A stretch of 63,583 nucleotides of DNA, the filler included, from Octopus bimaculoides (taxonomy: Eukaryota), in the NCBI RefSeq assembly GCF_001194135.2. It is 7 parts of 6 records of this genome, joined end to end, with 100 filler letters (N's around TTAATTAATTAA, not from the genome) between each part and the next. Parts side by side here need not be neighbours in the genome. Positions count along the whole stretch, not along the records: positions 29,295 to 56,229 come from NC_068983.1; 6 more parts are not named here. One strand, written 5' to 3'. This document shows, in pieces, positions 1 to 63,583 of the stretch. The notes beneath the pieces were generated by a model. The model ran no database searches. It saw nothing but the letters and a program-made list of their open reading frames with translations, and was not told the DNA's origin. Made by a program: the position numbers and the translations under genes. The stretch's first letter is position 1, and each line of letters begins with the position of its first letter.

Positions 1-23
1 TATATATATATATATATATGTTG

Positions 24-74
<51 letters not shown>

Positions 75-81
75 TTTATAG

Positions 82-229
82 GGCTGATATGTTGGACATA
101 AAAATCGCTCTGGGAACGCTGGAATATCTCGGTAAGGAAGAGGAGCTTGTACCATGGGTTGCTGCTTCGTCACACTTATATTACATAAGAACAGTTCTAA
201 CCCGCACTGGAGCCTACAGAGACCTGGCG
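82..229 (+). CDS. M1 family aminopeptidase N-like gene, internal exon (ERAP1-like C-terminal domain)
   Basis: Acceptor ttttatag|G at 81/82 and donor GCG|gtaag at 229/230. After 1 nt it reads ADMLDIKIALGTLEYLGKEEELVPWVAASSHLYYIRTVLTRTGAYRDLA, matching the APN pattern AL..L.YL..E...VPW.AA...L.YI. No stops. Confidence 0.92.
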
Positions 230-512
230 GTAAGTAAAAGCTAAAATAAAATAAAATAAAATAAAATGAAAAATGATATGAGGGTAATGAGAAGTATGTT
301 AGCGCACTAGGAGCGAGCGAAAGGAAACGTAACGGTTTCGCTAAGTACGTTCGTCTCATGTGGAGATGAAATATAAAACAAACCTCATCAAATTCAAGTT
401 GCTATATTTCAGTATGTTAAATTTTAATAACTTTATGGTTTGTCGCCATCTGCGATGCAATGAAAGAGACTCTTGAACGTTTAAGTATATACATTTAATC
501 TTACATATATGT

Positions 513-800
513 ATGGCTCAGTGGTTAAGCTGTTGTACTCACGATTGCGAGATCGTGGGTTCGATTACCAGACCAGGCGTTGCGTTGTGTTCTTGTGCAA
601 AGTACTTCATTTCCCGTTGCTTTGCGATCACTTCGGCATCTGACATGTGGCACTCCGTTGCACCTGTACAGGTAATGTCGATTTGATGGAGGGAGTGAGC
701 TTATCTCTACACAGACATTTGATCACTATAAACAAATCATCTGTGTGATTGTTCGGTAAGAAATCGTCGAACCCTCATACGTCATCTAACGACGGGAGAG

Positions 801-802
<2 letters not shown>
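513..802 (+). mobile_element. tRNA-derived SINE
   Basis: A box tggctcagtgg and B box gttcgattacc, followed by a non-tRNA body ending at a (TA)n tract. Confidence 0.75.
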
Positions 803-833
<31 letters not shown>

Positions 834-1286
834 NNNNNNNNNNNNNNNNNNNNNNNNNNNNNNNNNNNNNNNNNNNNNNNNNNNNNNNNNNNNNNNNNNN
901 NNNNNNNNNNNNNNNNNNNNNNNNNNNNNNNNNNNNNNNNNNNNNNNNNNNNNNNNNNNNNNNNNNNNNNNNNNNNNNNNNNNNNNNNNNNNNNNNNNNN
1001 NNNNNNNNNNNNNNNNNNNNNNNNNNNNNNNNNNNNNNNNNNNNNNNNNNNNNNNNNNNNNNNNNNNNNNNNNNNNNNNNNNNNNNNNNNNNNNNNNNNN
1101 NNNNNNNNNNNNNNNNNNNNNNNNNNNNNNNNNNNNNNNNNNNNNNNNNNNNNNNNNNNNNNNNNNNNNNNNNNNNNNNNNNNNNNNNNNNNNNNNNNNN
1201 NNNNNNNNNNNNNNNNNNNNNNNNNNNNNNNNNNNNNNNNNNNNNNNNNNNNNNNNNNNNNNNNNNNNNNNNNNNNNNNNNNNNNN

Positions 1287-1328
<42 letters not shown>

Positions 1329-1374
1329 TATATTCACACACACACGCACGCACACACACACATACATCACCTTA

Positions 1375-2182
1375 ATGGCTTCTCTAAACCTTTTCAGTAT
1401 CTTAAGAGAATCTCACGGAACAGCCACATTCTTTAAAAATCGAAGAGAATGACGCCCTTGTTATTCTAGAAAATAGTTACCATAGTTTTCTGTTTCTTGC
1501 TCATGAAATACTTAGGCCTTGGAGAAGAGGTTCGAAGCCATTCCGTGGATTGAGCTTTCCTTTCTGGATCATAACGATACGTTCACGTTTCATATCTTGT
1601 CACCAGATCAGGACAAACGTGTCTTCATTGGCTTCAAATGCTTCCAACAGATCAACATAGACTTCTAACCTCTCCTTCAAATCGTGTGCCAACCGCCAGG
1701 TTACCCATCTTGCACACACTTTTCGATACCCAAAGTCTTCCACCATCTTCTGTAAGGCACAATGACCACAGTCCAGTTACACCTCGTCTATTTGCACGAA
1801 TTAATTTGACCACCCGCTGGCGATTCATGCCAGTGATCACAGTTGATGCTCTCCTTCTGAGCGGTTTGTTTTCAACGTTGTTGTCCCCCTTTTTTTATAT
1901 AAATTTTCGTCCATCTGTAAAAATTGTTCTTGTCAATGGTGTTGCCTTCGTAAAAGAATCTGTGCCCTTCTCTTCTTTGAATATCAAATAGCCTGCACTC
2001 CTCCGTCGACTAGAATCCAATAAGGTCATGTTACTTCTGCTTGGAACCCATTATTTACCTACAATAAATACGGACAGAAAGAGTAACTGTAAAAGAAGAG
2101 CGACTCTACTAACATGTACATTTCGAATTGCAGTTGATATTAGTCATGCTCATTTTTGCATTACAATCGACAGAACCCTCAA
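1375..2182 (-). mobile_element. mariner transposon 5' fragment, decayed
   Basis: Minus-strand frames give an HTH-like N-terminus and GYRKVCARWV..L (the WVP motif) followed by a decayed DET region. A GAGGG-type TIR start lies near 2180. Confidence 0.7.
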
Positions 2183-2387
2183 GCGTGTGTGTGCGCGCTC
2201 GTACGTATTTATGCGCGTGTGTGTAAACATCTGTATGTATGTGTATATATATGTGTGTCTGCATGTATGTGTATAAATATGTGTGTTTGTAGTCTTAATC
2301 ATTATAGCTCGTAGTTTCTGTTATTGATCTCAACGGTAAAACGCAAAACTATGTCGTAACACAGAGTAACTCAAACACTATACACTT

Positions 2388-2593
2388 TACTCTTTTACTT
2401 GTTTCAGTCATTTTGACTGTAGCCATGCTGGAGCACCGCCTTTAATCGAGCAAATCGACCCCAGGATTTATTCTTTGTAAGCCTAGTACTTATTCTATCG
2501 GTCTATTTTGCCGAACCGCTAAGTTACGAGGACGTAAACACACCAGCATCGGTTGTCAAGCGATGTTGGGGGGACAAACACAGTCACACAAAC

Positions 2594-2682
<89 letters not shown>

Positions 2683-2847
2683 TACGACGGGCTTCTTTCA
2701 GTTTCCGTCTACCAAATCCACTCACAAGGTTTTGGTCGGCCTGAGACTATAGTAGAAGACACTTGCCCAAGATGCCACGCAGTGGGACTGAACCCGAAAC
2801 CATGTGTTTCGTAAGCAAGCTACTTACACACAGCCACTCCTACGCCT
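2388..2847 (-). mobile_element. SINE family B (tRNA head, internal (TA)n(TG)n, 3' body), full copy
   Basis: A head (…ttcagtccc B box) and a body (tttacgtccccgtaacttagcggttcggcaa…gactgaaacaagtaaaaga) that recur many times in the window. Confidence 0.9.
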
Positions 2848-3171
2848 ATAGTATTTTTTATTATTAGTCTTCTATATAAATGAAGCTATATCCTTTAATT
2901 TGCTGCTGCTTTTCTTTGCACGAAATGAGAAGATAGATTGCAAAACTGTTATTTTAACGAATCATATCTATTTATCACCCGAAAAGAGACATCTGCACCG
3001 TCGGATGCTCCTGAAACAGTAGTTAAGTATCCCACCCATGAAGGATTGATGCTAGTGGTATCGAAACAATTATAGTGATTAATAAGAGTTCACGTATCTT
3101 CCATCTTACGTCTCTCATTTACCACATATACATACATACATACATACATACATACATACATACATACATGG

Positions 3172-3555
3172 TTGGCACTCCGTCGGTTACGACGACGAGC
3201 GTTCCAGTTGATCCGATCAACGGAACAGCCTGCTCGTGAAATTAACGTGCAAGTGGCTGAGCACTCCACAGACACGTGTACCCTTAACGTAGTTCTCGGG
3301 GGATATTCAGCGTGACACAGTGTGTGACAAGGCTGGCCCTTTAAAGTACAGGTACAACAGAAACAGGAAGAAAGAGCGAGAGAAAGTTGTGGTGAAAGAG
3401 TACAGCAGGGATCGCCACCATCCCCTGCCGGAGCCATGTGGAACTTTAGGTGTTTTCGCTCAATAAACACTCACAATGCCCAGTCTGGGAATCGAAACCG
3501 CGATCCTACAACCGCGAGTCCGCTGCCCTAACCACTGGGCCATTGCGCCTCCACA
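3172..3555 (-). mobile_element. SINE family A, full copy
   Basis: Reverse complement of the element at 26869-27169, with tRNA-like head ggaggcgcaatggcccagtggttagggcagcgg. Confidence 0.9.
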
Positions 3556-3693
3556 CATACATACATATTTACATAATATATGTTATATGTATATACAAGT
3601 ATCCGTGTATATATATATATATTTGTTCAACCCTTTTAATGCAAACAACAGTTATCTGAAGAAAACACATTTTGTTTGCTTTCTATATTGCAG

Positions 3694-3770
3694 TTATTCA
3701 TACAGAGATTGGTAACGGGACATTATCATCGCATTGGCTGGGATAATTCAGGCACCGAACACACCGAAAC
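3694..3770 (+). CDS. Aminopeptidase N-like gene, next exon (77 nt)
   Basis: Acceptor ttctatattgcag| and donor |gtgag. Reads LFIQRLVTGHYHRIGWDNSGTEHTE plus AC, with the GWD motif. Phase 0 in matches the previous exon and phase 2 out matches the next. Confidence 0.9.
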
Positions 3771-3809
3771 GTGAGTTCGTTCTCATATTAATTGGAATAA
3801 AAATAACCG

Positions 3810-3862
<53 letters not shown>

Positions 3863-4035
3863 TTCTGTATCATTTATTTTTAATTCTATTTTTGATTCCC
3901 TTTTTTTTTTTATTTGCAATTTTTTAAGTAGGGTCTGTTTATCAGAATTTTTTTCTTTTTTAATCTATTTTATGCTTTTACTGCCGGAATGGTTGGGGAA
4001 AAGGCTATTTCGTTGTAATTGCGGTTGTAATGTCA

Positions 4036-4099
<64 letters not shown>

Positions 4100-4958
4100 T
4101 GCGCTTGTCATGTTATGCTATTGTAGTTGTAACTGTAGTAGTAGATGTTGCTGTTGTCGTCGTCGTCGTCGTAGTAGTAGTAGTAGTAGTAGTTCATGTT
4201 GTTGATGATGTTGCTCTATATTGTTGGTAATTATGGGGAGGTATCGTTTACTATTTCCGACCAGCTCAGCTCGAAGTGAATGGATAAATAAATAAATAAA
4301 TAAATAATCTCTCTCAGTTTTGACGAAGTGTGTTCGTTGTTGCTGCAGAAAGCACGTGACCGGGTGGTAAGGATGTTGAGCTCACGATCTTAAGGTCGTC
4401 AGTTCCAATTCTCAAGGAAGGCAAAAAGTTATGTCTTCGAGCAAGACACCTCATTTCATATTGCATATATATATTGCACATTGCTCCAGCCTACTCAGCT
4501 GAAGGTGAATACCAACCGAGTACTGATGCAGCCCTCTTTCCTTCCAGTTGTTATGTCCTCTATGTTCTGCTAGGCCAAATTTGGTGGCACCGAGAGAGTA
4601 TCTATGCAGCTCATAACTATATAAACATAATACAAGCTACCTGTTTTACTCGCTTGCGAATACGGCCATATTTGTTTTTGATCGGTTTTTATTCGCTTGT
4701 TCGAGATGTCTTCTTATAGAATGAACATTCCACATACAAATGTACCCTAAACGTAATCTTCAAACAGAATCAGCGTCACACAATCTGTGCTTTTGAGTTA
4801 CAGGCACAACCCGACGGATTCCCAAATAGTTTTCTGTGTACTTTAATTACACTCGCAAGGCTTAAGTAGAACCGAAATTCCAAGTAGTGGGATCGAATCC
4901 GCCACGATAAAGCAAACTTCCTAACCGTTTAGCCATACTGCGTCCATGTAGTGGAAAT

Positions 4959-5044
<86 letters not shown>

Positions 5045-6504
5045 CCACTAGTGTGTGTTATATATGGCACTGTGAACTGATATAGGTGTTTAACACTATT
5101 TGTCTACAACGAGAAATTTTCTCCATGACAAAACACAGTGAAAGGCTTATGTACGAGGCCAAACGTGCCACATGCATATTTGAAACGGGAATGACATCAC
5201 ATCTATTAAAAGTTAGTTTTGTTGGTTAGTTCGTTTATCATTTCTTTGACACACAAAATATATTGTAACCTAAGAAAGATTTTGTAGAATCGGTGTAGTC
5301 ATCGTGTGAAGAAGTCTAAAATTTAGCCATTCTACATAGTGGAATCCAGAACATTCCGTCAAGCGATTATTTTCTTAAATCAACGGAATCTACTCAACAA
5401 TATGCACATAATGTGGAAACACTTATGGAACAAATGCAATGAAGATACTTTTCAACGATAAGCCAAAGACTCCATTCTAATGAAAAGAAAATGTCTTACC
5501 ATGTTAACAACTCCAGTCTGAGTTCGATCAAACAAGCTGAGACACTCAGAAGAGATGCTAGCGCAAAGATGACAGTACTTTTCATTTAGATTGGTGAAAT
5601 GTTGGAGTTTAGAATTTTGAAAGCAATGCAATAACCCCATAGGGAGAGCTTGACTGGTGTATACAATTATTTCATTAAATATGTCGTCAGCCTTCGTAAG
5701 TGCGTTATCGTTCGTTTATTTATAATAATTTTCTGTGAAAGTACTAATTTATAACGTCAATGACAATATAATTAATTACATCTTCACTAAGTCTTAGATT
5801 GAGTGGTTGACTGAGGAGAATGCTTTCCTTCGGGTGAAGACTAAAACTAATAGAGGAAAGACAATGTTTCTTGGTTTTTCTTTGAATATATCTACTGCTC
5901 TTATGACATATTACTTTACTATTGTAATATTTTGGACAGCAACAAAGCAAATTTCAAACTTACAGTCGGTTGAATTTATAATCTGCTGGAGTATCTATAG
6001 CAGATCTGACAGTTTGTCTTCAGTCACTGTTGCTTTCTTGTGTCCACAACAAAGATATCTCTCACTGACCTGGCTTCTAAAGCTTTAAATAGATATTATC
6101 TAAAATTACAGTTTATCGCTATAAGTAGTAAGACATTCTATAATATACGAGTGATTACTTTAGCTTGAAACGCTAGGTTAAAACTTCTTCACTATACGGA
6201 AGATAATGTGTCGGTGTAATCAATTTTTTTTATGTGCTCTCTTCTTCGACCAATTCTTGTATTATGTCCCGCGACGTAATAAGGTACAGAACAGTATATT
6301 GTTAGTAAGCAGCTTCTGTTTTTATAATTAATCTCCTGAATCAGAGAAAGAAAGAAGCAAACAAACAAACAAACAAACAAAGAGAGATGTGAATGAAGGG
6401 GAAAGAAAAATGGGGAGAAGCGAGAATTTTTAGAATTAAAAATGAAAATATTGCTTTACAAATTATTTGATTTCAGAAATCTTCATTAAATTTTAATTTT
6501 ACAG

Positions 6505-6615
6505 AATTATGCGTACAATGATTATTAGATTAGCTTGCCACTACAATGTGAAAGGCTGTGCTGAAGAAGCTACTCGACAATTTCATTTGTGGATGGAGAG
6601 GCCCGACCGCAATCG
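6505..6615 (+). CDS. Aminopeptidase N-like gene, next exon (111 nt)
   Basis: Acceptor ttttaattttacag| and donor |gtgag. Reads IMRTMIIRLACHYNVKGCAEEATRQFHLWMERPDRN, the conserved AC......C...A...F..W pattern. Phase 2 to phase 2. Confidence 0.92.
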
Positions 6616-7407
6616 GTGAGTTTTGTTAATTAAGTTTCTTCTTCCATGTTACCCATCTGCAATGTTTGGTTAATATCTTTCAGTCATGAGATAATATTAT
6701 TAGAGTAATACTGAATAATTGGGCGATGAGAAAACGATACAGTAATGGTATGACAACAAAATTCTGTCAGACAGTCACGTAGCTTCTGGCTTTATCAAGG
6801 TTATACAAAAGAAAAAAAAAATCTGGAATAAAAATAAAACTGGCAACAAAAAATTAACATACAAACAGGTTAATTAATTTTGTGCTGAGGAAATAAGGAT
6901 TTTATCATTTCAAACTGTACTACATTAAAAATAAACACAGAGGAAAAAGGGGAGAGAAAACAAAGAAGGTATTGTGTCTGTTTCTACAATGGAGGAAGCA
7001 TTTGGAAAATAACTGACAGGAATAGTAAAACAAAATTGTTTTTTGCAGCAGAAGAGAGGCATAACCGTGCCATATATACCATCCATTTCAACAAAATAGG
7101 AACATACACAGATTATTATCATTAGTATACTATTGATGTCACTGGAGTAGCGTCCAATACATGCTGTTTAGTCTCCCAGGACTTACCTGTTGCGTTACAC
7201 CTAATCACAGTATTAATATTTCTAGGCATTTCTTATTTGCTTCATAGGCTCGCGGTGAGCAGGTGAGTGTTGAATCTTAAACCATCCCACATCATCTATA
7301 AACTTTAAATGCATGTTGATCTCTGAAATATAATCAGATTTATTTAATACAATATCTTACCTGTTCAAAACATTATAATAATTTTGAATTCATCAGCTTC
7401 ACTGCCA

Positions 7408-7645
7408 GTGGAGGCGCGTGTCTTAGTGTTTAGAGTGTTGGATTCATGATCGTAAGATTGTGGTTTCGATTCCTGAACCGGGCGATGTGTTGTGTTCTTG
7501 AGCAAAACACCTCATTTCACGCCTACACAGCCGGCAAAAATGAATAATCATATGACGGACTAGCATCCCGTCCAGGTGAGGAATATAGATATGCCATGGA
7601 AACCGGAAACTGGCCCAACGAGTTTATATGACTCTGGGACGATGA
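7408..7645 (+). mobile_element. tRNA-derived SINE with a V-domain-like core; a similar decayed copy lies at about 4352-4530
   Basis: A and B boxes, then gcaaaacacctcatttcac and gacggactagcatcccgtccagg. Confidence 0.6.
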
Positions 7646-7755
7646 TTATCCTTTTGTCTGTTTGTTTATCTTTTTTAGCTTGACTGCCAATAAAATATAA
7701 ACGTGAATTTAATTCAGGTAATTTTATAAGTATTCTTTTTCATTTATCACTCAAG

Positions 7756-7923
7756 AATCGATCCGAATCTTCGGTTAATTGTCTACTGCAATGCCCTACG
7801 TAAAGGAGGCGCTCAAGAATGGGACTTTGCCTATGAACAGTACAAGAAGTCCAATATGGCTAGCGAGAAAGATCGTTTACTTCGAGCAATGTCTTGTTCG
7901 CAGGAACCGTGGATATTAAGCAG
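7756..7923 (+). CDS. Aminopeptidase N-like gene, next exon (168 nt)
   Basis: Acceptor catttatcactcaag| and donor AG|gtaagt. Reads IDPNLRLIVYCNALRKGGAQEWDFAYEQYKKSNMASEKDRLLRAMSCSQEPWILS, with the hallmark I.PNLR..VYC....GG..EW.F and C...PWIL motifs. Confidence 0.95.
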
Positions 7924-8436
7924 GTAAGTCTCATCAGCAATAAGACTGACTTATAAACAGATTTTCTAACAAAAGTTAAACAAATCGAAAATAGATTCTG
8001 TATCAGCTTAACTGCTGATACAACAGTTAAATTGACAGAGAAACATTTCTTTCCACCATGACCTTAAAAATGGCAAATAAAATATTAAGGAATTGGCATC
8101 CCACAGAATTCTGCATTTGATCTGGTCTTAAAATCTTTACAAATGGTATTTGGCTACTTACTGTGGAAGAATCATGATCGTCATCTGTGTAATGTCCATT
8201 TTTCCATGCTTGCATGAATCAGACAGAATTTGTTGAGACAGATTTTCTACAGCCGGATACCCTTCCTGTCATCAATCTTTGTGTGATTGCGAGCAAGCAA
8301 TATTTTTCCCCTAGTCGGACATGTTTTCACAGAGGACTGAAAACGACGGACACCACTCACATGATTGTGATGCTCATTTATATCTATTGCGTAATATCAA
8401 AACAAGGAGAAACGCGCGCTCACACACGCACGCACG

Positions 8437-8477
<41 letters not shown>

Positions 8478-8577
8478 NNNNNNNNNNNNNNNNNNNNNNN
8501 NNNNNNNNNNNNNNNNNNNNNTTAATTAATTAANNNNNNNNNNNNNNNNNNNNNNNNNNNNNNNNNNNNNNNNNNNN
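8478..8577. other. Artificial scaffold spacer (44 N, TTAATTAATTAA, 44 N)
   Basis: Exactly 100 nt with a six-frame stop palindrome in the centre. Confidence 0.97.
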
Positions 8578-8654
<77 letters not shown>

Positions 8655-8660
8655 GTGTGT

Positions 8661-8900
8661 GTACATAATGGGTTGGACAAAATAATGGAAACACCTTAAA
8701 ATTTCAAACAAATTCATTTTAACATGGGGTAGGACATCCTTTAGCAGTAATTACACCTTGAATCCTACGAGGTATGGACTCGTACAAAGTTTGAATTGTT
8801 TCGAAAGGAGTTTTTGTCCATTCTTCAGCTAAAACAGTCTCCAGTACTTGTAGTGATGATGGCTGGAGAAGATGTCTTCTTGGGGCTACAAGCTACAGTA
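8661..8900 (-). mobile_element. Tc1-type transposon end fragment
   Basis: The minus strand reads LAEEWTKTPFETIQTLYESIPRRIQGVITAKGCPTPC*. A TIR-like ggttggacaaaataatggaaacac lies next to the microsatellite. Confidence 0.75.
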
Positions 8901-8948
8901 GCATCAACCCTTAAAGGTTAGCCACATTTAAGTGGCAAATATACTTCA

Positions 8949-8984
<36 letters not shown>

Positions 8985-9454
8985 ATATTCCACAAGGAAA
9001 ACAGATTCAGGTATCAAGTTATTCCACGTCAAATCATATATATTTTTCAGCTACTGTTCATCCCTCGTTCAGAGATTTATCATATATNNNNNNNNNNNNN
9101 NNNNNNNNNNNNNNNNNNNNNNNNNNNNNNNNNNNNNNNNNNNNNNNNNNNNNNNNNNNNNNNNNNNNNNNNNNNNNNNNNNNNNNNNNNNNNNNNNNNN
9201 NNNNNNNNNNNNNNNNNNNNNNNNNNNNNNNNNNNNNNNNNNNNNNNNNNNNNNNNNNNNNNNNNNNNNNNNNNNNNNNNNNNNNNNNNNNNNNNNNNNN
9301 NNNNNNNNNNNNNNNNNNNNNNNNNNNNNNNNNNNNNNNNNNNNNNNNNNNNNNNNNNNNNNNNNTATGCATATATATATGTATATATATTCTTTTATAC
9401 TTTTACTTGTTTCAGTCATTTTCACTGCGACCATGCTGGACCACCGCCTTTAGT

Positions 9455-11290
9455 ACTACAAAGTTGAAAACTTTTGGACAAGAAAATAAGTCGTCTATTT
9501 TATATCGATGACTTAAAATTCTATGGCAAACTCGATAATGGTTTTGAAGGACTACTTCGTACTGTGAAAGCATTCAGTGATGACATCGAGATGAAATTTG
9601 GCTGAGATAAATATGCCAAGGCCACTTTCCAGAAAGGGAAATTGAAGACCTCGCATTCAGTGGTGTTAGATGTTGACACTGTCATAAAAGAAATTGAGCA
9701 GGAACAAACTTACAAATACCTCAGAATGAATGAGGGTTCTGACATTCAGCATGCAAGCATGGAAAAGTAGATAAGGAAGGAATGTTACAGGAGGGTTTGA
9801 GCAGTCCTAAAATCCGAGCTAAATGCACGTAACAATGTGTTCGCTGTAAATTCTTTAGCAGTTCCGGTTGTTATTTACAATTTCAATGTGTTGAACTGGA
9901 ATATGAGCGAAATAAGGATGAATGACAGGAAAATCTATAAGCTGCTGACTTGCAATAAGATGCACCACCCAACGGCAGATGCAGATCGTCTTTATCTACC
10001 CAGAGCACAAGGAGGTCGATGTTGATCCAAATTGAAATCTCTTACAAAACCACCATAATTGGACTGGCAAAATATCTTAAAACATCTAATGACTGGATGT
10101 TAAAGCTCGTTGCAAATCACGAGAGACGTAAGAAGCTTCATCCTGCTATGAAGGAGAGCAAACCATTTGCTAGCTAGTTTATGCATAATATCCAGGTTGA
10201 GCAGCATGATAGAAGTGCGGCAACTGTAGTTGCGAAGAAGGTGAAATCAATTTCAAAGCAAAATGTGTTTGAATAATAGGCTGCTAGATGGGAACAAAAC
10301 CTCTGCATGACAAATATGTGGCTTGTAGCAAACAAGCTGATGTAAACCAGAAGTACACCCATCAGTGATTACGGAGCTCAGGGCTAAAGGCAGAGAGTGG
10401 AGGCTTTATCTTGACTGCCCAAGATCAGATCTTATTGACCCGAAACTATCAAGCCAATGTGATGAAGAATGGAGCAAACCCGATACCGCAACGATAGGAC
10501 TGAAACAGTACCGATACTGCAACGATGGGATTGAAACAGTGGACTACCTAATCTCTGGGTGTAAGGTTTTAATACCTGTAGAGTACAAATCAAGATATGA
10601 CAGAGTTGGCCAATATCTACATTGGATAATGTGTCGGTATTATGAAGTCAAAACTGCTGACAAGAAGTATAAGCATCACCCTGAGGCTGTAACTAAGGTA
10701 GAAAATATAACGATTCTTTGGGACTTTCCAGTATGTACAGACCCGACCATCAAAGCAAATAAACCAGATATTGTTGTGAAAGACCAAAACGATAGTCTTT
10801 TTATTGATTGACATGAGAATGCCCTGTGACCATAATATCTCGGTAAAAGAATTTGATGAGCTCAGAAAATATAAAAATTTGCTAATCGAAATCGGAAAGA
10901 TATGGCATCTCAAGACAGTTGCAATACCAGTGATTGTAGGAGCACTTGTATAGATCAAAAAAGAAACTCAAAATAATTTAACAATGATCCCTGGCTTGCC
11001 ATACATACAAGAAGTACAAAAAATTGTCTTAATTGGTACGTCACATGTACTGAGGAGAGCATTGTCGCTGTGAATTTTCTTTCCATTTTTCCTCTTTATT
11101 TTCTTTGTTTACTTTTTTCTTTTCCCTTTTTCTCTGTCTTTCTTCCTCTTTTTCTCAATCACATGACTTGAAAATGAACAATCTGGTATGCTTATTTTAA
11201 TGGCGTACCAATGTATACAGTGCGTTTCTCTGCCCTAGGTGTCAGGAAGACACCTAGGGTAGAGAAACAGAATTGAAAGAAGACAAGACG

Positions 11291-11352
<62 letters not shown>
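9455..11352 (+). mobile_element. 5'-truncated, decayed R4/Dong-type non-LTR retrotransposon (RT, CCHC, REL endonuclease) with (TAA)n tail
   Basis: Motifs LFYIDDLKFYG, RLYLPRAQGGR, C..C....ETVDYLISGC, LWDFPV...KPDIVVKD and LIGTSHVLRRALSL*, with many stops and frameshifts. TAA tract at about 11290-11352. Confidence 0.9.
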
Positions 11353-11353
<1 letters not shown>

Positions 11354-11640
11354 GCTAGAGAGATGAGTTCTTTACTTTTGTATACGATTGTCACAATCTA
11401 TCACTAAGATAAACATAGCTGACATAAACTAAAAAATGAATTAGACTGACATTTATTTTGAACCTGTGGAAGGTATGCGAGATGCCGAAATATTGTTCAA
11501 AGCATCAACAAATAAATTACTTTCGAGTTGCACTTTTTGTCATTAAGTTGGACTTGGTGATGGATTACGTCAGCTATGTTTACCTTAGTGATGGATTGTG
11601 ACAATCGTATACAAAAGTAAAGAACTCATCTCTCTAGCTA
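11352..11640. mobile_element. MITE with 72-bp terminal inverted repeats
   Basis: 11352-11423 and 11569-11640 are reverse complements at 70/72 positions (tagctagagagatgagttc...gaactcatctctctagcta). Confidence 0.85.
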
Positions 11641-11715
11641 AAATAATTCTGCTGAGTTACTTCAGTCCTCTATATATAAACTAATAATAATAATAATAAT
11701 AATAATAATCATAAT

Positions 11716-13137
11716 AACAGATAGCTTCCTTAACCAAAACAGTCCAGAAGTTTGGTAGGGACATCGATATGGAATTTGGCATCACCAAATGCTCAATACT
11801 TAATATGAAAAGAGGGAAGAAAGCAGCCTGCAGAGGACTGCAGTTACCATCAGGAGAGACCATGGGTGAACCTGACGGTGGTGGGTATAGGTATTTAGGG
11901 ATCTTGGAGCTGGATTACATTCTACTGAGAGAAATCAAAGTCAAGGTCAGCGAAGCGTATCAAAAAAGGGTGAAGATGGTGTTGAAATCGAACCTGAATA
12001 CCAAAAATTTGATTCCCGCAATAAATATCTGGGCAGGGCGGTGGTCAGATATAGTGCGTCCATCCTCAAATGGACTGAAGAGGAAATATCAACACTAGAT
12101 AGAAGGACGAGAAAGTTGATGACGCTGCATGGGGCGCTACACCCTAAAGCAAACGTAAATAGACTTTATATGAAAAGAAAGAATGATGGCAGAGGCCTAA
12201 TTAGTATAGACCATTGTATAAGGAGTGAAAGGAGAACGCTTGCCGATTATTTGATAAATAGTGATGAAGTCCTGCTGCAGTATGCTGCGAAAAATATGGG
12301 TGTAAATGCAGATGAAATGATGGGCAAGGCAGAGTTTAACCAAAGAGCTGAGGAGAAGAGAATAGAAGACCTTGAAAGAGAATGCATGGAAGAATACACA
12401 ANNNNNNNNNNNNNNNNNNNNNNNNNNNNNNNNNNNNNNNNNNNNNNNNNNNNNNNNNNNNNNNNNNNNNNNNNNNNNNNNNNNNNNNNNNNNNNNNNNN
12501 NNNNNNNNNNNNNNNNNNNTGGAAAGAGTGTGGAAAATGTGACCCACTTGGTAAGTGGATGTGAGAGCCTTGCACAAAAAGAATACAAACGCCGCCACGA
12601 TAAAGTGTGTGTGTATCTTCATTGGCTCTTATGCTGTAAATACCAATATGAAGTAACAGAGAACTGGTATGAGCATGTACCAAGTAAAGTTATGCAGGAG
12701 GATGGAAAAGTAACGTTTCTCTAGGACTATGATTTTCAGACGGATCGTGTAATTGGACAACGTCGGCCGGATATTGTCATATTGAATAAGAGAGACAAAT
12801 ACTGTCAGATCATTGATGTTGCCATACCAAATGACATGAATGTAGGTGAGTAAAGAGGTTGAACAAAATCACCAAGTACTCCGAATTGAAAGTGGAAATA
12901 GCAAGGCTATGGAATGCAAGAGGGTAATGCAAGAGGGTACCAGTGGTGATCGGAGCGTTGAAACTTTAAGACTGAAGACTTCTTAAGGCAACTGGAAATC
13001 CCATGCAAGATTGATGTTTTGCAAAAAGCACCCTTATTGGGCACAGCGCACATCTTAAGGAAAGTATTATCTGTCAGAGTTCCTTGTGACTTGACAGATG
13101 AGTAAAGACTCCGGTGCATTTTTACCTACTTATGAAG

Positions 13138-13221
<84 letters not shown>
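11716..13221 (+). mobile_element. Second R4/Dong-type LINE (different subfamily), 5'-truncated, (TAA)n tail
   Basis: Motifs MEFGITKC, YRYLGILE, RLYMKRKNDGRGL, HLVSGC..LA..EYKRRHD, RPDIVIL and LLGTAHILRKVLS. TAA tract at about 13138-13221. Confidence 0.9.
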
Positions 13222-13222
<1 letters not shown>

Positions 13223-14120
13223 CATAATGAAAAGAAATATAACAAGTAACTGTAGAATATGTGGAGATCGACAAGAAACAATAAATCATATTATCTCTGG
13301 CTGCCCAGTCCTGGCTAAGAAGGAATATATCCACAGACACGNNNNNNNNNNNNNNNNNNNNNNNNNNNNNNNNNNNNNNNNNNNNNNNNNNNNNNNNNNN
13401 NNNNNNNNNNNNNNNNNNNNNNNNNNNNNNNNNNNNNNNNNNNNNNNNNNNNNNNNNNNNNNNNNNNNNNNNNNNNNNNNNNNNNNNNNNNNNNNNNNNN
13501 NNNNNNNNNNNNNNNNNNNNNNNNNNNNNNNNNNNNNNNNNNNNNNNNNNNNNNNNNNNNNNNNNNNNNNNNNNNNNNNNNNNNNNNNNNNNNNNNNNNN
13601 NNNNNNNNNNNNNNNNNNNNNNNNNNNNNNNNNNNNNNNNNNNNNNNNNNNNNNNNNNNNNNNNNNNNNNNNNNNNNNNNNNNNNNNNNNNNNNNNNNNN
13701 NNNNNNNNNNNNNNNNNNNNNNNNNNNNNNNNNNNNNNNNNNNNNNNNNNNNNNGATGACAACGTTTCTCTAAAAGAAATGGAAAAACTTTCAAAACATT
13801 CAAAATACAAAGACCTGGAAATAGAGATAACTCGAATGTGGAATCTAAAAACAGAAACAATTCCTATCATAGTATAATAAAAAAAATATTCAGACAAATA
13901 CATAACAAAAATAGCAGGACTTACAAATATATATAACATACAGAAAATTGCACTACTGGGTACTGCACACATCCTACACAAAACACTTTCAATACAGTAA
14001 ACATAAGAGCACCACAGCAAACCACAGCACATACCCAAGGCGCACAGAGCTGCGCTCGGTAGTGAAGTGAAAGCACGTTATAAAAATAAAACTACTGAAT
14101 AATAATAATAATAATAATAA
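13222..14120 (+). mobile_element. Third R4/Dong-type LINE 3' fragment spanning a gap, (TAA)n tail
   Basis: Motifs CRICGDRQETINHIISGCPVLAKKEYIHRH, KYKDLEIEITRMW and ALLGTAHILHKTLSIQ*. TAA tract at about 14098-14120. Confidence 0.88.
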
Positions 14121-14490
14121 TCTTTTCTACTCTAGGCGCAAGGCCCGAAATTTTTGGAGAGGGGGCCAGTCGATTAGATCGGCGGAATTTGAACTCAGAA
14201 CGTAAAGACAGACAAAATACCGTTAAGCACGTCACCCGGTGTGCTAACGTTTATTATTTCTTTATTGTCTACAAGGGGCTAAACACAGAGGGGACACACA
14301 AGGACAGACAAAGCGATTAAGTCGATTACATCGACTCCAGTACGTAATTGGTACTTAATTTATCAACTCCGAAAGGATGAAAGGCAAAATCGACCTCGGT
14401 GGAATTTGAACTCAGAACGTAACGGCAGATGAAATACCGCTAAGCATTTCGCCCGGCGTGCTAATGTTTCTGCCAGCTCGCAGCCTTAAC
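14120..14490 (-). mobile_element. SINE family C, one full and one partial copy
   Basis: Reverse complement of ggcgagctggcagaa…ttctgagttcaaattcc…gtcgataaattaagtacc. Confidence 0.85.
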
Positions 14491-16444
14491 AACAACAACA
14501 ACAACAACAACAATAATAATAATGAAAAGCAAGGATGATGAATAAATATTATCCCAGTATTATGGAGTTGGGCTAAGTAGAAATACTGCTACTTGATGGT
14601 GTTTAGGTATGTATTAACTTACCGAATACTTCAGAGTCATATATAGGAGGCACCTTTATTTTTTGGGATGGTTGGAATAGGTAGATTTTATAATCCTCAA
14701 ATATGTAATGTAGAATCTGTAATATTTGTTAATAAGACCTATTCTTCTCAGAGTAGAATAGACTGAGATCTTGTGCTCTTCATACGTTTCTCTAAAAGTC
14801 ATTAATGACGTAAATGCAATAGAGACGATATAGGTCGACGAATTGGCTTAGCTAGGTGCTTTTTTCTTCTTTATCTTCCCTGTATCAACCACCACAGGAA
14901 GTTTAGCTCCAACAACGTGGCAATATTCCTACTTTCCCGTGGTGTTAAACAGAACGACTCAGCAACAACTCATAAGGGCAATAAATCTAGACGTCGTTAC
15001 AAATGGCGGTTTTAAAACATAAAGAAGCAGAAGCTAGTATTGGAACTACTCCAGAAACTACATAAAAATTACACCACACTTTCCAAACCAATAAAGGTGT
15101 CTCTACATGGTCGAAGTAGCAAGAAATGTTGCTAGAAAAAGCAGCTAAATCTCCCTCAGACCACACACTTCCGTTTTCTTTAAAGAGGGACATGACGTGT
15201 GACGGATACGAAAGAGGATGAAATGGCCAAAAATGGAATGGTCAAAGGTGGAATAGTCAATGTGAAATATACTTTGTTATGTGTCTGCTTGATCAGGACA
15301 AACGGATCGAGAATAACAGTAATCCCCATATTTATACATATTTATACTAATATTCCAGACTTTGTTATCAGATCCTCATCAAAGTATTTTTTAAATTCTG
15401 TTGACTGTAATGACATTCTTAGAAAACTGGTTTTCATGTAGTGATTCTTGGAAAATTTATTCTAAAGTGGACAGTCTCCAGGCCCACAGAAAGACTTGGC
15501 CCTCCAAGCCAATTAATCATTTCTTAAGTGCACAATGTTGTCACTGTTGTTTAAATTTGTGAGTTGCTTCTATTTACAGCTATGTGGACAGAACTATTTG
15601 GTCTTTAATTGACTGGTGATTGAAACAAATATATATCAATGGCAAAATATGCGATCCCTCGAATGGTTATCTATTATCTTATCTACCCTGCCATCCGTGC
15701 CCTCGGACTGCAATACATTAAAACATCAAATACAACGATATATCAAGGCTATAGCACCCTAATATTTAATGTGACCCTCTTCAACAATTGTTGTCAGACC
15801 AAACAATCTCGGGTGGTTATTTATCTCTTCCTAACAAGAATAGCAATAATGACGACGCTGACGATGACGACAACAACAATAACAACAGCCACGTAACATT
15901 TGAACCATCAATAATTCATTGAAGCAGAATACCCTCTAACCAATGAAAAAGCCTTTATCTAGTCGCTCGATCTGTGCTAGACAAAGCAGTCAAATATTCC
16001 TCAAATTTTTACCTTGTTTTTTTTGGTTTTTTAAATGAAGGAAGGTAACATTAGATAACGGGGTACTACATAACCGTGAGCAGACGAGATAACTAAGACT
16101 GAAATGCCTTTGATCATTTTCCAGCTCGACGAAACAATAACAGTAAGGACCAGTCATAAATCAGACCTCTATACATGATGCCGCAGAAATACCGCCCATA
16201 TTTTATGCACCCAATGATGTAGGACTTGTGAACTTGGGCTGGGGGTAATCGCTGATTCATGTTAAGTTTTATTGTTCATTTTTGTTCATTTACCATTATG
16301 GTTCAGACTGTTGCACCAGCTATCGATTTATTTGCATAATTCATAAAAGAGCAACATTTTGTGATTCCAGTAGATCTGTGGTCGTAATTTTGGCAAGCCT
16401 CAATTCTAAGTTTAAGAATTTGATCTCAGAATACAACACAACAG

Positions 16445-16576
16445 ATGGTAAGACATTTTGTTCAATATTTTCTGCTAATGGTAAGGCATTTAGTTCAATA
16501 TTTTCTGCTAATGGTAAGGCATTTAGCTCAATATTTTCTGCTAATGGTGAGGCATTTAGTTCAATATTTTCTGCTA
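16445..16576. repeat. Minisatellite, 4 x 33 bp
   Basis: The unit atggtaaggcatttagttcaatattttctgcta starts at 16445, 16478, 16511 and 16544. Confidence 0.95.
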
Positions 16577-16871
16577 ATTTCTGCTAATTTCTGCCTTACA
16601 TATTGAAATATATAATCCCTACTGAATCTATTACAAAAAGGTTTGCATTGAAAGATCTCTCTGATAAAAGACGTTTGTTGTTTAATCGGAAATTAATGTT
16701 CCATCTTCTGATTACTATTGCAGATAATCCTCTTCCGAGAGGGAAATTAAAAATAATTTTTTTTTAAAGATCAAAGATTTTCTCTCCACCTTTTTATATA
16801 AAAATGTCACGAATTTTGCAAAAATCTGTTAAAAAGCGAATAAGTAGTCTTTACAAGTAATAGATTTAAAT

Positions 16872-16905
<34 letters not shown>

Positions 16906-16924
16906 TGTATGTATGTGTCTCTTC

Positions 16925-18536
16925 TATTTTTTAATTATTATAAATCTTCCTCTGAGGAGGGAGCCGGTTTCCAACATAGATACAAGGCTCCATCTTTGGG
17001 ATGTAGTTAGCGCATTTAGGACTTAAGAAAAGTCTTGCATATATTTATTGTTCAATTCGTCGGTCGATTTCTCTTTCTGAAAATCTCAGTTTATCTAGAT
17101 TCTCCTTTAAGCATTTACTAACAAGACCTAATGCTTCAATTATTATTGGCATGAATACGAATTCATAGTCTGGATATAGAAGCTGGAGGTTCCGAAACAG
17201 TTGTCCATAGATATCCTCTTTTTCTTTGATTTTCAAAGAGATATTTGTATCTGCAGGGCAGCTGACCGCTATGATAGTACTTACCTTTGCCCCCCCCCCT
17301 GTCCCACACGACAATATCCGGCCTGTTATGGTTACATTTGACAGAAGTTTTGATGGGAATATTCCACCAGTATTCCTTGAGTTGGTGTTTATGAATGTAT
17401 TTCATAACAGAGGGATTTTCTAAGTTTATTTCAGGACAGTCTTTTTTGCGGATAGCATTGTAAATTGTTTTAGCAACAACATCGTGCCGCATAGGGAGGT
17501 AGTACCATGACGACATTTTAGGACAGCTGCTAATCACATGCATGATGTTTTCCACAGAAATATGACATAACCTACACATGCGGTTGCACATTGGGATTAC
17601 AAGAGCGTCACAGTCTCACTTGTTCATCATGTACTTTCTGCCAGTCTCCTGTTCCTGGATTGCAAACGCATAGCCCTCAAAGTGTGATGTGATGTAATCG
17701 TCTTGTGTCCAAGAGAGGCTGCACTTCGTGTCAATTCTACCGTCTTCTTCAAGCTTCCGGGCAACATACCCATGCATAGTCTTTTTTTAGTTTTTTGAAT
17801 GCTGAGTGATTTCCATCCAGGTCTTCTCTGAGGGAAGAGAGCCCAGCTCTTTTGGGGCTATATAGGAGATCATCAAGAAGAGAGTGTTTCTTGAGGAGCT
17901 CACTGCCAACTCGTACAATGTCACTCACTTCACTTTTCAGCACTGCATTTATATATTTATTCTTGCTACTGTTGTTTAGCAGGTGCTGCCTAAGTGACAC
18001 CATATGGTATTCGAAGGCCGTCTGCACTGATCTCAGGCCACGATAAATGTAATAATTCTGGGGTCGCAGGAAAGAGCATCAAGAAGTGAGGAGTTCATCA
18101 CCGGATATTATTCACTTCACTTCTAACCACTTGGCAAGTGCATATACTTTTCGCTGCTGTTGCTTAGCAATTACCATTCGATTGATACCATACGGCACTC
18201 AGATATGATCTAAGTAACACCATTCGGCACTCAAAAGCAGACTGGACTGATTTTAACCCTCTTATGTACTCTTCTACAATATCTCCATTTATGTTGAAGC
18301 GTCGGTCAAGTGGCTGAAATATTGCCATCAAATCTGGTAATACGACGAGAATACAATGAGTAATACAATAAGATCTGGTAAAACAAGTGCATCATGGGAT
18401 AACTGCCATATTTTTTGAAGTCTGGTAAAATACTCTTTGACTACTGTATCTTTGTTCCTTACCATCGTTCACAGTACCATTTCATGACATATTTTCTTCA
18501 ATGCCCAGGTATTTTTAGCACTCATTGAAGGCATCA
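16925..18536 (-). mobile_element. Decayed REL-type non-LTR retrotransposon, distinct family, reverse orientation
   Basis: On the minus strand: KYLGIEEN, CRLCHISVENIMHVISSC...RHDVVA, WWNIPI...RPDIVVWD and PIIIEALG. Confidence 0.85.
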
Positions 18537-19002
18537 TCGAAAATAGAAATGCAAAGATCCTATGGGATTTTATGATTCAGTGCGACCATGAGATAGACAA
18601 TAGTAAGCCGGACATAGTCTTAATTGAGAAAGAAAACAAACTATGGTGGGTCATAGATACAGCATGCCCAGCTGACAACAAGGTATGTGATAAGGAAAAA
18701 AGAAAAGTCGAGGAATATGACAGGTTAGCTTGGGAAGTTAAGCAGTTGTGGTCGATGAAAAAGGTAGCAGTAGTGCCAATAATTGTCGGAGCCCTGGGAA
18801 CAGTGAGCAAAAAGCTCGAGAAGTACGTGGAACAAATAGGGGCTGCAATAAGGGTAGAGCACTTGCAGAAAACAGCACTGCTTGGAACCGCTCGAATACT
18901 CCGGAAGGTGCTCGAAAAATAAAAGGTGCTACCTCAGTTCACTGATAGTGGACAGCTAACACTATAGTACATCTCCAGCGTTAGAAGCTGTGCAAAGGCA
19001 AA

Positions 19003-19077
<75 letters not shown>
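18537..19077 (+). mobile_element. Fourth R4/Dong-type LINE 3' fragment (REL domain) with (TAA)n tail
   Basis: Motifs KILWDFMIQCDHEIDNSKPDIVLIEK and PIIVGALG...ALLGTARILRKVLEK*. TAA tract at about 19002-19077. Confidence 0.9.
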
Positions 19078-19682
19078 CCTTTCTACTAAAGCACAAGCCT
19101 GAAATTTGTGGGGAGGGGACTAGTCGATTACATCTAATGTTTTACTGGTACTGAATGCATCGACCCCGAAAGGATGAAAAGCAAAGTCTAACCTCGAATA
19201 ATAATGGCTTCAAATTTTGATACAAGGTCAACAAGTTTGGGATTTTGATTACATGGAGCCCTGTGCTGAACTGGTACTTATTTCATCCTCCTCAAAAGAA
19301 TGAAAGCTAAAGTCGATTCCGGCGGTATTTGAACTTAGAACGGAGGAGGAGATAACGATTCTGCCAGCTCACCCCCTTACAATATATTAATAATAATAAT
19401 AACTACGCTAGAAAAATGATTTTAAGATTTTTATTTAAAATTACAGCTTAGAATCTAGATAGTACCGTAAGAATACAAAGAATTGATTGAACTATGAAAT
19501 GATCGAAGATTATCAAAAGTTGTTGATCAGTAGTGATGAAAACAAAAGAAAAGATTCATGTGAGAGTTTGTTGAAAACACTAATTCTAATTTGTTTAACA
19601 ATAACAAACAAACAAAAAATCTAGGAAATTTGAAAAACATTTATTCTGGTTTGGGGATAACATTAAATTTCTTAGAATACAC

Positions 19683-19724
<42 letters not shown>

Positions 19725-19939
19725 TCACAACACGAATAAGAACGAAATCTTATTAGACGAAGTATTTGCCGATATGCGTAAAACCTGATCAAGTTAGAAT
19801 TAAATAGTGTCGCACGAAGCAATGTTAAATATGAAATATTTGTGTACATCATGCATATTTTATATACCATTTTATATAAATACTTTATTACTTAAGTTTA
19901 ATACGCTTTTGTTCTCACTAATGGATAACTAATGGATAT

Positions 19940-20039
19940 NNNNNNNNNNNNNNNNNNNNNNNNNNNNNNNNNNNNNNNNNNNNTTAATTAATTAANNNNN
20001 NNNNNNNNNNNNNNNNNNNNNNNNNNNNNNNNNNNNNNN
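19940..20039. other. Artificial scaffold spacer
   Basis: Same 44/12/44 layout. Confidence 0.97.
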
Positions 20040-20809
20040 CACTTTAGTTCATAGATCTAGTAAGTTCTTTGTTAACTTGGGTGGGGAGATTTGAAAAAAA
20101 ACATTCCTTGTTAACTTTTTTGGAGAACTTTCTCGCATTCGCTGTCAAACAGATCTGAGGATTTGGAGCTCTGTGATTCTATATATGTACCTGGCAAAGA
20201 TCATGTTTTACAAGCTATTCTGAAAACATTGAAAGTTTACAATATACTCAGATGTGTCTAAAATAAGTTGAAAGCCAAAGAATATATTATAGGCGCAGTT
20301 GCTTTTATGAATATACTTTCTTTTATCGAGTATACATTTACTGTTAACCAATTTAAACGTTAAGTATGGAATATCATTTTCAACACTCTCTTGGAATTTA
20401 AGGTCAATTTATTACATCGTAGTAACCGGTTACCTGTGCCTTCCAGATTTAATTGATGCAAATACATCCAAGCTATCGTTCAGATCTGGTTTCGTTTGAA
20501 TTATGTTTTAAGCAGGATAAGGAAGAGATCAAAGACCCGTACAGAATTATCCTTTCACGCAGGAAAAGGACTAATCTTTAATGATGATACATTTGATTAT
20601 AGTAATTTCTCAAGTGTGAAGATTGTAATCAGTAATTTCAAGGCGCCAATATCCAACCATACAGGTATATTTCACTCTTCAGAAGTTGTTTTATGTTATT
20701 TTGATAATAACACCGTGTGACAAAATTATTATAATTTTTTTTTGTTTTTGTTTTTAGTCAGTGAGTGTTATTTCTATTTGCTGTTACGAAGAGATCAAAG
20801 GAAATGACT

Positions 20810-21125
20810 ACTATTCCCTGCAAACTTTGCTTTTGTGACCTGGTCATCAATGTTTTGAAAGTGACTTATTTTCCACTACATTTCAGACAGATTCAACGCT
20901 GAGTCCCTGAAGTAGAAATATCGTTATAGCAAATATTCTGTTCAATGCCACAGATTTGCTTGTCAATTGTTTGGCCATAACCACATGGGCATATCTTTTT
21001 GTGGCTGACAATACGTGCATTGCTAATCCTGATCATGAGCACATAACCATGTATTTAGAGGGATTCTTTGGGGTTTGAATAAATGTAACAAAAGCAAAGT
21101 TTGAAGGAAGTATTAGCCATTCTTC
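20810..21125. mobile_element. MITE with about 40-bp TIRs; a partial internal copy lies at about 21645-21803
   Basis: TIRs are ggaaatgactactattccctgcaaactttgcttttgtgac and gtaacaaaagcaaagtttgaaggaagtattagccattc. The internal cagatttgcttgtcaattgttt recurs at about 21670. Confidence 0.7.
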
Positions 21126-21520
21126 ATACTTTCCCTGGTATCTAAGCTTCATAGCTTAGATACCAAATTCCAAAAATTGAAGAGAACTGCCCATATCTTA
21201 CGTAAAATATTGTCTATGTAATCCCCCAAATATTTCAATCCGTAAATAGTGTCAAGATACTTTAAAATGTATACACATTTTACTGTCATCTTAATATCAG
21301 ACTATCATCTTATAATCAATTCACCTTTAAAGCGAACTTCCAATTTAGTTATGCTTTTACAGACATTCTCTAGAACAATGCTCTGTACAAAACCAAATAT
21401 ATGGCACCCTAATCATAATATCAACTTGAACTTCTAACTTGTCTCTTGAGGTCTCTGGGCGAAACTTGCAGTCAACTTGTAAAAATACAAAGCAAAAGCC
21501 AAACATATAATAACAACAAC

Positions 21521-21571
<51 letters not shown>

Positions 21572-21803
21572 CAGGAACTGGCTGTCATGACTTCTAATCT
21601 CGACTGATTGGAAATGTTACAATCTACATGTTTTGTCTTATATTCTGCAAATATTCTGCTCAATACAACAGATTTGCTTGTCAATTGTTTGACCTTAACC
21701 AGTTGTGTATGTCCCTTGGTGGCTGACGATATGAGCATCTCTGATTACAAGCGGAAGTAGTGGGGGAGCATCATAGCCATGTGTTGAGCAGAATTCTTTG
21801 GGA

Positions 21804-22625
21804 TACTGCCCACAAGGGGCTACACACAGAGGGGACAAACAAGGACAGACAAACGGATTAAGTCGATTATATCGACCCCAGTGTGTAACTGGTACTTATT
21901 TAATCGACCCCGAAAAGATGAAAGGCAAAGTCGACCTCGGTGGAATTTGAACTCAAAACGTAAAGACAGACGAAATACCGCTAAGCATTTCGCCCGGTGT
22001 GTTAACCTTTCTTATTTCTTTACTGCCCACAAGGGGCTACACACAGAGGGGACAAACAAGGACAGACAAACGGATTAAGTCGATTATATCGACCCCAGTG
22101 CGTAACTGGTACTTATTTAATCGACCACGAAAAGATGAAAGGCAAAGTCGACCTCGGTGGAATTTGAACTCAGAACATAAAGACAGACGAAATACCGCTA
22201 AGCTTTTCGCTNNNNNNNNNNNNNNNNNNNNNNNNNNNNNNNNNNNNNNNNNNNNNNNNNNNNNNNNNNNNNNNNNNNNNNNNNNNNNNNNNNNNNNNNN
22301 NNNNNNNNNNNNNNNNNNNNNNNNNNNNNNNNNNNNNNNNNNNNNNNNNNNNNNNNNNNNNNNNNNNNNNNNNNNNNNNNNNNNNNNNNNNNNNNGATAC
22401 TGCCCACAAGGGGCTACACACAGAGGGGACAAACAAGGACAGACAAACGGATTAAGTCGATTATATCGACCCCAGTGCGTAACTGGTACTTATTTAATCG
22501 ACCACGAAAAGATGAAAGGCAAAGTCGACCTCGGTGGAATTTGAACTCAGAACATAAAGACAGACGAAATACCGCTAAGCTTTTCGCTGGGCGTGCTAAC
22601 GTTTCTGCCAGTTCACCGCCTTTAA
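21804..22625 (-). mobile_element. Tandem array of SINE family C units (217-nt period), interrupted by a gap
   Basis: The unit tactgcccacaaggggctac starts at 21804, 22021 and 22398. Confidence 0.88.
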
Positions 22626-22878
22626 TAATGATAATAATAACAATAGCAACAACAACAATTTGAAATATCCTATTTAAAGTATCTATGAAATAGTTTGTCG
22701 CAATTGGTCACTAAGAAACTAAAAACTAAATAGTAAAAAAAGAAAAAAATTCAAGATACGTAATCAGGGACTGTAAGAGTGGTGTTTTCAGTGGGTACAA
22801 CTGTTCAGGTCCCGGAAAACTAAGAACAGACCCCTAAATATCTGATAGAGCACACACACCCACACACACACACACACA

Positions 22879-22930
<52 letters not shown>

Positions 22931-24265
22931 TAAAAGATTATGTACATTCCTTAGATTTTGGAAGGGGTCCCTTTACTCGAGGACTCGTTGCAAATTTTCT
23001 CTAGGAGGCCATCTTGGCAGACTCTACAGAAGCTTGAGCGTGTAGCCTGATGGAAGAGATTTAGTGGTCATTTAGGCTCAACTCAGCACTGATCGAGCAG
23101 AACTATGATCAAAGTCTTTCCACTAATTAGTAGTTGCTATACCATCTTCATTATCTAGAACTACATTGCCCAATCAAGCATCAAAAATAAAACAAGAATT
23201 TCCAATGCTTGAAAGTGTGAGAACTTAGCAATATCCAATAAATACACTGGAAACATTTAAGTTTTAAAAGAATTCTTACACTTACTATAACTTCAAATAC
23301 TTTTAAACTAAAGAATTATGTTAGACAATATATCTAAACAAACTTCTTTTGGTCATCCAACTAGAAACTAATTTACGTTCTAGTAAAAGAAGCAAGATAT
23401 CTCTTGTCTGCTACATGCACACATATTTGCATGTGATTAGGAATGGATATTTCTGAGAAATTATTTATCCTTGAAGTGAATTAAAGTGAATGATTCCATT
23501 ATAGTAATTTTACAGTTTCATGGTTTGAGATGAAGACGAAACAGCAAAAACAAAATTTTAAATATTTAAAGAATTTTTAAACAACAGCATACAAAAAGAA
23601 AAAAAAATTAGAATTCCACTTTAAAACAAATATTGACTTTATATTCCATTTAGAAATATTTCTGAATACCTGTTGGCTTTAAAATGAATCCAGACAATTC
23701 TTTTTCACTTTTAATATAAGAGATAAAATTACAAAGGAAATTACATATTTGAATTGTTAAGATGAATATTTTGAGGAGAGTAATTTAACGTTTCCGGATT
23801 ATTAAGTTAATCTTTTTGTGTAGAATTTCTTTGACACAGATAGATCAACGAACAGGACAAAGATAAGAACAATATGAATTCAATAGTCCGGAAATTTTAA
23901 ATGACTTCTTGGATGCAATATTTGTTTTTAAATATCAGCTTAGAAGCATAAATATCTGACTACGCAACGGAAAAAAATAGGAGATAGCTGATCGTTGATA
24001 GTTCATCTTAATCGTTTGATAATATAAAGTCGATACCTGTACGGAATTATTTCAGGGTAGAGTTGATTGTTGTACAACAGCAATCCAACAGGATTTGCTA
24101 TAAGAACCAGGTGTCAGATCCAATTCTCTTCTAATATCTATAAACATCGATCGATGTTAGTCTGTCTTGAAACAACGTCGCTGCCGTTTCTCAACCAATC
24201 TTTAGCAAATTTTAAATGGAGATCCAGATACAGTTGAGAATAATACATGAAATAAAATGATAATG

Positions 24266-24312
<47 letters not shown>

Positions 24313-24861
24313 CTCAGGTCCGAGGTCTTCTTTGATCAAAATAGAGTTGAGTTAGGAAAAGAGATGTTAGAAAAACGACTGAACGTTATAATGTAGTAGT
24401 AGCTAATAGGAGTGTTATCTTCAGTTTCTAATGTGAATGTGTGTATGTATGTATGTATGTAAAGGAAGAACGTTTAACTTACGGATTTGAACGATAAAGA
24501 ACCTTTAAAAATCATCTAATTTTTAAAATGAATATCCTCGTGAAAGCAGAAATGTTTCACTTCGATGTAAACTATATCACAATAAACATGTTATAGACAT
24601 GTTTCACATTGAGTAGAAAAGTCACCGATGTTTGTCACAAGAGACATCTAGATGTTCCTGAAGTTTAAAAGATATAATTAGCCTTGACAGAGAAAAAGAA
24701 AGGCCTTACTAATGTTCGAGTATCTTGAATTTAACACGTTAAATATTTTATTCTTTGACGAATTTTAAAATAGATGGTGTATTTAGTAATGCTTATTCCT
24801 GCAGAATTTCTTTCCCTTTTTGTTTCGTTTCTATAACGAACCATGAAGTCAAATACTTTTT

Positions 24862-25080
24862 TACACTTTTACTTGTTTCAGTCATTTAACTGCAGCCATG
24901 CTGGAGCACCGCCTTTATAGTCGAGGAGATTGACCCCAGAGCTTATTCTTTGTAAGCTTAGTACTTATTCTATCGGTCTCTTTTGCCGAACCGCTAAGTT
25001 ACGGGGACGTAAACACACCAGCATCGGTTGTCAAGCAATGCTGGGGGGGGACAAATAGACACACAAACACACGCATACAC
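24862..25080 (-). mobile_element. SINE family B 3' body, running into a gap
   Basis: Near-identical to 2388-2600. Confidence 0.88.
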
Positions 25081-25799
25081 NNNNNNNNNNNNNNNNNNNN
25101 NNNNNNNNNNNNNNNNNNNNNNNNNNNNNNNNNNNNNNNNNNNNNNNNNNNNNNNNNNNNNNNNNNNNNNNNNNNNNNNNNNNNNNNNNNNNNNNNNNNN
25201 NNNNNNNNNNNNNNNNNNNNNNNNNNNNNNNNNNNNNNNNNNNNNNNNNNNNNNNNNNNNNNNNNNNNNNNNNNNNNNNNNNNNNNNNNNNNNNNNNNNN
25301 NNNNNNNNNNNNNNNNNNNNNNNNNNNNNNNNNNNNNNNNNNNNNNNNNNNNNNNNNNNNNNNNNNNNNNNNNNNNNNNNNNNNNNNNNNNNNNNNNNNN
25401 NNNNNNNNNNNNNNNNNNNNNNNNNNNNNNNNNNNNNNNNNNNNNNNNNNNNNNNNNNNNNNNNNNNNNNNNNNNNNNNNNNNNNNNNNNNNNNNNNNNN
25501 NNNNNNNNNNNNNNNNNNNNNNNNNNNNNNNNNNNNNNNNNNNNNNNNNNNNNNNNNNNNNNNNNNNNNNNNNNNNNNNNNNNNNNNNNNNNNNNNNNNN
25601 NNNNNNNNNNNNNNNNNNNNNNNNNNNNNNNNNNNNNNNNNNNNNNNNNNNNNNNNNNNNNNNNNNNNNNNNNNNNNNNNNNNNNNNNNNNNNNNNNNNN
25701 NNNNNNNNNNNNNNNNNNNNNNNNNNNNNNNNNNNNNNNNNNNNNNNNNNNNNNNNNNNNNNNNNNNNNNNNNNNNNNNNNNNNNNNNNNNNNNNNCTC

Positions 25800-26235
25800 C
25801 TCCACCTGATATAGTCCAATCAAGAGTTTTGATGGCACATCTGGTGTATAAGAGAATTTGACATCGCTGCCCTAAACTGTGTCTCATTTCGAGCCATTGG
25901 TTCGTCTGGTATCGTGGAGAGGAAAGCGTCGAGTTTTGTCTTGAAGACCTCTATATCCATGTCTTGCAGGTCTCTCAAATGTTTTGGCAGGGCATTAAAG
26001 AGCTGAGGTCCTCTGAAACCGAGGCTGTTGCAGTACCTTGTTCTTATGTGAGATGCAATGGACGGTACTCTTGGTACCATGCAGTGGCGACCTGTGCGGG
26101 CATTCTTGCAGTACTTGATGCCAAAGTTTGGTACCAGTCCTTCCAGTATTTTCCAGGACTTAGTGGCATTTTTTCCGGCTCTTTATGTTGGGTTCAAATG
26201 CCACGAAGGACGACTTTACCTTTTATTCTTTAGTT
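25800..26235 (-). mobile_element. CR1/L2-group LINE 3' coding fragment
   Basis: Reads NSLGFRGPQLFNALPKHLRDL...FKTKLDAFLSTIPDEP...RAAMSNSL, a typical post-RT C-terminus. Confidence 0.75.
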
Positions 26236-26868
26236 GTCAATAAAATAAAGTAGTACCAGTCAAGCACCGGAATCGAGGTTATCGACTTACCCCTCCACTC
26301 AAAATTGCTGGCCTTGTACCAAAATTAGAAAGAATATATACGGTAAGTTTTTGTAGTTTCTGTCTGCTAAATTTCATTCCCAAGTTATCGACCAATAGTC
26401 GACATTAAATCAATGCTTCTTTTCAGTGTTTAGGTGGAAACCGTCTCTTATTGTGCCGAAAGCACAAATTACTATAGTATCACTTCGCATTAAATATTTC
26501 TTGCATAATTTTAATATCTTTCACGGATCTCTGAATTTCTCTTTTGATATCTCGTTAATATGACGTAAGTATTTCTTAAGACTGGTGCACTTCAATATCT
26601 GTTGCTTACCACATCTATTGTATTTGGTCGGTCCGTTTGTATTAAATCGTCTCCTCACTTTAAAATATTTCTTCACAGTTATAATCATAAGTATGATTTG
26701 AACTTCCAAAAGTTGAACAACACTTGAAAATTCATTGCATCTTATCTTCATTTCAAAGCAAGTGTCGCGACAAGGGGTTGTTTGTTGTCTGTTCTGCAGT
26801 GAAATGTCGTCACCATCGTTTGTAACGTGTTAACCGCATACTTTACGCTTGTATTATTCCATACTATT

Positions 26869-27169
26869 GTGGAGGCGCAATGGCCCAGTGGTTAGGGCAG
26901 CGGACTCGCGGTCATAGGATCGCGGTTTCGATTCCCAGACCGGGCGTTGTGAGTGTTTATTGAGCAATAACACTTAAAGCTCCACGAGGCTCCGGCTGGG
27001 GATAGGTGGCGAACCCTACTGTACTCTTTCACCACAACTTTCTCTCACTCTTGTTTCTGTTGTGCCTGTAATTCAAAGGGTCAGCCTTGTCACACTGAAT
27101 ATCCCCGAGAACTACGTTAAGGGTGCACGTGTCTGTGGAGTGCTCAGCCACTTGCACGTTAATTTCACG
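26869..27169 (+). mobile_element. SINE family A, running into a gap
   Basis: tRNA-like head with A and B boxes; matches 3172-3555. Confidence 0.9.
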
Positions 27170-27931
27170 NNNNNNNNNNNNNNNNNNNNNNNNNNNNNNN
27201 NNNNNNNNNNNNNNNNNNNNNNNNNNNNNNNNNNNNNNNNNNNNNNNNNNNNNNNNNNNNNNNNNNNNNNNNNNNNNNNNNNNNNNNNNNNNNNNNNNNN
27301 NNNNNNNNNNNNNNNNNNNNNNNNNNNNNNNNNNNNNNNNNNNNNNNNNNNNNNNNNNNNNNNNNNNNNNNNNNNNNNNNNNNNNNNNNNNNNNNNNNNN
27401 NNNNNNNNNNNNNNNNNNNNNNNNNNNNNNNNNNNNNNNNNNNNNNNNNNNNNNNNNNNNNNNNNNNNNNNNNNNNNNNNNNNNNNNNNNNNNNNNNNNN
27501 NNNNNNNNNNNNNNNNNNNNNNNNNNNNNNNNNNNNNNNNNNNNNNNNNNNNNNNNNNNNNNNNNNNNNNNNNNNNNNNNNNNNNNNNNNNNNNNNNNNN
27601 NNNNNNNNNNNNNNNNNNNNNNNNNNNNNNNNNNNNNNNNNNNNNNNNNNNNNNNNNNNNNNNNNNNNNNNNNNNNNNNNNNNNNNNNNNNNNNNNNNNN
27701 NNNNNNNNNNNNNNNNNNNNNNNNNNNNNNNNNNNNNNNNNNNNNNNNNNNNNNNNNNNNNNNNNNNNNNNNNNNNNNNNNNNNNNNNNNNNNNNNNNNN
27801 NNNNNNNNNNNNNNNNNNNNNNNNNNNNNNNNNNNNNNNNNNNNNNAACCCGGAACCATGTGGTTGGCAAGCAAACTACTTACCACACAGCCATATAAAT
27901 TATTCTAAATATTAATATTCTTTCTATTATA

Positions 27932-28490
27932 AAGGCGGCGAGCTGGCAGAATCGGTCGCGCGCCGGGCGAAATGCTTAGCGGTATTTCGTCGGCCGTTAC
28001 GTTCTGAGTTCAAATTCCGCCGAGGTTGACGTTGCCTTTCATCTTTCGGAGTCGATAAATTAAGTACCAGTTACTCACTGGGATCGATGTAATCGACTTA
28101 ATCCATTTGTCTGTCCTTGTTTGTCCCCTCTATGTTTAGCCCTTTGTGGGCAATAAAGAAATAAGAATCGTTAGCACACGGGCAAAATGCTTAGTGGTAC
28201 TTCGTCCGTCTTTACGTTCTGAGTTCAAATTCTGCCAAGGTTGATTTTGCCTTTCATCCTTTCAGCGGCGATGAGATAAGTATCAGTGAAACACTAGAGT
28301 TGATGCAATCGACTAGTCCTCTCCCTCTTCCCTGAAATTGGTGGCCTTGCGCAAAAATTTGAAACCAATACGTCTTCCGATTCTATATATTCTGAGTTCA
28401 AATTCCGCCAGTATCGACATTGCCTTTCATCCCCCAGGAAGTCGATAAAACAGTACCAGTCAAGTACTGGAGTTTGATGGCAACGACGAA
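27932..28490 (+). mobile_element. Cluster of SINE family C copies
   Basis: ttctgagttcaaatt…cctttcatc…gtcgata recurs at about 28000, 28215 and 28390. Confidence 0.85.
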
Positions 28491-29194
28491 GCTGCTACTC
28501 CATACAACTGCAGTTATTGTGCCTAAATTAAAAACCAATGGTATACCTGACTTATTTTTATTAGTGTATCTAGCATAGAAGTTTATTATTACAAAGGAGA
28601 AGCAAAGAAGGAAAACAAAATACGTTATCAAAGCGAGAATGACAGAGCGTGATGCAAGAAAGTAAAATTGAAAACTGTTATCGGACATAAAAGAAAGAAG
28701 ATATTTTTTGGTCTCACTTTACTCATTGGAGGAATTTCCATCATTTCCTGAATAGGATCGGAATACATCTTTAAATTCAGGTACATATATGTTTTATTTT
28801 TATTTGTCGTTGCGATATTTATATGCAGTAAAGATCCGAATGTTTCAAATGTTGACGTCTCAGATTTCAGATAAATCGTCAACAGAATTCTAACAGATAA
28901 AGCTGTTGCGGAATGTAAATTGTTAACTGTGCATGAAGAAAACTAAAGCAGGCCTAGATTGAGAAAATTCAATCGTTGTTAGTGCAAGTAGCATTTTCTG
29001 CTTACTTCTGCAATTGATGATTGTTCCTTTCTCGTTGGAAATTTTCCGATTTTTATACTATTTTCTTAGAAATATTATACGGCTATATATGTGTGGTTAA
29101 GAAATTCGCGGGTTTTAGGGCTCGGTCCTAATGAGCGGCAACTTGGGCAAGATTCTTCTCTTTCTAATCCGAGCCGACCAAAGTTTTGTGGGTA

Positions 29195-29294
29195 NNNNNN
29201 NNNNNNNNNNNNNNNNNNNNNNNNNNNNNNNNNNNNNNTTAATTAATTAANNNNNNNNNNNNNNNNNNNNNNNNNNNNNNNNNNNNNNNNNNNN
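29195..29294. other. Artificial scaffold spacer
   Basis: Same 44/12/44 layout. Confidence 0.97.
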
Positions 29295-29417
29295 AAGATG
29301 GACTTATGTATTCTTCCTCACATTTGGATTTTTATGTATTCTCTCTCTCACTTGGATTTGAAATGTTGCCACTTTTATAATATGTCTTTTCTACAGTAAT
29401 TTTTCTGCATTTTTTCG

Positions 29418-29506
29418 TGCAGCTGAAGATTGCTCTTCATATTGCATTTAAGGTAATGCTCGCATTACTTAAATAAATTGAAGTAGCATGAAACGTGCGT
29501 ACTGCA
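29418..29506 (+). ncRNA. Type I hammerhead ribozyme candidate with long stem II
   Basis: TGCAG CTGAAGA t TGCT CTTCA...GTAATG ctcg CATTAC...TGAAG t AGCA t GAAAC GTGC GT A CTGCA. Stem I is 5 bp, the core is intact, the triplet is GUA, and ACGTGCGT is self-complementary with two G-U pairs. Confidence 0.7.
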
Positions 29507-29654
29507 ATCACCTTTGAAATCCGTGTTGCTTATTTTTTGATTTTAATCACCTATCCTTTTGGGATGCGATATTCGGGTGCCTACGCATAAGTACCATATT
29601 CAACTTTGAATCTATATCTAAACCGTATATATATGTATATGTATATATATATAA

Positions 29655-30580
29655 AACACTACTTGTGACCCGTTGGGTCACCGGGAAAGTCTGAGTTTCC
29701 CAGCAACGGAGTTTTGCTTCATGGTTTTTTTCTTTTACAGGTTATTTTGCATACTTTCAACGAATGTTACATCGAAATCACGCGTAAACGGCTCCTTTCC
29801 CCAGAAAAGGAATGATCTGGCTACCATTTCTTGCATGCCCTGCTGCCACATAAACAGGTATTTTGTGTCCTTTATCGCAAATACCTGTTACGTGGTAGCA
29901 GGGCGTGCTAGAAATAGCAGCTAAATCTTTGGAGGTGAGATATGTTGAATGCACTTGAAAAAAACCTATGAAAAAAAGATAATTTCATACGGAGGTTACG
30001 AACGGGTCTTTTACGAAAAGTTTATCGTATTTTTAAAGTAATTTTCACCTTAAAATGTATCTTAAATATGCCCTCCAAAATTTTTGTAATGGGTATTCCC
30101 TAGAAAATAATTTTAAGAAACATTAAAGCATTGTCTGTTTAAAGAAAGCTAAAATATAAATACTTACTGTACAAACAACTTACATTTTTGAAATCACATT
30201 CACTTAAAAATATTTCTAAATGATCAAAATATTGTGTTTAACAAAAGCGAAAATAGAAACATTTACTGTAAAAAAATAACTCGTATTTTTCTGTTGTCAA
30301 GTTACTGTGTTTAATCGAAAGGTTAAAGTGTCTTTCTTTTTAGGATGAAGTTATATTCGGAATATTTTCCCATTATGCACCGTTTTGGGTATTTATACCC
30401 CCAAATCCCGAATATCGCAATAACTACTGGTCCAGTTTATGAGAAACTTGTTTTATCGATTCGTATTAACATTTCAGGGACAACTTAATTCATAGTATTT
30501 TCCCATTATGCGCCAGTTTGGCTGTGTAACACTGCAAGCAAGCAAACAAGATTGAACTTCACTTTTATTAGTATTAGATA
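29655..30580 (+). mobile_element. Possible non-autonomous Helitron/Helentron-associated element
   Basis: A 5' hairpin gtgaccc-gtt-gggtcac and a 3' end ttttattagtattagat resemble non-autonomous rolling-circle elements. There is no coding evidence. Confidence 0.35.
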
Positions 30581-31323
30581 TACATACATATACCCAGGCC
30601 TATTCCCCAGTTTTTTTAGGAGGGGGTAGCCACAACAAGACACACACCAGGTATTCCATTCATTTCTCAGCTCAAAGAGGCGAGCCCCGTCCTATGCTCA
30701 CATCAAGGCATAGAACATGTGATGTAGCTTGCAACATTGTGCAGCGTTGCAAGTTACACCAATGAAGACGGCAGTAACTGAAAGGAGCCCATCGTGTGTG
30801 TGTGTGTGTGTTGGCTTGACAAATTGTTTAAAAAGTTTGTTAAGACATTAGGATATTTACCTACTTTTTTCTAGTATGAAACCAATGGCAGCCTTAATTT
30901 ACAAATAAAGAAATTATATCCACCAATGCAATGATGAGCACTCATTTTCATCGTTAGACATTCATTATATATATATGTGTGTGTAATATATTATACGCAC
31001 GCACAACAGAACATATATAAGGCCTTTTGCAGTGCAGAACTAAATTGCTTTCGTCCGCCATTGTCCCCTCAAATTTGAATAGCCATGGTCCAAATTGAGA
31101 ATTAAATCTCTTGTGTTTTTATTTCAACTAAGGTAAAAGTATAACATCAAATTTTAAAGTTTTTTTTATTCATTCATTCTTTACTTTAAGAAATATGGTT
31201 GTAAATACAACAGACATTTTATAAAAACGCAGTAGACACCTGAAACTGTCTAACGTGTACATATGTCATCACACCTGTATTTCAACATAGTGACTAATCT
31301 CAGGTTATCGAAGTACAACTACC

Positions 31324-31955
31324 GGATCTAGTTCAAAACGGGGGCACTAGTATTTTCTTAACGAAACACTAACGAAACACTTTGAAACTTGGGAAACTGG
31401 TAGAATGTGTCATATAAAACATCTTTTACTCTTAGTCTTCTTAACAAAAAAAACGTACATCGCAAGTTATTCCATGTTAAAGTTGTCGTATTTCTGTAAT
31501 TTCAACCAATCACTGACGTCTATTCAGCTGAATAGAGTTACTGTTGGGCGGTCATAAAAATGTTATTTCCTGTGACATATTTCATCCGGTTTAATCCTAA
31601 TTTATACGCATATATTGTTTATATAATAAATTACGCTGTGTGTATCTATGTGTGTAACAATTTTAGAGTTCGGATTCTAGAGTTAGGGTTAACAGTCTAG
31701 TTAGGGTTAGAGTTAGGGGATTAATACGATATACACCGTTACAGCGCTAACTGTTTTCAACTGAATAGACGTCAGTGATTAGTAGAAATTATCGAAATAA
31801 GACAATTTTTTACATGAAATAAATTCGAATACAAAAATTTTTTTCTGTTCTATAACACAAAATAGATAAGTATACGAAGTTTGAAAGTCTTTCGGTACCA
31901 AAAACACTACATAAAACATAAATGAAAACTGGTGCCCCCGTTTTGAACAAGATCC
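31324..31955. mobile_element. Non-autonomous foldback/MITE with 8-bp target-site duplication (MULE-like)
   Basis: Termini are ggatctagttcaaaacgggggcactagt and actggtgcccccgttttgaacaagatcc. CAACTACC flanks both ends (31316-31323 and 31956-31963). An inner inverted pair lies at about 31490-31545 and 31740-31805. Confidence 0.85.
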
Positions 31956-32109
31956 CAACTACCAGTAAGCTTTCGTAAATTCTTCATCTCTGTGGACCAC
32001 AATGAACTGATAGTAATATACTTTATAGTGGACAACGATAAACCTAATCAGCAGGTTGAATTATCTTCTGTGTATTTTTTTTATCTGCAAAACTGCTACT
32101 GACGTTAAC

Positions 32110-32480
32110 AAAATAATTTTTTCAGTAATGTTAGTTTGGTCCAGTCAGTAAAATTATCAATACTCATCAGGTTTGGTTGACCTAAAATAATTCTTGATAT
32201 CTTTTATTAAAACAAACTTTCTGCTCCTTTGAACCTGCTGTAGTTGCAATAGTTAAGAATAGTCTCAAACTAACATAAACATCTGGAAGTATCTCACAGT
32301 TGTTGAAGTTACTTAATAAATTTAACAATTTCAGATTTTTCTTTCTGTACTGCTGGTAAATGTTAAATTTCTGTGGCAAAATCTTCCTCTTTAAAGTCAG
32401 TATGACATCAGTGTGCTAACACATTTGCTATTTTTTCGAGTCCTCCTTCAGACATTGTTTGATGTTTTTACAAGAAATAA
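32110..32480 (-). mobile_element. hAT transposase C-terminal dimerisation-domain relic
   Basis: Reads LPDVYVSLRLFLTIATT, then IKNYFRST in a shifted frame, resembling FP.V..ALRIFLT.P...LIKNYLRST. Confidence 0.65.
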
Positions 32481-33129
32481 AAATGTGTCCAACATCATTA
32501 AAATGTATAGTTAATCCTGCAATATAAAACACTGGTTTTCTGGGCCCTTGTGGCAAATCCTCTTAATTGGTCATTTCCGCAACACTATTATTGCGGGTTG
32601 GGTTTGCTGGCTGCTTATAAAAAGATAAATAACACTCGCGAACAATTAAGAGGAGCTTTATTCACTGCATTGCACAGTGCTTTCTGTGTTGGGCTTTGGG
32701 TGAAAAATAAAAGCAACAATTTATACACACTAGGAGAGACAAAATCTGGGGTCTACAACAAAATAACTGGTATGTATCGATCTGTGACTACTTGGCCATT
32801 ACATTTGGGGGAATGGGATAAATTCATAACGCCAAACCAGTACGTTCAGTCTGTATGGCTGGTGAATAGGAAAAATGAGAATGGAGTTGTTAAAGTAACC
32901 GTCTTGGCATTCTGAAATTACCGTTTCTAAGACACATTTGAAGGTTCTAGAAAGTCGAATCACACGATGGTTTGATGCTGATTGCTTCGTTAATCGGCCG
33001 ATCACGTAAAACGATCTCAGCGTGGCATCCGCACGGCTATCCAGCGATTTGGTTTCGAACCTGACACACTACCAAACGGAGTTGTGTCCTCGTGTATTCT
33101 TTTTTACCCACCCTCACACCCATAGGAAA

Positions 33130-33900
33130 TGAGTATTGATTTTACACTTTTAAAATGAATTTAGATCATATTCACATGCTGTTGGAATTCAAATGGAGCT
33201 TGTCAACAATGGAAGTGGCAAGAAATATTCGTTCTGTCTATTGAAAAAAAGCTTTAAATGTCCGAACATACCAACGATGGTTTGGTCATTTTCGCCTGAG
33301 AAAATTTTTTCTTTCACAGATTCTTCTTGATCTGGACGACGACCAATATCGAGCTTCTGAAAACTGTAGCTGAGAGCAGTCCAAAGCAAATTGCATGAGA
33401 ATTAGCAAAACAGTTCTTCAATTCACACTTCAATCATCAGTTATGTTCTATTTTGGGTGGGATATGAAGAGTGTTGTCTATCATAAAGTGTTAAACCAAA
33501 ACAAAACAGTCGAGGCAGGGAAGTGTATGTTATACGTTGGAATCATTGCACACAAAAAATTCGCAGAAAGACATTCATTATTGGTCAGTTGTACAATAAT
33601 GTAAGATCACATATTGCCCAAGTCACTCAAGAAACGATTATAGAACTAAATATGGAAGGTTTGTCTCATCCCTCTTACTCTTCTGGCTTTGCTCACTCTA
33701 ACATCTTTTCGGATCATAGTAATCTAGAGGGAAAACAGTTTAATAATTGTGAAGAGGTTAAAAATGATATCGAGTGTTTCTTTGCTTTCAAGCCAGAAGA
33801 ATTTTGCGCTGAAAGAATCAACAATTTGCCAAATAAGTAGGATTATGTTTATGAATAATGAAAGGAAATATTATCTTGATTGAATATTCCAAGTAAAATT
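33130..33900 (+). mobile_element. mariner (DD34D-type) transposase pseudogene with internal deletion
   Basis: Motifs ARNI..VY...ALNVRTYQRWF..F, SGRRP, VMFYFGWDMK.VVY, HPSYS and F..KP.EF....I..LP. Confidence 0.8.
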
Positions 33901-34599
33901 AAAGAAGTATGTGTTTCTTTCTCATCTTGAAATGCAACAAGATTTTTTGACGTTTGGCTCTATCAAACAATACTTTAGTCTGCAAATCATATAATCTCTC
34001 TCTCTCTCTCTCTTACACTTTCTCTCTTCCTTGATTCATCCTCTCTTATCTTTGTTGCTTCAGCTTACCTGATCAGGTGACACATTCCATGGTTCATAAG
34101 TTCTCATACATATACACACACGTCATAGACACACCCATATACATACACAATCAACATACACACACCCACATATCTCTTCCTGAATCAGAAAGTTTCTTTT
34201 GAAATAATTTTCTTTCTTTCTTTTTTTTTCTTTGTTTCTTTCTGTTTCTCTTAAATGTTTCATTTTAAAAGTGAGTCATAAAAACTAAAAAAAGCCAACC
34301 TGAAACACGTGATATCGATGTTTCACAATCACCAAACAACAACAGCAACTATCACCACCGCAATATTAGTTTATGTCAAAGGCGGTGAGTTGGTACAATC
34401 GTCAGTATGCCGGACAAAATGCTTGGCGGTCTTTTGTCCGTCTTTGTTCTGAATTCATACTTTTTGTCCCTTCGAGGTCGATAAAATACGTGTCAGTTGA
34501 GTACTGGTTTCGATGTAACCGTACTTTCCCCCCGCCATCGAACATGCTGGCCTTGTGCTAGGATTTGAAAAAATCGATAATATTGAGTGAAAATAGGGG

Positions 34600-35900
34600 G
34601 TGCTGCAGTTCCGCAGTGCCTATATACGAGCTGTCACTGTCTAGGACAAAGGTCTAGGGGCTTAGCTGATGTGCACTATCAGAATCTACTTACTCATAGA
34701 GCAGTCCGGGCTTTGTAGCTTTTGAGCAACTAGACTAGGAGAAGGCCACTCTGATCTAAAATCTGCAATCAATTTAGCATCAGACACGTGACATACTGTG
34801 CATCAGTACAGGAAAATGTGCAGGTGGTTCAGTAACATTTTATCAGCAAATACCACCATTATGTTTTGATAATGAGAGTGTACCCCACCCCACTAAAAAT
34901 TTTTTAAAAATCCTATGATGATGAAGGAATAGCGACAGGAATAGGTGAAGGATGTCACTGGAAGTTCTTAGCTTGAACTTTGCACACATGTGGTGAAAAG
35001 TAGATGTCCGCCTTATACAACATCTGTGGGTAATTCTGTAATTTGTGTCCTCCTTTCACAACAAAGCAACCCTGTTTAGGATGACACTACTTTCCTCTTA
35101 TGGAGGAAGGGGTCAAGAAAATGTGACCCCAAAATTGTTTACTCACATTGCTCCTTGTCATTAGGTGCAAATGACTGGGCACCCAAACCTGCACCAGAAA
35201 ATTAAGCAAATTGAAAACAGAAAACCTCTTTATTGCATCTTGGAATGTGAGAATTCTTCAAGATAGCAAGAAAAATATAAAACGTAGGACTGGTTTGGTT
35301 GCCCATGTCTTGAAGGAAAAAAATCATCAGAATAGCGGCTCTTTCAGAAACCAGGTTTAATGAACTGTGGTCAGCTGCAGGAAGTTGATGGTGAATACAC
35401 TTTTTTCTGGATGGGTAAGCTTCAAGAAATCAAAAAAGAGGCAGATATTGGGTTTCCTATTCGGAATGACCTGGTGAAACAAACTTGAATCTCTGCCTGT
35501 TGGCATTAGTGAAAGACTCATGTTGTTGCGTATTTGCATTGGCAAAAATAAATACGCAACTATTTTCAGCTGCTGTGCTCAAACCATGAACTCAAATGAA
35601 GTAGTCAAAGAAAACAAAGCATCAGAATGCAGGACCTGGCACCAATCATGCTTCTCCTCAGTTCAAAAATTTTAGCAAAATTGACTCCAGCACCGGGACC
35701 AACTTCGTGAAAACATGAAGGCACACTGGCAAAACACTACTCCTCTAAATGGAAACGTTACCTGTCATTGTGGTTTTGTGGCATGAAGCAAAATATTGTC
35801 CACTCAAGAAACCACATAGTAAATAACCCAGAAACACTCAAGCAAACTGAGTCCTCAACTTGTTCCCTTTGCTAAAAGCAAGACACCAGTTCGTGTCCAT
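34600..35900 (+). mobile_element. RTE-clade LINE 5' region with decayed AP endonuclease
   Basis: Motifs IASWNVRIL, IAALSETRF, YTFFWMGK and PVGISERLMLLR. The upstream gagcaactagactaggagaagg..ctctga resembles an RTE 5' UTR. Boundaries are approximate. Confidence 0.8.
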
Positions 35901-38806
35901 AGAACATGATCAATGCTTTATTTTAGTGTAAGCTAATTTGTTGTTCACAATGAGAGACTCTATCCATATATGTATGTGTGTGTGTGTGTGTGTCCCACCA
36001 CCGCTTGACCACCGGTGTTGGTATGTTTATGTTCCAATAACTTAGCAGTTCGGCAAAAAAGTCCGATAGTATAAGTACTGGGGTCGATTCTTCAAGGTGA
36101 TGCTGCAGCATGGACGCAGTCAAATGATTGAAACAAGTAAGTGATAAAAGTATTTAAGGTAGTTGAATGTTGTCTGAAGGAGATTTGACTATTGTCTTAA
36201 ACAAGAAAATAACATTGGATAATATAGTCTTACAAATTCTTAAGAGAAGGAATGGCCACACCAGGAATGTCTTTGATCCGATGTCTGCTGGATCGGGGCC
36301 ATCATTTAACACAACACTACAAACAATAATAATAACAAATCAGAAGGTTTCAGGCTTGAATCAATTTTATTGATTCTCTTATAGATTTATAAAATTCCTT
36401 TTCTGTGGCCCACTTTTTTCCTCAATTTTATCAATTCCCTTATCGATTTATAATATTTCTTTTCTTCCTGCTAACCTCTCTTTCTATTCCCTGGTTATTT
36501 TCCCTCGATTTCTTCCAACTGTCTCTTTTGAATAGTTACTTCATGAGTAGTTTTGAAGATAGAAAATTGCTTCAGAAATATGGTGGCTATAACCGCCGTA
36601 AAAGCAATCTGTTTAGGAGCCATAACCATTCTGGAAACTACCAGAACAAAATGTTTTTTTTAGTATTTACTCAGGCTTGAATCCTGTTAGATTCCATTTT
36701 ACCTTTCTTGCTTTCTATGAAGCTGCTTCCAGTGTGTGAACATAAGATATCTTTGGCATTATGGATGTTATTATAGTGGCAAGCTAGCAGAATCATTGGT
36801 ACGCCCGGCAAAATACCGACAAAATGTCACAAAATAGTGACATTTTGTCTGTCTTTAAGTTCTGACTTCAATTTCCACTGTAGTCAACCTTGCTTTTCAT
36901 CTTTTTTGAGTCAATAAAATAAATATTAGTCGAACATCGGGGTCAATGTAATCAAATTACCCCTTCCTTCAAAATTGCTGGCCTTGTGCCAAAATTTGAA
37001 ATCAATATTATTAGAAACACCAGAGCTTTGCCTAAAAATTGATTATAAAACCATTTTCTTAACACAGCTGTTGCAACTGTTTTCCTTTGAAAATGCATAT
37101 TTTGAATAAAAACTGTGTTATATGATCAATATCTTAAGTAAATTTGAATTGATTTTACTAGCTCAGCATTACTTACATTTATTTGTCAAATTCCGTCATT
37201 AACAATCTGTTGTCTGTTTTTACGAGAGTATTTGCCTTCTGCAAGTTTGTAGGTGTTTTCTTTTTAGGCCAACAAACAAAACATCTCTCAGGCTGCTCAA
37301 TCTCTATAATAGGGGTGTCAGTATATTTCTATTATACTTATTTACATCAAGTCGATTAGGCCCACTACAGAGATAACAGCATTGAAGGACATAAAGGCCA
37401 ATGCCTAGCTACGAATCGACGGCTTCTTTTGGTAGATTTACTTTATTGACTCAGCAAATTGCATCACATGAATATTCAGAAAAAGACATTTATAAAATTT
37501 CAGACGTCAAAGCAAGCTCTTCATAGGTCAATATAGATCAGAAGTTTATAATTCTACCCTTGCACCCTAGAAAGGATATTAATGGTCTATGTGCTAAATT
37601 TCTCCCAGAAATTTTTCGAGCCTAGATAGTTTTTACACAGCAAGAATCAGTAATTGTTCATGTTCAAATACAAAATGTGAAATCTTAAGTTGAGGCACTG
37701 TTGAACAATTTCTACAGACAAAAATCAACAGTTTTCTCTGTTTACAACCTTGTAAAATTTAATGTCAAATTTTATCAGACTACTTTATATCTTATTCAAC
37801 TGCCATATATTTCCATTATGGAACAACAGAAGTGTCTAAGACAATGAGAATCTGTTTTCTTTTGATAATATTGATATCTGAACCAGAAAAACATTTCATG
37901 TCTGTTCTCAGAACTTTTTCTTTTATTCCCATCAGTGTCACAGAGAAAGGAACGAACATTTTTGTGGATTGTTTTCGACTAATTCTGGTAAGAACTATCT
38001 TCAGTGAAGAAACTATTCCATGAAAGACTCAGAAATGTTTTTTTTCCTCTTCTTTTGCCAACAAGAATCTCACGTCTAAAATGTCAATATATATATATAT
38101 GTACACACACACACATATACATACACACACATACATAGATATATATATACATATAAATTTGACATAGGTGATTCTTCTTGTCTTGGGATTCACAGTTAAA
38201 CGGCTGGGTGGAATTGTGCGAAAAATTACACATGTGTAGAATGATCCGGTGGTGATGCTGGGCTTTGTATTTTTTTCAAAGATCCCATGGTTACCGAAAT
38301 AATCTACTATAATAATACTCTTGTGTTTATGAATGAGAAAGGAAGGGGTGATAGATGAATAAAGAAGGAAGGGGTGATGTCATACTTGGTAGNNNNNNNN
38401 NNGGGTGATAGATGAATAAAGAAGGAAGGGGTGATGTCATACTTGGTAGTGTATGCTGAAAAAAATAAATCAAACAGTGTTTCAACTCTGTGTGAATATA
38501 TGTGTGTGTATATAAAAGTGGGGTATGTTAATGTGTGCGTGCGTGCATGTGCATACACAATAGAAGTGGGATGGTTTATCTTTGTTCGCTTAGTATTTGG
38601 GTTTACTTTTTGATTTGGTTGAATCTTCGTTGTTGTTTTTTTCTTTTTGTTAGTCAGTTATTATTAGCGTTTTGACAGAAAAAAGTCATTCTAAAATTGT
38701 TTTTTGATGTAAGCGTGCCCAAAGAAGTCGAATGCTTACACAGACCAGGTTTTACAGTCACATCATCCAAACCGACCAGATGAAACCAGGCTTAGCTGCT
38801 AGTATA

Positions 38807-38840
<34 letters not shown>

Positions 38841-38853
38841 CATACACACACAC

Positions 38854-38886
<33 letters not shown>

Positions 38887-39109
38887 GATGATGATGATGA
38901 TGATGATATGATATGAACTGGTAGGATGTATTCTGATATTAGATATTTCATCACAACCCAAAGATATGTCATAAGAGTAACCAGGTGTGGCTCTCTAGTA
39001 AGAAGTTTGCTTCCCAACCACATGGCTCTGGGTTCAGTCTCATGTGGTATATTGGGCAAGTGCCTTCTATTATAGCCTTGGGTCAGCCAAAGCCTGCTGT
39101 ATATATATA

Positions 39110-39454
39110 TCATCATCAGCATCATCGTTTAACGTCCGCTTTCCATGCTAGCATGGGTTGGACGATTTGACTGAGGACTGGTGAAGCCGGATGGCAACAC
39201 CAGGCTCCAATCTAATTTGGCAGAGTTTCTACAGCTGGATGCCCTTCCTAACGCCAACCACTCAGAGAGTGTAGTGGGTGCTTTTACGTGTCACCCGCAC
39301 GAAGGCCAGTCAGGCAGTACTGGCAACGGCCACGCTCGAAATGGTGTCTTTTATGTGCCACCCGCACAAAAGCCAGTCCAGGGGCACTGGCAACGATCTC
39401 GCTCGAAAACCCTACGAAGGCCAGTCAGGCGGCACTGGCAACGATCTCACTTCG
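39110..39454 (-). mobile_element. SINE family D (RTE-related 3' end, (GAT)n tail); second copy at 42030-42330
   Basis: catcatcatcgtttaacgtcc…ggatgcccttcctaacgcc…gccagtc..ggcactggcaacg is shared by both copies and has internal subrepeats. Confidence 0.8.
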
Positions 39455-39883
39455 NNNNNNNNNNNNNNNNNNNNNNNNNNNNNNNNNNNNNNNNNNNNNN
39501 NNNNNNNNNNNNNNNNNNNNNNNNNNNNNNNNNNNNNNNNNNNNNNNNNNNNNNNNNNNNNNNNNNNNNNNNNNNNNNNNNNNNNNNNNNNNNNNNNNNN
39601 NNNNNNNNNNNNNNNNNNNNNNNNNNNNNNNNNNNNNNNNNNNNNNNNNNNNNNNNNNNNNNNNNNNNNNNNNNNNNNNNNNNNNNNNNNNNNNNNNNNN
39701 NNNNNNNNNNNNNNNNNNNNNNNNNNNNNNNNNNNNNNNNNNNNNNNNNNNNNNNNNNNNNNNNNNNNNNNNAGGTTCAGTCCCATAGTGTGGCAACTTG
39801 GTCACATGTTTTCTACTATATCTTTGACCCTACCAAAGCCTTGTGAGTAGATTTAGTCGATGGAAACTGAAGGAAACCTGCCT

Positions 39884-39960
<77 letters not shown>

Positions 39961-40257
39961 GTTTGTCCACCAACATCGCTTGATAACTGGTAGTGGTTTG
40001 CTTACGATAGGCTTCTTTCAGTTTCCATCTACCAAATCTATAAGGCTGTTAGTTGGCTTGAGGCTAGAACAGAAGACACTTGTCCAAGGTGGCATGGAGT
40101 AGGATTGAACCTGGAACTATGTGGTTGGGAAGCAAGCTTGTTACCGTATAGTTATACCTGCACCTACATTATAAACATACATACATGTAAATAGATATAG
40201 AAAGCAACATACACACACACACACACACACAAACCAAATTATATTGAAATCCCTTGC

Positions 40258-40613
40258 CTCACGAAGGTCAACAGTGTATTCGGTCTGGTCAGTTTCTGAT
40301 ACAACACTGTGCACAAGACTCGTATTGTTCCCCATAAGGATAACATCAGGCGTTCCTTCGACCATTTCCCCATCATCGTAGGTGTCAAACTCAACAGAAT
40401 ACTTCAACTGCCCTCCATACGATATGATCTTGTTGCTGAGGTAGGTGTACGGGGCAGACCAATAAAGGGGCTTCTTTTCGTCTTCAACCAGGTTGATAAT
40501 GGCAGAGATCTCAGATGACCCTTCTTCAATAATAGCGTCGACGGTGTTGGGTAGTGTCCAGTTCTTCATGTCGGATATTGTGTACCATGTGAGAGAAGAG
40601 TGTTCACAACTGG
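40258..40613 (-). CDS. LanA: Laminin alpha L4 (laminin B / domain IVa) coding block
   Basis: Reads CEHSSLTWYTISDMKNW...LYWSAPYTYLSNKIISYGGQLKYSV...PDVILMGN...YTVDLRE, a typical L4 domain (YW.AP..YL.N...SYGG.L.Y). Probable end at a GAG|gcaagg donor. Confidence 0.9.
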
Positions 40614-41095
40614 NNNNNNNNNNNNNNNNNNNNNNNNNNNNNNNNNNNNNNNNNNNNNNNNNNNNNNNNNNNNNNNNNNNNNNNNNNNNNNNNNNNNNNN
40701 NNNNNNNNNNNNNNNNNNNNNNNNNNNNNNNNNNNNNNNNNNNNNNNNNNNNNNNNNNNNNNNNNNNNNNNNNNNNNNNNNNNNNNNNNNNNNNNNNNNN
40801 NNNNNNNNNNNNNNNNNNNNNNNNNNNNNNNNNNNNNNNNNNNNNNNNNNNNNNNNNNNNNNNNNNNNNNNNNNNNNNNNNNNNNNNNNNNNNNNNNNNN
40901 NNNNNNNNNNNNNNNNNNNNNNNNNNNNNNNNNNNNNNNNNNNNNNNNNNNNNNNNNNNNNNNNNNNNNNNNNNNNNNNNNNNNNNNNNNNNNNNNNNNN
41001 NNNNNNNNNNNNNNNNNNNNNNNNNNNNNNNNNNNNNNNNNNNNNNNNNNNNNNNNNNNNNNNNNNNNNNNNNNNNNNNNNNNNNNNNNNNNNNN

Positions 41096-41311
41096 GTTGC
41101 ACTTGCAGTAGAGGGCGCCATTGTTGTAGTCTGTGGTGAGGGCAAAAAACCGAGTACGACAGGACTTCAGCTTCTCCTTACCTTCTTTCAAGTTTAGGGA
41201 GTCATCGATGCATTCGCTGAGGAAGTCTGCAGACTTGTCGATTGGTTGGAAGACAAGGAGTTCTGGGGCGTACTTGTTGGAAGTGACCAGCATAATATAG
41301 TCCAGCCAGAT
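41096..41311 (-). CDS. LanA: Laminin alpha-3/5 (LanA)-like coding block, end of domain IVb into an LE module; 5' splice acceptor not visible
   Basis: Reads IWLDYIMLVTSNKYAPELLVFQPIDKSADFLSECIDDSLNLKEGKEKLKSCRTRFFALTTDYNNGALYCKCN. WLDY, P.DKS.DF..C and YNNGA..C.C are LAMA3/5-type motifs. Runs into an N gap. Confidence 0.85.
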
Positions 41312-41868
41312 ATATATATATAAATATATAAGTTTTGTATCTGTGTTTGCCCCTACCATCACTTGACAACCAGTGTTGGTGTGTTTACATCCCTGCATCT
41401 TAGCAGTTTGGCAAAAACTCTCGATAGAATAAATACCAGAAGAAAAAAAAAATGTACTGGGATCGATTTGTTTTACTAAAATCTTACAAGGGGGTGCTCC
41501 AGTATGGTTGCAGTCTAAGGACTGAAACAAATAAAAAGATTAAGAGAAAACGACGTTCGCCAAAATGTAAGTTGCAGATTGTAACCAGAATTATTTAACC
41601 CCGAGTAGAATTCCAGTTGGTAACGAACAAGGCTGCAAACAAATTTAAGGTGATCTTTAGTGATTTCACAACCAGTTGTTCTGGGTAGATTTTTAATATG
41701 GTTGATATTTTTAATTGTGATGTCAGTGTTTACAGTAAAAGAAATCAAGTATCAAGCCGGAAACACAAGTCAAGGGTTTAGAAACCAACCTAGATGTAGA
41801 TGATCCACTTAAACTTACTGTACCGGAAGTAACTATTTATAAACAAAATCCTCACTTCATTTTAGTTT

Positions 41869-41908
<40 letters not shown>

Positions 41909-42962
41909 TATGGTTAAGGTTCCTACTTCAATGTAGAACTAAACAAAAAAGGCAGAAATTACTAGAGCCATTGCAATATTTATTTATAAAATCTAGTGAT
42001 GTGGAAACATCAAAATGAACCATGAAGATCATCATCATCATCATCATCGTTTAACGTCCACTTTCCATGCTAGCATGGGTTGGACGATTTGACTGAGGAC
42101 TGGTGAACCGGATGGCTGCACCAGGCTCCAGTCTGACCTGGCAGAGTTTTTACAGCTGGATGCCCTTCCTAACGCCAACCACTTTGAGAGTGTAGTGGGT
42201 GCTTTTATGTGCCACCGGCACGAAGGCCAGTCACATGGTACTGGCAACGGCCATGCTCAAAATGGTGTTTTTTCCGTGCCACCTGCACAGGAGCCAGTCC
42301 AGCGGCACTGGCAACGACCTCGCTCAAATAATTTTCTGTTGATTCTATTCCAAACACTGCATCACATCACTGCAATGTTGCACCAACAATGTAGCAAGTA
42401 CAGCACTGCACCAGGCTACTCTGTTAGAATCCAAAATATTCCAATCAATACCCTAGAATGGCATGGTATAATGGATTACCTTTGAAATATCAAACATATA
42501 AGCCAAAATGGATGACTAATTTTGCTATACCCTTGGATATGAATAAAAAATTTCACAGTTAAAAACATCAACAGGAATATCTCAATTTACTGAGTTTTAA
42601 AGCTCTACTTGTTGTGTGAAAGAATAGTTTACATAGACGTGGCTGTGTGGTAAGAAGTTTGCTTCCCAGTCACATGGTTCCTGGGTTCAAGCTCTTTGCG
42701 TGGCACCTTAGGTAAGAGTCTTCTATTATAGCCTTATGTCAACCTTGAGAGTAGCTTTGGTAGACGGAAACTGAAAGAAGCCCATCATATATTCTTTTAT
42801 TTGTTTCAGTCATTTGACTACGGTCATGCTGGAGTACCGATTTTAGTCGCACAAGTTGGCCCCAGGACTTATTCTATTGGTCGTTTTTGCCAAACCACTA
42901 AGTTACGGGGATGTAAACACACCAACATTGGTTGTCAAGCGATGGTGGGGAGACACACACCC

Positions 42963-43012
<50 letters not shown>

Positions 43013-43030
43013 ATGTATATATATATATAT

Positions 43031-46000
43031 AAGTTACAATAGGATACAGGCAGCGATGTCTCGATAATCAATACAGATACATGGAAAAAAATCGAGAGAC
43101 CTAGATTAAAAAAAACTTTGAAAACTGCCCATAGCGTTTCAGGAAGAAAATTATATTTCAAGGGCAAATTGATAAGTAACATTACATTTCGTGAAAAAAC
43201 CTTAAAAGCTAAAGTTTTTGTGTTAAATAATACCACAAATTTATTCAGTACTGATAGGATGGAATTATTTAATTTATGGGACCTCGCCATAAAACTTTTC
43301 TGCAAAAATGTGAATGGTTTTTTATCTCCAGTATAGATAATTCATCAATCGAATTGAAAAAAAAAAAAAAATTTAAAGATTTTTCCTGAAGTTCTGTCTG
43401 ATAAATTAGGCCTGTGCACCAAAACGAAGGCAAAGTTTGAAATAAAGGAAAATGCCATACTGACATTTATACAAAGACGAACTGTACCGTTCATAGCATT
43501 AGAACAGATTAACTTAGAGAGACTAGAAAAAATTGGAGTTATCCAAAAAGTGGAATATAGTCAATGGATATCACCAACTGTGTACATTAAGATAAAAGAA
43601 CAATAAAATCAGAATGTAAGCTGATTTTTCCACTGGCTTAAATGAATGTCTTAAAATGTTCCAGTATCTGCTACCTATTCCGGAGGATATTTTTGAGGAA
43701 TTGAACGGTGGCAAATTATTTTTTAAATTGGATCTCTGTGACGCGTACCTACAAATTAGAGTAGACAATGAATGCTTTAAATATCTAACAATTAACATAT
43801 ATGAATGACTGTATAAATACAGCAGGTTACCATGTCGTTTAAAATTCGCACCAGCGATTTTTCAACAGATTATGGATGCAATGTTAGCGGACTCTGAATT
43901 CAAAATTCCATATCTGGATGATATACACATTAAAAGCAAATCCAGGCATCAACACGTAGAACATGTAAAATATGTTTTCGAAAAAATTAACGATTACAGC
44001 TTTACTTAGAGTGAAAAAAAATGTATTTTTCTTACCAAAAATAAGATATTTAGGACAAATCATTGACAGAAATGGACGTCGACCAGACCCATCGAGGGTA
44101 GACACAATTAAAAATATGTCCCCTCCATCAAACATAACGACCTTACAAGCATTTTTAGGATTGGCAAATTATTACCAAAATTGTATTCCAAATATGCATA
44201 AGGTGAGGGTTCCACTGAATAATATGCCAAAGTGGAATTGGTTGGAAAATTGTTAAAAGGCGTTTGATGAAATTAAAAAGAATATAAACATCTGATTTGT
44301 CGTTAGCAAACTTCTATCCTGCAAAGATGACTGATGTAGCTTCAGACGCTTCTGAGTACGATATAGGACCAGGAATGCTACATAAATATGAAGATGGTAA
44401 CATGAAGGCAGTGGTTCATGCCTTACATTGTCTGATATCAGCAGAGAAAAATTATAGTCAAATCGAGAAAGAAGCTCTAGCGATTATTTTTGCCATCAAA
44501 AAATTTCACAGATTTTTACAAAGTAGAAAGTTTCGTCTAGAGACTGATCATCATCTGTTATTATCGACATTTGGGTTAAAGAAAGGAATCCCTACCCATA
44601 CTGCTAATAGTTTGCAACACAGGGGTATGATATTATTCAACTATGATTTCAAGATGGAGTATATACCATCCAAGGAATTAGGATTGTCTAACAAGGCTGA
44701 TTTCAAAAAATGCAGAACCATTTGAAGATACTGTGATTGCTGCCATGTTGTGTGTAACATCATTCATGAACTGCCAGTTACTTTATTAGACAAAATTAAA
44801 ATCGGAAAACGATAAATTCATTATAAAAATGAAAGAAATGCCGAAGGCTGAAAGAGTTAAAAATATGCGTAACACAAATACGAACCCATTCTCAATGTAT
44901 GACAATGTATTGATATGCGCACAAAGAGTTGTAGTACCAGCCACACTACAAAAGCGATTATTAAAGGAATTTTATATGGGTCACCCAGGGATTTCGAGAA
45001 TGTAATCAGTAATGAGACGTTATGTATATTGACCAACAATGGACTGCGACATTGAAGAATCAGCTGAAGCATGCAGAATGTGTGCCTTAGCTGCAAAAGC
45101 ATCTTCCGTTAAATGGCAACCATGGCTAAAAACAGATATTCCATGGTTTAGACTGTATGTTAATTATGTCGGTCCACTTAAGAGTGCATATTAACTGGTT
45201 GTGGTGGAGAGTTTTTCAAAGTGGTCAGAAGTTCATAACTGTAAAAAAAACGATATCTGCAGTTACAGTAAGCTTTTTACATGAATTGCTCACCAGGTGT
45301 GGTATTCTTGATATCATTGTGTCAGATAACAGAACTCAATTTATGTCAGATGAGTTCAGAAAATTTTGTTTTGTCATGAAACATGTCACCACTCCGCCCT
45401 ATCATTTTAGATCAAATAGACAAGCGGAACGTTTTGTTGACACTCACACTTCAGCAATTTCTAAGAGTATACCATGTAACAGCTAATCCTAATCCCCCGT
45501 CCAGAATGTCACCCGCAGAACTGATGTTTGCTAGAAAGATCAGATCTGTCTTTGATAAGCTGATACCCAGTGAAAATAGAAATGAGGCAAACTACAAAAA
45601 AACTTCAAAATTCTTCAAGTTAGGTGACAAAGTTTTATTTTAAAACCTATAGATATGGTAAAGAATGCTGGGGGGACGGTGTAGTTATTAAACCAATTGG
45701 AAGAATGTTATTCCTGGTAAAAGGAAAAATATTGAACATAAAAAAACATATTAACCAAGTTAAAAAAAGATTTACAGGGGAAAAAAAAACAGTCACGAGA
45801 AATGGAAGTATTGTACAATGTGTTTGGGGTACCAACACCCAAACAATTTGAAACTACATGTTCTAGCACCAGAAAATGGGAAAGAAAGGAAACACTAGAA
45901 TTGGGCCCCAAGTGTAAGAGATATTAAAACTAGGAGCAGAGTTCAATTCTCAAAAGGGGAGAAGTGAGGGAAGACTAATTCTAAAAAGAGGAGATGTTGT

Positions 46001-46200
46001 GGAAGGATTCCTACCACCCCCAAAGTGACTAAAGGTGGACTGACTCATTTGTTATAAGATAACGAACTGTGACTGATTGGTAAGCAGTGAGCTGTGATTT
46101 AGAGTGTTGAATCTCGTGTAATAGTAATAGTCGTGCATCATGTAAATACTTTCTTTCCCCCACTTGTTTCATTAAATCATATATCCAATAAAAGGATATA
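43031..46200 (+). mobile_element. Decayed Ty3/gypsy LTR retrotransposon (PR-RT-RNaseH-IN, PPT, 3' LTR start)
   Basis: Protease DTGSDVSII; RT KLDLCDAYLQ and YLDDI; RNase H DASEY and YSQIEKEALAIIF; integrase H..HPG, PW.RL..NY.GP, IVSDN.TQF and QAERFV. PPT aaaaagaggaga at 45983-45994 is followed by TGTTGTGG. No 5' LTR is seen. Confidence 0.92.
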
Positions 46201-46343
46201 AAAGTATGTATGTGCATATGTATATACACATGCATGCATTAGCTCTCCTGCGTGAACTTTCTATCCGGCAGTCGCCATGATAGATTGCTGACCAAAACAT
46301 TCAATTTTTTTTCTCCGTGTTTTCCTCCTTGTTTTCTCCGTAC

Positions 46344-46380
46344 TCTTTCTGTTGAAGAGCGTAGCTCGAAACGTTAAAGA
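46344..46380 (+). ncRNA. Minimal hammerhead-like motif with core deviation
   Basis: TCTTT CTGTTGA a GAGC gta GCTC GAAAC GT T AAAGA. Stems I and II pair and AACGTT is palindromic, but A6 reads U and an extra A follows the core. Confidence 0.45.
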
Positions 46381-47519
46381 CTTTCTCTATTCCTGAGCAT
46401 TAAATTAATACATCCTTTTGTTGTTTACACCACCCGTCCTCATCTGTTGTTGTTTTTTTTGTAAATTCTCCCATATATATATNNNNNNNNNNNNNNNNNN
46501 NNNNNNNNNNNNNNNNNNNNNNNNNNNNNNNNNNNNNNNNNNNNNNNNNNNNNNNNNNNNNNNNNNNNNNNNNNNNNNNNNNNNNNNNNNNNNNNNNNNN
46601 NNNNNNNNNNNNNNNNNNNNNNNNNNNNNNNNNNNNNNNNNNNNNNNNNNNNNNNNNNNNNNNNNNNNNNNNNNNNNNNNNNNNNNNNNNNNNNNNNNNN
46701 NNNNNNNNNNNNNNNNNNNNNNNNNNNNNNNNNNNNNNNNNNNNNNNNNNNNNNNNNNNNNNNNNNNNNNNNNNNNNNNNNNNNNNNNNNNNNNNNNNNN
46801 NNNNNNNNNNNNNNNNNNNNNNNNNNNNNNNNNNNNNNNNNNNNNNNNNNNNNNNNNNNNNNNNNNNNNNNNNNNNNNNNNNNNNNNNNNNNNNNNNNNN
46901 NNNNNNNNNNNNNNNNNNNNNNNNNNNNNNNNNNNNNNNNNNNNNNNNNNNNNNNNNNNNNNNNNNNNNNNNNNNNNNNNNNNNNNNNNNNNNNNNNNNN
47001 NNNNNNNNNNNNNATATATATATATATATATATATATAGGAATGGGGAACCTCGAAGCAGATAAAGAAGCTATAGAGAATTGCATGTTTACAAGAGATGT
47101 GGATCGGAGTCCCACAGGCAGCCTTCAACATTTTCTGCCAAAGAAGTTTTTTTTAATCTAGAATTTGCATGCTATTATTTATCTGCTTCCAGCATTATTT
47201 CACGTTCTCTTGAAGTCTATCATTTCTTATGACGTCAATAATATGTATGTATGTATATATGTATGTATGTATATATGTATGTATGTATACATGTATGTAT
47301 GTATGTATGGCTATTAATGCATTAAATGCATGAGAACTTACCATAGAAAGGAAGGCTCAAGTTTTGGTTACCCCAATTCCCATAAAATGCTATCAGTGAT
47401 GTGTCAGTATGGCGTTGAGCTGAAACTGAGTAACAAGTGCCAAATAAGATTTCAAAAGAACTTTCATGAGAAACTCTTCTGTATACAGAAAAAGCCCTGT
47501 CATCTATAGTGTTTACAAA

Positions 47520-48335
47520 TCAGTGATAAGATATCCAATCTCTCTTCAGTAGAATTATTTGATAAGGTAGCTTCCTACTAATACAATGTCCTAGCTAACA
47601 GCAACTTCAAAGATAAGGTTTATTACAACCCTTCAATTAAAAATATGAAATCAAAAATAGACCTAAAAATATACCTAATGGAGTAATATGGTTCACCCCC
47701 TCTCACCAATTCTCCCTAAATGTAAAACTCACGTTGGTAAGAAATTCCTGGTTCTTTCAGATAAACATTTTTCAGTAAACCATACGGGAATATTTTTAAC
47801 AGACACTTGATAAAAATTCTCATACAGCTGCTGTCCCAATATGAAGTATGTTATCACTTGTAAGCCTAACCAAAGTTCACTCCCAGTTGCGCCCATTGAG
47901 AGCATGAAGCTTGCCTGCTTGATCAGGCATGTTTGATAAACACACTTGTTTATGAAGTTGAAGTTACAGCAGCGCTCCATGAGAATGTAATCAAGAAGAA
48001 AAATTATGTTCGTTTATGTGAAGGCAATTTTAAAAACTGTTATGCAAACTGCCACTCTTCTTTCTGACATATTGATGGAAATAAAGTCATTAACTTGGCT
48101 TGTTACATATAGAGTTTGAAGACCAACTGCACACCAATTACAATCAAGTATAGAATCGTAGAGAAACCCATGCCATATGTAAATGGATCTAAGAACTGCC
48201 CCTCCCCCATACCTTATGTGTAACTGAAAGATTGCACATTCTTTTTCGATCCAAGAATTCCCCCACACTACTTAATTCTAAATCCGAAATTTTTAACAAA
48301 TGCAAGCATATGGACAAATTTCTTTTGACAAACTG
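47520..48335 (+). mobile_element. Penelope-like retroelement 3' fragment (GIY-YIG endonuclease), decayed
   Basis: Motifs GVIWFTP..FSLNVK, GKKFL...KHF, LVYEV...NYVRLCEGNFK..Y.N..SSF and LLNSKSEIFNKCKH.DKFLL. Confidence 0.85.
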
Positions 48336-48596
48336 GAAGACACCACCCTCTCTGGATTGAGTAGCTGTCTCACAGACTTTGGACTCCCTTTCCATTGAAT
48401 TATTCTAAAACTAGTTTAATTATGACTTCTATGATCAAAGGGGATATAAGACTAATTTTCTTTTTTTTTCTTTCTTTTCCATTTTTTTTTTCACTTTGTC
48501 TTTTCATTCCACTTTTCACATCAACATTCTTGATCTTTTCTCGTGATTTCTCCTGTACCAGTGTCCTAATTTTCAAATAGAACAAGCAACATGTGC

Positions 48597-48684
48597 AGAG
48601 CCTGAAGACTGCTTGCAGACACAAGGCACATTATAAAACCTGCCTAACCACATGCATCAATAGCAGGAAACTATTAGTAGCTCT
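48597..48684 (+). ncRNA. Type I hammerhead ribozyme candidate 3' of the Penelope ORF
   Basis: AGAGC CTGAAGA CTGCT...(48 nt)...AGCAG GAAAC TATTA GT A GCTCT. Stems I and II are 5 bp each, stem III is 2-3 bp, and the triplet is GUA. It lies about 270 nt downstream of the PLE ORF end, on the same strand. Confidence 0.6.
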
Positions 48685-48947
48685 TATTTTAATACAGTGT
48701 ACATTAAATGATAGTTATCTCTCACTGGATGGACTTCTTTTGTTTGTAGAATCCAAGAAGTATAAAATTCCAATGGTAATCCGTGTGGAGTGGTGCAGAA
48801 GAGGTGTCAAAAGTCAGGAAAGGAGATGAGAGTGAAACAGATGAGGAGGTTTAGTCAGGATCAAACTGGTGTGTGTATGCGTATACATATACATACATAA
48901 CTCTTAACTGCTTTCTTGTATACGAGCAAAGCCATTTCCAGAAAGAA

Positions 48948-49172
48948 TCATTGAAATGAGTCAATGTTGATGCAATGTGAGGCCCTCATATGACTCTTGA
49001 GCTCAGTGAAAGATTTGCACATTCTATTACATAATGCACAACTGTGCTGGTTGGTAGAAGGAGCAGGTACCACAGCACAAACTCTTTTGACATGTCTTTT
49101 CAATCCTCCAACCGAGCGGCACCCCTTTCCACATGTTGCACAGGTTTTGTTGTGAACAAAAGCCCATATCAC
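48948..49172 (-). pseudogene. Two C2H2-like zinc fingers (LINE C-terminus or ZNF fragment)
   Basis: Reads CATCGKGCRSVGGLKRH and CALCNRMCKSFTELKSH, joined by a non-TGEKP linker. Confidence 0.55.
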
Positions 49173-49194
49173 AATTTACCATGGGTAAATACTA

Positions 49195-49545
49195 AATCTG
49201 GGCACCAAAATGTTTATCATTAATTAACAAAGTTAATATTTTTGTTAACAATTTAACTTCCAAGTTAACTTTGGAAATCATTATCGGACCAATTAACTTT
49301 TGTTACATTTAATTTCTGTTAAGTCAAAGTTTTGGTGCTTTTTAAAGGTGCTTTCGGGTAGTTTTAGAGCAAGAACTGATTTTTTTTTTTTCTAAAATAA
49401 AAATTAACATTAACGGTTTATCAATAACTTCCTTTACATTTAAAAAAAATTAACTGATTAACGGTTATCAAAGTTAACTTTTTGATTAAGAGATTAACAG
49501 TAATGAAGTTAACTTTTCGATTAATGGTACCCACCTTTGGTAATA
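49195..49545. mobile_element. Possible hAT-derived MITE with GTTAAC-rich subterminal repeats
   Basis: Weak TIRs (ctgggcacc and ggtacccacctttg) and many gttaac/ttaac units. Confidence 0.3.
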
Positions 49546-49632
49546 CATAATACATACATACATGCATACATATACACACACATACATAGACACCACATGC
49601 ATACATAGATGCACACACACACACACACACAC

Positions 49633-49676
<44 letters not shown>

Positions 49677-50061
49677 GTCTGGCCCTCATCGTCATAAGTG
49701 AATTGTGATGTACTGCAACGATGGAGTACTTCCTGATTGTTTCATACAAGCTGTTACTGTTGCTGTTGTTGTTGAGTTTTGGTTTTGACATCTCCTCAGA
49801 CCTGAAAACAACCTTGCTCCGAATGTAATTGAAAAAAGTAATATGTTTTAGAGTTTATTTCGCTACAGGAGCTTATTAAATATTTTTGGGCGGTCTGATC
49901 CTTTAGTGGAATTAGCAAACAAGATTATCTTATTCTACTAACCAACGCTAAGACCGAAAAAAAATATTTAAAAAATGGGTCCTGTCTTTTCATCTGATCG
50001 ACTTCGCAAAAAGATTGTGGAAGACAAAACAAAGCAATCACCAAATGAAAAAAAACAAACA

Positions 50062-50215
50062 GGCGTTGCTGTGTGATAAGAAGCTTGCTTCTAAACCACA
50101 TGGTTCCAGGTTCAGTCCCACTGCATAACACCTTGGGCAAGTGTCTTCTACAATAGCCTAGGGCCGACCAAAGCCTTGTGAGAGGATTTGGTAGACGGAA
50201 ACTGGAAAAACCCGT

Positions 50216-50257
<42 letters not shown>

Positions 50258-51140
50258 ACTTATATAAATGATATATATATATATATGCATATATACATAC
50301 ATATATACATATGTATATACACATGTATATATGGGTACAGGACGTCAAAAAACGTAAACAACATGGAATGCAAAAACATGTAAAACAAACTTTTTTTGCG
50401 AACAACGAAAGAAACAAATAAAAAAAGAAGACCGGCAACATAGAGAACAATCCCTTTATCAGTTGTCCGCTGTTTTATCTACTCTGCATTTCGAGCATTA
50501 AGACAGGATGCATCTTCTACAAAACAGTTGTTCCAGCAAAGCAAATTAAATAAAATTTGGGATTTGCAGAGGGTCAAAGTTGGTAACGAAAACATATAAA
50601 AGTTCAAATATAGGTTACAAATCTCATTCAGGGATAGTAAAATCCAATGAAAGTACTGGTTAGTTACCTATTCAAAGAATGTTGAACGTTATAATTAATA
50701 TTCAACTGTAAGGTAACTATATAAACCGTGGTTTATATATATTTATTTATTTCAATAAGATAAGAAAAATAGAGGTAATTAATAAATTATTATTTATTAA
50801 TTAAAAATATCGACAACACCTCTTACAGCTGTTTCAATTATCAACCTTCAGAATATTAATTGATAACATTAAAAATTATTTGAAAGTCAAATATATATAT
50901 ACATATATATATATATATTTGTGTGTGTGTGTGTGCGTGTTTTGTCTCCTGCCATAGCTTGACAACCAATGCTGGTGTATTTATGTCCTCATAACATAGT
51001 AGTTTAGCAAAAGAGATCAATAGAATATGCACTAAGCTTACAAAGAATAAGTCTTGGGGTCGATTTCTTAGACTAACACCCTTTGAGGTGGTGCTCCAGC
51101 ATGGCTGCAGTCAGATGACTGAAACAAGTAAAAGAATAAA
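50062..51140 (+). mobile_element. SINE family B split by an insertion in its internal microsatellite
   Basis: The head is at 50062-50220 and the body at 50935-51140, with an unrelated repeat at about 50330-50880 between (TA)n tracts. Confidence 0.75.
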
Positions 51141-52249
51141 AGAATATAAAAGTACAGCATAATAAACAACACGGGTAACGACAATAACAGCAGCAACAGC
51201 AATATGTTTTAACAGGCTCAGTTTGTATGCTCGTGTAGCAAGTCTTCGAATTTGAACCCCATTTTCTAAATTATCAGCTCACTGTCGTCAATGAATCACA
51301 ATTGAGGTATGCATTTATCACATGCATGTTCTATTTATTGACTAATCAGTTGCAGGATATCACGCCGCCTGTTAGAACATAATTTCAGGTGTCTTTGAGA
51401 TTTGCGCCCTTTTCTCTAGTTAAGCAGTTGAGTTTTAAAAAATTAATCAGCGCTCTGATGGTTTTTGAAGAGAACACATCTCAGCTCTCGCCAAGCAAGG
51501 ACAAAACTTCAACAAGATTCGGTGGTTTCACATTTCTAAGATAAGCAATGGCTGAATAAACACAGTTAAGTTGATCCCTGTATCCTAGTTTCTCCAACAA
51601 CGAGGAATTGATAAATTATACATGTATTTGTGTTCAGCCTTCCTGTAAATAAATCCATTGTTAAATGCTCAAGTTTACTTTTGTTGTCAAATATACAGCC
51701 AGATTAATAGAACACCAACCGTAATGCATGTACTACATCAAGTTTAAGCATGAATAACAAATAGCTCTTATCAAAAATTTTGATAAGGAACAATTTACTG
51801 AAAATTCAGAAGCCTGGCACCACTTTATACTCAGGTAGGCATGAGTTCACTATAATCCATCAGAAAAGCCTGCAAGAGGAGAAAAGCGACATATTTGTGC
51901 CTTGTCGAAGATATACAAGGCTTTCTTGGTTCATCCAAGCAAGAACTGGAGAGAGTCCTGGCAGATATTTAAAATGAAACATCATTTATTGGGAGAGGGA
52001 GGGCATATGGCACCATATGTAACAAAATTTGTACCTTTGCCTGGCCTGTATATCACATGTGATATACAGGATGTGGTAATTTATTTCATTTAATTTGTCC
52101 CCAGTCAATTCGTGGAGATCACAGGAAAAATGGAAGAACAAATATCTGAATTAAGAAAAAATATTTATTTTAAGGTTTGCTGTATTACATATTTATTTTT
52201 TCTTAAAATTTAAGATTGTGTGCAATTGCTTTTAGAAAAATAATTTTTT

Positions 52250-52620
52250 GGTTTGGATCATAGTTTTCCATGACATTCTTTTATACGCAGGTTCATATCT
52301 CTATATTTTTTCTATTGGCTTAGTTCCTCTCCTTGCATAAACTTCTGCAATTTGGTACTGGCAAACCTTTCCTCACATTTAATCACATCAGTAAGTTTCC
52401 AGATATGTGGATGACTCATATTCACTGTGTTTTTCAGCATGCTGTTGTAGGCTTCTAAACTATTTGTAGCACAAGCAATCCCCGTCATTCATCGATCCCA
52501 GACATTCCATATAGATAATGGAAATGGAGGTTCAAGGCATCGCCTCCTCTGTCCTCAGGTGGGTCTTATATAATTATTTTCAAAATAGGAGACAATTAAT
52601 TGTGGAACATCATCATCACC
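52250..52620 (-). mobile_element. MULE (Mutator-like) transposase C-terminal relic
   Basis: Reads YFENNYI...PPFPLSIWNVWDR...TNSLEAYN...HPHIWKL...EE, with stops. Confidence 0.8.
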
Positions 52621-54585
52621 TCTTTTACTTGTTTCAGTCATTTTGACTGNNNNNNNNNNNNNNNNNNNNNNNNNNNNNNNNNNNNNNNNNNNNNNNNNNN
52701 NNNNNNNNNNNNNNNNNNNNNNNNNNNNNNNNNNNNNNNNNNNNNNNNNNNNNNNNNNNNNNNNNNNNNNNNNNNNNNNNNNNNNNNNNNNNNNNNNNNN
52801 NNNNNNNNNNNNNNNNNNNNNNNNNNNNNNNNNNNNNNNNNNNNNNNNNNNNNNNNNNNNNNNNNNNNNNNNNNNNNNNNNNNNNNNNNNNNNNNNNNNN
52901 NNNNNNNNNNNNNNNNNNNNNNNNNNNNNNNNNNNNNNNNNNNNNNNNNNNNNNNNNNNNNNNNNNNNNNNNNNNNNNNNNNNNNNNNNNNNNNNNNNNN
53001 NNNNNNNNNNNNNNNNNNNNNNNNNNNNNNNNNNNNNNNNNNNNNNNNNNNNNNNNNNNNNNNNNNNNNNNNNNNNNNNNNNNNNNNNNNNNNNNNNNNN
53101 NNNNNNNNNNNNNNNNNNNNNNNNNNNNNNNNNNNNNNNNNNNNNNNNNNNNNNNNNNNNNNNNNNNNNNNNNNNNNNNNNNNNNNNNNNNNNNNNNNNN
53201 NNNNNNNNNNNNNNNNNNNNNNNNNNNNNNNNNNNNNNNNACATCTATTTGACTGTTTTTTGTTTTGTTTTGGTGACGAGGCACTAAGCTAGATCCTGAA
53301 AATTATGTGGCGGGGAAAAAACGGATCTTGTGAACTTTCTCACCCCTTCGGAAAAACATTTTCCCCACAAATTTCTTTATAATTGTAATCTATGCTGTTT
53401 GAAAGGTGTTTCTGTAAAATTTCATTGAAAGATATCCATTTTCTTGAAAGTTATGATGGGAAGAAAACAGATTGCGTGAATTTTCCGACAGTCCTCTCTC
53501 CACCCCTTCGGAAAGCATCCCCCACCCCCCAGAAATTTCTTTATAGTCATATTTTGTGCCATTTGAACAGTATTTCTATAAAATTTCACTAATACAACTA
53601 GTAGGTTGGTTTTTCTTTTTTCTTTGTTATCAGGTCTCAAACTGTATATTGACCTAATTTTCTTGATCGACCAAATTGATTTTTCCTTTCTCTGAAGTTA
53701 TGTTCCTGCAGGTAGTCATATTGATGGGTAGGCGTATTGAATAAATTTAATTCGATTTGCTTGAAAATCTTTGTTCGTAAACTGTTTAGCATAGATGAGA
53801 GAGAGAGAGAGAGAAGCGGAGTTAAAGAAAGTGGAGGGGAACCCATTTAAAACTGTTCAACGACAATTTTAATTCCAAAGTGATTGTTCTGGACTTTCCC
53901 TCGAAAATCACATTTAAGAGTATTTTGGGACGAATTGGCCAGCGACGAATTGACCAGGGAAAATTAATCGTCGACGAAATAACCAGGGAAGAATTGTCCT
54001 TGCACCATGAGCACAATGTGTGTGTGTGTGTGGGTATTCAGTGTAGATAGAACATTCACCAATAAACATACGTCTTCATTACTCTGAAGGATTATAAAAC
54101 AATCTCAGAACTGTCCTGTAGAGAACGTTGAGAAAAAGAGCTTAAAATTCAATATTGGAGTAAGACAACCCTACTGCAGCACCTATGACAACAAAAAACA
54201 AAATTCTTTAAGGACTTTCTGCACATCTGTACCTAGAAGAAAAAGAAGAAAGTCACCCATTGCGACAATAAAGACAACAATACTAAAGGTAATCTTTCTG
54301 AGAAACTATATCGAGACTTAAATTCCGTGAAAAATTTGAGAATTTCTGTGAAAAAGTTTTCCTTAACTTTTTCCCAGTTCAATTGCTTATTTATATGAAT
54401 TTTTGTTGTGTATGCATGTGTGTTACCAGTAAGACTTCCCCGCCCCCATTTTCTCCCGAATTTGTTTATTCTAAACATTTTTTTTGCCCCAAACCCCCGT
54501 TTTCGGATACAGAGGTTCCAAAAAATTACCAAAAATCGGCATTGTTACCCCCCACCCAATTCTTCAATTTTGATTTTCCCCAACA

Positions 54586-54648
54586 CTAACCCTAATCCTA
54601 ACCTTAAAACTCTAACCCTAACCCTAAAACCCTAACCGTAACCATAAC
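54586..54648. repeat. Degenerate (CCCTAA)n telomere-like tract; an opposite-strand tract lies at about 31660-31720
   Basis: ctaaccctaatcctaaccttaaaactctaaccctaaccctaaaaccctaaccgtaaccataac. Confidence 0.8.
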
Positions 54649-54839
54649 TACAGAAATGTTTTGAAATTTTTGTCCGAATCATAATGTCCGCATTTTCCTA
54701 CATATTTAGAAAAAAAATAGAAATAATACATTTCTAAATCTCTCAGAGAGATTTATGCAGTAGTGATGCAATAAAGTAGTTGTATGCTGTCAACTTAATG
54801 TGACAATCCCATGAAGGGAATAATACTACTGCTATTTAA

Positions 54840-55081
54840 CCCTAAGAAGCAGCACCGCTGCCTGTCGGCCTTGACACATTTCCTGTGTCCATATGTTGAC
54901 AAGGGGGAGACAAGCACCTCCAGACTGATGACAAGCTACTCCAGACTGATGACGAGCAAAGACTCAGAAACATGTCTCTGGATGCAGGCTTAGCTGGGTG
55001 GAGGTGCTTGTCTCCCCCTTGTAAACATAAGGACACAGGAAATGTGTCAAGGCCGACAGGAAGCGGTGCTGCTTCCTAGGG
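54840..55081. mobile_element. piggyBac-like MITE or foldback element containing the hammerhead
   Basis: Ends read TTAA|CCCTAAG and CTAGGG|CTAA. The inverted arms 54832-54922 and 54999-55089 are 86/91 complementary with no indels. Confidence 0.55.
54940..54982 (+). ncRNA. Minimal type I hammerhead ribozyme candidate at a hairpin apex
   Basis: TCCAGA (stem I) CTGATGA c GAG caaaga CTC a GAAAC AT GT C TCTGGA (stem I'). The core is intact, stem I is a perfect 6 bp, stem III is the palindrome ACATGT, the triplet is GUC (cut after 54976), and C-A replaces a pair at the base of stem II. Confidence 0.7.
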
Positions 55082-55085
55082 CTAA

Positions 55086-55202
55086 ATAGACTAAGAGTAA
55101 AAGACGTTTTATATGACACATTCTACCAGTGTCCCAAGTTTCAAAGTGTTTCGTTAGTGTTTTGTTAAGAAAATACTGGTGCCCCCGTTTTGAACTAGAT
55201 CC
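55086..55202. mobile_element. Isolated terminal arm of the same family as 31324-31955
   Basis: It is the reverse complement of 31324-31440 (…gtttcaaagtgtttcgttagtg…gcccccgttttgaactagatcc). Confidence 0.85.
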
Positions 55203-55350
55203 AAAAATGCCGATTTTTGCCAATATTTTTGCAGATTCGTATTCCCCGTAGCCGATAAGGGGGGTTTGTGGTGGAAAAAAAAAATTTAAGGGTGGGTTTT
55301 TTGGGGGGCGGGCGGAAGTCTTGCTGTGTTACTGTATGTATGTGTATACG

Positions 55351-55389
<39 letters not shown>

Positions 55390-56229
55390 TTTTTAACACA
55401 TATATACATGCATATAAACTCCGTATAGTAAAGTCGAAACAGAATGTCTCTCCTCGTATGTAATTATCGTTATTATTTGTAAAAGACCAACACAGGTAAA
55501 GCCTGGACAGTAATAAAGTCTTCTGTTGAATATTCACAGGTGTTGTCAGTTACATCTTCGTGCGGCCTCAGAAATACATTTTCATTCACCAATTCAGCTA
55601 GTCATCACCTCACAAGCTAAAAAATAACACAACAAACCCGCAAGCGACATGTTCATATAACAATTATAGTTAAGGCATCCACTTCCACAATGGCGTCTCA
55701 GACTTTGCAGTTCATCCGCATTGACAGCTGAACTCAAGCAACAAGCATACCATGCAACAACAATGTCAACGATTTTTCACGAGATGGCAATGTTTCCTTT
55801 ATTCGCCATGTTACTCAAAAAACATGTTTTCCTAGATTTTATGGCTGCTTTCTATATTCAATTATTTGACCAATTTTTAAGATACTTCCATTGCTCTCCA
55901 ACTTAGGAGGAATTTCAACCATGTTTCATGGTCTGCTACCACAACAGCTCCTTTATAGGATCCAGTTAGCTCAAGACATCATCAGGAGGAACCACGTCCG
56001 GTTTCGACCCCTACTCCTCTACCGTTTTGACGTGGCGGGGCCCCTCCTTTCGGAGGTGTCTTCAGCTCTGGTGTTGGGTGCATGTCTTCTTTCACTGTTT
56101 GTGACTGTTCTAATTCAACTGTGGAATGTCCTTCGCTATGGTTATTTTCCAGGAGGTTCTGGCCACACGTCTTACGGTTCATCAACCCGCGTTGTTGAAT
56201 TACTTTCTTCTGACATACCTTCCCTTGGT

Positions 56230-56329
56230 NNNNNNNNNNNNNNNNNNNNNNNNNNNNNNNNNNNNNNNNNNNNTTAATTAATTAANNNNNNNNNNNNNNN
56301 NNNNNNNNNNNNNNNNNNNNNNNNNNNNN
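56230..56329. other. Artificial scaffold spacer
   Basis: Same 44/12/44 layout. Confidence 0.97.
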
Positions 56330-56368
<39 letters not shown>

Positions 56369-56619
56369 GATTAGATTATCCAACGTATACTTTCAGTTTT
56401 GAGACTTCGGAGTGTCATTACGGGACTACAGGAAAATATTTGATTATCCTCATATCATTTCTAGCATGTGGAGTAACCACATGGACGCTCCCCTCTTGAA
56501 GTTTCAGCAATGTCTATCCATGTTGTATAGTAGTAGTAGTAGTAGTAGTAGTAGTAAAAACAGCAGCAGTTGCAGCTTCAGCAGAGTTAGCATCAATAAT
56601 AGAAACGGGAACAGTACCA

Positions 56620-56656
<37 letters not shown>

Positions 56657-56815
56657 CATTAACAGCAGCAACAGTTGTTATTGTTGTTGTTGACGATGTT
56701 GAGAGGTATATATTTAGAATATATTTCGCACCAATATGTACACAATACATCATGTATTAAGATGGCAAAAAAGAGGTGCTTCTCTGTTGACCTTAATATA
56801 ACTTCGTTCCTTATA

Positions 56816-56883
56816 GATTATTATTATCATTATTATTATTATTATTATTATTATCATTATTATTATCATTATTATTATTATTA

Positions 56884-56931
<48 letters not shown>

Positions 56932-56933
56932 CA

Positions 56934-56971
<38 letters not shown>

Positions 56972-56974
56972 TTT

Positions 56975-57040
<66 letters not shown>
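56816..57040. repeat. Compound (ATT)n/(ATC)n microsatellite
   Basis: Directly visible; it produces the spurious poly-Y/I/D/N ORFs. Confidence 0.97.
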
Positions 57041-57042
<2 letters not shown>

Positions 57043-57373
57043 GTTTGACACACATCAGTGTATAGGCGCGGTCTACATACACCTACACACACGTACGTGC
57101 ATGAAGATGCATGCACACATACATACATACATACATACATACATACGAACATACATACGCACTAGCACACAATTTCTTATAATTACTAACACATTGTATC
57201 TATATTTCATCATAGACGTTAGTGATGTGTGTATATATATATATANNNNNNNNNNNNNNNNNNNNNNNNNNNNNNNNNNNNNNNNNNNNNNNNNNNNNNN
57301 NNNNNNNNNNNNNNNNNNNNNNNNNNNNNNNNNNNNNNNNNNNNNGACGAGTACATTAAAATGGAGACAAAGG

Positions 57374-57405
<32 letters not shown>

Positions 57406-57661
57406 TACGTAAATGTGGAACGATGAAAATGCTCAACACTGCATTAGTGGATATAATTTCTTTATCTGTGAATTATGTCTACTATTGGTTTCATGTTAAG
57501 AAAAGTATGTAAATATCCTAGTCTCTTAATTTTTTAAGCCGATCACATGAAGAGAAGTATTCGTCTTCATTTTGGAAAACGCGCGTGTATGTGTGTGTGT
57601 GTATGCATACATATATATATGTATAAGCACACATACACACATACACGCACGCACAAACACA

Positions 57662-57693
<32 letters not shown>

Positions 57694-58295
57694 NNNNNNN
57701 NNNNNNNNNNNNNNNNNNNNNNNNNNNNNNNNNNNNNNNNNNNNNNNNNNNNNNNNNNNNNNNNNNNNNNNNNNNNNNNNNNNNNNNNNNNNNNNNNNNN
57801 NNNNNNNNNNNNNNNNNNNNNNNNNNNNNNNNNNNNNNNNNNNNNNNNNNNNNNNNNNNNNNNNNNNNNNNNNNNNNNNNNNNNNNNNNNNNNNNNNNNN
57901 NNNNNNNNNNNNNNNNNNNNNNNNNNNNNNNNNNNNNNNNNNNNNNNNNNNNNNNNNNNNNNNNNNNNNNNNNNNNNNNNNNNNNNNNNNNNNNNNNNNN
58001 NNNNNNNNNNNNNNNNNNNNNNNNNNNNNNNNNNNNNNNNNNNNNNNNNNNNNNNNNNNNNNNNNNNNNNNNNNNNNNNNNNNNNNNNNNNNNNNNNNNN
58101 NNNNNNNNNNNNNNNNNNNNNNNNNNNNNNNNNNNNNNNNNNNNNNNNNNNNNNNNNNNNNNNNNNNNNNNNNNNNNNNNNNNNNNNNNNNNNNNNNNNN
58201 NNNNNNNNNNNNNNNNNNNNNNNNNNNNNNNNNNNNNNNNNNNNNNNNNNNNNNNNNNNNNNNNNNNNNNNNNNNNNNNNNNNNNNNNNNNNNNN

Positions 58296-58330
<35 letters not shown>

Positions 58331-58414
58331 TATATGTGCATACACACATACATATATATATACATATATATGTATGCGTGTGCGCATGAACTATATATAT
58401 ATAGAGAGAGAGAG

Positions 58415-58645
58415 AGGCGAACTGGCAGAAGCGTTAGCACGCCGGGCGAAATACTTAGCGGTATTTCGTCTGCCGTTACGTTTTGAGTTCAATTTCCACC
58501 GAGGTCGACTTTGCCTTTCATCCTCTCGGGGTCGATGAAATAAGTACCACTTACGCACTGAGGTCGATGTAATCGACTTAATCCCTTTGTCTGTCCTTGT
58601 CTGTCCCCTCTATGTTTAGCCCCCTGTGGATAATAAAGAAATAAA
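58415..58645 (+). mobile_element. SINE family C, full copy
   Basis: Matches 27932-28170. Confidence 0.9.
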
Positions 58646-58690
58646 CATATATGTGTGTGTGTGTGTGTGTGTGTGTTTGTGCACGTATGT

Positions 58691-58941
58691 ATATCATTTA
58701 ATAATACACAAAGGATTTAAATGTGATCTACTATAACTTTCATGCCTCTTACAATACAGTGATCGGGTGAGCTTGTATAGCCTGACGTGTAATTTTAGGC
58801 ACTCATTCAGCCATGTTTTATGAGCCTGAATGAGTGCCTGAAAATACACATCAGGCTATATAAGATCGTCCGACCACTGCCTTAATAGAGGCATGAAACT
58901 TTGTAGCTCACATTGAAATCCTGTATTTATTAAATTGATAT
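58691..58941. repeat. About 250-bp palindrome (foldback; MITE or hairpin-RNA locus)
   Basis: The inner stem 58772-58810/58826-58864 has 35 Watson-Crick pairs, 2 G-U pairs and 2 mismatches. Pairing continues outward (tttcatgcctct/agaggcatgaaa; ggatttaaatgtga/tcacattgaaatcc). Confidence 0.85.
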
Positions 58942-59023
58942 TTATCTCACACTGAATGGAGTCCTTTTCTTGCTGATCGCATCGATAGTAGGACAGTATA
59001 CTGCATATATGTATGTGTGTGCG

Positions 59024-59055
<32 letters not shown>

Positions 59056-59394
59056 TGTATGTATGTATGTATGTATGCATGCATATATATATATATATAC
59101 ATACATACATAAATACATATTTATGTTTTTATGTATGTATCACTTAGCAACCACTAGGGTCATCGTTCCATCACAGTGCAAGGAAATTTCAGTCGGTGCG
59201 TTCACTTAGTTTTGCGTCAACAAATATGTTGTAAGTTGTAAGTTATAAACGAGAACAGCGCAGTTCACCCTATACTTATATATATATATGTAATTACGTG
59301 TATGCACGTAGGTTTGTAATTATGTATGTGTGTGAGTGCGAATGCACCGATATTAATTAATATATGATTAATTAACAGATTTTATAATAATTAT

Positions 59395-59547
<153 letters not shown>

Positions 59548-60360
59548 CGTATATGTGTGTGTATGCTTGAAAATATATAATATACACAAATATACATATT
59601 TGGTGACCTAATTTATTATAAGTTCGCAAACATCCAAATAAGAATAGAGCCGCAAGAAAAAAACATTTAAGAAATATATAAATAAAGATAAAGTATATAA
59701 AGATGGTCTATAAAAATAAAAACACTCACGTAACTGAAAACTAAACATGTAAGGCTTCAGTGTTTCATTCGAATTAAGGTAAGTAATAATATTAACTAGG
59801 TCTAGTAATTAAATTTAAACAAATTAAATTGAAATACATAAATGCCAGGACCATTGGAATACATTAAAGTCAGGATCATAATGTCATATCAGAATACGAA
59901 CTGACAGTTTTCTGAGCAAATTGATCTATGACACAAAAAAAGAGCGTTGTTACGTCATTCAGCTTATTAAGCAGTGTGACGTATTTTCATGTATTATCTC
60001 AGGGGATTCACTGTTGCACAAATGTCATGCAGAGCGACTATCCTGGTATGGTCTTCCAGTCTTAATTACAGACGAGATGTTATAGGAAATATTATTAGCC
60101 TTGAAGTGACGGATATAATTTACCATCGAAGTAAAAAAAAAAATATATATGATTAATATTAGAGCACAATCAAGTGCCATGTAGCGTCTCAGTACAGGAT
60201 CTTATGCATATTTTGGTCGAATTTTGGTGTCTAGTATAGACAGTGCACTTATAAGCGACATATCACAAATAATAATCATACAAGGGACACTTACTTAGAG
60301 ATCTACAATTACATTTCCTCTTATCATTGGTTAAGTTACCATTAGTACAATTATTATTAT

Positions 60361-60422
<62 letters not shown>

Positions 60423-60503
60423 NNNNNNNNNNNNNNNNNNNNNNNNNNNNNNNNNNNNNNNNNNNNNNNNNNNNNGTGGTGGTGGTGGTGATGGTGGTAG
60501 TGA

Positions 60504-60577
<74 letters not shown>

Positions 60578-61009
60578 TCGTTATCGTCAACATTATTATT
60601 ACTATTACGATTATTAGTATTTTGACTCCAATGACTATTAATATTAGCGTTTGTTTGATTGATATGCATTATAGCATTAACCAGTCACCGCATCTTCTGA
60701 GCAGCTGTAAGGGCTATCTTTATCTTTTAATATGAATATGTATATGTAACATCTCACATAAATGAATTCCTGCCATTTATGACTGTTTGTCCAGCTTCAA
60801 CTATGTATTCGCTATAGCTAAAACTTGTTCTACTCCACTACTTTATCTTGATTACAAAATTGGATCTTTAGAGTCTGACACGACTGAGCACTAATTCCGT
60901 GCTTATCATATTCTTCGATTTTCCTTTCGTCTTCTCAACCACTACATAAACACACACACGTGCGTGTGTGTGTGTGCGTGTGCGTGCGTGTGTATATATA
61001 TATATATAT

Positions 61010-61109
61010 NNNNNNNNNNNNNNNNNNNNNNNNNNNNNNNNNNNNNNNNNNNNTTAATTAATTAANNNNNNNNNNNNNNNNNNNNNNNNNNNNNNNNNNN
61101 NNNNNNNNN
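61010..61109. other. Artificial scaffold spacer
   Basis: Same 44/12/44 layout. Confidence 0.97.
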
Positions 61110-62376
61110 GGTAAATTGTTACCCTTTTATATTTTTCATTTCACACATGCGCATTATTTGCTTTTGATTTTGTCGACTACACAGTATAGGAGGGTCAGTT
61201 GGGCACCGTCTATGAGAAAAACAGCACCATGACGCTATTCACTAAGCTAGAAATTTGGAAACGATTTGCTGTACTGCTTGGCATTCGCGCTGGAAGCTCC
61301 AATACGAATATTTCAGAATATTGGGTGTAAATTTGAGGAGAGTGCAAAGGATTCGGAAAGAGTTGAATGAGTCTAGTGGTGATTACGAAGGTACAGCAGC
61401 TCGGAAAACTTACTCTGATCGTTCTGATAAGAAAAGAACTCCTGAATTTGTTGGTGAGATCCAGGCCATGATTGACAACGATCCCTCCAAGCCAGTCACG
61501 TCCATCACCAGGGACATGGGAGTGTCTGAATTTTTTATCAGACAGGTAGTGCATGAAGACATTTGGTATTCCTCATACCAGACGAGAAAGGGCCAATTTT
61601 TATCCCAAACCATCAAGGACAAGAAAGAAGACCACACTACGAAGCTTTTGAACAAATTCAAGCATCCCCTCCAACCGAAAATGCTTTGCTTTTTCTCAGA
61701 CGAGAAAAATTTCTGCCAGGATCAGATGGTGAGCACGCAGAACAATCGTTGGCTTGCTATATCCCTATATTGTGGACCAAGAGTAATGAAAATCAAACAT
61801 TCAGTCAACATCATGGTGTTTGGAGCGATCACTAGTGATGGCGACGTTATGCCTCCATTCATCTTCCCACACGGCTTCAGACTCAACACGGAGGCCTTCA
61901 TCAAGTGCCTGGAGGAGGTAGTGTTGCCCAGGGTGAAGAGAGTGGCTGCTGGAAGACCTTATGTCTGGCAACAGAACTCTACACCATGCCACACAAGCAG
62001 GAGTACTCGGTCATGACTGTCAGACAGTTTCTGCGACCACATCACCCCTAACATCTGGCCACCTAACTCCCCAGACTGGGGCACAGTTCAACGAGAGACC
62101 AACAAAATTCCTTGTAACACCAAAGATGAACTGAAGGCAAAGATTATGGCAGCATTCACCAGCTTAAACAAGGAGGCTGTCCAGAAGAGTTGCAGGAGAT
62201 TCCAAAGTCATCTGGAAGCCGTGGTTGAAGCCAATGGCGATTTTATTGAATAAATTTACTCTTTAGTATTTCAAGATATTTTTATGTAATTTTGGTAAAT
62301 ATATCTGTTAAAATGAGATGTCGGTGTTATTTTCATTTTTGCATAATTTAGACGACAATTTATTCACCGTACCCTG
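61110..62376 (+). mobile_element. maT (DD37D)-type Tc1/mariner transposon, nearly full length but inactivated
   Basis: Transposase runs 61255-62253 with FFSDEK, WQQ(N)S.PCH and WPPNSPD, one internal TGA and an in-frame deletion. The right TIR ends ...caccgtaccctg|TA. The left end is cut at the spacer. Confidence 0.88.
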
Positions 62377-62424
62377 TATGTATGTATGTATGTATGTATG
62401 TATGTATGTATGTATGTATGTATG

Positions 62425-62524
62425 NNNNNNNNNNNNNNNNNNNNNNNNNNNNNNNNNNNNNNNNNNNNTTAATTAATTAANNNNNNNNNNNNNNNNNNNN
62501 NNNNNNNNNNNNNNNNNNNNNNNN
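62425..62524. other. Artificial scaffold spacer
   Basis: Same 44/12/44 layout. Confidence 0.97.
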
Positions 62525-63583
62525 GCAGAGAGTGAAGGTTTCATATTGGCTGCTCAAGACCAAAGCTTATTACCAAGCCAATGTGATAAAAAATGGAGCT
62601 GACCCACAACTAAGTAACAAGAAGAAAACAAAAATACTGTACAAATAGAACATTACAGAAAAAGATTTACCCGAGGCAAAAGGAAAGCTAAAGCAAGATA
62701 TCCTGGCCAAAGCACAAAGGATCCGCCGGTATGGGAAACGCCAACGTTTCTTTGAACAAAACAAACAGTCCAAATCCAACCCCCAAAAATTCTACCATGA
62801 ACTGGGTAAAAATAAAATAGACATTACTGCAGCACCAACAGCAGTAGAAGTGGAAGAATTTTGGAAACAAATATGGTCGGTGAAGCAACAACCTCAGAAA
62901 AGGACTATTACAACAACGATTTTATCACCTGAGCAGCTCTGGACCCCTATAACAACTGAAGAGGTCACCCAGGCTCTGCAAAGACTAAGCAACTGGAAGG
63001 CACCTGGGCACGACAAGATCCCCAACTTCTGGTTAAAATATCTGACGGGAATGCACAGAAAGCTGGCTGAAAACATACTAGCAGAGCCAGAGACAATGCC
63101 TGAATGGCTCATGAAAGGGAAGACCATCTTAATTCCTAAATCCACGGAAACGGCAAAACCACAAAACTACATACCTATAACCTGTCTCCCTACAATCTAC
63201 AAAGCCTTTACTGCAATAATATCGCAGAGATTGAGTAGGCACCTGGAAGATGACCACCTGTTTCCAAAAGAGCAGAAAGGATGCTGCAAGGGCTCATACG
63301 GCTGTAAAGATCAATTAATGATCAATAAAGCCATAACTGAAGACAGCCGCAGAAAGAAGAAAGGCCTCGGTATGGCCTGGATCGACTACCGAAAGGCTTT
63401 TGACAGTATTTCCCACAAGTGGATCCTCGAAACACTAGCCATAAACAAGGTGGCACCAATTATTATAAAATACATAAGACACTCTATGAATAAATGGCAG
63501 ACAGTGCTACAGCTCCAAACAAAGGAGTGACTCGTGAAAACGAAAGCCATCCCCATTAGAAGAGGAATATCCCAGGGAGACAC
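62525..63583 (+). mobile_element. R4/Dong-type LINE, pre-RT and RT region, with premature stops; cut by the window end
   Basis: Motifs WKAPGHDKIPNFWLK, NYIPITCL, EQKGC, AWIDYRKAFDS and, past a TGA at 63528-63530, IRRGISQGD. Confidence 0.92.

What the first reader, a model, noticed from the sequence alone, without database searches (positions are those of the whole stretch)
54832..55089. Hammerhead ribozyme capping a roughly 100-bp hairpin with piggyBac-like ends
Seen: two GC-rich 91-bp inverted arms (86/91 complementary) enclose a minimal type I HHR (TCCAGA-CTGATGA-cGAG..CTCa-GAAAC-AT-GTC-TCTGGA). The right-hand spacer tctggatgcaggcttagctgggtggaggtg partly mirrors the left (cacctcca…aagcta…tccaga), so the long stem appears originally continuous with stem I. 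A 15-nt partial duplicate of the stem I plus core (54918-54932, 21-nt period) disrupts the left side. The ends read TTAA|CCC…GGG|cTAA. Known: minimal HHRs with a palindromic stem III are associated with Penelope-like elements and animal retrozymes and cleave as dimers, while TTAA-CCC ends mark piggyBac DNA transposons. Inference: this may be a non-autonomous element whose transcript folds into a rod and self-cleaves at the apex. It could be a ribozyme-carrying MITE, a rod-like retrozyme or circRNA, or a self-processing dsRNA or siRNA precursor. I know of no description of this combination, but cannot exclude one.
Basis: partly seen in the sequence, partly recalled or inferred. Interest (0 to 1): 0.85.

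Follow-up and report, generated by a model that had tools for sequence, protein, structure and literature searches.

The report
Hammerhead ribozyme inside piggyBac-like hairpin element
A 250-base transposon-like DNA hairpin in an animal (probably octopus) genome carries a genuine but slightly damaged self-cutting hammerhead RNA motif at its tip; I found no published natural example of this pairing, but only one copy could be examined.

Summary
Two 91-nt arms (54832-54922 and 54999-55089, 86/91 complementary) enclose a 76-nt centre. The RNA folds at -182 kcal/mol (z = -21.6).

The centre encodes a complete type I hammerhead (54940-54982, + strand), predicted to cut after C54976. A relaxed descriptor finds it once in the 27-kb piece, against 0.001 hits per shuffle. 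A covariance model built only from the Schistosoma-derived N79 ribozyme ranks it first (23.9 bits, E about 3e-4).

It is not a Penelope-type minimal hammerhead. It has the canonical metazoan (Sm1/retrozyme-type) layout: a 6-bp helix I, a UAC / UGCA internal loop with a closing stem, and loop 2 CAAAGA. Helix III is one A-U pair with the palindromic tetraloop CAUG, a form that cleaves as dimers.

This copy looks impaired. It has a C·A mismatch at the 10.1-11.1 pair, a 21-nt slippage duplication, and no Rfam hit.

The ends, TTAA-CCCTA(A/G)GAAG, closely match piggyBac's TTAA-CCCTAGAAAG.

No second copy exists in the piece, and no animal sequence was reachable with these tools. Mobility, family status, conservation and cleavage are therefore untested.

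Best reading: a decaying piggyBac-type MITE carrying a retrozyme-type hammerhead. Main rival: a solo rod-like retrozyme monomer.

The parts
54836..54839 (.). TTAA next to the left arm; putative piggyBac-type target-site duplication (left copy)
   Evidence: Read. The right-hand counterpart is CTAA (one transition). TTAA is self-complementary and the inverted repeat runs 4 nt further out (CTAT/ATAG), so this is not independent proof of a duplication.
54840..54922 (+). Left arm (putative terminal inverted repeat), starting CCCTAAGAAGCAGC
   Evidence: Inverted repeat 54832-54922 / 54999-55089, 91 nt, 95% complementary. The first 14 nt including TTAA match piggyBac ttaaCCCTAGAAAG at 12/14. GC is 52% against 36-40% in the flanks.
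54909..54959 (+). 21-nt tandem duplication, 2.4 units (GACAAGC-NN-CTCCAGACTGAT). It creates a second, orphan copy of the helix I 5' strand plus CUGAUGA at 54919-54931.
   Evidence: The units are bounded by the direct repeats GACAAGCA / GACAAGCT / GACGAGCA spaced 21 nt apart, which is what replication slippage would leave (inference).
54933..54991 (+). Whole hammerhead domain: closing stem AAGC/GCUU, internal loop 1 (UAC on the 5' side, UGCA on the 3' side), helices I-III and the core
   Evidence: The model built from N79 alone aligns all 76 of its positions to 54935-54994, 23.9 bits, E about 3e-4. The comparison with the N79 sequence comes from PMC12550524.
54940..54945 (+). Helix I, 5' strand UCCAGA (pairs with 54977-54982)
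   Evidence: Six Watson-Crick pairs; kept in the minimum-energy fold of the whole element.
54946..54952 (+). Conserved core C3-A9, CUGAUGA
54953..54966 (+). Helix II: C54953·A54966 mismatch at positions 10.1/11.1, then GAG/CUC (3 bp) and loop 2 CAAAGA
   Evidence: Pair 10.1-11.1 is the most conserved hammerhead pair after 15.1-16.1 (PMC3088659). C54965-A54966 could derive from a CpG (G>A), which would restore a C-G pair (inference).
54967..54976 (+). G12-A13-A14, helix III (A54970-U54975 enclosing CAUG, so ACAUGU is a 6-nt palindrome) and C17. The predicted cleavage is between 54976 and 54977.
   Evidence: The same helix III form (one pair plus a palindromic tetraloop) is described for newt and axolotl HHR_Amex1, which cleave poorly alone and well as dimers (PMC7229834).
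54977..54982 (+). Helix I, 3' strand UCUGGA
54999..55081 (-). Right arm (putative terminal inverted repeat); its reverse complement starts CCCTAGGAAGCAGC
55082..55085 (.). CTAA; putative right copy of the TTAA duplication, with one change

Best explanation
This is one ageing copy of a short, non-coding DNA element with piggyBac-type ends: TTAA target, then CCCTA(A/G)GAAG. Its two roughly 83-bp terminal inverted repeats flank a 76-bp centre that encodes a canonical metazoan type I hammerhead, of the kind found in Schistosoma Sm-alpha and in animal retrozymes.

If the + strand is transcribed, for example by read-through, the repeats pair and extend the ribozyme's helix I and closing stem into a rod of about 100 bp with the hammerhead at the tip. 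Cleavage would fall after C54976. It would turn the hairpin into a two-stranded duplex carrying a 2',3'-cyclic phosphate and a 5'-OH at the tip.

Helix III is only one A-U pair with the palindromic loop CAUG. Efficient cutting therefore needs two copies to pair through ACAUGU, as with newt and axolotl hammerheads.

In this copy the ribozyme is probably weak or dead, because it has a C·A mismatch at 10.1/11.1 and a 21-nt slippage duplication that offers a competing helix I strand.

Shown: the hairpin, the ribozyme architecture and its similarity to N79/Sm1, and the piggyBac-like termini.

Inferred: mobility as a MITE, origin of the ribozyme by capture from a retrozyme-like sequence, the dimer requirement, and the reduced activity.
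For: Hairpin.

Hammerhead:
- The core and all three helices sit in type I order.
- The descriptor finds 1 real hit against 0.001 per shuffle.
- The model built only from N79 gives the top hit in 27 kb, 23.9 bits, E about 3e-4.
- Peripheral features shared with N79: UAC on the 5' side of a 6-bp helix I, U(C/G)CA on the 3' side, a closing stem, and loop 2 CAAA(U/G)A.
- The general architecture matches the published description of canonical metazoan type I hammerheads: helix I 6 bp, helix II 4 bp, helix III 1-2 bp with a small palindromic loop (PMC4209133).

DNA-transposon ends:
- The ends read TTAACCCTAAGAAGCAG and TTAGCCCTAGGAAGCAG, against piggyBac ttaaCCCTAGAAAGATA (PMC3078864).
- The arms are near-identical, which is DNA-level symmetry. 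Several mismatches are A·C in the + RNA, so nothing points to RNA-level selection.
- The element is GC-rich relative to its flanks.
- There is no coding capacity and no transposase or reverse-transcriptase ORF within about 4 kb.
- It lies among other nested MITE-like repeats.
Against: - Only one copy was seen, so mobility and family status are unproven.
- The TTAA duplication is imperfect (TTAA/CTAA). It is also not independent of the palindrome, because the inverted repeat runs 4 nt beyond it (CTAT/ATAG).
- A related repeat elsewhere in the piece (31324-31443) does not give a clean empty site. The left flank shows no homology (z = -0.8).
- Inverted repeats of 83 bp or more are long for piggyBac relatives (own knowledge).
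- Most canonical type I hammerheads in animals belong to retrozymes, not DNA transposons (PMC7229834). None of the ten full-text searches found a natural hammerhead inside a DNA transposon with inverted-repeat ends.
- Rfam hammerhead models do not match.
Confidence: 0.45

Rival explanations
1. This is a solo monomer of a rod-like non-LTR retrozyme. On this reading the 258-nt unit is an RNA-mobilised element, and the arms are the self-paired rod of its circular RNA. The hammerhead evolved to work in multimeric transcripts. The genomic copy was reverse-transcribed from a circle opened at the far loop, and the TTAA-CCC ends are coincidental or telomere-like (TAACCCTAA).
For: - The hammerhead is a canonical type I form with the dimer-type helix III typical of retrozymes.
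- The 258-nt unit lies within the 150-450 nt range, and retrozyme RNAs are 'highly self-paired' (PMC7229834; fold).
- Solo monomers are common, making up anywhere from none to all units of a family (2026 preprint).
- Eukaryotic hammerheads often lie near telomeric sequences (PMC4209133). A degenerate (CCCTAA)11 tract lies 190 nt upstream on the same strand.
Against: - No tandem second unit is present.
- GC is 52%, against under 45% reported for metazoan retrozymes.
- The arms are 95% complementary over 91 nt. Some mismatches are A·C in the ribozyme strand but G·U in the opposite strand, and the - strand folds better. This looks like a DNA inverted repeat rather than an RNA rod under selection.
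- The close match of both ends to piggyBac termini would be a coincidence.
- No direct-repeat duplication other than TTAA/CTAA is visible.
Confidence: 0.25
2. This is a local, non-mobile palindrome. A fragment containing a hammerhead (from a retrozyme, SINE or satellite) acquired long arms through an inverted duplication seeded at its own helix I and closing stem, by fold-back or template switching. It would then be a one-off structure, not an element family.
For: - It is a single copy.
- The inner 14 nt of the left arm (GACAAGCACCTCCA) is a duplicate of the ribozyme's own helix I region. The right arm is its exact complement (pairs I1 and I2), which is what copying one flank in reverse would produce.
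- The neighbourhood is a thicket of rearranged MITE fragments.
Against: An arbitrary inverted duplication would not be expected to end exactly at TTAA-CCCTAG-type termini on both sides. The symmetric outer ends and the compositional contrast with the flanks fit an inserted unit better.
Confidence: 0.15
3. The hammerhead-like motif is a chance match in the loop of an ordinary MITE, or the doubled CUGAUGA/CUGA boxes are a C/D-box snoRNA-like sequence. On this reading there is no ribozyme ancestry.
For: - Rfam hammerhead families do not match at any threshold tried.
- The most conserved helix II pair is broken.
- The weak Rfam hits are all to C/D-box small RNAs, at 10-17 bits.
Against: - The descriptor expectation is 0.001 per 27 kb.
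- The peripheral loops and helix I, which catalysis does not dictate, also resemble Sm1/N79, and a model built from N79 alone gives E about 3e-4.
- The snoRNA hits are far below their gathering scores (35-54 bits). There is also no D box next to a terminal stem.
Confidence: 0.04

Closest known systems
Schistosoma mansoni Sm-alpha (Sm1) type I hammerhead and its engineered derivative N79
   Same: - Type I topology with a 6-bp helix I built on UCCAG/CUGGA.
- UAC on the 5' side and U-N-CA on the 3' side of internal loop 1, plus a closing stem.
- The CUGAUGA and GAAAC cores, a 4-position helix II, and a 6-nt loop 2 (CAAAUA there, CAAAGA here).
   Different: - Helix II has a different sequence and starts with a C·A mismatch instead of G-C.
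- Helix I is shifted by one pair.
- Helix III is far shorter than N79's, which was extended by engineering.
- The carrier is a hairpin with inverted-repeat ends, not a SINE-like retroelement.
Metazoan non-LTR retrozymes, including newt satellite 2 and axolotl HHR_Amex1 (PMC7229834)
   Same: - A canonical type I hammerhead in a short (150-450 nt), highly self-paired unit.
- Helix III of one pair plus a palindromic tetraloop, implying dimeric cleavage.
- Solo monomers are known.
   Different: - No tandem repeat here.
- GC is 52% rather than under 45%.
- The arms are a near-perfect 91-nt DNA inverted repeat with TTAA-CCC ends.
- No circular RNA evidence is available.
piggyBac-superfamily MITEs (non-autonomous TTAA-inserting elements)
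   Same: - TTAA at the left end, and inverted repeats starting CCCTA(A/G)GAAG against piggyBac CCCTAGAAAG.
- Small and non-coding, and it folds as a hairpin.
   Different: - Very long inverted repeats.
- The right TTAA is CTAA.
- The copy number is unknown.
- It carries a self-cleaving ribozyme motif in the centre. The ten full-text searches found no report of one in a natural DNA transposon.
Minimal hammerheads of Penelope-like elements (PMC4209133)
   Same: A weak or absent helix III and a proposed dimeric mode of action; the same broad animal-retroelement setting.
   Different: [quoted passage not shown]
- Here helix I is 6 bp with a defined loop 1, helix II is 4 positions, and no such ORF lies nearby.

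Membership tests
Hammerhead ribozyme, type I | Conserved core: C3 U4 G5 A6 N7 G8 A9, G12 A13 A14, the A15.1-U16.1 pair, and H17 at the cleavage site | tested here: met
   CUGAUGA 54946-52, GAA 54967-69, A54970-U54975, C54976.
Hammerhead ribozyme, type I | Three helices around the core, with helix I open-ended | tested here: met
   Helix I is 6 bp. Helix II is 3 bp plus a mismatch, with a 6-nt loop. Helix III is 1 bp plus a tetraloop, or 2 bp counted formally.
Hammerhead ribozyme, type I | Watson-Crick pair at 10.1-11.1 (normally G-C), the most conserved helix pair after 15.1-16.1 | tested here: not met
   C54953·A54966. Perreault 2011 reports U·U as the best tolerated mismatch. A single change, C>U at 54953 or A>G at 54966, would restore a pair.
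Hammerhead ribozyme, type I | Match to the curated Rfam covariance models (Hammerhead_1, HH9, HH10, type II, type III) | tested here: not met
   No hit at gathering score over 27 kb, nor at E<=10 in 361 nt or 76 nt.
Hammerhead ribozyme, type I | Similarity in sequence and structure to an experimentally active canonical metazoan hammerhead, including the loop 1 and loop 2 tertiary-contact elements | tested here: met
   The model built from N79 alone gives 23.9 bits, E about 3e-4, full-length and best in the piece.
Hammerhead ribozyme, type I | Self-cleavage at the predicted site; conservation and covariation among copies | not testable with these tools
   No wet assay is possible. No second copy was found in the piece or in any reachable collection.
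Metazoan non-LTR retrozyme | Type I hammerhead inside a 150-450 nt, highly self-paired unit | tested here: met
   A 250-258 nt unit that folds at -182 kcal/mol, z = -21.6. The definition is from PMC7229834.
Metazoan non-LTR retrozyme | Head-to-tail tandem repeats (dimers to multimers) | tested here: not met
   The unit is single. The only internal repeat is the 21-nt duplication. Solo monomers do exist in known families, so this is not decisive.
Metazoan non-LTR retrozyme | Low GC content (under 45%) | tested here: not met
   GC is 52%.
Metazoan non-LTR retrozyme | Expression as linear and circular RNA joined at the hammerhead site | not testable with these tools
   No transcriptome data are available.
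piggyBac-superfamily MITE | Terminal inverted repeats beginning CCC (CCCTAG-like) | tested here: met
   CCCTAAGAAGCAG and CCCTAGGAAGCAG against piggyBac CCCTAGAAAGATA.
piggyBac-superfamily MITE | Exact TTAA target-site duplication | tested here: inconclusive
   TTAA on the left, CTAA on the right. The inverted repeat continues 4 nt outside (CTAT/ATAG), so the inferred target would be the palindrome CTATTTAAATAG.
piggyBac-superfamily MITE | Multiple dispersed copies, and empty sites that show insertion or excision | tested here: inconclusive
   One copy in 27 kb. The paralogous repeat at 31324-31443 has GTTAAGAAGACT where this locus has G-CTAA-ATAGACT, but the left flanks are unrelated.
Penelope-like element pseudo-LTR with minimal hammerhead | Minimal hammerhead beside an RT plus GIY-YIG ORF, in direct pseudo-LTRs | tested here: not met
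   The hammerhead has canonical loops. No Pfam domain was found in the ten N-free ORFs of 60 aa or more between 50.5 and 56.2 kb or in the 128-aa ORF at 55891-56277; the two short ORFs inside the element and two others upstream (54383-54635) were not scanned. The only retroelement remnants are Ty3-like RNase H and integrase about 10 kb away.

The most novel reading that the evidence does not exclude
The element may represent a real multi-copy family in which a retrozyme-type hammerhead is an integral, conserved part of a cut-and-paste (piggyBac-mobilised) hairpin element. That would be either a retrozyme that switched to DNA-level mobilisation or a MITE that uses the ribozyme. Through tip-to-tip dimerisation at ACAUGU, the ribozyme would process read-through transcripts into defined double-stranded or circular RNAs.
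Probability: 0.15. Interest if true: 0.8.

Novelty: new variant of a known kind. Interest (0 to 1): 0.55.

Why it matters
Canonical type I hammerheads in animals are currently explained as parts of RNA-mobilised elements: retrozymes, SINE-like repeats and Penelope-like elements.

A conserved hammerhead sitting between DNA-transposon inverted repeats would link self-cleaving RNAs to cut-and-paste transposons. It would suggest that sequence modules pass between retrozymes and MITEs. It would also give a natural RNA whose long perfect hairpin is opened at its tip by its own ribozyme, which bears on dsRNA, small-RNA or circular-RNA biogenesis and, in cephalopods, on ADAR substrates.

If instead this is a lone decayed copy, it is simply one more genomic hammerhead relic, in a phylum where my two searches of the held literature turned up no report of one.

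Tried and rejected
- Rfam at gathering score and at E<=10: no ribozyme family matched. The only hits were weak C/D-box small-RNA matches caused by the doubled CUGAUGA/CUGA. I rejected these because they score 10-17 bits against 35-54 gathering, and there is no terminal D box with a stem.
- Search for further copies inside the piece, using an arm 24-mer with 3 mismatches, an end 18-mer, and BLAST at word size 7: none found.
- Exact-pattern scans of viral, metagenome and prokaryotic genome collections with an arm 20-24-mer and with a degenerate hammerhead 26-mer: no hits.
- Protein route to other copies or to the organism, using the 64-aa ORF across the element and the Laminin_B exon: no relatives, so these databases appear not to hold this organism's proteins.
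- Empty-site test against the paralogous repeat at 31324-31958: the right flank is homologous from about 55088 onward, but the left flank is not (z = -0.8). Inconclusive.
- Thermodynamic check of the ribozyme domain alone (z = -1.0): uninformative, as expected for a hammerhead core. Co-folding two copies did not clearly return the extended helix III.
- Penelope-like context, checked by Pfam on nearby ORFs: nothing found.
- Literature (all 10 searches used): no paper joins a natural hammerhead with piggyBac, MITEs or terminal inverted repeats, and the octopus and cephalopod searches turned up no report of a cephalopod hammerhead.
Full report
**1. What is there**

The piece (29295-56229) is AT-rich animal DNA, about 35% GC, with N gaps. 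It carries microsatellite-tailed SINE-like repeats, a Laminin_B exon on the minus strand, and Ty3-like RNase H and integrase remnants. The repeat content looks octopus-like to me. That is my own knowledge and is not verified here.

At 54832-55089 the repeat finder reports two 91-nt arms, 95% complementary, with 76 nt between them. The arms differ at five positions: 2 transitions and 3 transversions. The 258-nt RNA folds into a single long hairpin on either strand: -182.3 kcal/mol (z = -21.6) on the + strand and -193 kcal/mol on the - strand. The element has 52% GC, against 36-40% in the flanking kilobases.

**2. The hammerhead**

Read on the + strand, the centre contains these parts:
- helix I: UCCAGA (54940-45) pairing with UCUGGA (54977-82)
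- core: CUGAUGA (54946-52)
- helix II: C54953·A54966, then GAG/CUC, closed by loop CAAAGA
- G12-A13-A14: 54967-69
- helix III: A54970-U54975 enclosing CAUG
- C17: 54976, so the predicted cut lies between 54976 and 54977

A relaxed type I descriptor that I wrote finds exactly this site and no other in the piece. It finds 0.001 sites per dinucleotide-preserving shuffle over 2000 shuffles.

The parts that catalysis does not dictate are more telling, because they also look like a known ribozyme. The N79 ribozyme is engineered from Schistosoma Sm1 and is printed in PMC12550524. It reads GCAGG-UAC-AUCCAG-CUGAUGA-GUCC-CAAAUA-GGAC-GAAAC-(helix III)-GUC-CUGGAU-UCCA-CUGC. The window reads AAGC-UAC-UCCAGA-CUGAUGA-CGAG-CAAAGA-CUCA-GAAAC-AU-GUC-UCUGGA-UGCA-GGCUU.

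The two therefore share:
- the 5' UAC of internal loop 1
- a 6-bp helix I built on UCCAG/CUGGA
- the 3' loop strand, UCCA in N79 and UGCA here
- a closing stem
- a 6-nt loop 2, CAAAUA in N79 and CAAAGA here

A covariance model built from N79 alone, using no information from the window, was run with filters off over both strands of the piece. It ranks 54935-54994 first at 23.9 bits (E about 3e-4, rough calibration), aligned over the full model. The next hit scores 10 bits.

This matches the published description of canonical metazoan type I hammerheads: helix I 6 bp, helix II 4 bp, interacting loops, and helix III of 1-2 bp with a small palindromic loop (PMC4209133). It does not match the minimal Penelope-type variants, which have a long helix II, a short helix I and a poorly defined loop 1. 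I conclude that the motif is a true hammerhead by descent, with a probability of about 0.9.

**3. Is this copy active?**

Three things argue for weak or no activity.

- *Broken helix II pair.* The 10.1-11.1 pair is a C·A mismatch. Perreault et al. call this the most conserved pair after 15.1-16.1 and note that U·U is the best tolerated mismatch (PMC3088659). One change would restore a pair, either C54953>U or A54966>G. The latter position follows a C, so a CpG>CpA decay is a plausible history (inference).
- *Weak helix III.* It is one A-U pair capped by the palindromic tetraloop CAUG. This is the form described for newt and axolotl HHR_Amex1, which cleaves about 6% in an hour as a monomer and efficiently as a dimer (PMC7229834). 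Here only one complete hammerhead is present.
- *Competing strand.* A 21-nt tandem duplication (2.4 units, 54909-54959) adds an orphan copy of the helix I 5' strand plus CUGAUGA. That copy can compete for the 3' strand of helix I. The unit borders (GACAAGCA / GACAAGCT / GACGAGCA, 21 nt apart) are what replication slippage would leave (inference).

Rfam's hammerhead models do not match at any threshold, even when only 76 nt are searched. I attribute this to the mismatch, the one-pair shift in helix I and the tiny helix III. It remains a negative result.

**4. The arms and ends**

The inverted repeat begins CTAT-TTAA-CCCTAAGAAGCAGC on the left. On the right, read as reverse complement, it begins CTAT-TTAG-CCCTAGGAAGCAGC. 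The piggyBac termini are ttaaCCCTAGAAAGATA (PMC3078864). Each arm therefore matches 12 of the first 14 positions, and the better base at each position gives 13 of 14.

This is the strongest argument that the arms are DNA-transposon inverted repeats rather than an RNA rod. The kind of arm mismatches adds to it: several are A·C in the ribozyme strand but G·U in the other strand, and the minus strand folds better.

The caveats are real:
- The right TTAA is CTAA.
- TTAA is self-complementary, so it follows automatically from a palindrome that reaches this far.
- The palindrome runs four bases further (CTAT/ATAG), so the inferred target would be the 12-nt palindrome CTATTTAAATAG.

**5. Context and the attempted empty-site test**

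Directly right of the element, 55088-55202 is 96.5% identical to the terminal 115 nt of another repeat, present in full at 31324-31958. That repeat has GGATCT(T/A)GTTCAAAACGGGGGCAC inverted ends and an 8-bp GGTAGTTG duplication, so it is hAT-like.

At the homologous point the full copy reads GTTAAGAAGACT, while this locus reads G-CTAA-ATAGACT. That is suggestive of insertion at a TTAA. However, the left flank is not homologous to the interior of the full copy (z = -0.8), so the test is inconclusive.

A degenerate (CCCTAA)11 tract lies 190 nt upstream on the same strand, and a similar tract lies inside the 31-kb copy. A weak outer inverted repeat (54472-54546 / 55203-55288, 69%) encloses the whole region. 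The element sits in a nest of MITE-like repeats.

No transposase, reverse transcriptase or GIY-YIG domain was found in the ORFs scanned around it: ten N-free ORFs of 60 aa or more between 50.5 and 56.2 kb, plus the 128-aa ORF at 55891. Four short ORFs at 54383-55036, two of them inside the element, were not scanned.

**6. Other copies**

There are none in the piece. Exact scans of the viral, metagenome and prokaryotic genome collections with arm and ribozyme patterns returned nothing. Protein searches with an ORF spanning the element and with the Laminin_B exon found no relatives, so this organism's proteins appear to be absent from the reachable data. Conservation, covariation, copy number and true termini therefore could not be tested. 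This is the main limit of the report.

**7. Explanations**

- *Best (0.45): a decaying copy of a piggyBac-type MITE whose centre carries a retrozyme-type hammerhead.* In RNA the inverted repeats prolong helix I into a rod of about 100 bp with the ribozyme at the tip. Cutting after C54976 would need two copies paired through ACAUGU and is probably poor in this copy.
- *Main rival (0.25): a solo monomer of a rod-like non-LTR retrozyme.* The hammerhead type, the unit size, the self-pairing, the existence of solo monomers and the nearby telomere-like repeats fit. The GC content, the near-perfect DNA-type arms and the piggyBac-like ends do not.
- *Third (0.15): a one-off inverted duplication around a hammerhead-bearing fragment.* In its favour, the inner 14 nt of the left arm duplicates the ribozyme's own helix I region, and the right arm is its exact complement.
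- *Chance motif or snoRNA-like sequence (about 0.04).*

**8. Comparison with what is known, and novelty**

Functionally and structurally the ribozyme belongs with the Sm1, newt and retrozyme class of type I hammerheads. The carrier looks like a piggyBac MITE.

The ten full-text searches found no natural case of a hammerhead between DNA-transposon inverted repeats, and the two octopus and cephalopod searches turned up no report of a cephalopod hammerhead. The library is incomplete, so I cannot exclude one.

I rate this as a new variant of a known kind, with interest 0.55. The hammerhead is real and the association is unusual. But it rests on one imperfect copy, and a mundane history (capture or a local rearrangement followed by decay) is at least as likely as a functional design.

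Noticed in passing
window 31324-31958 (full copy) and 55088-55202 (terminal 115-nt fragment): A 635-bp MITE-like element with about 27-nt inverted ends, GGATCT(T/A)GTTCAAAACGGGGGCAC, flanked by an 8-bp direct repeat GGTAGTTG (hAT-like). Its last 115 nt recur at 96.5% identity directly next to the hammerhead hairpin, and 31925-31958 matches 55172-55205.
   Followed up: partly
window 54578-54648 and 31655-31725 (- strand): Degenerate interstitial telomere-like tracts: (CCCTAA)n with 11 units at 72% match at the first site, and ctaaccctaac-type repeats at the second. Both lie a few hundred bases from the same MITE terminal fragment. The first is on the same strand as the hammerhead, 190 nt upstream.
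   Followed up: partly
window 54472-54546 and 55203-55288: A weak outer inverted repeat (69% over about 86 nt) encloses the telomere-like tract, the hairpin and the MITE fragment. It includes a second CCCCCGTTTT-type end at 54489-54518, suggesting another nested MITE shell.
   Followed up: no
window 40141-40640 (- strand): An ORF fragment next to an N gap encodes a Laminin B (domain IV) segment (Pfam PF00052, E = 5e-16). It is presumably an exon of a laminin- or perlecan-like host gene. The hammerhead lies on the opposite strand, about 14 kb away.
   Followed up: partly
window 43972-45486 (+ strand): Broken ORFs with RT-associated RNase H (PF17917, E = 3e-19) and a weak integrase core hit: a remnant of a Ty3/gypsy-like LTR retrotransposon.
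   Followed up: partly
window 38987-39088, 39790-39878, 42639-42782, 50065-50213 and others: Several copies of a SINE-like repeat (GTGGCTGTGTGGTAAGAAG...CCTTGTGAGTGGATTTGGTAGACGGAAACTGAAAGAAGCC), followed by TA/TG/CA microsatellites. ARAGORN calls no tRNA gene in them.
   Followed up: no
window 38346-38392 and 38403-38449: A 47-nt segment repeated with 100% identity at 57-nt spacing, so a very recent local tandem duplication. Separately, a 221-298-bp repeat is shared by 39109-39407 and 42031-42328 (88-97%).
   Followed up: no
window 31684-31692 (- strand): The only other TTAACCCTA in the piece lies inside the telomere-like tract of the 31-kb MITE (gactgTTAACCCTAACTCTAGAATCC). It might be another piggyBac-like end or simply part of the telomere-like repeat.
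   Followed up: no
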